64,000 bases of DNA, from NCBI GenBank assembly GCA_020536535.1, contig JAHLWZ010000867.1, forward strand, positions 4,004 through 68,003, in the 5' to 3' direction. A program made the translations under genes and the position numbers. The notes under the pieces are model-generated. The model searched no databases. It was not told the origin of the DNA and saw only the letters and a list, made by a program, of their open reading frames with translations. Positions 1 through 64,000 of this stretch are shown here, one piece after another. Numbering within the stretch: position 1 is the stretch's first letter; each line of letters opens with the position of its first letter. The stretch comes from Pelomyxa schiedti. Taxonomy: Eukaryota > Protista > Evosea.

Positions 1-1569
1 AGTTGGTGACGTCGATGTGGAACCAGAAACTGGCACCCCGAGGGGAAGTGAACAGCAGACGGCCGATACAGAACATCTGCGTCAAAAACCTGCTGAAATC
101 TCGCTTGTAAACTCTCCAGGTCTGTTGCCTTTTCAAAATGAAACCGAGCCAACAAACAATTAACACAAGTTCCCCCGGAGCTGTGCGATTCTGATGAATC
201 GCAGCTCATCACAATACCTCCTGTGGGCATAAGAGGAGAAGAGTACGTCAGTCTTTTTCGCTGATTCCCTTTTTTGACTTACTGCAGTGCCGATACATTT
301 GCCTCGGAGACAAATTTTTGTTTGAGACAGCTGGCCAAGTTGTATTCAGACAAACACACTAGGGAAGAATACTACGCATCAGATGCATGTACAACCATTC
401 TTAGGGTATATCCCCTTCATAGATTTTGAGCATTACCATTGTACAGGGGATATTTCACTCTCAAGTTATTATGCACCTGCCAATCAAGAGGGTACACTCA
501 CCCTGTAACTTTACCAGCTGTTGTAAACTAAGGCGTCTTCCTCCATATTTGACTCAAAAACCGCAACATTTCGATCAAACTACAAACACCTCTCCTCCAC
601 CCCAACGCTATACAAGAGATGTGGGAACTCAATGGCAAAGACAAAGAAATCCTCCAAAGAATCCTCCAATAAGCCATGCAAACAGTAATAACAGTCATCC
701 AGGAGATACTACTTCAAAACAGACGGACAGCAATACAAGTTTGTCAGAATCTTCGTGTTCACAACCTTCAGAAAACTTTCATACTGGGTTTCCCAAGTCA
801 TCACCCCAAGTAATCACACAGCACTCTTCACAGGGAGACAACTACAATGCCGAGACATTTAGTCAACCGAGTTCCGTCCATCACCCAGTACTACAGACCT
901 TAACAACACAAACTACCACTACCATAACAACGGTAACATCACACGCCAACATACCTGATCCTTCTTCGGCTTCTTTATGGCCATCGTTTTCTATCAGCCA
1001 GAATTACTTTGAGTCACAAACCAATTCAGGAACATGTGATAAGGAGGTACCACAGGGCATGCCAATTCCCCAAAGTCCAACAAAACATAATTCCGCTTAT
1101 AATGAGAGTCTCTGCAGTCAGTCAAATGACTCACAGTCAAGTCAGACAATATCCACTCTAGTTGGAACAAAATCTAACTCTCTGGAAATGTGCGTAGCCA
1201 CAACAACGTTTTGCATGCTTATCCTTTTCATTGACAGGTATGAAAAACTCTATGGAAGGTTACATGGGTTGAAACACTTTGATGCATGTCTTATCCAGAG
1301 ACTTTTTACAGTAAACGAAATTTTTCTTGTAGACTCACCCCATCACCATTTCTTTTTTTGTTCACACTTGCCATGCAGCTTATCACAATGAATGGCGGTC
1401 AAGTTTCACCCAAGGTCTGTAGTAACTTCTCACTTTCCCTTTTGACCTCCTTCTGCAGTCCACCAAAAGTGCCTTGACCAACAAACTGCTCGCTTTCATT
1501 GCACTGCGACCCCTTATACAGCCGGCTGTACTCCGCTCACAGCGTTCTGGCAGCAACAGCCAAAGTTGA
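1..1569 (+). CDS. 5'-truncated multi-exon hypothetical protein with a long S/T/Q/P-rich low-complexity middle
   Basis: Open exons separated by short GT-AG introns (e.g. ~120-169). ORF 426-1391 covers the low-complexity exon. The putative last exon reads STKSALTNKLLAFIALRPLIQ...NSQS* with stop near 1569. No recognisable domain. Confidence 0.5.
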
Positions 1570-1754
1570 TTTCTACTGCTCAACGCTGACCCACACAGGC
1601 AGGGCTGTTTTGGTTATTTCTTGATCTGGCTTTATATGCACAACATCCCTTTTTATCAAATACCTGCACTCCGCACTTTCTTGTGCCCCAAAACAAAATT
1701 CCACCGGTTCCTTCCTGGAACGTCGGGAAGCACAAGAACAAAAAAAAAACCACC

Positions 1755-2263
1755 ATGTACAGCAACCACCAGGCCCACCACGGGCCACACATAGCCACGA
1801 CATCAGCAACTACAACCCTGCTGTTCATTGCAGTCTGCTTCTGCACCGCCGTTTCCTGCTCCCTCACGACACAGCCAGCAGGCGCAGGTCACGGGCACCA
1901 CCCCCTCTCGTCGCCCCCCATCAACGCCAGCAGCATCAACGTGACGGCGTGCGCGGCGTCGGCGCCGTCGTGCGACCCGGCGGGGCTCGGCGACGAGTCG
2001 TGCGCGGCGGCGTGCAACACGACCGAGTGCGGGTACGACGGCGGCGACTGCGTGTGGTGCGCGGCCTACTGCTGCGTGTCGGCGGTCGGCGACGCGTTCT
2101 GCGACCCGCCGTGCGACGTGGGGGAGTGCTGGTGGGACGGCGGCGACTGCGACACGTGCGCCCCGGGGTGCTACCTCTACCTCCTCGCCGACGGCGTGTG
2201 CGACTCGGCCTGCAACGTGGCCGCATGCGACTACGACGGAGGCGATTGCGCCGACTGTGTGTA

Positions 2264-2350
<87 letters not shown>

Positions 2351-4403
2351 AACATTACGGCACAGCACATCACATTTGTAGACAATGTAAATGTAAGTGT
2401 GAGGGAGTTGTTGTGATTTGCGTTGCCGTACTGCATTGAAATAAGTTGGGGATATTGTTGTCTGTATCTCTAGTGACTTTCTCTCTCTCTAACTTGTAGA
2501 AAGATTGCGCATCTGGGTGCCTACTCTCACATGTGGGAGATGGTGTGTGCGACAAGGCTTGTCTCAATCCTTCCTGCAATTTTGATGGGGGCGACTGCTC
2601 AGGTTTTCTAACCTCAAATGGAGCTAGTCAACTCACCATTGGGTCTCCCCTTCCTCCCTCGCTACAGCTTCGTCCTCTGAAAGTGCGTAACTTGTTGCCA
2701 TCTTGAGCCACATCTGGGTATAATGCTTATTCACTCTTCACAGAAGCGGCCTTGACTGCTATTTATGACGATATGGGGGGTTTAGACTGGCGGAATCAAC
2801 TCAATTGGATGTCCACATCCGTCGTGTGCACTTGGTATGGAGTTCAGTGCTTAGGACATGCAGTCAATTCCCTGTAAGCTCTCCTTCATTTCGAAATGCT
2901 TTTAACAAGCATACAGGGACCTCACACAGAATAGAGTTTCTGGTCAGTTCTCTAAAGCTTTTCTAAACTTCACTTACATACGAGTAATGTACACAATTAA
3001 ATACTTTGAGACTATGTAAACCTATTGCGAACAGACTCCTTCCTGATAATGACATATCTGGCCCTATTGAAATTCCTACTTCCGTTCAGAGCTTGGATCT
3101 TTCCAGCAATGTTATAGCTGGTGCCATCCCAAACTCCATTTGTTTGGCTGGTTATCTCAGTGACCTCTCTCTAGCTGATAATAAGCTTACTAGGTTTGTT
3201 CCTGCCCTTATATTCTAGAAGAGTGATCGCATTCCATGTAGCATCCCCGAGTGCTTGGGGAAGCTTCGTTTTCTTGGCATATTAGATGTGTCACAGAACA
3301 ATATCAGTATGGGAATGCCCTCGTGGTTGGAAGGCACGATTGTAAATACACTATCTCTCTCTGATAACCCTGTATCTGGCGCACTTTCCGATGTTGATTG
3401 GAGTACCATGACCTCATTGCGATCTCTTTCTCTGGCAAACACTTTGATAACTCCAGATGTTTCTCTGACCAAGTGGCCCAATGTTTGGATTCGTTTTTAC
3501 CTTTCGATTAGCTCACAACCACCTTAAGACTTTATCAGTGCTCGACCTCAGTGGTAGTAACATCAGCATGAATTTCAACGATCTTCTAGATTCTCTTCCC
3601 TCAAGCATTCAAGAACTCTGTATGTCTCTGCTGTTCTCAACCATGCACGCCTAATTGCACTTTAGATTTAAGGAAGACAAATGTTTCGGGGGAAATAACC
3701 GCAGCTACCGTGAGTGGACTCCAAAGCATTCCAACACTGGATTTATATGGAAACCTTTTGACAGGGGCAATACCTCCAGACCTTGGGGGTATTGCCTTTG
3801 AGTACCTCGATCTAAGCTACAACTCCCTAACCGGAATTGGTGAGAAGACTCCTAATTTGCGGCAGGGTTAACCTCATCACAGTTCCAAATTTGACAGTGT
3901 CAACATATTTGGGGCTTCAAGGAAACCACTTTGATTGTCCCCTTCCTAAACTCGAAGGTAAAACCCAAGATTTCTTATTGTGTGTCTTACCATGGCTGCA
4001 GAGGAATGGATGAACCCCGTGGTTTGCTATTGTACAGAGGGGTGGGGAACAAGCTCTAAATATGAGTACTGCTCCAAATGTCCCGCTGGGACTTACTCGT
4101 ATCAGAGTGCATGTCTCGACTGCCCAGAAGATTTGTAATTCCTCGCTTTCTCCTCTTGTTTCTCTCACGTGTTCAAAACACAGCATAAGTGCGGAAGGAA
4201 GCACAGAATGCACCCACTGTCCAACACTCAAGTCATCCACAAACCACATTGAGTGCACTGGCATTGGGGTGGTGGGAGTTTCAGTGATTGTACTTGTAGG
4301 AGTTGCCCTTATGGTCGCAGTAATAGTCAGTGCGGGGTGCATCTACACCCATTTGAAAGTCAAAGCGGTGACAGAGAACCTCGTGCCCCTCATTAACGAG
4401 TGA
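1755..4403 (+). CDS. Single-pass membrane protein: signal peptide, LNR (Lin-12/Notch) repeats, plant-type LRR N-cap, LRRs, Cys-rich (GCC2/GCC3-like) repeats, TM helix, short tail
   Basis: Hydrophobic N-terminus TTLLFIAVCFCTAVS. LNR-like units: CAPGCYLYLLADGVCDSACNVAACDYDGGDC and CASGCLLSHVGDGVCDKACLNPSCNFDGGDC. N-cap: ALTAIYDDMGGLDWRNQLNW...CTWYGVQC. LRRs: SLDLSSNVIAGAIP, LDLYGNLLTGAIP. Cys-rich: CSKCPAGTYS. TM: GIGVVGVSVIVLVGVALMVAVIV. Multi-intron. Confidence 0.8.
2266..2348. repeat. (CT)n microsatellite in an intron of the LNR-LRR gene
   Basis: Uninterrupted tc/ct dinucleotide run of about 83 bp, seen directly. Confidence 0.97.
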
Positions 4404-4584
4404 GGGGTGTTTGTTTGTATGTTATGACAAACTAAGCTAACAAATTTACATAACCGAAACAAATTGACATGCCGGGGTTTTACAACACGATCAAAAGGCG
4501 AGACACATCACCGGCTTCCAAGTATTTACTTTTGTTTTACAACATAACATAAAAGCCAAAAAAAAACCAACAAACAAACGGGTG

Positions 4585-7536
4585 ATGAACGATCCGAACG
4601 ACGAAGGGGTTGAGGGGGGTGGTAATGAGCCAGATCTGACGCAACAAGCACAGGCACCACCTCCGCCTCCGCCAAGACATGGAGGACACCATAAGGGAAA
4701 ATCCAAGCACGGTGGCGGTTCCTCTCACTCGTCGACGCACCACAGCAGCGGCGGCAGCGCGAAAAAGCCTTCTTCGGCGTCGTCTTCGTCACACCATCAC
4801 CACAACAACGACAAGCCGCTGCCGCAGCCGCCGGGGGCGACGCCGCCGGCGTCCACCCCGCCTCCAGTCCCACCAGCGCGCGAAGTGGTGGCCGTAGTGG
4901 ATGATGGAGGAGAGCAGGAAGAAGAAGTCGAGAACCCTGAGGGCGAGCAGGAGCTGCAAGAAGAAGAAGCCGAACCAGAACCGGAGGAGGCCGACGAAGA
5001 AAAAGAGGAGACGGCGGAAGGCGAGCCGGAGGGTTTGGTATCGAATCCCTCAGACCCCAACATGGTGGCACCTACAGCCACTGCCACTGCCACTGCCACT
5101 GGCAGTGCCCCAAAGGCTCATCACTCGTCATCGCGACATCATGGGGATAAGAAAGCCAAGGGTTCTGATAAGTCAGCTGACAAAAAAGACACTGCTAAGA
5201 AGAGCAGTTCAAAGAAAGATGGAAGCACACGGAAGGGTGCTGATAAAAAAGATGGCACGGGGGACAAGAAGGATGGTACAGTGGACAAGAAAGAGGGGGA
5301 CAAAAAGGAGGGACACTCGTCAGCACACCATTCTTCTCATCACAAAGAAAAAGCAAAAGAAAAGACCTCTGCAGATCCGACCAATGCAGGGGCACTTCCT
5401 ACAGGAAGTCTAAGCACAAAAGCTGACAGTTCCACTGGAGAGGTTAAACCACACAAAACCACTCACCACCACGATCACGGAACAGCCCATGACCACGGCC
5501 CATCCCACGGTCACCACTCTTCAGCTGCGAAATCTTCTGCTGCATCCCCTGGCAACCCTCTTCCAGCAACCCCACCTAGGTTACCCACTGTCCCATGTAC
5601 AAATCCGGATGAAGCCGCAGACGAAGAGACGAAAATAGAGGCGCAAGATGAACAACCAGGATCAGAAAATGAAGATCACACTACCCCGGTTGTTGATACC
5701 CAAACTGCAGTTGATTCAGATAACGAACCTGATGCACCGGACTATGATGCTCCCACGTTTCCGGATGATGAAGATACTCCTGACAAGGAAGAACCAACTG
5801 CTTCACCTGCACAGGTAACACCAGTGAGTGGAATTCCGTTTTCCACCATGCCTACTACAACAAGTAAACCTGCTGGTAAAGATGAGCTTCCCGAAGGGGT
5901 AATCCTCTTCAAATTATTTCTTCATATTTAACCGTTACAACCAGTTCAAATTCTGTGGGTGGTTAAAAAAGCAAGCAAGTACTGGCGGTTTCTGGCAAAA
6001 GAGGTGGTTTGTTTTGAAGGATTTTACAAAAGAGTGCATTCTCCAATACTTCAAGTCCAAAACAGTGTGCCACTTTACGTTTTTAACATTGAGGAAATAC
6101 CTTGTAACGCACAAAGGACAAAGAAGCTGCGTATGAGATTGACCTTGCTCAGTATTCTACTGCGGTTAAAGCAACTGATGGAGGCAAACAGCATTGCTTC
6201 AAAATATTTAATGCAAATGACCTAAGTATGAGGCCATACTTCTTGCTTGCTGAGAATGAAGACCAACTAAATAAGTGGCTTTCGCAGTTGAAGGAAGTTT
6301 TTGATGTATGTGTGCTCGAAGTTATTCCTAATTGCTTACTTTGTTTAGTCCGATATTCACAAAAAGCTGCATGTAAAATTCCAACATATGAGAGGAAATG
6401 TGGCCATTGACGGCCCAATGGTATCTTCTCTTTTCCCTTTCTCTTGATTTAAGGCTTTTTTTTTTTTCTTGACTGTTTTGTTCCTAATTACCTTCAAGGA
6501 AGGTTCCAATACTGGAAATGATAAGGAATTTCTGGTATCAGGCTGGCTAATCAAACTTGGCGGAGCCAAAGGTGGTGCTAAAAATTGGAAAAAACGATGG
6601 TTCTGCAATACCGCAGAAGATGTATGGACTAAACCACCGTTTTTTTCCCTCTAATTAACTCACCACCCCAGCTGTTTACACTGTCTTACCACACATCCCC
6701 AAATGCTACAAAGAAGACATTGAAGGCACTATAAACTTAATGCTATTAATTGTACCTTACAAGCAAGTAGGGAACAATAGATTTAAGAGAAGTGGAAGGC
6801 CAAGTTCAGGTTGCCAAAAATCCAGGGAAAATCAACCTAACGTTGGTGACACCAACACGTGAGTGGACCATGGTTGCAGAGGGGGAAACCTCTATTGAAT
6901 ACTGGCCTCCCAAGTTGTAGCTGAATATTTTTTCTACCCACTAAACGTCTGCAGATTGAATCGTTTACTCGATCTTCTTAAGGAGAGGCGTGGAGTGGCT
7001 ATAACTAGTACAAAACCCTCCGGATTCCCGACTGGGTCACCCATTGCCACTGTGCCTCTATACACTTCCCCCGTTGTAACTACAACCACTGCCCTGCCCA
7101 CATCTCCACTTACAACAAAGTCACCTGCCACATCTGCCCCACCCTCTTCCACACCGGCATCCATTGCCAATGACGGATGGAAAGAGTGTGTTGACGCCAC
7201 AACTGGCCGCAAGTACTATTGGAATAAACTGACCCGAGTCACGCAGTGGCACCCACCCCCATGCTTTGCCAAACCAGGAGAGGTTGCAGAAGAGGAGAAA
7301 AGTGACTCTGCATCTGGTACCGAGTCAGACTCCGGTGATGATAACTGTGATGAATCAACGGTACATACCCTTCCCAATCCAACATAAAACGCCGCACCCC
7401 AAATGCATACAATAACACTAATGGGGAAAAGCCTCTGGCACCAGGGTGGAAAGAAGTGTGTGACTCGACTGGAAGGAAGTACTATTACAATCCATCCACT
7501 AAAGTGACTCAATGGAAAAGACCCACAGCCTCCTAG
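4585..7536 (+). CDS. Protein with a long disordered N-terminus, two PH domains and two WW domains
   Basis: PH1: FCGWLKKQASTGGFWQKRWFVLK...RPYFLLAENEDQLNKWLSQLK. PH2: VSGWLIKLGGAKGGAKNWKKRWF...KGTIDL. WW1: GWKECVDATTGRKYYWNKLTRVTQWHPP. WW2: PGWKEVCDSTGRKYYYNPSTKVTQWKRP. Confidence 0.85.
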
Positions 7537-7695
7537 AAACCCCACTGTGATGTGATAACTGTAAACAATTTTGAGACACAATTTCTTCCTCAAACCACCG
7601 AAACACAACACAGAAGGATGCATCCTGCCCAATAGAACCTTTAGAAAAAAGAAAATAGAAATTTTGAAAGACGAAAAAGCAAAAAAAAAAAAACG

Positions 7696-9853
<2,158 letters not shown>

Positions 9854-9932
9854 GAGGTTCACAAAAAAAAAAAATCAAAAGAGTCTTTTTACAACAAGTA
9901 ACACAATTTGATTGTTTGCTGCGCAACAACCC

Positions 9933-10745
9933 TCACAAGTACCAAAGGCAGAAGCATGTACTAAAAAGCACCCAGAAGCAAACCCCAAAAAATACTCCCG
10001 CGCCAAGTAGGCCTTTTGCTTTCTTTGTTGACTGCCGTGCTGCATTGTAATCTGTGCAAGTATAAGAATGTAGGATTTGTATTTTCGGAAAAAAAAATCA
10101 TTCATACCATTCCGTAATTTGTGATTTTTACTGTCGTTTGTGTAGTATAAACCCAGGATACCCAACGGCAGACAACAACAGAGCATTACAAAGATCTGTT
10201 TGGTTGTCAGTGAACAGTATACAAACAACTTTCGGGAGTTTTACCCCCAAAACAGTGTAGTCAGGAATATCCTCTACCCTAAACAACAAAAACCAGAGTC
10301 AGTTTGACAGAAGGATATCCCCCCGTCCCTAAGAGATATACAAGGTACACAAGGGGAAAAAAAACCCCCAAACCCCACCGCACCTCTCAATCTCGCGAGG
10401 AGGAGCTCTAGGGGTCAACACATCAACAATAAACGGGGGAGGGGGCGCCGGGTAGCCCAGCCCTGTGGCCGCCCCCTCCGGCCCCGCCCAGCCCTCGTAG
10501 TACACGAGCGGCGGGGGGTCCCTCGGCGCCTCGTACGTGGTGGTGTAAGTCGAGGCCGCAGGGGCCGCCCCCATGCCCCCCGCTCCCGCTCCCACTCCCA
10601 CTCCCACTCCTACTGCCCCCACCGCCGGCCCCACGGGCACAACCACGTACGAGGCTGCTCCTGCCGTGCTGCCGCTGTTGAGGTCGGTGTTCTCGACCGC
10701 ATCGGGGTACATCTGTACCAGGGGCACAGAGTCTTCGTCCGACAT
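9933..10745 (-). CDS. CD225/dispanin (IFITM/PRRT-like) family membrane protein with a Pro-rich N-terminus
   Basis: Spliced C-terminus IPDYTVLGIFVMLCCCLPLGILGLYYTNDSKNHKLRNDYNAARQSTKKAKGLLGAGVFFGVCFWVLF matches the CD225 consensus (PDY...CC.LPLG...DY..A...S.KAK). Confidence 0.8.
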
Positions 10746-10857
10746 CCGCAACGGGCCGAAAAACGCAACGAACAGTTAAGATTTATTGGTTGTGATTCCT
10801 TCTGCTAATATCCTGTTGTGAACGGTGATGCGCGACAGCACAGCGTCATCATTTGTC

Positions 10858-12399
10858 TTAGAACGCGCCCGGAAACAAAAAGGGCACGAGGGTGGGATAA
10901 ATGTCGGGCCAGAAAACATCACCACTGACGGAGAGGTACTGCAACCTGGCTTGTGCACTCAAGACCCCGAGTGATGCTGCCCTGCGGTAAATTGCAAACG
11001 CCCTGGATGCATCCTTTTCAACCCCAGCTTGCGGGTCTCCCAGTTCATATGCTTTGGCCATAAATATGAGAACGGCCGCTCTTCCATTGTCATAAAGCTT
11101 GTTGTAATATGCCTCTGCTTTGGCCAAGTCCTTTGGAACGCCTTCACCATATTCATAGCACATCGCAACATAAGCCGCAGCGGTGAGTTGCCCTGCTTCA
11201 TCAGCCCTCTTGAAATATGAAAAGGCCAGCTCAGGGTCTTTGTCAACCAATTTCCCGAACTTTGTCAACAGTCCAAGGCTCTCCAATCCCCCAGGTGAAC
11301 CCCTCTCTGCTGCGTTCTTGATCTCAACGACTCTCTCGCGGTAGCAGGAATCGTCGGGCATTTCTTGGCGATTCATGTGAGCAAGATCACTCTTCGCTTC
11401 CAAATCTCCCGCGTCAGCAGCTTTCTGAAGCAATTCAACACCTTTGGCTGGGTCTTTGGGAACTCTGAAACCATTTAAGAAGCGGTTTCCCAGTTCGTAC
11501 ATTGCTGGTGGATATCCTCCCTTTGCAGAACACTCCAGCAGAGACTGTGCCTTCTTCATATCCAGCGGGACATCCTCACCAAGTTCATGCATGTGGGACA
11601 GTGTCAACATCGAACTCAGCTCTCCTGAGGCTGCTGCTTGTTGGAACAGTTCAACTGCTTTTCTGACGTCTTTCTTCACACCATCCCCACGCAGATAATG
11701 GTTGGCCAAAATTACCATTGCCTTGAGACTCCCGACATCTGCAGCCTCCTGATACATAATCAATGCCTTTGCCACGTCCTTTGGCACAACAATCCCATCC
11801 AGGTAAAACTTGGCAAGCTCGCACTTTGACACAGCATATCCATTGTTGACAGCCTTCTCAAACAATTGGAACGCCTTTTGCAAGTCTTTGGCAACTCCCA
11901 TCCCCCGTTGAAAACAGCGACCAAGTGCATGAAGTGCCTCGAGTTTTCCAGCAGCAGCAGCCTTTTCAAGAAGAGGAACAGCTTTTGTTGGGTCTCGTGC
12001 AACACCAACACCATCCCAGAGGCACCCTGCGAGATTGTATGCGGCGCCAACGTGATCGCGAGCAGCGGCGCTCTCAAAACACTTGAAAGCAGCAGCGGGA
12101 TCCTTTTTCACGCCTTGTCCATCTCGATACATCACGCCGATTGTGTTGAGGGAGTCAACGTCACCCAAGTCAGAAGCCATCTTGAAGTATTTGAACGCCC
12201 TTGCGTGATCGACGGCGACGCCCCATCCCTTGTGCAGGTACGTGCCCATCTTCTTCATCGCGCTGACGTTGCCAGATTCAGCCTCCGCGATGATCGGTGA
12301 CAGATCGGGTCTGCGTTTTGACTCGTCACCGCTGTTGTTGTTTCGGCTCGTTGTTGAGGCCAAGGTAAAGTCGACACTGTTTGTTTTCCTTCCGCTCAT
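10858..12399 (-). CDS. Intronless Sel1-repeat (SLR) protein, copy A
   Basis: 513-aa ORF of ~36-aa repeats such as SLNTIGVMYRDGQGVKKDPAAAFKCFESAA and AMVILANHYLRGDGVKKDVRKAVELFQQAA. Confidence 0.93.
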   Translation of the reverse strand: MSGRKTNSVDFTLASTTSRNNNSGDESKRRPDLSPIIAEAESGNVSAMKKMGTYLHKGWGVAVDHARAFKYFKMASDLGDVDSLNTIGVMYRDGQGVKKDPAAAFKCFESAAARDHVGAAYNLAGCLWDGVGVARDPTKAVPLLEKAAAAGKLEALHALGRCFQRGMGVAKDLQKAFQLFEKAVNNGYAVSKCELAKFYLDGIVVPKDVAKALIMYQEAADVGSLKAMVILANHYLRGDGVKKDVRKAVELFQQAAASGELSSMLTLSHMHELGEDVPLDMKKAQSLLECSAKGGYPPAMYELGNRFLNGFRVPKDPAKGVELLQKAADAGDLEAKSDLAHMNRQEMPDDSCYRERVVEIKNAAERGSPGGLESLGLLTKFGKLVDKDPELAFSYFKRADEAGQLTAAAYVAMCYEYGEGVPKDLAKAEAYYNKLYDNGRAAVLIFMAKAYELGDPQAGVEKDASRAFAIYRRAASLGVLSAQARLQYLSVSGDVFWPDIYPTLVPFLFPGAF

Positions 12400-12531
12400 C
12401 TTTTCCTGTGGTTATTTATCGATAAGAAGATTATTGTGACGGCACACACTCTCGAGATCCGCACGCGAGTGTCTTGACGATGATAGTTTGGAATAAAAAA
12501 AAAAATACTGTGACAGATGACATTACTAAAA
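10871..12531. repeat. Dispersed direct duplication, copy A (Sel1 gene plus ~130 bp upstream); partner at ~31227-32924
   Basis: Near-identical sequence by direct comparison. Similarity starts at ggaaacaaaaaggg and ends at gaca(t/c)tactaaaaa. Confidence 0.92.
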
Positions 12532-12707
12532 AAAAATTACACCAAAAATAAAGATTTGGGGATGTTGATTGACGGCCTGCGTTTCTTCTGCACGAAAGCA
12601 AACTACAAAGCAACTTTCTCAATTGGCACCTCAGAGAATGTGGCAGTAAAAGGAAGATAAAACATTAAACAATTTCTCTTTGTTACCGCAAACAGGGGTG
12701 AAAGTAC

Positions 12708-14310
12708 CTATGTCTTCTTGGAGAAGAAAGAGGAAAGTTGGGCTTGTGCGAGTTGTTTGGGCTTGGTTGTTGGCTGTGGTTCTCGGTGCGTTGGTTGTGG
12801 TCTAGGTGGGGGGACTTTGGTAGGTGCTGCTGAGGCTGCCGGTTGTTGTTGCTGCTGTTGTGCCGGTGCCGGCCGCGGAGCGGGCTTCTTTTGACTCACT
12901 GCATGTTTTGTTACATTTTGGGGAAATGGGAATCGCTTAGTTGTTTTGGGAGAGTGACGAAATTACCCCAGTATCCAGAGTTGTCCGTTTTGGCGGCTTG
13001 TCCGGGCTCTTCTTTTGCTGCCGCAGTTTCCACTGGTACTTCGGCGGGGACAATATCAACATCACCTTCTTTGTGCTCCTCGTTATCACTACCGCTTCCA
13101 CTTCCACTTCCACTTCCACTCCCCTTGCTCGAACCACTGACATCTGCATCACTGTCTGAGTCACTGCTATCACTTATGGCAGGAATCACAAGGGGAGCGC
13201 CTGTAGAGTTTGTCATCGAAATTGTAATGACCCATAGCCAATACCTCCGCCATGGCACAACCGCTTCCGAGTTGGAGTGGAAGCAGTCTCTGAATTTTGC
13301 TGGTGTGCCGGTTCGCTAGTTTGGGGTTGCGGGATAGGCTTTGGTTTGGCCATCATTTTGGATTGATTCTCCAAATGCTCTTTCATGGAAACAGGACCGA
13401 AGCCAAAGGATGTGAGCGACATTGCTGAGGTTGCCGTGTTGTCTTTCTTTGAGTTCTTGGCAGGCTTTCGTTTGGACTTTGCTTGTGGTTGAGGTTGGTT
13501 CATATGGGAATCTGTAGTGTGTGACACATGAGACTCAGTTGTATGGGACTCGGTAGTATGTGCCTCTCTTTGAGGCGGAGATGATGGTTCTGGTTCTTGT
13601 TTTCTTGCAGGTATCTTTGCTGGTGGCACTACATGCGCCTGCTGGTTATCAACTGAGGGAAGAGGGTGCGGAATTGGTTTTCTTTCAACTGTAGTGCAGC
13701 CCTCAAACCTTATTGCACTCCATCTAAAAGTGTGAAACCATTGAAACTAGGTGATTTGACTTCGTGATCAAAGAAGCCCAACCTTGTAAGCATAAGCTCA
13801 TTTGGTACGAGAGTTGCACCAGAGTTCAAGTGTTCCTCGTAAAGGCATTGTCTATTGCTCCGTTCACTGTTGTGTAAAGTGCACTGGAGTTCTTGCAACG
13901 CCGCTTCCTGTACAGAATAGACATGCTTTCCATTGAAAGAGGCAAGGTTGCGCTTTGTATCTAAACCAGTAACGGGTGAATGTGCCGCCATACTGAAAGG
14001 GTGTCACCTTCCAGTCTAGTATCAGGCACAAGGCATATGACATTGCGCTGCTGTAAGTCCTTCCCAGAAACCACATACGTGCATTTCACATTATTTCCCA
14101 AACTTTCCACCACTTCTTCCAGTACACTGCCACTACCAGTCAAAACGTAATAATAATAATAGGGGAAAAAATAAAACAGGTAACGCACAGTTTTGCGTCG
14201 TTTGCGGAAATTGACCTCTGGCATGCCAACCACGAGAACGTCACTATTTTGTGCTGAGAGCACACCAAGTCCCTAACGAACTCAACGTGACCCCGGAGAT
14301 CCTCACTCAT
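12708..14310 (-). CDS. POLD3: DNA polymerase delta subunit 3 (Cdc27/Pol32/p66 family)
   Basis: N-terminal winged-helix-like HKIVTFSWLACQRSISANDAK...TYVVSG and HVYSVQ, a long disordered middle, and a C-terminal PCNA-binding PIP box QAQLSSFFSKK. Confidence 0.8.
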
Positions 14311-14579
14311 TCTCGCGTCGTTTACGCAATACAAAGCTAGCAATCAAGATCCACACCCATCAGATCTCAACTCCGGCCAAATGACCGGCTATTTTCCTTG
14401 GTGAATAGCGGGCAAGAGGTACGGATGACCATTCCACACCTCTGGAGCCTCAGGCTCTTGAAGTGATCTGCCGGAAGCTGATCAAAAACCAAACTTGGTT
14501 TTTTGGCCTTGTCACCTTTTGGTACGGCGAACGAGATCTCGTTTTCATTTCGACAAACAACAACACAGAGGTGTGGGCA

Positions 14580-17500
14580 ATGACCATGGACCGGGGACTG
14601 TCGTTGTCGTTTTTGGCGTTGACGGTGACGCTTGCGGCAGTCGTGTATGCAGACGTGCCGGTGACGTCGAGCAAGGACGTTGTTTTGCACCTCACTTCTT
14701 CTTGGAAAGCCACTCCCCTGTTGTTGGAAATGGGGTACGTTTTTTTTCTTTTTTTTTTCTTTTTTTTTCGTGTGTTCCGTTTCCCCATAATAATGTTATT
14801 TGTGTTTGTTTGTAGAGAGGCAATGGCAAGACAAGGCGCATTTTGGAAATTTGCGGAGGCACTGATGGATGTCAAACAAGCCGTCGGTGAGGAGGCAAAC
14901 AACCAGTACATCCGGGCAATCCAGGTGGCAAAAGAAGTGCTGAACGATGACTGTAAATTGAGCATGCTGAAGCAGGCAATGGCCATGCGTAAGTTTAGTC
15001 CAAGTATTGAGGCCTACAGGTACACACCTATATCTTTTTTGAACCTTGTCACATACCACGTTGTAGGCATGTGGAGCAGGCTTCGAAACAGGCAGTCCTG
15101 TCAAAAAACAACACCGTGTGGTTGGAAGATTCATGCTGGGTTTTATTAGAAAACACTGCTGTTTTCCATATTGAAGAACTTGGCACACTTTTATCCACTG
15201 AGTAGGTCTTTCTATTTTTTGCCATCCACTTGCTTCCAGTTAACACATTAAAGGCGTCCTAACGGCAGACCACTTTTGCATGAGCAGCTTAGTTCATTTG
15301 GGCATTTGTATGGGGAACCCTCTACCTCCACACCCACTGCCATTCTGTATTGTAATATTGGAACCCAGCAATTCATTGACTTCCACAGTACCCTTCCCAC
15401 TCCTCCCAAGTTTTCACCCAACTAAAACATAGATGTTTTGAAAACTGCCTCGCAAAATGGCCAAATAACTTACCTTCTTCGACACCTTGTTACTGCTGGA
15501 AATGGTGTTGTGGGTGGGACAGACACTCCAATTAATATCCCTGGTTATGGGGTTGAGTTTGCATTGAAAAGTGTTGAATATAAAACTATCAATGTCGAGG
15601 AATCAGAAAAGCAAATTCAAACTGACCAAGAAGGTCTTTTCCTTCACCATTTTTCTTGAGGTATACTGACACAGAGTGCAGAAACTCTAAAAGACCAAGA
15701 AAATGCAAAAGAAAGCTCAGAAAGCCCTTTGGGATATGAGCCTCTTTTACCCAATAATGACTTTGACAAAATGTCAAGCAGTGATCTTGGAGGTTTAAGA
15801 GGTTTATTTTCATTCATTATTTAATTGACCTCACCAGCCCTGGGGTTGGCGGCTGTTTCCTTCATATCCTCTTCTGAGAATCCTCTTGCTGCAATGCAAT
15901 ACCTCTCAAACAACTTTCCCCTTGTTGCAATTTCTTTGGCAAGGTCCACTAGGAAGATTTTTCTTTCAAAAACTAAAACCACTGACAGGTCTAAGCGGAA
16001 TGCATCTGCACTGAAGACTCTTTTTGCCAACCAACGTCATGTAAGTGCTGGTGTAAATTCCCTTTCTATCAATGGTCTTGGTGTAGACCCGTCCCACATT
16101 GACCTTTTCAGGTTTTTTCTTTCAATGAGTTGATTTCAATTCACTTGTTTTTTTATAAGTTTAATGGAAATGGTGGATGAAGAACTGCAACACGTTACAG
16201 AGATAACATCCATTGGGATTCCTTCTTCTCTAGCTCTGGACTTGATGCAGCTTGGAGGTCCCAGTGACCACAACCAACCCAAAATCGTATTTGACATCAA
16301 TAGCGACTCAATAACATACATCAATGACCTATCACGTGATATGATGTACTCCCGCTTTGCCAGATCTGTTGGAGCGGTAAGCCCTCATCTGGTCTTTTTT
16401 GGTTTCTAATGGAGGAAAAATTTTTGAATCAAGCTACTTCGACCCAACTATCCCGGACAATTTTACTTCATTGCCAAGAATCTTTGGACTGGTGTATTGG
16501 TCATAAACCCAGGAAATCCAGACTCTCTCTTTATTTCCAACGTTCTTTATGGATTCTTGAGCCAGGTCCGAAGTTCTGTTAATTGTGAAGCATTAATACT
16601 ATCCAGATGCTGCCTCTTCGTTTGGGTATAGTTATGGCAGGTCTTAACATGAATTCAGATGTGGGAGGAAAATGCAGTGGAGTGGAATGCACTTTGAATA
16701 TTCCAAATGAACCTTCACCTGGTGTCTTGGTTGCACGAGCATTCCATCACCTTTGTGACAACACAGCAGGTTTCCTTGGTCTCTACTTTTTGTCTGAGGC
16801 ATGTGTTGCCCGAAATTGTCTTTAATTGTCTCAAGTTCCCTCAGGTTTACCAACAATTCGAAAGGTCAGGAAAACAGCTCCTTACAAACGATCATGTAGA
16901 AGCTGCCTGGAGGTATTCTCATTGTGAAAACCTCGTTGCTGTCCCTAACTTTTCTTTAAGCACACTTGCTGCTCGTCAAACTATTGGCTCGTTCCATGAT
17001 GCGATAAATTCCCTGGAGTATGATCCAAAACTTGCTTCACAAGAGCAGTTTGCCAACGAGAAAGGACTCACCAAATTCCCACTGCTATTTATCAATGGAC
17101 AACAGTGTACCACAGATGATGTACTCTCGATTATCACTCGCATTCAAACTGAATCTGGTTGATAGAGAATTGGATGGGAATTGACACAAATTATCCACGA
17201 TGTGGATGAGCTTCAAGCATTTGTTCAATTGGGTCTTATTGATGACAATACCGATATATACAAGTTCCTATTAAGTACATCGTCCAACCAGTTGGTTTTT
17301 AGTGAAAATAACAAATTTAGGCCAACCTGGAACTCTCTCCAAGTACAGCAAGCATGTTTTTGGAACAAAGCCGAATTATGTAGCCTTGACCGGCAAAATT
17401 GTGTCAGGGGAAGGACTATCTGAGCAGCACTCAGACCTTGTAGAGGCCAAAGTCAACACTCTCTGGAATCAGATTCATTTCTTCCATGCCCCCAAAAGTA

Positions 17501-20390
17501 GGTTAAATAGCTTTTAACCTCCATGATCTTACCAAAGCAGCTGAATATGTTGAAAAGACGCATACACATCTCATTTGTGCAGACTTTGGATCGATGAAAG
17601 GGAAGGAGGTGGCAAGTGCAGCTCTGAAGAATATTGTACATAACTCTACGTTGATGCCCAATTCCAATGTATTTAAAATGGGAACAGGATATCAATACCA
17701 GAGTTGCATTTCTTGACACAGGGAAAACGGTTCCCAATACTTGGCACAGGTTGCATTTGATGGATAGATCGAATTCTCAGGATGCATTAGACATTGTCTT
17801 GGGGTCTGACCAGGAAATGTCCCTAGCACCTGAGGTAGTGGCTCTTCATTCTTTGGGAAGAATGTTTTGTGAAGAAGTCGTTGGCACCACCAACACCACC
17901 TACGCTGTCGTGGCAAATGGCAAGGTTTTAATCCCACTGCTTTTCTTGGTTGTCATTTAGGGCCAACATTGCAGGTCATTGCTTTTCCCAGTGAAGAACC
18001 ACTACAGCCATTTGACTTTAATTTACTTTCTACTATGGACCACATGTGGGCCTCATCAGTATCGAAGGTTCTTACAGACGCCAATTTACAATATCCCGTG
18101 GATCCGGATATCCTCACTGCGTATGTAGCTGAAATCCTGTAAAGATCTGACTTTCTTCATAGAGATTTCCACAGCACTGTTCTGATGAAAGTTCTGTCTG
18201 TCTTAAGTCTTGATAAGAACCGGAAAATCAATCGAGTAAACTGGAATTTAACACCGTCTGTGAACAGACTATACCTTGTACTAGCTAACGTTCCTCAGGT
18301 CATTCACCGTTGTGCCCAAAACCGAGGTCTATAGCAGGATTTACGCAGTAATTGACCCTCTCAGTAAAACTGGCCAAAGAATGGGTGCCTTGATAAACAG
18401 TCTGTGCTCTTTACTTCCTGTGAGAGCTGACATATCCTTGAATCCACCCACGCACTTCGAGTCATTGCCCTTGAAATCTTTCTACCATTATGTCTTTGAC
18501 CCTGAAATTCAGTTTGATGAGAGTGGCAAGTAAGGGATAAAAGGTACTAAATTTTTTTTTTACGTAGCAAAAAGATTACTTCCTATCAATGTGGCACATA
18601 TCTCGTCACTTCCTTCCGCCCGGCTTCTCACTCTCGGTCTTGACATACCGCATTCATGGATAACAATGCCAGTTGAAGCCAAACATGATTTAGATAACAT
18701 CATGCTGTCAGATCTTGGGGCCTCTGAGACACGACTGTATGCAAAGTTTAATTTGGAACATATACTTGTAGAAGGTTACTTCGCTTCACAATCCATGTTT
18801 CTCGTTGCCCACCCAATTGAAAAACCTAGGAAATTGCTTTGAGGTAGTGAACGAGGTTCCTCCTCGAGGTCTGGAATTGGAATTACGTGGTTTTAGCAGT
18901 GACACTGTCTCCGCGGACACACTTGTTATGAGCAATTTTGGTTACTTCCAACTCAAAGCAAGCCCTGCTCCTTGGAGACTCTCGATCAGGGAAGGAAGGT
19001 AACCGTTTACCTCGTCCAGGAACTCAACTAAAGAGAAGAGCCAGATCAAGTAGAATTTTTGAAATGGATGACGCCACACTTGAGAAGGTTGTGGTTCTAG
19101 ATTCCTTTATTGGGAAAACTCTCTCTCTCCCAGTATGTTCGCTCTGGGGTATTTTATTGTTAATGGAGTTCAGGTCAAGAAGAGACCTGGGGAAGAAACA
19201 ACTGAGTTGCTAGGCGATGACGAAACGCAGGAACCAGAAGGTTCTGGTTTTTGGGATAAAATCTCCAGGTAACTAGAGCCCCTTCGACGTTTATAACTAC
19301 TGTCTAGTGTGTGGTCCTCAAAGTCTGAAGTACCAACACAGCAGTTGAGCAATGAAGACAACCGCGTTCACATTTTCTCACTAGCCAGTGGTCACCTATA
19401 TGAACGGTTTCTGAAAATTATGATGCTGAGTGTAGTGCAGCATACAAACAGTACAGTGAAATTCTGGTTCATCAAAAACTTTTTGTCCCCTGGATTTAAA
19501 GATTCCATCCCATCACTTGCTAAACATTATGGATTTGAGTATGAGCTTGTAACTTACAAATGGCCTGCTTGGTTGTTCCCACAAACTGAAAAAATGCGCT
19601 TAATTTGGGGATACAAAGTTCTGTTCTTGGATGTGCTCTTCCCAATTAACCTGAAGAAAGTTATTTTCATGGATTCTGATCAAGTAATCCTTGTTAAACA
19701 AATATGTATTCTCATCAGAATTAGGTTGCCAGAGCGGACATGAAGGAGCTGATGGAGCTTGATTTGCATGGCGCACCCATAGGAATGACACCATTTTGTT
19801 ATGGTGAGAACAAAAGAGAGGAAACTGCCGGATTCAGGTTCTGGGATACTGGTTACTGGCATGAGCACCTCAATGGAAAGCCATACCACATTAGGTCAGC
19901 TTTCATATCGTAATTCGTTTTTTTGTTCTAACCTAGAAACCAGTGCGCTGTTTGTGGTAGATTTGGTGAAATTCAGGAAGATGGCAGCAGGAGACATGTT
20001 CCGTGCACATTATGACTCACTTGCCCGTGTATGCCTTATTTTCCTTTTTCTGGTTTTTCCCCTCCAACCCTTGGCAACAGGATCCCAACAGTTTAAGTAA
20101 TCTGGATCAAGACCTTCCCAACTACTTGCAGGATTATGTCCCACTTTATTCCCTCCCTCCCGAGTGGTTGTATTGTGAAACTTGGTGTGCCGATTCACTC
20201 AAACCGCACGCAAAGACTATTGACTTGGTATGGCTACTCGATCTCTCTGCGGTTTTTTTCCTTATGACTGTAATAACAGTGTAACAACCCAATGACCAAG
20301 ACACCAAAACTTGATGCCGCAGTCCACATCATTGAGGAGTGGAGGGACCTTGACAATGAAATCAAACAGACTGAGAAGGCACTACATTAG
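14580..20390 (+). CDS. UGGT: UDP-glucose:glycoprotein glucosyltransferase
   Basis: Signal peptide; [14 protein letters not shown]; HDLDNIML; [19 protein letters not shown]24 domain: [22 protein letters not shown]...[11 protein letters not shown]...[14 protein letters not shown]...[14 protein letters not shown]...WLYCETWC. More than 20 short introns. Confidence 0.96.
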
Positions 20391-20552
20391 AAAGTAACAA
20401 ACATAAAGGGTTGTAACCCTCTGTGTTCTTGCTTGTAGGAATTTAAATCAAAAACCGCACTTCCTATAAACCGTTTCAACAAACCCATCAAACTCTCTAT
20501 CGACAAGACATTCGTTCTCAGTACACAAACAACGGTTCACAACCGAAAGGAC

Positions 20553-23500
20553 ATGTCTGCGGAACAAGCCTGGCCTCATTGTGTTGTGGTCAGTGGACAC
20601 TGGCACGTCGGCAAAGTTTGTCGCTGTTCCTTGTTGGTGCTTTTTGCGTGGAAAGACAAACGAAATACCGCAGAGAACTCTTGTCGATGAGCTGGAAAAA
20701 CGGTTCGCGACACCGGGACCTACGGGTCGAGTGTGTCGACTAAAAAGTTCAGCTGGTGAGTTGTTAACTATGATGTTATTTGTTGCTGTGAAAATTGATC
20801 TAACAGTTGTGTAAAGGCAAAGTCCATACTCTCCAGTTCACAAGTACCTGGAAGTAAACAACAAACTACTTGCTTATAATAATGAAGATGTTGGACATTT
20901 CGTCAACTCTGAGGAAATTTGTACACGGTACTACCCATTCCAGAGTGCAAGTGCCTTTTTGTTGTGTATTTCTGTGCATATTCCATATGCGATCGAGACG
21001 CTCACTGAGTTGGTTTGTTCTTCTTAATTTTTTTCTATCTTCCAAACACTACCATGCAGTACTTTTTGGAAGCACATGGTTGCGCACCAAAAGCACCCAT
21101 TATCCTTGTTGCACTTAGAGCTGATCTGCATCTAACTGGTCTAACTGGTGTAGAGACTACAGCCAAAACTAGATTAATTCCTCCTACAGAACTGCAACAG
21201 GTATCAAGTTTATTAGACAGCCAATGTGACTCTGCTTAGGTAGCCGACAAAATTGGCGCATTTGCTTTTGTCCAACTCAGCTGTAAGACTGGGCACAACC
21301 TAGGAACGCTTATGAAAATCCTAGCTGACGCTCTGGACTACTCTGAATCACCACACGCATCGCCAAGCTGTAAGTTCCCTTACTTTTCACAGACGAATTT
21401 ACTGTCCAAGCTGGAATTACCAAAGTCTTTGGGAAGCTGTGGTCATCTGATCCCAAACCAAATCCAGCAGAAACAAGAATTATAGGCTCACCCAGCACCA
21501 AACTTACAGGACCGCCATGCAGTGCCCTTGAAATATTTGGTGGTGGTACCAGTATAAGTCCCTCTTTCAGGTCAAACGACTCGGTTATTTCTGCTCACTC
21601 AAACCCAAAACAGTTATGGGCACACCTGTGCAGTACATAAAAATACCCTGTTCTTCTTTGGTGGCAGTGGACCTCAGAAACAATTACGTGCATCTCCTTG
21701 TATTCTAGACATGTCTACCGAGAGCCCGCGATGGGTACCATCTATCGCGGTTGAAAGTGCTCCCACCCTGCATACAACTGCAGCCGCTTCTGCACTACAA
21801 CCTTCCCCACCTGTAATGCCCAAGGAGTCCCTGACAGGAGTAGTTCCTCCTGGAAGCCAATTTGCTGCAGTGGGTTCTTTTCCAGCAATGTGCATTTTTG
21901 CACCCTTGGTCTTTTTATTTGGCGGAACATTTGAAGGCTCATCTACAAACCGCCTCCTTTCTTACGATATGGATGCTGGTGTCTGGAACTGTCTCTTTCC
22001 TCATTCCATCAAGTCCGCAACTGATAACTTTCCTGGTCTGTGTTATGGTGCCTCTCTCATTCGGTAACACTTTCATATCTACTTTCTCATCTGAAGTTTT
22101 CATAGGTTTCAGACTAAACTATTTTTATTTGGAGGGTGCACTCAGGACAATTGCAACTGCCAATTTTTTGGTTAGTTTCTACGGAAACGGTGAAACTGTG
22201 TCCAATAACGGTTGGCAGAATTTGATCTGGATTCTCATACCTGGAGATGCATTCCGGAGTCAACAGCTCCACCTCCCCGTTATCATCATAACGCTTTTGT
22301 CAGTGACATGTATTTGATAGCAGAGGGTTTTTGTTTTGGTAATTCCTTTTATGTAGAGGAAAGATGTACATCTTAGGAGGACTTGGTGCAGGCAATTCCA
22401 AGTTGAGTGACCTGTGGGAATACGATCTGAACTCTCGCTTTGCTGGAAAGCACACAGGTTGGAGGCATATTACAATTACAGGTTCAGTTCGGCCAACACC
22501 ACAGCGTGGTCATGTTGGTTGCATAATGCCATCGTCCAACTCATTCCTCTTATGTGGTTCCTCAAACAGCAATCCACACTGTGAGATATTCCAGTACGCA
22601 AATTCATTTCTCATTTTGATTAAAATTACTTTTAGATTGGATTTGGGTTCATTCAAGTGGAGTCCATTAAGTTTTGAGTCTTCCTCCGTGGCTCGAGAAG
22701 TTTGTGCCTTGCTTCCAACCCTCGATTAACTTGCACTAGTTCCATTCCGTCACCCCGTATGGCTCTTCGTTGCTCATTGCTGGTGGAATGTGGAGAAGAG
22801 CTGAAGGAGGATTTTTAGGTGATGCTTTCCAACTCGTATTCCCCAAATACATCTCGGTTGTGCCATTGTTGGCTTTGGATACCTGGATCTATTTATTGAG
22901 TTTTCTGGAGCTTCCAGATTTATGTCGCCTGAGCCAAGTAAATTCCTTTTCTCTCGATCTCCGCGGTGAAATTTTTTTAGACCTGCAAAGCCTTCTACGC
23001 ACTATGCGGAACAGACGAAGTATGGAAGAACTATGTCGATGAATCCATACGAAACGAGAAAAATCTTCGGCGGAAATGTATTTCAATCCAAGAGAATCGT
23101 ACACTTAAAATATTATCAGTTCTGGGCATTGGATATTCTTGGAGAAACCCAACTCCAGGAGTTTTGAAGTTCACTCCCCAGCACTGGGAGGTTAGTGAGA
23201 AATGAAAACTGTGCCTGTGTATTAATTACCTAGTAGAGACCTAGGCGAGTCATTTATGAGTGTTTCTTGGGTAATGCCTTTATCCTCATGGGAGATTTAT
23301 CAACAAGGTTTGTTATTCCTAAAATTCTTACCATCTTCAATTCTTGTTAGACTTGTTCATTCGGTAAGACCTGGTGATCTTGTGATGACTGAGGCCTACA
23401 AGCCTCACAGGATACAAGAAATCCACAAAAAGAAGGTTGACAAACACTTCAGGTTGTGTAGTGTGAGGAAGCAGCACAACTCCCAAATGGCTAAGCTTTA

Positions 23501-23974
23501 ACCCTAGGATGGTGTTCCTGAATGGCGTTGGACTAACAACAGGCCACCCAGTGTTTGTCAATGGCCAATGGGTTCGCAGTTGTGATATAGCACCCCCAAT
23601 ACTTCTCCGTGAACATCAGCTAAATCTGGAATCGAATGAAGATTTGATCTACAACTTTGTGCTTGAAGGTGGCCCATTGGTAAGCTTTCAGTGGTTCTAG
23701 ACTAGATTTAATCTGAGCAAAGGTGAGCGACCACAGTGTAATTCTGAATGGACTTTTGGTGTGCACCCTTGGTAAAGATTGTGGCGACACATTCCGGATC
23801 AGGCACCCACAGGCCGACTCCAAGTATGGTCCACTGCAAAAACGGCAACTTATTTTCTTTAAATTCTTAGGTACGGAACTGGATTTTGGGTCACCTACGT
23901 TCCTTGTGAGCTCCATACTTAGGCAAGTGTTCTCAACAACTAATTTATTGGGTGGCAAGTGTGGCGAGGTGTGA
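20553..23974 (+). CDS. Multidomain protein: degenerate Rho-like GTPase domain, Kelch repeats, F-box, C-terminal Hint (Vint-like) domain
   Basis: Rho-like: VVVSGHWHVGKRT...SAFLLCISV...CAPKAPIILVALRADL...KIGAFAFVQLSCKTG. Kelch: YGHTCAVHKNTLFFFGG, KMYILGGLGAGNSKLSDLWEYDL. F-box: LALDTWIYLLSFLELPDLCRLSQTCKAFY. Hint: CFLGNAFILMGD...VRPGDLV...LTTGHPVFVNGQW...IYNFVLE...HSVILNGLLVCTLG. Exact 3' end uncertain. Confidence 0.78.
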
Positions 23975-24118
23975 TGAATTTCTATGCGAGCTATCATATT
24001 CCCCGTTTCCCCTGCGCCACAGCAAGTAAAAAGAACACAAAAGTATCCTTTCGTTTTTTTTCTGAACAAATGTTGTGTTTTTGGAAGAGTTTTTGACAGT
24101 GACAACGATGAGAGCAAC

Positions 24119-27005
24119 TTAATGTCCAAGGGGGTTGAGTCTGGGGACTTTGGGAGAGGGTCCTGTTGGGACCGCAGTATCAAGTGCACAACAGCTGACG
24201 GTCGCGGTGGTTGTTGGGGACTGGGAGCATGGGTGGGGCAGTAGTGGTATGAGGAATCCATCTTTGTCTTTTACCGCTCTTTGATAATGAACTGCGGTTG
24301 TGGACTTCTGGGAAATGGTAGAAACAGCGGCACTGGTAGTCCCACAGCATTGTTGTAAAGGTGCAACGGTTCTGCGATGCCGCCCATAAGGAGCCCTGGT
24401 TGCTGGGATGTTATTGGTGACTCTGGTTGGAGCAGGGTTGTAAACACGGCTGCAGAGTGATTCATTTTTAGCTTCCGAGATGACCATCCTCAGGTATCTG
24501 CGTGCTTTTTCTCTGAAGATTTCGACACTTGCTGGATCAGGGTGCCTGGCAAGAACATCCTCGGCTCCACGATGCAGGAACTCAAGCAGCTTCGGAACCA
24601 TGGTTTCACAGGAGCATATCTCCAACAGCCATTCAAAAATGGATGGTAATCCCGTTGCTTCGTCAATGCTGAAGTACTTTCCAGACCGGCCGAGGTCGAC
24701 AAAGACAGCATCAGACACCATTTCAACTGTCAGAAAGTTGTCCGCATACTCGGCAACCGTATCGGCAAGATATTTGTTGGGCATCTCATCGCCAAGGTCA
24801 ATGCAGCTCAGAAGATAAAGCGTTACCACCCACACGTTTCGTGCTCTGAAAAGTGCCATCTCAAGCTCGAGGGCAGGGAATGACTGGGCTACTGGAGAGA
24901 GAATAACCTCAAGTGCAAGGATATGTTTGTTGAGCTTCCGATATCCGATTGCGAAGCGGCCTCCCCCACCCTTCTTGGGGTACGGTCGCAACGTTAGGAG
25001 GGCTTGAAAGAAGATGATGGGCCACTGAACCATTTTCCAGTGAAAGAGGTCGTTGTTGTGCAACCACAGCAGTGCCTCACAATTTACCCCCCTTTTGATC
25101 AACTCCCAAAGAACAGCATTCATCTTGAACCCAGGGTCGCCAGTTTGTGGGTTCCCCACTGCCTCGGCTCTCACAAAGGGAAGCAAAGCATCAGCCACCT
25201 TGAAACTTTTTGATGACACCAAGTAGTGGGAAATTGAGTCCTCCTCTATTGAGCCAAGCACCTCCCTCGGTACTCCAATGAAGTCCTCGGATAACTTGTG
25301 AAAGTGTCTCAGAGCTACTGGTGTCAGAGCGGAGACAAGCAGATCAGACAAAGATCCCTTTATTTCTGCAATAAACTCCGGCTGCGTGAGCATAAAATTC
25401 AAGACCGAGTCGTTGTTGAATGTGCACGCCGTTTTTAGGAGTCCAGAAACTGTTCCTGCGGGGAGCGGTGCGGTGTGCTTTCGCCAACGCACAAGTATTT
25501 CCTCGAAAATAGTCTCCGCTTCATTGGTGTTGTGTCTCGCAATGTTGTACAGGAGGTTGGGAATACTCTCTTGGATACCTTCCTCACCGCCACGTACCTC
25601 TGGGCTGAGAATATGTTTCAACGTGACCCACATTCCAGCAAAAGCAGCCGCCAACGCGATCGTTGGTTTCACGAACGGGGGCCATCTACGTGTCCAAAAT
25701 TCCACAGGAATTTGTGCCGAATCCCAGCGTGTGGGGTCAGCAGCAACCATGTCGAGGATCGCATTGCATGCGGTTCTGAAGGTCTTCTCAGTCGTACACG
25801 CTGATTTAAGCACGGAGGTGCTGAAGCTTATCAAGGGGTAGGTTGACGTCCTTGGTACTGCATTCAAAAGCAGTTGACAAACTTCTGGGTGCTCCCCCGT
25901 TGCGGCACTGCAGAAAGCACTTGTCTTGAGTGTATGGGTGACATCATCATAAAGGAGTTGGGCTCCTACTGGCAGGGCCAGTATGGTCTCTATCAACGGG
26001 GAAGCTCCTGTGAAACTTGCAATTTCAAGCAACTCTCCAACTTGTGGGATGTCATTGATCAGCGTGCATACAATAAGGGTGGAAACCAGCTGTGTCATTC
26101 GCACTCCAAGCTGTGATACTTCCTTTTGGGTTTTTGCCCTTAGCATCGACTGCCTCGCAACGGAAATTCCCATGCAAATGGCCACGCGGAGGTTCTTGTG
26201 ATTCCTATTCTGGAGGCCAAAGTCATCATGGCCACCCGCAGTCGTCAACACAGGCAGGACCGAGACCTCCCTCTGCCACGCATCAAGGAACTCATTCTGT
26301 CCGTGGGCGATGGCGTAAAGAAATGCACCTGTGGAAACTTGTCAGTGATACAACAAGCACTGAAGAATGCAAAGAAACCTGGTGTGGCGCTCGGAAAGCA
26401 GTGAAACCGGGATCTGTACATTGGCAACAAGCACTTGATCGCCACGTCTGGGGTCCCATGTGTGGCACACACGTTGATCATGTTGGAGATACTCCCCACT
26501 CTGCTATTGAGCCACTTGATCGCCTTGCCCAGGCCAAAAGGATAGAATACTTCCGCCATCTTCACAACAAACATGATCTGGTCACTTTTAAAGTGCATCA
26601 GGTGTGCAACTGCCCATGTTGTCCTCCATTGAAGAGATTGCCTTTTCCTCTTGCAGTCACAGAATGCCTCTGGAACGTCTGTGAGTTTCCGTTTTCTATC
26701 TTGCTTCCCGAAAAGTGTTCTGTATACAATTCGCCACATGGTGTCAATTTGAAAGAGAGTCTGACCAAAAGCCCGTTTGCTCTGCGATTTCTTCCTCTCA
26801 CAACCAGCGCTTCTGATTTGTGTTGTTATTGCGATGTCAAGTTGTTTGGAAAGTACACACCCATTATCAGCCTGAACTGTTGCCAACACGGCCTCCTTGG
26901 AATCACCAACAAGAGGTGAGACTGCTGTTCCAGTCGTGATCGACCTAGACTCCGTGCTTCTGTTTTTGTTTTGTAGTTAGTACCTCTGTGTTGTTGATGT
27001 ATGCA
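24119..27005 (-). CDS. Large alpha-helical hypothetical protein (possibly degenerate ankyrin-like repeats)
   Basis: ORFs 26245-26889 and 24119-26251 can be joined by a short GT-AG intron near 26211-26266. Probable short first exon MHTSTTQR. Weak ankyrin-like pieces (FCSAATGEHPEVCQLLL). Ends uncertain. Confidence 0.55.
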
Positions 27006-27582
27006 TGTTAATTGCTAGCATTTTACTTAAAAATAATGCAACTGAAACGCACAGAGTCCCCTGTGTCGGCATCTCACCGCCGACGTTGTTTTGGTTCATG
27101 CTTCGTGGTTCGTGGTTCGACACGAGTGTCCGGGAAAGCGTGTCTTTGCTGGAATGATGGAGAACGGCCACTAAATTTAGCCTCAATTGGATCTGCTCGG
27201 GGCACTCGGCCTCCTGGTCGTTAGGGGCCCAGTACACCTAGAACTACCCGACCACCAATACCGGACAGCAGACTGCACTCTACTAGAGAGTAGAGTTGCG
27301 GGCCTTCACATTTTCCTCCTCCCACAATTTAGTCTACGGACAGAATCGGGAAGTTTTTCTACTCCGAAGAGACACATAAATTTGTGGAGTGTGGGAGATT
27401 GGGCAGAATTGTGACCGGGTCAGGTGTCCGCATCTGATTTCGCATTGCAATTCCCCCCATTGCCCACACTCCCCACTCACCTACCCCTTAATACAATAAC
27501 CAAATCCAAAACAACAATTTTTTTGTGTTTTTTTTCCTACTGGCCAATGGTACGCAATGTAATTGTATTTACACGGTGGCAC

Positions 27583-28384
27583 TCAACATATACAACAATC
27601 ATCCCCTGTTTTGCGTGTGGTATTGCTCTTGGTTGGTTTTGTTGGCTTTGTTGGTTTTCCTGCTTTTGTTGTGGTTGTTGTAGTGCTCTTTGAGGGTGTT
27701 GGCTTTTTTTTTGTTGTGTTGGGTGCTGCCTTGCTTGCTCCCTTTTTGGGTGCACACGAGTGATCATCTGGAAACCGGTGCCTGCAGAAAGTACAGTAAG
27801 TGGGCAGAAATTCCGTTATGAAATACTTCAGGCAAAAGTTCAAGTTGCATTTCGGACAGAGGCAAGAAATGTTCCCGATAGATGTGTTGCACCCAGTAGC
27901 AGCACATTTATGCTGTGCTGGGCGATTTTTACAAGCACCCTGGTCCATGTGCTCCCAAACCTATTACGAACAAGAAAAAGGAAATGAAAGAGGAAAAGGC
28001 CAATTCTTCGTGAATGTTAGGAAGCTAAACGTGTGTGGGAGAGTAAGAAGATCGAAACGAGAAGGAATTCCATACGACTTTATTATGGTCACTATCGGCA
28101 GTAGTCGGCAAAGTGGCCCCACAAGCTGGACAAAAAATAGCAATTTTATTAACCGAGGAAGCAAATTGGCAGTGATGTGCATCACTTGATCTGTTATATT
28201 CTTAACAACGCACAGCACTAACTAAACTGATAAAAACTTCTCGTATAACACGCGAGGGGAAAAAAAAAAACCTGTGGTCGGAACAAAATTGATGGTGGCA
28301 CAGTTCACAAGTGAAAGGAAGATAATCCTGTCTCATGCACGTCTCAACTGCACATCGCGCCCCGATACCACAAAATTCAACCAT
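27583..28384 (-). CDS. AN1-type zinc finger protein (ZFAND2/AIRAP-like) with a C-terminal Cys motif
   Basis: Two AN1 fingers: IGARCAVETCMRQDYLPFTCELCHHQFCSDHR and CAATGC...CPKCNLNFCLKHRFPDDHSC. Ends DDCCIC* (CaaX-like). Confidence 0.85.
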
Positions 28385-28505
28385 CTCTGATTGACTGAGT
28401 TCGCAGAAGTCACACAGAATGAAATGTTTTCTTCTTGTTCTCAAAGGGGTTCTGAACCCCAGTTATTTCAACCTTCACTGCACCCCAGCATAACACCTCT
28501 ACCAA

Positions 28506-29572
28506 TCACAATCCACAACTACAAATTTTTTTTGAACGATACAGCTTCAAGTTAAGAGTTTGATTCTTCGGACCTGGGAAGAAATAAGTATGCTGGTTTC
28601 ATTTTTGATTTTGAACTCACTTTCTATAAGATTGCAGCATGAACTGAGTTGTGCGTTCGAAAACATCTTCGACATGAAAGCCACTTTTTTGTGGGTAAGG
28701 AGACAGAAACGACTTGTTTTTCTCACCTGGCAGCACTGGTTTCACAATATTCCATTCCTTTTAAGAAAATCAGGAAGAAAAGTTGAGAGGGTAAAAGAAA
28801 AACCAAATTGCTTGGCAAAATTACTGGCTTCCTCATAGCTCACTTCTCTTTTGTCAAGATCAGACTTGGTACCCACCAGAATTACGGCAACTCCCTCTTG
28901 GCAGAGGTTTTGCACTTCTGATTGCCAGTGGGGAATGGCTTGAAATGAAGGCCGGCTTTGCACAGTGTTGATCATTATAAGAATCAAGTGTACAATTGGA
29001 ACGACCTGCTTACATCGTAGCACATCAGAATACCTGAAATTACATCAGTGTACAACTGTGGCAATTGCAAGAGGTACCCTTAGAACCCCTGAAATACGCT
29101 CGAACTATTGAACTGAGCCAATTAGTAAATGCACCATGACATTGTATGTGTGTGACTTACCGGAATCTCTCTCTACCAGCAAGGTCCTGGAATGTTATCA
29201 AGAGTGTTGAAAGGGTGGGTTGAGTGAATGTTGATATTCGATTTGTGCACTGTGATTGTTGGATGTATACCCATATTTGCAACTTCACTGATTGCCCCTC
29301 AACACTTAACATTTTACTTGCAAATTCCACACCCACAGTGAGCTCCCTACTTGGTGAGACTGCAGTGTTGTATTTCGTTCGTTAGCAAAAAGGAACTTCC
29401 AGGCGGGGAAAAAAACCGCCCACTCACACGTTTTCTCCACAAATTGTCCCAACAAAGAACTCTTGCCAACTCCACTGTCTCCTGCATCAAAGAATTAAAC
29501 AATCATAAGCAATTATTTGGCAATAAATTGACCAATGATGAGGCACTTAAACACCAGGTAGTCCCCTGCCAT
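28506..29572 (-). CDS. Rab-family small GTPase
   Basis: FKCLIIGDSGVGKSSLL; TVGVEF; VKLQIWDLAGRERFR; YFRG; ILVGTKSDL; C-terminal ICSCGL*. Many short introns. Confidence 0.88.
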
Positions 29573-29869
29573 CACTAAAAAAGTGAAGAAAAAGTTCAAA
29601 GCAGACTTCCACGAGACTCGGCTCTACACCATCTTTTCTTACCCCCAATCATTTGGGTTGATGGGGTTTGCTCAGGCTGAGGTTCAGCATCTCACTTGAG
29701 TTCTGCACAGTGCACTCATTGAGAATCTGGATCTTCTGAATGATCAAGCAGAATCGCACGTATTTTGAAAAGTCTGCAGACTTCCTGGAATGCAAGGAAG
29801 AGGCACACCATTTTAGTTTCGAAACAGAAGTTTCCTAAACCGAAAAAACAACAAGAAAACAACAAACGG

Positions 29870-30922
29870 ATGAGCACCACTGTGCCAGAAACCCTTCCAA
29901 TTCTGCCAACCACATGGGCAAATGGCCCATTACGATTCACTCTAGAACAGAGGGGAATGAAGCTTACGATCCACATTTCTCACAGACCAGATGCCCACGG
30001 TCACCTGGTTGTCGACAACGAGACCGGCGAGACGCTGATGTACGTCCACTTCCCAGACCACGCAGTCTTCAAGGGCGAGGTGTCCAAGGACCTGCACACT
30101 ATAAGTTGGAACAACAACAAGACCGTATGGCAGCACACACCTGAGCCAGTAGTCGAGCCACTACAAGGACGCCTGCAGCCGGTCCAGCTTGGCGCACTGA
30201 CGGCAACCGGGGAGAACCGCGTTGGGTGGAGGTTGGCCTTTGACAGTGTCACAGGGAAAGTGTACCTTGACGAGGAGATAACCCACGAGGGATTGGCCGA
30301 GTACCCGGACATCCAGAGTTTCTACACACAGAAGAACATGAGGCGCTTCAACATAGTGCCTTGCCCAGACTGGTCGTATATCGCCGCCGTGAACGGGTAC
30401 CTTTACTGCAACCTGGATAGGAGTGCCACACTAACAAAGTGCCGCGCCTCGGATGGGAAATTGGTGGCCGCAAGAGAGCTCCCGAATGCCGCGCACTCAA
30501 GCAAGGGAGGATGGAAAGACGAGAAGTGCGATATTTGCTGGTACAGTGACATCGGGAATGTCTTGTATGTGCTCTATGCCGCGGCAGACGACGGCCAAAT
30601 CCGCATTTCGAGGATGGATCCCGAGTCGCTCTGTGTGTTGCAGACATGGGTGGTCCCGCTCGCGAAGAGACAGATGGGCTTCGCGTTTGTTGTGTGTGGC
30701 AAGTTTTACTTGGGCACGCACCCTGGAAAGGACATCGTGGCCACGTACGATACAGTCACTGGAATCTTCGACGACACGTATCGCAACACCCTGCCCACTG
30801 GCGGCCTATACGTGTCTTGCACATGCTGGATCCCCTCCACCAATCAACTCATAGTCTCTGACATCGACCTGCCCCATTTCCCTCGTCGTGTGCGTGTCTT
30901 TGACAACGCCACTGCCCCCTGA
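29870..30922 (+). CDS. Intronless olfactomedin-like (OLF beta-propeller) domain protein
   Basis: AVNGYLYCN...RELPNAA...DICWYSD..NVLYVLYAAADDGQIRISRMDPESLCVLQTW....KRQMGFAFVVCGKFY parallels the OLF consensus (VYNGSLYY..., GLWVIYAT...GNIVVSKLDP.TL.V.QTW, AGNAFMVCGVLY). Confidence 0.72.
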   Translation: MSTTVPETLPILPTTWANGPLRFTLEQRGMKLTIHISHRPDAHGHLVVDNETGETLMYVHFPDHAVFKGEVSKDLHTISWNNNKTVWQHTPEPVVEPLQGRLQPVQLGALTATGENRVGWRLAFDSVTGKVYLDEEITHEGLAEYPDIQSFYTQKNMRRFNIVPCPDWSYIAAVNGYLYCNLDRSATLTKCRASDGKLVAARELPNAAHSSKGGWKDEKCDICWYSDIGNVLYVLYAAADDGQIRISRMDPESLCVLQTWVVPLAKRQMGFAFVVCGKFYLGTHPGKDIVATYDTVTGIFDDTYRNTLPTGGLYVSCTCWIPSTNQLIVSDIDLPHFPRRVRVFDNATAP

Positions 30923-31216
30923 ACCCCGTAGGACACCAATTTGGTGGGTTCAAGACGTTGCAATAACAATTTAAGGGAAAATTTAAAAGAAAACCACATC
31001 AAAAAATTTTGGCGGTATGAACCAGATACCGCTCTCATTAGGAGTCCAATCATGAGGACTCCTTTTCTTCTTGTAACCGTGGTTTTAGGGCGCAGGGAGT
31101 GTATTCGACGACAACTAGTTCATTGGAGTGTTGATGTAGCTACAACATCAAGGTAACAGATTTTCCTTCTTAATTAAAAAGGGAATGTTGTTGTTGAGCG
31201 AGCCAGAAAGCTCCTT

Positions 31217-32755
31217 TTAGTGGTTGGGAAACAAAAAGGGCACGAGGGTGGGATAAATGTCGGGCCAGAAGACATCACCGCTGACGGAGAGGTACTGCAA
31301 CCTGGCTTGTGCACTCAAGACCCCGAGCAATGCTGCCCTGCGGTAAATTGCAAACGCCCTGGATGCATCCTTTTCAACCCCAGCTTGCGGGTCTCCCAGT
31401 TCATATGCTTTGCCCGTAAGTAGGAGCACGGCCGCTCTTCCATTGTCATAAAGCTTGTTGTAATATGCCTCTGCTTTGGCCAAGTCCTTTGGAACGCCTT
31501 CACCATATTCATAGCACAACGCAACATAAGCCGCAGCGGTGAGTTGCCCTGCTTCATCAGCCCTCTTGAAATATGAAAAGGCGAGCTCAGGGTCTTTGTC
31601 AACCAATTTCCCGAACTTTGTCAACAGTCCAAGGCTCTCCAATGCCTCAGGTGAACCCCTCTCTGCTGCGTTCTTGATCTCAACGACTCTCTCGCGGTAG
31701 CAGGAATCGTCGGGCATTTCTTGGCGATTCATGTGAGCAAGATCACTCTTCGCTTCCAAATCTCCCGCGTCAGCAGCTTTCTGAAGCAATTCAACACCTT
31801 TGGCTGGGTCTTTGGGAACTCTGAAACCATTTAAGAAGCGGTTTCCCAGTTTGGTCATTGCTGGTGGATATCCTCCCTTTGCAGAACACTCCAGCAGAGA
31901 CTGTGCCTTCTTCATATCCAGCGGGACATCCTCACCAAGTTCATGCATCTGGGACAGTGTGAACATAGAACTCAGCTCTCCTGAGTCTGCTGCTTGTTGG
32001 AGCCATTCAACTGCTTTTCTGACGTCTTTCTTCACACCATCCCCACGCAGATAATGGTTGCCCAATGTGACCATTGCCTTGAGACTCCCGACATCTGCAG
32101 CCTCCTGATACAGAATCAATGCCTTCGCCGTGTCCTTTGGCACAGCAATCCCATCCAGATAAAAATCAGCGAGGTCGCACTTTGACACAGCATATCCATT
32201 GTTGGCAGCCTTCTCAAACAATTGGAACGCCCTTTGCAAGTCTTTGGCAACTCCCATCCCCAGTTGAAAACAGCGAGCGAGCGTATGAAGTGCCTCGAGT
32301 TTTCCAGCAGCAGCAGCCTTTTCAAGAAGAGGAACAGCTTTTGTTGGGTCTCGTGCAACACCAACACCATCCCAGAAGCACCCTGCGAGATTGAATGTGG
32401 CGCCAACGTGATCGCGAGCAGCGGCGCTCTCAAAACACTTGAAAGCAGCAGCGGGATCCTTTTCCACGCCTTGTCCATCTCGATACATCACGCCGATTGT
32501 GTTGAGGGAGTCAACGTCACCCAAGTCAGAAGCCATCTTGAAGTATTTGAACGCCCTTGCGTGATCGACGGCGACGCCCCATCCCTTGTGCAGGTACGTG
32601 CCCATCTTCTTCATCGCGCTGACGTTGCCAGATTCAGCCTCCGCGATGATCGGTGACAGATCGGGTCTGCGTTTTGACTCGTCACCGCTGTTGTTGTTTC
32701 GGCTCGTTGTTGAGGCCAAGGTAAAGTCGACACTGTTTGTTTTCCTTCCGCTCAT
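31217..32755 (-). CDS. Intronless Sel1-repeat (SLR) protein, copy B
   Basis: 512-aa ORF with about 31 substitutions relative to copy A plus a different C-terminal end (PNH vs PGAF). Confidence 0.93.
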   Translation of the reverse strand: MSGRKTNSVDFTLASTTSRNNNSGDESKRRPDLSPIIAEAESGNVSAMKKMGTYLHKGWGVAVDHARAFKYFKMASDLGDVDSLNTIGVMYRDGQGVEKDPAAAFKCFESAAARDHVGATFNLAGCFWDGVGVARDPTKAVPLLEKAAAAGKLEALHTLARCFQLGMGVAKDLQRAFQLFEKAANNGYAVSKCDLADFYLDGIAVPKDTAKALILYQEAADVGSLKAMVTLGNHYLRGDGVKKDVRKAVEWLQQAADSGELSSMFTLSQMHELGEDVPLDMKKAQSLLECSAKGGYPPAMTKLGNRFLNGFRVPKDPAKGVELLQKAADAGDLEAKSDLAHMNRQEMPDDSCYRERVVEIKNAAERGSPEALESLGLLTKFGKLVDKDPELAFSYFKRADEAGQLTAAAYVALCYEYGEGVPKDLAKAEAYYNKLYDNGRAAVLLLTGKAYELGDPQAGVEKDASRAFAIYRRAALLGVLSAQARLQYLSVSGDVFWPDIYPTLVPFLFPNH

Positions 32756-32924
32756 CTTTTCCTGTGGTTACTTATATAAGTTGCATGCAGTCACCACACA
32801 CACCCTTTGTTGTCGATAAGAAGATTACTGTGACGGCACACACTCTCGAGATCCGCACGCGAGTGTCTTGACGATGGTAGTTTGGAATAAAAAAAAATAC
32901 TGTGACAGATGACACTACTAAAAA
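31227..32924. repeat. Dispersed direct duplication, copy B; carries about 36 extra bp upstream of the ATG relative to copy A
   Basis: Direct comparison with 10871-12531. The extra segment (ataagttgcatgcagtcaccacacacaccctttgttg) lies near 32776-32812. Confidence 0.9.
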
Positions 32925-33096
32925 TATTAGTCATGAAATCTGCATTCCAACTTCTTGTCCTTCCTTCCCTGCTTCTCTCAAGCTCGGGCCGAGCTGAGGG
33001 TTCGGTCTTTGAGCTCTGGACTGAAGCCCAAAACTGGACAATCAAAACCAACTTTTTTCGCTTGAACGATGTTGACAGTCAAATTCCTCCCTGAGA

Positions 33097-34015
33097 ATGA
33101 CTACGCCCAAGGTTGTTGTCTACAACGCTGTGTCGGTGGACGGCAGGCTCGATTGGCTGGCCCCCGACGTCATTGGGCCCTACTACCAGATGGCAGCCAC
33201 GGTCTGGTCCCCGTTCGACGCAGTCCTGACCACCCCTGACACTCTCAACCCCGCCTACGACAAGCAAGTTGGTGCTGCTTCTTCTTCTGAGAGTTCCCCC
33301 GGCGGCAGCAGCAGCAGCACAAGCAACACTGCATGCACGTGTCCCACGGGTGGGGCAGCCTCGGCGGCGGCGGAGTGGAGGCAGGACGACATCCCGTCGG
33401 TTGAAAAGCGGGGCGGGAAGTGCATTCTGGTGATCATGGACAGCAGGGCCAGGATCAGGCACTGGGACCAACTCAAGACTTCGCCGTGGTGGTCCTACAT
33501 TGTGGTGCTGGCTTCAAATAGGGTATGGAAACATCCCCACCTTCCTTTTTTTTTCTTTTTCATAATCAAATGTTGAGTGAATTTGGCAGACACCAGAGGA
33601 GTATAAAGAATTCTTACACCGAAAGAACATTCCTTGCATTGTTACTGGCGAGACTAACGTAGATATCAGAGCGGCACTGATACATCTTAACAGCAGGTTA
33701 TTTCAAATGACCTCACTCTTTATCATTCCTCTTACCTGTCGATTTATTCTCTCGCACTGCAGATTCGGTATCAACAACATAAGGGCAGATTGTGGAGGCA
33801 CTTTGAACGGCGTGCTTTTGCGGTGCAACCTAGTCGACGAAGTCGCGGTTCTGTTCGCGCCAACACTTGTGGGAGGCCAGACACACAGCAGCATCTTCAA
33901 GGCGTCAGATGTCACACAGCAGAGCCAAGTGATGGATCTCACTCTCATTGCAACCACACCCACCGAGAGCGGCCTCGTTTTCCTGCGTTACAAAGTGAAG
34001 CCAAAGTCCAGCTAA
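33097..34015 (+). CDS. RibD C-terminal (pyrimidine reductase/DHFR-like) family protein, prokaryote-like, two introns
   Basis: PKVVVYNAVSVDGRLD; LVIMDSRARI; TPEEYKEFLHRKNIPCIVTGETNVDIRAALIHLNSRFGINNIRADCGGTLNGVLLRCNLVDEVAVLFAPTLVGG; VFLRYKV. Confidence 0.87.
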
Positions 34016-34108
34016 AGGGGTCCCTTGCCCCTTAGGAAGATCAAAAATGAATCGTCTCATCATTTTTCGGATGAAATCGATTGTCACGGACTTCAAAAAA
34101 CGTAAAGA

Positions 34109-36326
34109 ATGTCTACCGAAAGGGGGCCTCTGTTGGTGGAGCCTCTACCGCGTGAGTCCAAGATCTCCTTATCCATTTTGGCTTTCTTAACACAATGTCG
34201 TAGCTCGTAGGAGGTGTTCTGCGAGAAACAACAGGAAATTGCTGTACGCGGGTCTCGTAGTGGCTGCGGCTGCAATTTGTGCCGCTATATGTACGTTACT
34301 TGCGTGTTTTGTCAGTTTTAATTTCTACATTTTAACTCTTAAGTATTCTGTTTATGCAAAAAACAGTGATTGGGCTGGGGCTGGCTTTGACGCAAGAATT
34401 TGTTCTGGAGGATGCAGTTGAAGTCGGTGACATCATGGAGATGTTGAGTGATTTACAAACGATAGCCGATCAGTATGACGGAAAAAGGGATGATTACAGT
34501 GGGTACTCACCCCGGCATATGTGAAAATCATGTAATTTGTGTCCAAGAGGTTATGCTGCTTCAGCGAAGTATGTACTGGATAAATTGAGTGACACCGATT
34601 TGCTTGTCTACACCCAAAATGTGTCCTATGTCCTCTACACTGCTGTATGGGATGAAATGACCTTTGAAGTTTCAACGTCTATGGGTTCTGAAGTCTATGT
34701 TTACTATGACGATTATGAGGTAAATGTGCACGGACCTCTTCAATTTAATTCAAACATTTTAAAAGGCTTTTGAAATGTCCCCAAATGGAACGGTTTCTAA
34801 CACAGCACTGACTTCCATACCCAACTATGGTTGCAACGAGTATGACTTTGATGGTGACTTTTATAGTGCTTATCTGTTTAGAACCAACACTCACAAGGAT
34901 TTGTCAATGGGAATGTTGCCCTGATTCAGCGGGGGAATTGCACATGGGCAGAGAAGATTACACTGGCAGAACAGTGGAGTTTAACTTCAGTTTTCCAAAA
35001 AGTTCACCAATACTAGGCATGGTGCATCCATGGCCCTGATGGTTAATTATCCAGAATACGAAGACCCAGCGTGGTCAACAGTAGAGGAGGGAGTCAGTAT
35101 ACCTATCTTTGGTCTTACCTATGAATTGGGAAAAATGATGTGGCTTTCTTCAAGTTCTATGACCCTCACTGCCACAGTATGTTGTCTTGCCTGTTGCCCG
35201 TGGGGTGATCGTCACTGCAGCTTGTAGCTGAAAGAACATCCATCTTCACTCAAAATGTCATTGCAGAAACAACTAGAGGAAATGAAAACAATACCATTGT
35301 GGTGGGAGCGCATCTTGATTCTTTTATGGTACAGTAGTTCTCTATTTATATGATGTCTCAGTGGCAAAAAGGGTTCTGGTATCAATGATAATGGCAGTGG
35401 AAGTATTACGCTTTTGGAGATGGCTTTGGTCACATCTGAGTCAATGTAGTTTACACCTTTTTTTTAATGTCTTATTTATTCCGCTCCATAAGGAAAAAGT
35501 GGGTTGAAAACAAGATCATTTTTGCCTGGTGGGCAGCAGAAGAACAAGGCTTTTGGGGGTCTGAAAAGTTTGTATCAGAGCTTGGGTCTGTGTCTTACAA
35601 AGTGGCTGTGAACATGAACATGGATATGTTAGGAAGTCCCAATTACATGTTACTTATCTTGGATGGAACGACCGCTTTTACACAGACAGATTACTGCGTA
35701 AATGGCTGTGTGCAATTGCAAGTATATACTATCTCATCCATCTGAGCACTAAAAGTTATTTCTTTTGGCAGAACATGTTCACCGACTACTATGACAGCAA
35801 GGAAATTCCTTATGTGATAGTTGAAATGGAGGCCTGGTCGGACTTTGCTCCATTTATTCAGAACGGGATTCCTGGTTGCGCCACAGATTCCGGAGCAAGT
35901 ATGATGGGTGGAGAGGGGGATTTTTTTTGTTTTTTTGAGTGCCAGACTGATCTGAGACTAGATGAAGTGAAGGGAATATCCGAAAGATCCGAGTTTGGTG
36001 GCCTTGCCAATACCCCGGTAGGTTCACTTTGGTATTTCCTCATTAACCTGTTACCAGGCGGATCCCTGTTACCATACAGAATGTGATACCTATGATAACG
36101 TTTCAGAAGATGTAATGAAAATAACTGGTAAACAATTTCGCGATTACCCTGAGGACTAACAAAAGAAAATAACACAGTTGCTTCCACGTCACACATCCTT
36201 CAAGAGTTGGGTGGCAAAGTAGACCTCCGTGAGTTCCTTCTGGCGGGTACACCCCGTGAAGTTTCACCAACACAAAAAGTAGCACGCCCATACATAAGGA
36301 ACATAAAGAGAAACACTCACAAGTAA
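34109..36326 (+). CDS. M28 family aminopeptidase with PA domain and N-terminal membrane anchor
   Basis: TM: LLYAGLVVAAAAICAAI. PA: GCNEYDF..VALIQRGNCTWAEK. M28 motifs: NVIAET..IVVGAHLDS, GINDNGSGS, WWAAEEQGFWGS, NMDMLGSPNY, SDFAPF, DPCYHTECDT. Confidence 0.9.
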
Positions 36327-36410
36327 TGTGAACTGTAGGTGGTTTTTTTCTTTTTTTATTATTAATTAGACAACGCTTCGCTTCCTCTCTCATGATATCA
36401 CTTTCCAGCT

Positions 36411-36955
36411 TCACGCCAGAAATGAGTCGTAGCCAAATCCGCACCTCTCCAGCATGTTTGCCTGAGTTTCTTTTTTTCTCCTTCCCCTCTTCATTCCACC
36501 ACACCACCACCCTTCTTGTCCACCACGTGTATGTCTACTACGGGAGTACCATCGAGGGCATCCAGGCCCCTGACCCTCATCACGCACCCCTCGACGCTCA
36601 GGATGTGGACCTTTGTGATTGCCAGGTGGTTGGGCCGCATGGGGCTGCCCGTGGTCCAGACGCCCCTCGCGGGCCGGGAGAGGTCGCCCCGCGGGTGGGC
36701 CGTGAGCAGCGGGGGCTGGCCGTGCAGCCCGTGGAGGTAGAACACAACGAGGCAGGTGGCGTAGGCGTCGACGCCCTGCAGCGCGTCCGCGTACTGGTCG
36801 AGGAACGAAATCGTGGCCTCCTGCGACTCGAGGTCCTCGCGCGTGCGGAACCGGGACTCCACAAAGTCGGTGTGTACGTAGCCTATGGGCTGGAGGCGGA
36901 TCACCAGCTCTGGCCCACTGCCGTTGTTGTTGCTGCCTCTGTCCATCCAGTTCAT
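36411..36955 (-). CDS. TsaA/TrmO-like SAM-binding (tRNA m6t6A37 methyltransferase family) single-domain protein
   Basis: LQPIGYVHT; YADALQGVDAY...VVFYLH; AHPRGDLSRPARGVWTTGSPMRPNHLAIT; VRGLDALDGTPVVDI. One probable intron near the 3' end gives ...ANMLERCGFGYDSFLA*. Confidence 0.82.
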
Positions 36956-37463
36956 GCACTAGGTCAAGCTTATCGTTTTTCACTGTGCGGAAAGGAAACT
37001 TGGAACGCGGGAGGGGCAAATTGCGCGGCGACAATTAAAAGATGGGAGTGACTTGATGACAGTGAGTGGTGGTCAGATCAATTGGTACAAATTGAATGGG
37101 CACTTCGGGGAAAAGAAAATGACGAATTTTCGCGTTCCTTTCGTGTTCCTCGAAGAAGCTGATGAGAAAAAACGTTTAGTGAGAGGGAATTCTTGTCTTG
37201 ACATACCGCTCTAACGAATAGAAATTAGATCGAGATGCAAGTTGTTTCGACAATTACACACTACATTCAGACAAGATACCTCCTTCTCGCAGCCAACATG
37301 GCCTCTGATGTATCAAGGCAAAATTGGTTGACCGTGGTATTTTCCCCTGAGTTGTTCTGTTTGTTTAGTGTGAGAACTTTGTATTCTGAAGTCAAAAGCT
37401 CACTGCTCCATGTGGGCAAATCCAAGGATAAAACAAAGGTTATTGTACTTGGGAATTCATAAG

Positions 37464-38720
37464 TTACAACAACAACGAGAAAATACTACGTGTCCAACTC
37501 ATATTCACATCAAACTGCAGAGTCAGAACTACCAACCCAGACGATTCCTCAGTCACAACGACTTGGTGTTTGGAGGGTACTGACTGGAAGAGCAGGCCCA
37601 TTTCAGCCGTAACGGTGTAGGCCGACGGAACTGTTTCACACACTCTAATTGGCCCCTCGGTGTCATTGCAGTCCCAGACCTCGTACTTTCCCGGCTCTCT
37701 TACTAGGCAGAACAGTGATTCGCTCAGCTGTGACAGTGGAATCTTGGCCTCCCCGCCACTCTTGCTCGCAATCCGCCTGACTGGGCCGCCGAAGCTTTCT
37801 GCAACACTGAGAATATGGCAGCCCAGGGAGCTCTGGTACGTGTAATAAAACGATTCCTCCACCTCCCATTCACTAGCATATATGATGAACTGCCGTTTGC
37901 CGGTCCGCTTCCGGACAACGATTACCCGAAGCACAGAAAACTTGGTGTCAAAGCTAGTTGTGCTCAGAACGCACAGCTTCCGCGTGGAATAGGACTCGGC
38001 CACGTCGATTGCCAGCACAGTGCACTCATCGCCTTGACGAGATACAACCAGAGCTTCGTCAGGGTTCGCCGGGTTACCGAAGCTACTGCTGTAAGCGTTG
38101 CCCGGGGGGTAGGGCACCCCAACGGTTACAGCTTCCAGCGGCGACGCGGATATCTGGCTGCTGTCACCTCCGGCACTACCACCACTGGAGCCACTGGGAT
38201 GGTACAGCAAGTCCACGATGAACAGTGTGCTGCCCAGGGCGTTACGGTGGTACAGGCACCACTTGTAGGAGGTCTCCTCGTCTGGCAGGACACGTGCGGG
38301 GCGGGGCCAGTGCCGAACGGACGTGGTAAGGCCCCCGAGCTGCGGCGACACCCCGAACCAAACGTCACAAAGCAAATCCGAGACGCAGAACACGCGGGAC
38401 TGCATCCAAGCGCACGCCGCGGCCCCGCGCCCCCCTGCTACCTCGGCCGTGAACGAGTGGGCAACCAGGCAGGAGGAGAGCCGCGGGCGCGGGGACGAGG
38501 GGCCCCCCTCCTCGCACGAGTAGGGGGAGGAGCACTGGGAAAGCCAGTCGCGGATGCATAGGAGGGCGGCGTGGGAGCAGCCCTGCAGGCGCAGGAGGGA
38601 GGAGCTTGGCGGCCCACAGCGCGGGTGGGTGATGGCGGCGAGAGCGAGGAGCTGCTCCCGAGCCACGAGGCCCAGTACAGCCCTGGGCCCCGTGGTGCTG
38701 CGTGGCGGGCCGCCGTCCAT
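37464..38720 (-). CDS. Intronless hypothetical protein (lineage-specific, beta-rich C-terminal part)
   Basis: Long ORF 37464-39104. The likely start is MDGGPPRSTT at 38720, where GC-rich coding composition begins. Motif AREQLLALAAITHPRCG; no recognised domain. Confidence 0.65.
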   Translation of the reverse strand: MDGGPPRSTTGPRAVLGLVAREQLLALAAITHPRCGPPSSSLLRLQGCSHAALLCIRDWLSQCSSPYSCEEGGPSSPRPRLSSCLVAHSFTAEVAGGRGAAACAWMQSRVFCVSDLLCDVWFGVSPQLGGLTTSVRHWPRPARVLPDEETSYKWCLYHRNALGSTLFIVDLLYHPSGSSGGSAGGDSSQISASPLEAVTVGVPYPPGNAYSSSFGNPANPDEALVVSRQGDECTVLAIDVAESYSTRKLCVLSTTSFDTKFSVLRVIVVRKRTGKRQFIIYASEWEVEESFYYTYQSSLGCHILSVAESFGGPVRRIASKSGGEAKIPLSQLSESLFCLVREPGKYEVWDCNDTEGPIRVCETVPSAYTVTAEMGLLFQSVPSKHQVVVTEESSGLVVLTLQFDVNMSWTRSIFSLLL

Positions 38721-39181
38721 GTGGGAGTCGGTGTGGAAAACTCCGGCTTGTGATTCTGGGGCGGAGATGTCATCCCATTCCGAGCAGGTTTTTGCCTCCT
38801 CACACCTGCACAAGTGCTCTGGTGCGAAGGAAAATTGAACTGCTGGTTTCTGTGGATTCCGTATGAACCTGAAAATGAAAGGAAAAAATAATAAAACCAA
38901 ACACCAACCAGCGAACAGATCAGATCCTCGGAAAGCAATCTCATCATGTATCGGGTGGTGTCGTCCCTCGGATCTCCGAGCGTGAGGGTGCTCTCTCTTG
39001 TATCCGAGGTGCGTAATTTCGGCACGTTGTCGTTCCAACCGTACTTTTTTTTTTTTTTCCTTCAGGACGACATTGGATTGAAGCGATATAACGAGCCTTT
39101 TCAAATGCAGTCTGGTAGGTCTTTTTTCTTTTTTTTTTTTTTGTTTTTTTTGTTTTGTTGATTTATGAAGAAACTTCCTCT

Positions 39182-42100
39182 ATGAGCACTGCCTCAAGAA
39201 GAGAAGCACTCCTGAGTCCTACAAATTCACCAGGACAGGGTCGCACATCAGGCACGGATACACCCAGTGAATGCTCTTCCCCTCTTGGCAATTCCCACAG
39301 GTCTTTTAAGTGCTCTGAGAGACCCACTGTCACACCACCTTCCACCCCTATTCGCAATTCTGAGGAAACATCCCCCCACCTTGATGGTGCTCCTTCATCA
39401 TGTTCAAACATGGATGATGACTTTATTCCACTGACACCAATAATAACCACAGAACCACCAGAAACCAGCAATTATAACACTACATATCGCACTCCACCAA
39501 TATCACCACTCACCCCATCTATACATCTTCCCACCTCCACTCCTGTCATACATCTTGCACCCTCCACTCCAGCTATAAATCTTGCACCCTCCACTCCAGT
39601 GGTAATTATCACCACTCCTCTTTTGAGCGCAAACTCCCCTGCACAAACCACTGCGCCTTCAGTGAGCATACCCCCAATTCCACTCATGCCAACTCCCCCA
39701 TTAACATTCCTTGGACCCTCTTTTACTCAAACCCATTGTGCGGAGAACACCACACCAGCTATAATGAATGATTTTTATACTATCACTCCACCATGCACCC
39801 CAACTAGGGCCACACCCCACCTGCAAGTACTACCCACAGCTGCTCAACCTTTCCCACCAACGCCATTGATTGGCTCGACCATCAATTCATCTACAAGTAG
39901 CACAAGCTGTATTCCTCCTCCCTTTGTTCCTTACACACCCCCCATTGACTCCAATGGAATTTATCTAGAAGTAGGGTTCACTGTGTTAGGGGGTTGCTCA
40001 CACTTTGTAGGCCAGATCTGCTGCCCAAATTGTGGGAGAATATGAATGTGGCACAAGTCATGGAAATTATGTAGAGACTCTATGCACAGAGGACATGAAC
40101 GCAGAGAATTCGGCTCTGAAAGAAGTCAATGCGCAACCCATATCTACAACTCCTCTTAGTAGCACCGTGAATCCCATTCTTGCCAAAAGGACTGCACAAG
40201 AGTCCTCTGTAATGCCAGAACAGGTAACCAACACAGCAATAACTGGCCAAAATAATTCTCGCCAGATTGAAAAAGCTAATGGGCATAACTGGAATGATAA
40301 GATGCAAGATTTATGTTTGAAACTCAAACAGCTTACGCCAAACACACATGCGCGTGTGTCAAATAAACATTTTTGGCTACTTGTTTACAAGTGTAGAGGA
40401 GAGATTACAAGTTTATAAGCAATTAGCTGACTTGGCACATGATTTTGTCCACACAGTCAAAAATTATGGTCGAATTATCATATCAGAGGTTGTTAACATT
40501 AGACTGAACAGATTTCTTTTCCAAGTAAAATAAACAAAAAAAAAGGTACATTTTCCAGTGCCACAAAAAACAATAAAGCCCACCAACGCGATTGGCGGAA
40601 TTGCAGGTGGGGACAAGTACCTTGTTCATCAAGTACAATTCCTTTTTCTACAATTTTACTCACAATCGTATAGATTCTCTTCAAATTTGCTGTGGATTCC
40701 AGGGGCATGTACGATGGGTAAGAAAATTACACTGCCATACCATGTTAATTCTTTTTTTTTTTTTTTTAATAACATCAGAGATGAAAATGCTGCCAAAGGT
40801 GGGAATTATCTCTGCTTCACTACAATACAACTTAGGAATATTTTTTTTACACATAGTTGCTGGTCATGAATTGCGGAGTCTTTCACATCTATTTTCTTGT
40901 TGGGAAAATGACATAGCCCTGCCACTCATGGCTACAATTGATTATCGAGGCTACAGGTATAATCTCCTGAGGGTAATAATATTTAACTGTATTTACAGGT
41001 TAATTGGCATCACACTTCTTCCCATAGGGAAAGAGACACTCATTTATGGCAGTGATAATGCAGGTCGTTCTGGTGTCAGATATGACCCGATAGTTGACAG
41101 AAAATTAACCAATGTATGTGCCTGTGATATTTTCCTTAATTTACAAATTCCAACAGATTGCTAAACAATTGAATCTCAAGCGGCATCGTGTGGGTGAGGG
41201 AGATAACTGGATTTACACACCAATTGATCTAGAGGCCCATCACGTTGACGGGAAGTATTACTTGGTTGACACAAGGTTTCATACACCCCAATAAAATGGT
41301 TTATAATACCCGTGAACAGTCGACTGTTCCCTCCCCAAGGAATCCCCAAGCAGCAGCATAATAGGTGCACCTACCTCTTTCGTCTTCTTCGCCCTGAATT
41401 TGTGAAAAAGTACTCAAGTATGTCCTACCTGAAGAATAGTGGTAATCTAATTGTGCTCTCAGAACCTCTTTGTAATGATGTCTATTCCCCATTTGTCTGT
41501 CCCAAACTTAAGACCTCTGATCGATGTAACGAAATCCGTCAAAATGAACAAGAGGTAACAGTGACCTTCTTCCAAGAAGTATGCTGAAAACAACATTAGA
41601 TTGAAGACGCTACACGATATTTGGAGACTGTTACCATCAACAGTTTTGTTGAAGATGTCCTGTTGAAAGTCCCAGTTGATAACAGGAACAGATTTCCTCT
41701 CATAGTGATGCTGCACCAGGTTTCTGGTTAGCTTTGAGCTTGGTACGTTAACCACGTATAGAACGGAATCAATGTAAGATTACTTGGGATAGTTTATTCT
41801 CGCGTGGTAATTTTTATCTTTTCTAATAAGTGAGGTTGAGCCGGCTCAACATAGGTTGCAGCTCGTGATAAAGATTGGGAAGCACGGTATTTCGGGTACT
41901 CCCTATATTGTACTTAATCTTCTGAAGGATTTTGATTGAGATGGTTGTGCGCGTTGTAAAATGTACCAGCTTCCAAAACTATCTTGTACAAGTGAGTTAA
42001 TTCTATGTAGGTGAAGTTAATTCTCTGTTGAGAAAAATAAGGATGCCTGGTTTTTCTCCCTTTTTCTCCCTTAAGGACTCCTCTCACAACACTAGGAGAG

Positions 42101-43374
42101 GGACCTTACAGGTCTGTGGTTGTTGACCATCTTAACCTGGTATTCGGCACATCACCCACAAGCACATCTCATTGGCAATATTCCATATTTCCGGCTCTCA
42201 AAGCAAAATTCACCACATTTGATGTTACTGGTCCAGATGCAAACCAATTTAGGCAGATGTTCTATCAGAGAACCCTTATTGCTGGAATGAAAGATGCCAG
42301 GTTCAAATTCGTTTTCATAAGTATTACTGACGTAACAATCTACTTATTTATGTAGATGCCTTCTTTTTGAGCATCTGACACACCAGCTTGGCCTGTATTG
42401 GGACCCCACAACCTGGAGAATAACACTGGAGAATCCTTCAGTGTTTGAATGCTACCTTCCTTTCACGGATACAGATCTCGCCGAATTTAGGGAAAGGTAC
42501 CTACATTTTTTATTATGTAAATTTTTTCTTCCTATACCGTAGAGTGAAGCAAATGAACATTGCTTCCCATGCAAGAGGTTTTGTTCTGAAGACCACGGGG
42601 TTGCAAGCCAAAACTTCTCAAGAGAGGAAAAGGCTCCTGAATTTGGCCATAGAACAGTTTTCCCAGGCAAGGGCGGCGATTCCTGATAACAAGGTAGGTA
42701 CTTTCTCAAAACTTACCATTATGTGGTTTAAACAGTCCTTGTTTAGGTTACTCTTAGAAATCTTGGGGATTGTCTCAGTGCCACTGGGCGTCATGAAGAA
42801 GCTTACGAGTGTTACCTAAGGGCATTCATGTTGATAGCAACGATACCGTGTCTCTTTTCAAGTTCGCACTGTCACTGGATTTGGCGGGTAGACTGGATGA
42901 TGCAGAAGAGCATTACTTACGTGCTCTGGAGGCGGATTTGGGCCACAGCAATTGCACGTATTGTTATGCCGACTTCCTGTGGACGCAAAGGCGGTGCGCA
43001 GATGAAGCCGAAAAAATGTATAAACTTGCTTTGGAGAATGACCCAGACAATGCATGTGCACTTAACAATTACGCTGTATTTTTAGCCGTTGTACGACGAG
43101 ATTACGCAAAAGCGGCCCAACATTTTTACAGGTTAATACAGTTCGATAACTCGTCCTTCTTAACTTTTTTCTTAACAGAGCCGTAACACTACACCCACAA
43201 CAACTGGTCTACACATCAAACTACACTGCCTTTTTGGCCCAAACTCATCACAAAATGCCAGAAGGTAATTCCCTTCCCAAACCCAACATGCGACTTAACA
43301 AATTAACAGAGCTGGCCACCTATCACCTCAAATCCAAGGAACTTCGGCAACGTTCTGCCCGGTACTACTCCTAG
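39182..43374 (+). CDS. Clu (clustered mitochondria)-domain protein with a Pro/Thr-rich N-terminus and C-terminal TPRs
   Basis: DFVHTVKNYGRIIISE; GGIAGGDKY...ILFKFAVD; AAKVAGHELRSL; PLMATIDYRGYRL...LLPIGKETLIYGS; DLEAH..DGKYYLVD.SRLFPP; LLRPEFV. TPRs: AEEHYLRALEAD, YKLALENDPDNACALNNYAVFL. Confidence 0.85.
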
Positions 43375-43647
43375 TATGAATGTTTCCTTGTCCGCTCCTA
43401 TCACCTCAGCCACGAGGCTGTGTAATGTTGCGAGGGAATAAAATCGTGGCTATTCCTCTTTAGTTTTGCAAGTTCAATAGCGTGTTGTTTAACACGGGTT
43501 TTGTCTCGCCCAAAGCAAGAAGTTTGTTTTCAATTGTTGTTCAATCCAACACGGGAATAGGTGTTGTGTGGAGAGAAATGGTGATGGTGAGTTACATTCA
43601 CAGAGGTGTTAGGGTGAGTGTATGACTGCTAGGGGTACAACGGGAGC

Positions 43648-44261
43648 TTATGCCCTCTCACCACGGATCCTCCTTGCCAACTGAATGTCCTTTGGCATGA
43701 TGGTCACACGCTTGGCGTCTGTAAAAATAAAGTTACAACCCAAAGAAGCTAGTAATAGAATGTGGCATACGGATAGCGCAAAGGTTAGTATCCTCGAAAA
43801 GACCGACAAGGTAGGCTTCAGCGGCTTCTTGAAGAGCGGCAATAGCAGAAGATTGGAAACGAAGATCAGTCTTGAAATCTTTGGAGACAAGTGGTTAGAC
43901 TGTGTTGATTACGTGCGGGTACCATGTACCTTGAGCAATTTCCCTGACCAACCTCTGGAATGGCAATTTGCGGATCAAAAGCTCAGTGCTCTTTTGGTAC
44001 TTGCGGATTTCACGAAGGGCTACGGTACCAGGGCGGAACCTGTGTGGCTTCTTCACTCCTCCTGCTGGTGCCTTCTTGTGGGCGTGCTTAGAGGCGATGT
44101 GCTTGCGGGGAGCTAAAAAGGCGCCATTAGTATCACTCGGAGGGAAAAAAAGAAAAAAAGAAAAGAAACGCCACACGAACGTTACATTTAAAAAAAGGGG
44201 GGAGGAACCGCAAACCTTTGCCACCAGTGGACTTTCGTGCCGTTTGCTTTGTTCGTGCCAT
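43648..44261 (-). CDS. H3: Histone H3 (three introns)
   Basis: [15 protein letters not shown]|[61 protein letters not shown]|DFKTDLRFQ...EDTNLCAIH|[22 protein letters not shown]. Confidence 0.98.
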
Positions 44262-45258
44262 TTATCGTTGTTGTCGCCTTTCCGGTGCTGGTTGTGTCGC
44301 TTGTGCTGTGGTTTTTTTTGTTTTTTTGTTTTAAATCTTGGAAAGTGCTGCGGTATAAAAAGCCTCAGTCCATTTTTTTTCCTTCCTTTTGGCATTTTTT
44401 TCTTCTTCATTCTTATACCTCCCTTGTGCCTTCTTTTTTCCCGCCCGGAGACGGTTGCAGGTGAATTTTTTTTTTCCCGACGTCACATTCCACACTTGCA
44501 CTCCGGAGGCAGAGCTATCGAACCTGCTTCGATTTCTATCCTGTTGCCTTTTCCGTCTTTTTGTGGATGTTTTATAATGAGAAACCGGCGGGATTGGGCA
44601 GATCAAATCGCTCCGTTACCAAGGACAATGTGTGATCGTGCTCAAATCCTCCGAATTTGGCACACCGTGGACAACCACAAGGTAATGCCCACCAAGCCGT
44701 TGAGATTGATAGATATTTTCCTGATGTTGCGGGGGGGGAAGTGCTGCCACGTTGAAAGTGACGGCGTTGGGGTTTGCCTACAAAAAGCGACTGTTGCGGA
44801 CGGATAAAAATGGGAAAAAAAGTACAAACACGCTCTACAAGATTGGAATCTTACACAGGGAGTGTCCATGTTATCTGTGTTGCTGTTCGCGCTGTTGGTC
44901 CACCCTAAAAAGACCAGAGATCAACCGGCTGTTCCTCAGAACACTTCCTAAGAATACATTTCCCTAGAATAACCCTTCATGATTTCTCAGCGATCATCGC
45001 GTAGCCTCGTGGGGGTACCAGTACCTCATCACCAAACAATTGGTTTCTTAGAACAACCGAAAACCATAGGCTGTTATTGTTTTGGCTTCAACCATTCGGC
45101 ACTTCACGACCAAACAAATTTCTTATTTCCTGCTCCAATGACTATTCCAGCAGCACGCCTCAGAAACCGCCCAAGAAAGTGATCAACAAGAACTGCCTAA
45201 AACGGACCCGAACACGAAAAGTACTTAAAGATGAGAATCAACAATAACCGGTAAACAA

Positions 45259-48200
45259 ATGGCCGACGAGGGGACACAGCGCGCCGATGGTGCCAAAGTT
45301 TCGTTGCGCGACAAAGTGCGACCGGCATTATGGGAGATAGCGAGGCGCTACGATGGGGACAACGACGACGTATTACAGCCTTATGAGATATACTGCTTGT
45401 TATTGGTATTTGGGGCTGTGGCCATTCTTTATCAAGAATTCATTTGCACAAGAAACCAATTTCTTATGAGTGTGTTCTCACATGTGTCAATGAAAGGCCT
45501 TTTTTGGAAGGAACTATGGCACAACAGCAGTTAGACCTGCAGTAGATATGTTTGGAACAGAGAGTCCACATTCAGCTGAATGGAGAACTCCAATAGACCA
45601 GGTTCATGTGGGTCACATGAAAGAGGTAAGTTCTTTCCCTTTTGCACCTTTTTTTTTATAGCTCAACTGCCTTCCACAGTTTCAAGGTGCCTCTGCCAAG
45701 GCTCTGACTATTAAGGGCGTGGCAGAGTTCTGTATTGACACGATACTGTCCCTGGATGGGTCCTTCTCTGCTACAGAAGTTGTTACCGGATTTGAGAGGT
45801 ATAGCGAAGCTGCCTAAGTATTCTTATGACTTAAAAGGCATGGGTATAACTGTCACGAGGGTAATTTTCTGCTGGAAAATACTTGCGCAAGACCAAAACC
45901 TCAAACGCACGATACACTGATACTGGGACTCAGCGATACTGATTATTCCCTTGATATGGATATTTGGAACTGGTATAGTCCTTAACCGTTTCGGCACTCA
46001 CATAGCGTGCAGCTGCCATGAATTTCACATTCGACCTGGACCTGCTGCTCTGGCTAAATTCGCCAGTCACAATTCATCTGAAAAGTAGGTTAGAAACATA
46101 CTATTTCACGTTTGAAAGTGGGATAGATTCTGCTCAACTGTGACAAAGTGGGATGACCTTGAGTTCAATTGGAAAGTTGACGCGAAAGTGGAGGCACTAT
46201 GAACCACAATTCGCCCTGAAGCTATAACAGCCGCATCCCAGACCCTTTTTACCTTTTATGATGGCAATGGAGATGGAGAGCTATGCCCAAACGAGTTACA
46301 ACTGATGGTATCTGACGATATCGCCAAAAACTAAGTTCTGTAGAAAATGACCAAGTGCCTTTCCGAATCAACACTTGCGGCCTTTGGGGAGAATTGGAGA
46401 CAGAACTCGAAGTGTGCCTTCAGATCTCTTTTGTGGCATGGATTCAGTGAGACGCTGGAACCACCCAAAGGTCCTTCTGAAATTTCCCGTGCAGTTCCTT
46501 CCAACCACTCAAATAGACCTCGCTGCGGGAAGCTTGGCAACGTGCAATTTACTTGCCAAGTTCATATTGGACATCATTGAACAAAGGCACAACACTGGTG
46601 TCTTACGAGAGCTCGAAATGCTCAAAGACCTAGTGAATTACGTGCTTGGAAGTTGGTCACCAGAAAACTCGCCCTTTTTCACAGTTGCCACTACAACAGT
46701 GGAAGGGATTGCAAATATTTTCAATCTTCCAGAGCTCGTGCAAGTCATGAGACTATTGCACGATGAAGTTGTTGTGCCTGACGGGCAGACAGCACTGCAA
46801 CTCCTTGGCCTTGCACATTCTTGGGAGGTACTTTCAGTCTTTTCAGTTTCAAATCACATATTTGTCCAGGTATCACATTTCCTGGAGCCTAAACCAGGGT
46901 TCCTTTTTTCGAAAATCCACACTGCTGTCAAGAACTTTGTGAAATCCAACACATCTGAATTTTTGCTGCAGCTTCAGAGCCCCGCCATGTCTGAGGTGCT
47001 TAAAAAAACGCATGTACAGCAGCACTTCGACTATTGCACTGGAAGGATAAGTGGAGGCTCCCCATCTACCATTAGAAACTCAATCATGAAGATGGATCCC
47101 AGTTCAAATGAGTGGAGTGGTAGTACCTTTATTGCAGTGATAAGGGAAGTCTAATAATATTAAATCCAGATAGTGTCTGGTCACTACTCCCTCCCTCCAA
47201 CTTGATTCAACTCCTTGTTAGCAATAACGCAACCAATCTTTCTTCCATGCTAGAACTTGTGGGGGATGTGGACACTTTTTTGAAGGAATCAGTCACACAG
47301 GGACGCCTACGGGCATCAGTATGTAGTCTATCTCCAGCTTTCTCTAAATTTCATAGAATAGGTGGCAGACTGGAACTGGTCCCAAGTAAAGGCGAAGCCA
47401 TTCCCTGAAATTCTCAGCACCGAGTTGCTCGCAACCTCCACGATTCCTGCGATAACCGAATATCTCTTGAAGTACCTCGGTTTCTCAAATGAGACAGAGT
47501 TATGCACACACTTCTGGAGACATAAAATGATAACAGAGGTACTGGGTCTCATTCTCGATTCGTTTTCAAGCATAACCTCCGTCTCAGGCGCAAAATATTG
47601 GCGCGGTAATCAAAGGCAGCTTTGATATCCTGCAGGAACGTCATGTATCAAAGAACTTGGTGGCAGCAAGGCTGATGTCATTATTTCTAGCACAAAAATC
47701 AACCGGGTGTAACTACAGAGGTGAACAAGTTCCAGAGTCCGAACACCCAGACCTGATCCAAAAGGCTGTGGATCGAGCCTCATCAATCTGTGGAGTGGAA
47801 CCATCTTCAGTCATGTGGTGGAATTCAACACAACAACCGGCTATGGCACCTTTCAAGGTACCGAATTCAAATTTAGGTGGAGAAAATAATTGACATTCAC
47901 AGGTTTCACTGTGCTTTACAATGGGTCATCACGGTGATGTTTTTCACCCAGAGTGAGTTTCTTCTTTTTTCCCACAAACAAATACAACAACAAAAAAAAA
48001 AACATATGACCGTTTTCAGGAATGGAATGTCATCGTATTACCTGAAATCTGATTATGTTGGTGGCTCCGCGGACTGTATTGTTGTAAACACACTAATTGC
48101 TCCAGCACAAGTGCAATCCTGGACTCCTGAAGAGATGTCAAAGCTGTTGGTCGAGCGCCTAAATAAGCCGCGTGCTGGAGACTGGGAATCTCTTCCTGGT

Positions 48201-48263
48201 GGGTATTTTACAAATAATCGCCGAGCACTCATAATGGTCAAAAGGTGTTGTGTATTGCAGTGA
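45259..48263 (+). CDS. Multi-exon hypothetical protein with two isolated EF-hand-like motifs and a C-terminal CaaX-like motif
   Basis: YDGDNDDVLQPYE and FYDGNGDGELCPNE; ends RCCVLQ*. Exon chaining is only partly resolved and this could be more than one gene. Confidence 0.5.
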
Positions 48264-48466
48264 CATGGCACCCTATCTGATCCGAGTTGGGTGTTTGTTT
48301 GAAGGACAGGGAATGCGTTATGCCATTGATACCCTTAAACTCCTCCAAGTGCTGTCATTCTGCTGAAACAACCACAGTGGCACAACAATGCTTCTTTTTG
48401 TTGAAAATTTCCAACAAAAACTGGAAGCTCCTTTTTTTTTACAATACAAATTTAAGATGTTGGTTT

Positions 48467-49188
48467 CTAGTGTCCTTGCAATTGTGTTTCCCACTGAGCC
48501 AATTGCCGTAAGAGCCCGCGATTGGGGGAAATAATTGGTCTCTGTTCTTTGACATACTTTATTGCCTCATCAACAGTCTTGGGGCACTTTTGCAGGTTGG
48601 TGTTACCAGTTTCAGTAGATGTTGCACTTGAGGTTGATGATGCCAATGGCGATGCAGCTGCCTTGCAGTGTGTTCCTTCGTCACAATCTCGGTGCATGTG
48701 CATTATGTAGGCAATAGTTACAGTGGCCGAGCGAGAAACTCCAGCACCACTGAAGTGGGTGTTATTGAAACGAAGAACCACGATGTACCAAATAATCGGA
48801 GAGGAGAAAGATACCAGTGAACTAGAATCACACCGCCGTGTGATCTGGCCTCATCAATGAACCTGCATGCAGCAGGCAGTTGGCTGAGAATATCAGCTGC
48901 AGGGCTATCAAGTGCCTTCACGTGATGATACTTTATCCTCTACTACAGTGTGAGTGGGTGGATAACAACTACAACAGAAACAAAAAATTAAAAGGGTCTT
49001 GAGGAGAACAAAAACCAAACGCCACAAAGCACGACCACCCAAAAACGCACGTCTGAGAATGGAGCGAAGAAATCGTCCAACACAGTGACAATGTGAGTAA
49101 CACCAAGTGCCTCGAGTGCTTTGGATGAAACAGCACATCCTGTGTCCCCCAAATACAACCACCCACTCTCAATCTCTGATGCCGTCAT
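48467..49188 (-). CDS. Dual-specificity protein phosphatase
   Basis: WLYLGD; LGVTHIVTV; the catalytic motif VILVHC|GAGVSRSATVTIAYIM is restored across an intron; RPIISPNRG. Confidence 0.92.
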
Positions 49189-49365
49189 TCAGCTCTAACT
49201 CTTTTCTATTGACTATTCACAAAGGAACACGCCGTTTTTACGTTGTGTTGGTGGTCGTCTCTCACTTTTCGTGAACTGCCTCGTTCAGATGAACACAAAG
49301 GCCCGAATTAGCCCTCCAACTTATCCGTTCTCTGAACCATCACTCTCTTATTGTTGTTTTCGTTT

Positions 49366-52119
49366 TCAACTTGACTCGTGCGCTTCCTCGTTAGGGTCTT
49401 GGTTTTCGCTCGGCTTTTCAGCTGTATCGGGATCACTCTCAGAATTATCGGCACTTTCAGAGGCATCTTCCTCTGCCTCAGAGTCCGTGACTGCATCAGG
49501 GTCTGCCTCTTCCTCTTCCTCATCAAGTGGATTTTCGTCAGAGTCAACATCTGAGCTTGGGGATGTGTGAGCCTCCGCAGTTGGATGCAGTATGGAATTG
49601 GGGTTGGCCACTGTGTACTCCTGCTGGTCGGTACCTGGTGGGCCCCAGCTTATCAGTAGCTTGCCATCAATGCAGTGTGTAAGTATCTCAATCGCAGCCC
49701 TGTTGATTGTTTCATTGATTGATAATTGGGGTCAAATAGTGGTGCGAATGATGCAAGTGTAAGATACCTGTGGGTGTCAGGAGTAGACCCGCGTTTGTTT
49801 GTGTAACCAAGCTTTTTAGCATAAGCTGCGGCCATACTTATGGGTGTCCATTTGTCCGGAGATGCTGGGAGATGATGTGTCAGACCATAGCATTTCTCGA
49901 GGGGTATGTGCTCCGCAATGTATCTTGGTGGGGGTAAGACGAGAAATAAGGGAATTCTTACCTCAATGCGGAATAAGGTTCTCTCAAGTGGGCCAGAGGA
50001 TATAACCCGCAAATAACCTGCTCAGCGTAAGAAAAATACAGTTTGGGCGAATGAAAAGAACTTGTAGGTTTTTGGGCCTGTCCAGTGCAGGAAAAACCAT
50101 GCCTGGACAGTCACACAGAATAATATCACTTGCAAGTTTTTGGGTTTGGAAGTGCTTTGTATGCCCAGGAGTTCTACTGACTGAGACCTTTCTTCCATTG
50201 GTTTTGAAGGAGAAAATTAAGTTCATACCACTTTTCTCCCCATTAGAGCATTAATCATGGAAGACTTTCCTACATTTGGGTTTCCCACCGATCTGAGCTC
50301 GTTTAACGAAAAACGAAAAATAAGCGAGTGAAGGAAGCTTGGGCATTCATACCCCACGCAGATCTGTTTAAGTGGCCCAGTTGACGTACTAGAAGCCGCT
50401 AGTATATATGAGATAAAAAAAAGTATAATCTGGAGGATACCAACAGTGTCACGTATTAACTGCAGAACGGCTTCCCTTCCCGTTGAAGTGGAATACCTGC
50501 TCTTTTATTATTATGGATGTAGTTGGTATTTGTTGTGAACGAAGGTATGGTGGTCCAAACTACCTGGTCCCTTTCATATTGAGCGATTTTTGTACTCGTT
50601 TTTGACTGACATCATAGTTCAGCAATTCGCCACTAAAGCCCTTAAATGCGGAAAACTTAACAATCTGGTGAAGGTGTCAATAATAGACAAAGTCTGAGAT
50701 GCATTACAAAGTGGTAGCCTTGAACTTACTTTCAGGAGTGGATAGTGAGTTGCAAACCACTGACACCATAACTCAACAGTTCCTGGTTCAGATATATCTA
50801 TCTATTTAATTGGTTAGAGCATGCATTACTATTTGAAACATCACTTTATTAAAAACGAGAATCAAAGGCTTTCTAAGTTCTTCAGTGATGAACTTGTAGA
50901 GAGCGGAGCTGAAGAGGAACAGAGGATAGCGTGCATCAGTGACCATCATGATAAGATGTGATCTCTCACAGACTCGCCACAGTTGGCGCCAGGTCTACTG
51001 ATAAACATGGGAAGCGGCACAATAAGAATGTCAACCAACCTCTAAGTTGCATTCAAAGTAGTTGAGAGATTTTAGTGGAAACCGCAACAGTGAGTTGATC
51101 CAATCATTGTAGACAGAAAGTTCGGCATTCTTAGAGGAAACATGGTTTAGAATACAAAGAAGCACCAAACTACCCACCTCAAGTTCAATTTTGGTTGTTT
51201 CGTAGCTCCAATCAGGCCTCTTGGGAAAAGGAAGCGGCTCCATACTAAATTCTTCACTTATAATGGGGCCCTTTGGTAAATTAGGTTTTGCAAGTTGTTT
51301 ATTGATGGCACACATTGACCCGCTTTGAGAGATCAAGAGGAATATTGGCGGCATCAATTTTAGCTTGTTCCACATCAGTTCTTGTCTCATACTCAAACAA
51401 CTTTGGGTTCTCTCGCCTAATATTCACCACTCTACGTGTTGTGCCACCACTTCCACGTGCTGTAACGAGTTTTAACTACCAACAGAAAACAGAAAACAGA
51501 AAACAGAAATAACAATAGCTAACGGTTGGGGGGGAAGGTAAAGACAAAGAGGAGGCAAAAACCTGGTTGCGTTACAACTGTGGCAGTTACTGTGCGATCT
51601 CTCCGTGCCGCAGTCGCCGAAGACGCAGCGGTAGTTGTGGTAGTGGCATTAGCGGTAGTTTTAGCACTAGCAGTAGATATCAGAATTGCGTCGCCATCTC
51701 CCGAGGCCCCCCCAGAAACATAAGCAGAAGCAGAAGCAGCCGACGTAGTCGGGGCAGGAACCGACGCGCCGTGCTTCCGCCCTCGCCCCGTCGCCGCGCC
51801 CCCCCTCGTTCGCGGAATCTCCCCTCGAGGCGCTGGGCGATGCACAACAGGTGGCGCTGCTGACGCTGAGGCGGTGGCAGTGGCAGAAGGGTCGTCCGGC
51901 GACGGCGTCGATTCTTGCTGTTGCTGTTGAGGTTCACCTTGGGTGGTGTCGTCGCTGTCGTCCTCTCCGGCAGCCCTTTTCTTTTCGCGCTTGGTCTTCA
52001 TGTACTCCTTCTTCTGCTTCCCTAAGAGTAGCAGAGGCAAGAGAAGTCACGAACAGTGTTAATGGAGACAAGGGAAACGTAGGGCCGCACACACCGCTGA
52101 ATGGCTTCTTGCGAGGCAT
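49366..52119 (-). CDS. GNL1: Circularly permuted GTPase, GNL1-like
   Basis: MPRKKPFSG|KQKKEYM; LNYFECNLEV|WRQLWRVCERS...DARYPL; GKPNVGKSSMINAL; VSVSRTPGHTKHFQT; LCDCPGMVFP; acidic tail. Confidence 0.88.
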
Positions 52120-52216
52120 GATCGTGCACTATTAATTTCGGTTTTCGCTTCACAGTTTTCGGACGTTTTGATAATCACAACTCAGTGTACTGGCCAGTAC
52201 GTTGGATTTTGGTACA

Positions 52217-53686
52217 ATGAGCCAGGACGACCTTCCCCTTTTTCTCCCAGTATCTAGCATACCCACTACATCATCACCAACTTACTCACCCGACCCGTCA
52301 GCAGTCACCACAACAGCAACAACCACAAGCGCAACCACTTCGCCATCTACATCTGTACCTTCAGCCTCAGACTCAGCCTCCTCTNNNNNNNNNNNNNNNN
52401 NNNNNNNNNNNNNNNNNNNNNNNNNNNNNNNNNNNNNNNNNNNNNNNNNNNNNNNNNNNNNNNNNNNNNNNNNNNNNNNNNNNNCACTACATCATCACCA
52501 ACTTACTCACCCGACCCGTCAGCAGTCACCACAACAGCAACAACCACAAGCGCAACCACTTCGCCATCTACATCTGTACCTTCAGCCTCAGACTCAGCCT
52601 CCTCTTCCTCGTGGTCTGAGCCGTGGTCTCCAGGAGACCTAGTACCCAAAGACCCCCGTTACGACGACAGCAGCGACAGCGACGCCGCCGACGGTGCTGC
52701 AACCGCCGCCCTGGGCGACGGAACGCCCGTTCTGCTAGCCGTCGACGAAACCGAGACAGGAACCGGCGGTCCCACAAGTGCCGCCGAGGAGCTGCCGAAT
52801 GTGAATACCGGCCACCTCGGCCTGGATCTGGCGGCGCTGCTGTGCCCGCCTCTGCCAAAGGACTACAGCGAGACGGCGCCGACTTGGGAGCCGGTGGCCG
52901 CCGGGCCGAGGCTGGAAGCCCTGCCGGATTTGGCACTGCTGACCGTGCTGGGTTTTTTGGACTTCAGGGCACTGTGCCGCGTTGCGGGAGTGTGCAAGAG
53001 GCTGAACGAGGTGCGGGGAGTCTTTTCTTATTATGGGAGATGCTTGTTTTTGTTCACGCATTTTTTCAAGGTTGCTGATTATCCACCTCTCTGGAAAGCT
53101 CTCCTTTTTAGAAAAGGAGTCCAGGAGGAAGACTTAGTGAAAGTAGCAAACTATAAATTGTATTATCAGGTACAAAGTGCCCATTTTTCTTTTGTTTTTA
53201 TTCATTACATGGCCTGGAATGTAGCTCTCACTCCCAGTGACTTGCAAAGCACCAAGATGTGGGCGGAAGTTCGTTGTGTTACACAATACTGAAAGATGCT
53301 TTGGACACACAGGCGTTTTGAAGTATTATTCCAAGGGTGTCATTACTCTCCACCTGCCCTATGAGGTTGCCGAGGCTTTCTTTTATTTTTCTTTTCCCTC
53401 TTTCTTTTTTTCTGAATTTGTAATTTAGGGGTGGTCCTGCTGTTCCGCCCGAAAGAGCCAATCATGCCGCGTTCATCACGAACACGTGCTTTCACACTCT
53501 GACATCTCTTGGGCCAAACATGCAAGCACCAGGTTCTCAGTGCACGCCGCCCGTGCCACGAAAGTGGTAACCATTGGCACTGTAGGCGTGGTGGCAGGGA
53601 CTGCCGCAGTCGTTGGTGGCGTGGCTGCAGTCACTATTGGTGTTCCCATTTACCTCGGTGTGAAACTGTTCAAAAAAGTATTTTAA
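52217..53686 (+). CDS. F-box protein with a low-complexity N-terminus and hydrophobic C-terminus (interrupted by an assembly gap)
   Basis: LEALPDLALLTVLGFLDFRALCRVAGVCKRLNE|VADYPPLWKAL; C-terminal VVTIGTVGVVAGTAAVVGGVAAVTIGVPIYLG. Confidence 0.72.
52385..52484. other. Scaffold gap (100 N) flanked by an identical 121-bp overlap (52264-52384 = 52485-52605)
   Basis: Seen directly. Confidence 0.97.
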
Positions 53687-53919
53687 AATAGGAGAGAAAA
53701 AAAAAAATTATTTTTATGGTTTTAATTATGGAGGGGGAATGAGGGCAATGGGGGGACTGCACAACACGAGCCAGGGGTCGTCCGCAACCAACACGATCGT
53801 GCATCTGCCCAATCTCCTCTCACTCCCCCACCGAAATGGATCTTCTGCTGCTCAGGGGCCAGAGTGGCGTTGTTGGACCAAAGTCAATTGTGGGTTTGTG
53901 CATTTTCAATTTCGGTGAA

Positions 53920-56436
53920 ATGACCGCTCGTCGTCCAACGGACGTTAGTTTTCTCGTGGACTTGCCTGCCGACACGTTGGAGGTTTTTTTTGCAAATTCA
54001 CCCATTCCCTGTGGTTGTGTTGAAGATCTTGTATTAAAGCGTGTGGTGCACTACTTGGACTCTGAGATCGACCTTGCTTCGGTGGAGGCCACGTGTCGTT
54101 TATTCTATTCCGGCATTGTTTCCGACTCACATGTACTCATCATCATCGCCGTAACTGCGGCAACACTTGACTCGCCTTTCAACAGTATTTACGAAACCAA
54201 ACATTTTAGTGGCGCGATTTGTATGCAACGAAGTGGCCTCGTCACCAGATTCCTGCCAAACCAAGGCACCCGTGTCCCATGCAGATCAAGTGAATTTGTT
54301 TCCCTTATTTAATTTAATATCTTACATAAAAAAAAAAAGGAAGTGGAAGGCACTGTTTTATACAAAGAAGTTGTGTGAAAGGTTGATTGTTGAACATATT
54401 AGATTTTTATGACTGATATTGAAGGAACTGGGAAGACAACATGTACATTTTTAAATCATTTTCTCTTCCGATTCCGGGACCCCGTTCATCCACAGCTGCA
54501 CTTGCAGTACTTCCAATTTTAACTCCCAACCCAGACTCAACACATCCTAGTACGATCCTGAGACGTGTTTATTGGCCATTGCGTATGACGAACGTGGAAT
54601 TTACGTTTACAAATACTACGACCATGGACTAGCACAACCACTTTTCCAATTCCGCCTACAATACCCTGGTGAAGGAACTCCGCAATTTTCCGGCTTTTGT
54701 TCCTCGAATAGGTAATTAGAAGACATAAAACATTATAACAACTAATTGATGGACTCAACAAGCTTTGGGCTGAAGTTCATACAACACACATCGCAGCTTG
54801 TACTGCACTGTAATGTCCATCATATGGCAGGTGCTACGGAGGTTTTGTAAACTTGTAAATCAAAGTTGTTCATCATTTCAGGAAGCACGAGTCCTCTATT
54901 CATGGAATCGAGAAAAACTACTATGGAACTATTCTTGGCCTAGAAGTGACTTTAGCCCTCTGTGTATTAACTCTCAAGTGTGCCCCGCCTTTTCAGCTAT
55001 AACAACAATTACCTTCGTATCCTAGTATATATTTGTAGTTGATGGTGCTTCGCAAGTTCAAGGATATAATTTCTTAGGTATTACTAGCTCTTGCTAGTTA
55101 TGTCTCAAGCAATATAGGGGTTTTATCCAAGACTTTTTATTCAATCAGTAAGCTCACTGATATTACTTCCGATGACTCTTTCATTATTGGTGTGAGTGAT
55201 GACGGGTTGGCTGAAATTTGGGGTATCAATAGCCATCAAAAGTAACTACTAAAATAACTGTAGATATTAGTACCGAGTCCCTAATTAGAAGCCTTGATTT
55301 GAACTTTACTTCATTTTCCTTACCTGGAATTAAATTGGGCCTTCATTCAAACTTTTTGATTGCCGCTGGCCAACATAGTGTGGTAATCCCCTGCACAATA
55401 TCACCCCCTTTCACTGTAAGTAGATCAAAACTTTCGACCTAAACACAGGCCTTTTGATCACCTGCACCAAAGGAGTTGAATACCAAAGTGACTTGCAAGT
55501 AAACTCCCGTGGATTTATGGTTGTATCCTCAAAAGTTGGTCATTGCCCCTTTTTCTTTGATGGTATTAGTGAAATTACTCCTGCAAATATTCTGAATATA
55601 TACCAATAGCGCGGCGTGGGTTCTACACTCTTGTTCTTGGTCTTCCTCACTCTATTTCTTCCTTCTTTCTCTCGGACATAATGATGATATGCTCCCACTC
55701 CAATAAGCTAGATGTCTGGAACTGGGATCAGAGCCGGAAGATTGTTAAGTTATGTGACGACGAGCACCAGGGGATATATGGTCCATCTTTTGCCCACCGG
55801 TGGATTTCATCTCCTGAAAACTGCTTTTCTGGTGATAAATGCATAACAGGGCCAATTCCATCGTTTGGTGTTTCTCCTGGACCTCTGGAATTTCCCTGGC
55901 TGTTGGTGTGCTTTATTTTTTTCCTTACTTACAAGTCAGTTGTAAGTGTCTGTTTGTAGGTTCAGGAAATTCGTCCTGGGTCTCCTGCAGAAAAAGCTGG
56001 CTTACACAGTGGAGATTTCATAACACACATCTCCAATAACAAGGGCCTCCATCGCGACTACATTAATTACTGCCTAGGATCCCGTGCCGCAAAAACTCTC
56101 CAAACCCTGGTTCCCGCTGAGCTGGGCGTGCCTCTCACCGTGCATGTATTCCAAGCCACAAAACAAACGCAACTAACTCTCAGCCCAAACCAGGTTAAAT
56201 CCTTCTATCCCCCACAAGAGCAAGAGCTCACAATCATTCCAGAACCTTGTGATGCAGGTGGCCTGCTTGGATTCCGAGCCACACCATGTGAGACCAACCC
56301 CCTTCAGTCAATACTCCGATGGAGACAAGGCGCACAACCACCATCACAGAGTGACTCTGTTGCGACCAACAAAGGCATTCCTGGCGTTCGTATCTTCACA
56401 CTGGAAGAACCACTCACCGACTCCACATTTTTGTGA
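53920..56436 (+). CDS. F-box protein with degenerate WD40-like repeats and a C-terminal PDZ-like domain
   Basis: LVDLPAD...VVHYLDSEIDLASVEATCRLFY...WRDLYATKWP; WD-like GVSDDGLAEIWG and KLDVWNWD; PDZ-like VQEIRPGSPAEKAGLHSGDFIT. Confidence 0.6.
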
Positions 56437-56550
56437 GCCGGGCACACCTGCCAATCCGAAATTACCGATTGTGAAGTTCAAAATCAGGAAAATCAGTACC
56501 CAGTTCTTCACAAAAAACAAGAAAAACCACAAAGCAGAGATTAGGGTGTC

Positions 56551-57305
56551 ATGGACCGCAGACGTGTTATAGGGGTAGCGGTTGGTGCTGTGGGCGTTGC
56601 TGTTGCTTCGGCTGTGGCCTATAAGTTGTACTCTCATTGGTTCGCAAAGTGTGCCACCGTTACCTTTACTTTTTTTTTTTTTGAAATATCTGTTTTTTCT
56701 TATTCCCACCCTGCATCTTGTCTAATGTGCATGTTTGTTTTTCGTAAGCCCTCCAGTCAAGCGCGTTAAGCTGGGAGTGATTGGTGTGACAAAGGAGTTC
56801 CCGGAAGCTGCTGAGGTCAGTTGGTTTCAATTGTTAATTCATGCGGCTTACTTCTTTGCCCAGGCAGCCACTAAAATTCGCGAATTTCTCCAAGCCCCAG
56901 GCGCAGGCGTTGAGGTACAAGAAGTTGTGTCTGGTTTAGTTGCTGTGGGAGTTCCGCTTATTGCATACAAGTACGACTGACACTTGTTACTCTCTACCTA
57001 TTTACAAATCAACTAGGGAGGCTCAGGCACTCGGTATCACGACAGTGGGAATAGCCCCTCCTCTTGCAAATTATGTTGAATGTTTCCCTTGTGACAGAGC
57101 TATCATCGTTGGTGCGTTTCCTCCCCTTTCTTTCGTTTTAATTTACGTTCCTCAAGGTGAAGAGTGGGGTGATGAAACGAAGCCTTTCCTCGAGTACATT
57201 GACATGCTAGTTCTTGTAGGTCAGCCTTCTCCCCAAAATGACCGCGAGTACGAGTCCTTCCCTGGGCCAAAGTGCAAAATTGCCTTAACACCAAAAAGTG
57301 ATTAA
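56551..57305 (+). CDS. Small N-terminally anchored protein with a SLOG/LOG-like Rossmannoid domain
   Basis: TM VIGVAVGAVGVAVASAVAY, then KLGVIG...VVSGLVAVGVPLIAYK|EAQALGITTVGIAP....CFPCDRAIIV|GEEWGDETKPFLEYIDMLVLVG. Four short introns. Confidence 0.6.
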
Positions 57306-57404
57306 TTTTCCATACAAGTTACAAGTAAAAAAAGGAACCGTTTGGAAAAAAAATACTCTTATTTTTCTCTTGGGTGGTGGGGGTAGGGTGACACAAGCCC
57401 ATGT

Positions 57405-58841
57405 TTAGGGGAACAACCTCTGGGAGCGGTGGTACTCAATCTGGTCACGGACGAGAGCCTCGGTGATGAGTGGGTTCTGGTAGGTGAACCCAGTCCTCTC
57501 AATCGCTGTACCATCAACATAGGTGTTGTTGTCGTACAAGACCTCTTGGTCGAGGTACGGGGTAAGTGGGGTGTTGAGGATTCCTGCTGCCTACAGGTGG
57601 GGTTAGCGAAAAAGAATCAACAGGGCTTTTGTACCTTGCAGAGCTCGGACCATGGCTTAAGATGCTTATCGTTGACATCCTCTGTCACAGACTTGAAGTT
57701 CATCTTGGCCAAGTTAGACTTGATCGATCCAATGAAACCGGTCTTGATGCCAAAGATGGGTCCAAGAACGGCATTGAACTTGCCTTGGGCTGATGACAGT
57801 GGTCATTAATCAACGTTTACAGGGAAAAAACCATACTTGTGTCGTTCTTGTCACACAAGTTGTAGAGAGCACCAACTGGGAGTGTGGTGGCTCCGTGCCA
57901 CATGGCTCGGCAAACGTCGAGAACGTGGACGGTGTTGATCCTCAAGTCCTCTGTCTTTGAAATTGTTAGGTCTTTTTCTCAGATGGATAAAGTTGGGTTA
58001 CCCATAAGAACTTCATTGTTTCACCCAAGTGCTTGTAAACGGCGGCGCAGATGATGCGGGGTTCTGTTCAAGTTTAACCGAAGTGGAGCATAGAAACTAA
58101 GACATACCAAGACCAGTAATGTCTCCAGGTCCGTACACAATTGCTGGACGGAAGATCACAAGGGGAAGCCCGGGAATAGCCTTAAGGGCTGTCTCGGTCT
58201 TGGCGTGAACCTTGGCAAGGGTTGTCCAGGGAGAGAGCTTAGCCTCGGTCTCCCTGCCAATCTTAGACCCACCATCATAAACTTGGGCTGTGGACAATTG
58301 GATGAATTTGTCAACCTAGTGTCAAAAAAAAAATCAGTGCAAGATGAAAAGAGCAGACGAAAAAGCTTACATGAGCGGCAACAGCGGCAGTAGCAACCTT
58401 GACGCAGAGACCTTGGGTCTTCTCCTCGTAAATGGGCTCCTCTTGTCCGTACTTGGTCTCAGCGGCGCAATTGAATACGTAGTTGAACTTCTGTCCACCC
58501 TCCAATGCGAAGCAGGCGGTAATAGAAGCTAGAAAAAAGCATAAGAAACTCACATCCTTAAAACTTAAACTGCGCTAGTCACACACCGACGAGTTAAAAC
58601 ACTAAAAAAAAGAGGGGAGCGAACTTGGGCTGGTCAAGTTTCCTTGCTTGAACTGGCAATTTGGTCGCTCGTAAACGGAAGCGTGAGCGGCGTTCAAGCA
58701 AGCAGTCTGAGGGAAAACCTTGTCGACTACTCTTACGTAGTTGCACAGATCTTGAGAAACAAGGTAGTGTACGAGGTTGCGGCCGATGAAACCCGTTCCG
58801 CCGAAAACAATTACATTAGGCTTGGCTGGTGTCGCTGCCAT
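57405..58841 (-). CDS. NAD-dependent epimerase/dehydratase (extended SDR) family protein
   Basis: VIVFGGTGFIGRNLV; VFNCAAETKYGQ; FIQLSTAQVY; LVIFRPAIVYGPGD; INTVHVLDVCRAMW. Confidence 0.9.
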
Positions 58842-59159
58842 CGTGTCGTATTTTTTTTACGGTGGTACGGTGGGTTTAGGTTGGGTGTTTTTTTGTTTTT
58901 TGGTTGCTTCTGTGGGGGTTTTTTTTTTGAAAATGAAAGGAAAAAAAGTTGTTCTTTTTAAAGAACTTCGAACCCTTTATTTTTCCTGTGCAACGAAAAC
59001 TCGCGTGACGTGTAGAAAAAAAAGGGAATGTTTTTATTGGATTATTTTGTAGACCGGCAAAAACAGCGTTTTGTGCACCAGATGCGCTCATCATCTTTCG
59101 GTGGAGAAATGTATTTCATTTCATTCCATTTTGTAACCTCGTGTTCCTCAGTGTTATCA

Positions 59160-61625
59160 TTACTGCAGAAAGCAGCTATCGGGCCACGGGGGGCAAGTTC
59201 TGGCTGCATTGTTCGATGAAGGTGCAGCTGCAACCCCTCGTGTATTGAGAAGGCATCGGAATGCCGTGTAACGGGCTGACGCCGCGGCCGACTGTGTCCC
59301 ACGGGGAGCCCACAGTCGCTCAGCAATGGCGGCATAGCGGGGAAACACTGTGGGCATTAGGTCCGACGTGTCAATCCCTAGAAAGTTTGTTAGAGGTAGA
59401 TTGATTGGAATTGGTATGAGCATTTAGCACATAGCCTTTCTAGAGAATGAGGAATACCTTCTCCCCACATCTCACCACCTCCGCCGAGAACAAAGGCGGA
59501 GCAGGAATCAGAAGATATTGTAGAACACGGCTCCGCGTCGTAGGCCTGTTGCCACGTGACTCCAAGATTGTCAAGGTACCTTGTGGAGTAAGTGTTAGTA
59601 ACCGATATTATTTGAGGGGTTATACCACACATCTGAGCTGCTCCACACAACGCGATAGCCACTAGAGGTAGCTTGTTGTATCACACTGGAGCCTGACAGC
59701 CACTGATGTATTATGGTGCTCTTGTCAAGTGCTGTGCCAAAGTGATTCCAAATCTTTCAGGTACGTGAATTTCGATCAGGTTTCGGTATAGCTTACCTCT
59801 TCCCATCCTGTAACCTGTCGTTGACAATCTCTCGCAATTTGTTGTGCTCTTTCGATAAAATACTCATACCCCTGCTCAGCGTCCATTCCATTATCCTTTA
59901 GCCACTGTGATATCTCTGGTGACTGTGTCCAGCACGTTGTATCAACTTCATCTCCACCGAGATGAATGACCTAAATTCTGTTAACTTGAAGGAAAAAAAA
60001 ATTCAATGCACAAACGTCATCAGGGAAGTAACCGCCAGCTTGTTTGCATCCTTTGTGCCAGTCAGTACATAATGTAAGAATATTTCGTACCAGTTAGTTC
60101 GGATATGATTGCTTCAATAAGATCAAAAGTTTTGTTTGTTGCTGGGCTCAATGGTTGTGGACATGTAGGTGCTGGGCAGACTTCTGGGTACCCAAGACAC
60201 CAACTGGCAGCATGACCTGGCATGTCAATTTCAACCACAATTCGTATGCCTCGCTGAAAGAAAATAAAATTATACCATGTAATGGAATTGAGTTGTACAC
60301 TTACTTGACGTGCATATTCAACAAGGCTAGTGATATCCAGTGGAGAATATCTGTAATATGTAAGGTTACATAAGTTGCGAATATAACCTTTCCCAGATGG
60401 AGTAGCTCCCTTCAAGCCCAATGTTCGGGCTATTTATAGGTACAAGTGGAAAGGACTGTGAGTCTACAAGATGCCAGTGTAGGGTGTTGGCTTTTACGTA
60501 GCTCATAGAGTCCAGTACAGCTTGGATAGTGGAAATAGGAAGGTAATGTCTTCCTGAATCTATTAATAACTGACGATTTGTTTACGCACAATCACAGTGA
60601 CCATGCATACCTCTCTGTGGGGAAATCGCGGGCCGTCATCAATACTCCAAGGGGAGAAGCGAATTACATAAGTTTGGGTTTCAAAGTCAAATCTTATAAG
60701 TTGGGAGAGCGTTTCCTATGCGGAAAAATGAGCATGATACCAAAATCATTTTTGTGCACACAAGTCCGTGGAACGCCCCGTACACAGTCTGAGAAGAGAT
60801 TAAGGCACTAGAGCCATCAACAGGAATTGTGAGAGTATAGCTTTCATCTGTTCCAAGTTGCAGGGAGCTATTAGTATTGTATACTGTTACAGTCACTGAT
60901 GGCAGTACAACGGGGCCGAGTGAGGTGTATGGTGTGCCAAGCTGTCGTGGGAAGAACAGCTTTTTGTATCTAATGAAGGCATTCTCAAGATCTTGTGACG
61001 GGGTGGCAGGTATGAAGCGAAATGATTGCGGTGCAGCCACAGTTAATGTCGTTGTGCCATTTGAGAAACTACGTGGAAGAGGCCACACAGGTGGAAAAGC
61101 AGGGTACGCAGTCGAGGGCTGAGCACCTGTGTAATAGGAAATGATGGGCACAAGGAGAAGATAAAAAAAAAAAAAAAAAAAAATCACCTCCAGTAAAGCG
61201 CAGGTACAACTGATTTGTCGATAGCTCCCTAAACCTATTATAAAAAAAAGGGAATTAATAAATGACTAAAAAGCACCCCCATATTTGGAGCGAGGCGAGC
61301 TACGCACTTCATCCACAGGCAAGACATTTGCATGAGCTGTCCCTCTGGGTAGCTGAAGCCGTAACAGTTTGCATTTGCCGAGCACACCGCCTTGCAGTCC
61401 TCGACGGTGCCGCTGCACGTATAGCCGTATAGCTCCGATCCAGGGCAGTCGTAGCCCGCGTAGTACCACCAGTTCCACTCGTCTCTTTGTTTTGTTTGGT
61501 TAGGGTTTTTTTGTGCGGATTGTCTTTGGCGGGGTTGGAGTAATGAAGAAATACAGAACAAACCCAAGAGCACAACCCACCAGCAAAAGGCTGGAGTACA
61601 AACACCACCGTACCAACTCACGCAT
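59160..61625 (-). CDS. Beta-N-acetylhexosaminidase (GH20) with an N-terminal PAN/apple-like Cys module
   Basis: Signal peptide MRELVRWCLYSSLLLVGCALG; VWPLPRSFSNG; LGTDESYTL; NTLHWHLVDSQSFP; RGIRIVVEIDMPGHAASW; IHLGGDEV; VLGGGGEMWGE; FPRYAAIAERLW. Confidence 0.92.
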
Positions 61626-61768
61626 AACTGACCGATCTGGATCTTACGATCTCGGTTTCTACGGTTTTTTTTTTTTTGAGATCTGGGTCCGAATTCAACG
61701 CAGGGGAATTGGATGCAATCAATTGTTTTCTTCAAACAAAGTGGGAGTGACTACGACGGTGTTGTGGA

Positions 61769-62875
61769 ATGTCGGGGGCCAAGTGGGAGTATTTCGACAA
61801 CGACAGCAGCTCGGACGAGGACGGCGGGCCGGGGGAGGGCATGAAGCCCGCGTTCGCGGTCGACGGCGAGGCGCCGGACGACTCGACGCCGCCGGCCGAC
61901 GGCCTCGACTACCTGCGCCGCGTGAGGTGGGAGGCCAACCGCTGCGCCAAGGTCGTGGTCGCCCGCGACCTCGTCCTCCAGGCCCGCCGCAAGGAGCAGA
62001 CCGAGCGCAGCCTGCGCCGCCAGGAGCGCCGCCGAGCCAACGCCGTGGCAGCGGCAGCGGCAACCGCAACCGCAAATGCAAATGCAACTGTGGGTTCCGG
62101 CTCAGCGCCGTCGATGACGCAACCAAGTGCAACTGCGCGCACAATTAGCAGTGCTACTGCGTCTAGGAGCACTCAGGGTGAAAACGAGGCTGTGGGGGAG
62201 GGGAATGGAGACAAAGGGGGGGAGGATGATGAGGACGAGGAGGTGGAGGACACTGTGAGTTGTGGATGGGGAGGGGGATTTGCCAGGGCTCCTGAGGGAT
62301 GTTGCCCATCGGCTGAGTGGGAGGCTGAAATGTGCAAGTCATTCATCGCGCTGAGGGCCTCGCTGGCCAGCCTGTGTGACGAGACCGGTGCCTTGGACAG
62401 GTCCCGGGCTGCCACTCTATTCAGCAGCAGCAGCGGCGGCGGCGGCGGCATCGATCAACAGCAGCAGAATACTCAGCCCGCGGCCGTGAGCCCACCGCCG
62501 GCAGCCACAGCGCCAAAGAAGCTGTGGTGGAATTACATGCTAGCGAGGGAGAACAACCCCAGCGGCCGGCAGCGGCCCGACGCCCGCGCCGTGATGCAGA
62601 TGGACCACGTCGCGGTGGTCGCGGCAATCTCGCACGTGGCTGCGTGGTGCCGCGCCTCGCGCGCACTGGACGACGCCGACCAGCTCGCGTGGGTGTTCAC
62701 GCTGCTGGCCCGCGTGGACGAGCCCCTGGACCCCGACACCGCGTCTGATGCCAGGGCGATCCTCAGGTCGCTGTGCGAGTCGCGGGCCAGGATCAAGTCG
62801 CCCGAGGACGTGCTCCTGGCTCACCTCAATGTGGTGATCACCATCCTTGGGAAGGTATTCCACCAGATGGGCTGA
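61769..62875 (+). CDS. GEMIN2: Gem-associated protein 2 (SIP1/Gemin2), SMN complex
   Basis: PPADGLDYLRRVRWEANRCAKVVVA; PSAEWE; WVFTLLARVDEPLDPD...RAILR; LNVVITILGKVFHQ. Intronless. Confidence 0.87.
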   Translation: MSGAKWEYFDNDSSSDEDGGPGEGMKPAFAVDGEAPDDSTPPADGLDYLRRVRWEANRCAKVVVARDLVLQARRKEQTERSLRRQERRRANAVAAAAATATANANATVGSGSAPSMTQPSATARTISSATASRSTQGENEAVGEGNGDKGGEDDEDEEVEDTVSCGWGGGFARAPEGCCPSAEWEAEMCKSFIALRASLASLCDETGALDRSRAATLFSSSSGGGGGIDQQQQNTQPAAVSPPPAATAPKKLWWNYMLARENNPSGRQRPDARAVMQMDHVAVVAAISHVAAWCRASRALDDADQLAWVFTLLARVDEPLDPDTASDARAILRSLCESRARIKSPEDVLLAHLNVVITILGKVFHQMG

Positions 62876-63105
62876 GAGCGGACCGTTTGCGGCCAGGCAA
62901 GACTACACCTCGAAAACTGACTGAGGACTGGAACAGTACTTGATGGATCCACTGAGTGCATGCAGGTTTTTGACATGCTGAATAAAGTTGATGTGCCCTT
63001 TATGAATATTGTGGACGCACAAAACCAACACACGTCGGTTCTTTTGTACTTTGCCCTTTTGGTGATTTCGGAGAAGTGAGAAAATATTTTCTTCTCGCTT
63101 TTTGA

Positions 63106-63446
<341 letters not shown>

Positions 63447-63532
63447 AGACCGTAGTTATACAGCAATGTACAGACAACAACCAGAGACCGACAATGGGCT
63501 TCCATTGAGCCGATACGCGGAACGGCTGTAGA

Positions 63533-64000
63533 ATGGGACCAACAACAAGAACAACCACCAGTAACGAGAGGAGAAGGGTACGAGTTATGCAACCAAAGTC
63601 CAAGTCTACAAGGTGCGCTCCCGGGCCCGTCGACCAACCCGGCACTGTGCATTCACACAGCACCGTGGTGCACTTGCACGCCAGGGAGCAGTGTACTTGC
63701 TGGGATGTGGTAACCATGAGACCGGGAGGATCCTGCTGCAAAAGCGGTGTAGCAATCCAATGCACTGGCGCCGGCACAATGGGAGGTGGTGGGTGTGGTG
63801 TGACGGGACGGAAATTGGCCAATCTTGTCTCTATTTTGGTTGAGAGGTGTGAGTGAAGATATGAACCGCAGTTCCTAAACTGAGATCCCATACCAGGTAC
63901 TCCCTGAAAGAAGGCTCCAAGATAGTTCTCCGAATCAATACAAACAGAAACTACTCATCATACTGGAATGGAAGCCAAGTTGACTACACTCTGACCCCGG
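63533..64000 (+). CDS. Possible 5' part of a hypothetical gene running off the window
   Basis: ORF 63533-63856, a plausible GT-AG intron near 63846-63884, then an open frame to the window end. Confidence 0.3.

Follow-up and report, generated by a model that had tools for sequence, protein, structure and literature searches.

Pelomyxa schiedti is an anaerobic, symbiont-rich phagotrophic amoeba. The window (the whole stretch of 64,000 nucleotides of its DNA that was analysed) is intron-rich and eukaryotic, and carries a gene, Pelo_13047, whose product ends in a Vint-type HINT domain (Table 1). Its coding region and ATG start codon were placed by reading all three frames together with single-cell RNA contigs, and the deposited protein P0017 is the exact translation of the resulting model. 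Searches were run with single exons and then, for full-length work, with P0017. Two DNA runs, which may be the assembly's own source, showed zero sequence differences. Upstream lies a gene for UDP-glucose:glycoprotein glucosyltransferase (~16700-20390, + strand; Glyco_transf_24, E 4e-53; RNA-spliced) that ends ~160 bp before the start codon of Pelo_13047; downstream, a convergent gene (24119-26251, - strand) has a 710-aa open frame, RNA coverage of its 3' end and no Pfam match. Further on (27537-27948, - strand), frames with AN1-type-zinc-finger-like Cys/His patterns and a Lys/Thr-rich stretch were noted by eye. The spliceosomal introns and the eukaryotic neighbour genes rule out a bacterial or viral contaminant.

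Table 1. Features of the Pelo_13047 gene, in window positions
Feature	Residues	Position	Strand	Basis
Whole coding region, 20 exons	832 aa	20553..23922	+	stop TAG 23920-23922
Rho-type domain, putative pseudo-GTPase	~8-178	20574..21335	+	Pfam Ras, family profile, motifs; four introns RNA-spliced
Kelch beta-propeller, about six blades	~241-580	21563..22844	+	Pfam, model strands, Foldseek
F-box, split by intron 22938-22980	586-630	22860..23037	+	Pfam, alignment
Linker of 45 residues ending in Glu675, the predicted scissile (-1) residue		23038..23260	+	RNA-spliced
Vint-type HINT core	676-799	23261..23773	+	Pfam Vint, AlphaFold2, 8R2C match
C-terminal tail, three short helices	800-832	23774..23922	+	last intron RNA-spliced
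3' untranslated region, to RNA contig end		23923..24034	+	RNA contig

The first-pass annotation of this DNA had read the F-box as spliced in frame into a Hint segment. This is borne out by a 755-nt single-cell RNA contig spanning ~23004-24034 (the first coordinate is derived from the positions of the record and the bin depth), which splices six GT..AG introns (23078-23119, 23191-23236, 23308-23350, 23453-23507, 23680-23722 and 23824-23870) and holds a single open frame that takes in the last F-box helix, the linker and the entire Hint domain, from Cys676 on, down to the stop codon. A Hint domain encoded by a separate downstream gene is thereby ruled out. Two details of the annotation had to be corrected: its text gave the linker without the intron at 23078-23119, which the RNA splices, and it let the gene end at 23974, where the unspliced ORF runs out. 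With intron 23824-23870 removed, as in the RNA, the stop codon lies at 23920-23922, and the later end is rejected as a product of reading through this intron. Further RNA contigs splice four introns of the Rho part and one of the Kelch part. The transcript is confirmed in part: RNA joins the F-box end to the Vint and supports 11 of the 19 introns, while the other eight (introns 1, 6-9 and 11-13), all GT..AG, come from the deposited model. Exon 22740-22937 runs from the last Kelch blade into the F-box and takes in its first two thirds, which leaves the 43-nt intron within the F-box as the one joint on the way from Kelch to Vint that lacks confirmation. In the paralogue C980, a single RNA-derived contig (with one intron retained) carries Kelch, F-box and Vint, and there the intron matching this 43-nt intron is spliced out.

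The domain order claimed earlier (pseudo-Rho, Kelch, F-box, Vint) was upheld by Pfam on P0017 together with a family profile and the GTPase motif set. The Pfam Ras match of P0017 falls below its cut-off (E 1.3e-3, 18.8 bits, cut-off 21.6); a profile of seven paralogues matched RhoA structures at E 2e-22, which identifies the N-terminal domain as Rho-type. In its G1 motif GxxxxGK is followed by Arg22 instead of Ser/Thr, the G3 Asp is replaced by Thr57 (a loss confirmed by RNA) and the G4 Lys by Arg119; judged by these motifs, the domain is a pseudo-GTPase in which the Mg-binding residues are lost. The Rho domain of the paralogue P0005 is more intact. The intron 20616-20673, taken from the deposited model, lies directly after the P-loop Gly-Lys and recurs in the paralogues inspected; an alternative acceptor AG at 20655 would yield Gly-Lys-Thr plus six residues.

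The Kelch propeller is well supported by Pfam (KLHDC2-type, E 1.5e-37; Kelch_1, 61.5 bits against a cut-off of 20.1), and its nearest solved relative is LZTR1 (E 9e-20), followed by KLHDC3/10/2 and FBXO42. LZTR1 binds RAS GTPases. Both F-box families in Pfam were matched over their cut-offs (PF12937, F-box-like, E 3.9e-8, 33.4 bits, cut-off 24.3; PF00646, F-box, E 5.6e-6, 26.5 bits), and in the alignment the F-box is canonical except for a Leu-Ala, with Ala590, where paralogues such as Pelo_3025 have Leu-Pro. The P. schiedti genome has genes for Skp1 and cullin, and we infer from the sequence of this F-box that it may bind Skp1. The linker behind it carries a family motif, W-[KR]-N-P, that is common to both F-box-Vint clades described below. 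No signal peptide, N-terminal membrane helix or N-terminal hydrophobic stretch was found in P0017, in agreement with the cytosolic placement proposed earlier. Fusions of a small-GTPase domain to a cullin-adaptor motif are known from RhoBTB and Rab40, and Pelo_13047 is likewise such a fusion. Unlike in Kelch F-box proteins such as FBXO42, the F-box here follows the Kelch domain rather than preceding it, and none of FBXO42, LZTR1, RhoBTB and Rab40 has the Hint-type autoprocessing domain in which Pelo_13047 ends.

That this last domain is of the Hint (Vint-like) type, as the annotation had proposed, was confirmed by the two approaches it recommended, profile search and structure prediction. Pfam Vint (PF14623) matched residues 676-804 of P0017 well over the curated cut-off (E 5.8e-14, 52.7 bits against 27), and the AlphaFold2 model of the domain (pLDDT 86) has a HINT fold with a Vint C-terminal region. 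Its best structural match is the Tetrahymena thermophila Vint 8R2C (Z 15.8, rmsd 2.6 A, 139 aligned), the alignment covering model residues 24-181 with the C-terminal tail included; BIL domains, inteins and Hedgehog follow at Z 10-12 (10.6 for Hedgehog 1AT0). With Foldseek, the best match had E 1e-7 and the second best, BIL2 (6TMM, 6Y75), E 2e-6. The model of the full-length protein is of low confidence (pLDDT 53), too poor for inter-domain contacts.

The catalytic blocks A and B are intact and the terminal His-Asn is absent, as had been read from the letters alone. Block A begins with Cys676 (Cys1; codon 23261-23263), directly preceded by Glu675, and block B has the TxxH motif with Thr735 (23536) and His738 (23545); in block F (~23647-23664) Asn774 replaces the usual Asp, and a block G-like stretch lies at 23729-23773. 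Further residues of the HINT core are His786, Cys796 and Thr797 (23765). By structural alignment, Cys796-Thr797-Leu798 occupy the positions of the terminal His-Asn, the terminal Asn of inteins falling on model residue 148, i.e. Thr797. As the alignment with Hedgehog 1AT0 stops one residue later, Thr797 is placed on Hedgehog Cys143, the residue that forms the branched thioester intermediate during autoprocessing (PMC12054796). The Pelomyxa Vints inspected have Thr at this position, and P0022 has Cys; the Tetrahymena Vint region has Cys there as well, as we infer in part. By analogy, Thr797 could accept a branched ester.

The C-terminal tail matches the post-HINT (adduct-recognition-like) region of 8R2C. 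It has no strong basic or hydrophobic signature, and its conserved residues are Cys802, Pro811 and Tyr817-Gly-x-Gly-x-Trp822. With Cys796-Thr797-Leu798 at the terminal positions and a C-terminal domain not followed by a C-extein, an intein identity is ruled out. A Hog identity is likewise rejected: Hog motifs are absent from the Vint of P0017, PF01079 (Hint) gives no match on this protein, the -1 residue is Glu, the Cys143 position is taken by Thr797, and there is no N-terminal hydrophobic stretch. Pelo_13047 and Hedgehog/Hog do share the HINT fold, Cys1, TxxH, a C-terminal extension that is not an extein and, at the Cys143 position, a residue able to act as a nucleophile; the differences are that Pelo_13047 lacks motifs J/K/L and the sterol-recognition region, has Glu where Hedgehog has a fixed Gly at -1, and carries cytosolic E3-adaptor domains upstream. 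The vWA-Vwaint-Vint proteins, some of which have an upstream E3 module, a U-box (Burglin 2008, PMC2362128), are alike in the PF14623 Vint and its C-terminal place, in blocks A and B and in the absence of both a signal peptide and the terminal His-Asn. Unlike them, Pelo_13047 has an F-box 45 residues before Cys1, a shorter post-HINT tail and no VWA or Vwaint (no Pfam match to either in P0017, whereas the canonical locus L006 has both).

Pelo_13047 had been presented as a singular system; in fact it belongs to a group of about 18 Rho-Kelch-F-box-Vint paralogues, and a unique one-off gene is ruled out by the 39 loci of the same genome in which a clear F-box lies directly upstream of a Vint. At least 81 distinct Vint loci were counted in the genome (about 40 of them judged from match coordinates only). 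Among the strongest, eight belong to the canonical single-exon type; one of these, L006, is confirmed by Pfam as vWA-Vwaint-Vint. Kelch, F-box and Vint follow each other in this order at sixteen loci, Pelo_13047 included, nearly all with a Rho piece upstream; C405 and C737 are two more Kelch-F-box-Vint loci by their match coordinates, and C1014 has the F-box without Kelch. In the unrooted Vint tree, the Pelo_13047 clade is separate from that of the vWA-Vints (99/98 support), and a second clade (97/86) also sits behind F-boxes, mostly with a Ras-like domain first where the upstream part is visible. For ten F-box matches that at first had no Vint, a search with clade-B exons located one on the same strand, 0.1-0.9 kb downstream. 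At least four further loci combine a WWE-like region, a weak split F-box and a Vint; the split F-box of WWE-type members, including one from Mastigella, matches Pfam weakly (E 0.003-0.025), and in profile comparison it is not significant. The N-terminal module before the F-box-Vint thus varies (Rho-Kelch, Ras or WWE).

Every full-length paralogue in the alignment keeps Cys1 and TxxH, and the loci surveyed show no variation in TxxH or the block-G Thr, whereas the -1 residue varies among Glu, Gly, Ser, Ala and Pro. In comparison with its closest paralogues, the gene has changed least in Vint (79-83% identity, dN/dS about 0.07-0.20) and most in Rho (43-51%, dN/dS 0.29-0.55); dN/dS is below 1 in every domain, the values being rough because dS is near saturation. 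As judged from these comparisons, Cys676, Thr735, His738 and Thr797 are shown to be conserved under purifying selection. The spliceosomal introns in the Vint exons lie at positions common to paralogues.

Vint domains are widespread in eukaryotes. In the same family, Pelomyxidae, a transcript of Mastigella eilhardi encodes WWE, a weak F-box-like region and Vint. Three queries were run against proteins; within the reach set by word seeding and length windows, they found no F-box-Vint outside Pelomyxa and Mastigella, so that of the protist search proposed earlier only the weak Mastigella form was recovered. The viral contigs searched gave no match, and F-box plus Vint had no usable match in ESM Atlas (clusters of 50 or more). 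The metagenome contigs searched yielded only three distant Hint pieces; in these (L061-L063) a P-loop GTPase-like frame with no Pfam match lies just upstream of the Hint-like piece with TxxH, in a different frame, a layout that recalls the GTPase-Hint protein GmGIN1. ESM Atlas and BFVD also contain many Vint/Hint look-alike clusters from giant viruses (Nucleocytoviricota) and phages, all scoring <0.9 and to be taken as a lead only.

The architecture appears to be undescribed, as had been claimed: no description of F-box-Vint was found in the searchable literature, and the P. schiedti genome paper (PMC8887013) mentions neither Vint nor F-box. In fact, the only sources on Vint domains found in searchable literature and structures were PMC2362128 and 8R2C. 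What appears new is the F-box-Vint pairing, and the claim of a new system has to be narrowed by precedents. An E3 module is already combined with Vint in U-box-vWA-Vint proteins, the fungal GmGIN1 (a GTPase-like domain plus Hog) is, like Pelo_13047, a non-secreted GTPase-Hint fusion (PMC2362128), and BIL2, of the Tetrahymena BUBL/BIL2 proteins, conjugates its upstream domain to targets, a Ras GTPase among them, which is a precedent for a Hint-family domain joining a protein to a target lysine (PMC8616854). Both BIL2 and Pelo_13047 tie an intein-like domain to the ubiquitin system; BIL2 has a terminal Asn and flanking ubiquitin-like domains, neither of which occurs in Pelo_13047, where the upstream part is a predicted ligase adaptor.

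Our preferred reading, held tentatively and by analogy, is that Pelo_13047 works in the cytosol as an SCF (Skp1-Cullin1) adaptor and contains an acyl-transfer domain for a single turnover, which would pass the N-terminal part of the protein to a nucleophile; self-cleavage as such, whether by acyl transfer or hydrolysis, we consider probable on the same analogy. Cys676, aided by TxxH, would attack the Glu675 carbonyl in an N-S shift at the Glu675-Cys676 bond, and the acyl group may then move to Thr797. Since the terminal Asn is missing, no C-cleavage or splicing would follow, and the ester would be resolved by an outside nucleophile, possibly held by the C-terminal tail. Cleavage would free a 17.7-kDa Vint, whereas the 74.0-kDa Rho-Kelch-F-box fragment would keep a protein side chain or a small molecule attached at Glu675. 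In the SCF geometry, whatever follows the F-box C-terminally faces E2-ubiquitin, and substrate-binding domains normally sit there; the adduct would therefore sit where the substrate sits, or tether the ligase. The variable N-terminal modules may serve as sensors or recruiters, with F-box-linker-Vint as the constant output unit.

Among the features weighing against this reading are the tail, shorter than in vWA-Vints, the varying -1 residue, Asn774 and the Leu-Ala of the F-box. It is possible, if on the unlikely side, that the Vint only cuts itself, by hydrolysis or thiolysis and under the control of a ligand or of redox state, as a removable cap that, while uncut, would block or destabilise the SCF adaptor; the free-acid C-terminus (Tyr-Glu) could then be a degron or be bound by a KLHDC-like propeller. 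The 8R2C paper (Iwai et al., FEBS Lett 2024) reportedly proposed ligand-regulated cleavage. The conserved residues, Cys1 and TxxH among them, and the selection acting on them would fit plain hydrolysis equally well, the truncated tail points the same way, and the Kelch domain resembles the C-degron-binding KLHDC2/3/10. BIL domains, moreover, yield mainly cleaved products (PMC7664689). On the other hand, Thr or Cys is kept at the Hedgehog Cys143 position together with the conserved tail, neither being obviously needed for hydrolysis, and the new C-terminal residue varies across paralogues.

Within the acyl-transfer reading, a more specific version, also by analogy, is that F-box-linker-Vint is a covalent substrate-capture unit: a sensor would engage the target, Vint would ligate Glu675 to a target side chain, and the ligated target would be fixed at the SCF substrate position for ubiquitylation. 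We regard this version as doubtful. Somewhat more doubtful still is a Vint that stays uncut in vivo and acts as a ligand- or substrate-binding domain, possibly a metal or redox sensor via Cys676, His738, His786, Cys796 and Cys802. The usual place of substrate-binding domains behind the F-box, the missing Asp of block F and the Pro at -1 in some family members, a residue that is usually unfavourable there for the N-S shift, argue for it; against it, Cys1 at the exact start of the domain and TxxH, invariant in both clades and in the vWA-Vints, form the signature of an active Hint. Least probable is that Pelo_13047 is no working SCF adaptor at all, its F-box and Rho domains decaying or its Vint a self-removing passenger that the expanded F-box genes tolerate: the loss of the F-box Pro and of GTPase motifs, the very large lineage-specific expansion and the rearranged look of some loci (e.g. 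C737 with duplicated F-box pieces) would agree with this, but the frame is open across 20 exons, transcribed and spliced, all domains have dN/dS <1, the Vint exons share their intron positions, and there is no homing endonuclease.

In about half of some 80 Vint genes of one genome, the predicted scissile bond thus lies just behind an F-box, with changing candidate sensor domains before it, which would link Hint chemistry to cullin-RING ligases. Constructs of the F-box-Vint unit are small and soluble, their obvious mutants are C676A, H738A and T797A, and cleavage, adduct mass and Skp1 binding can be measured on them. If the acyl group does go to proteins or lipids, this would be a novel means of arming, anchoring or loading a ubiquitin ligase and possibly a new protein-ligation tool; substrate capture, if true, would mean a single-use, thioester-driven class of ubiquitin-ligase adaptor with dozens of genes, and the first cellular role for Vint domains.

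A few other loci of this genome deserve mention. C737 and C387 (L022, L023) carry tandem F-box-Vint copies, with duplicated Kelch/F-box pieces and two Vints in C737. At G000:C328:11932-12805 (+), a Kelch blade and F-box of the family type have no Vint match reported downstream, possibly marking a Vint-less member. A further Vint subfamily, comprising C693, C1803, C1289 and probably more (L020 2286-2603, L028 1843-2568, L030 727-1395), has a conserved N-terminal domain with no Pfam match and an HPRAG-type motif in place of a clear F-box.
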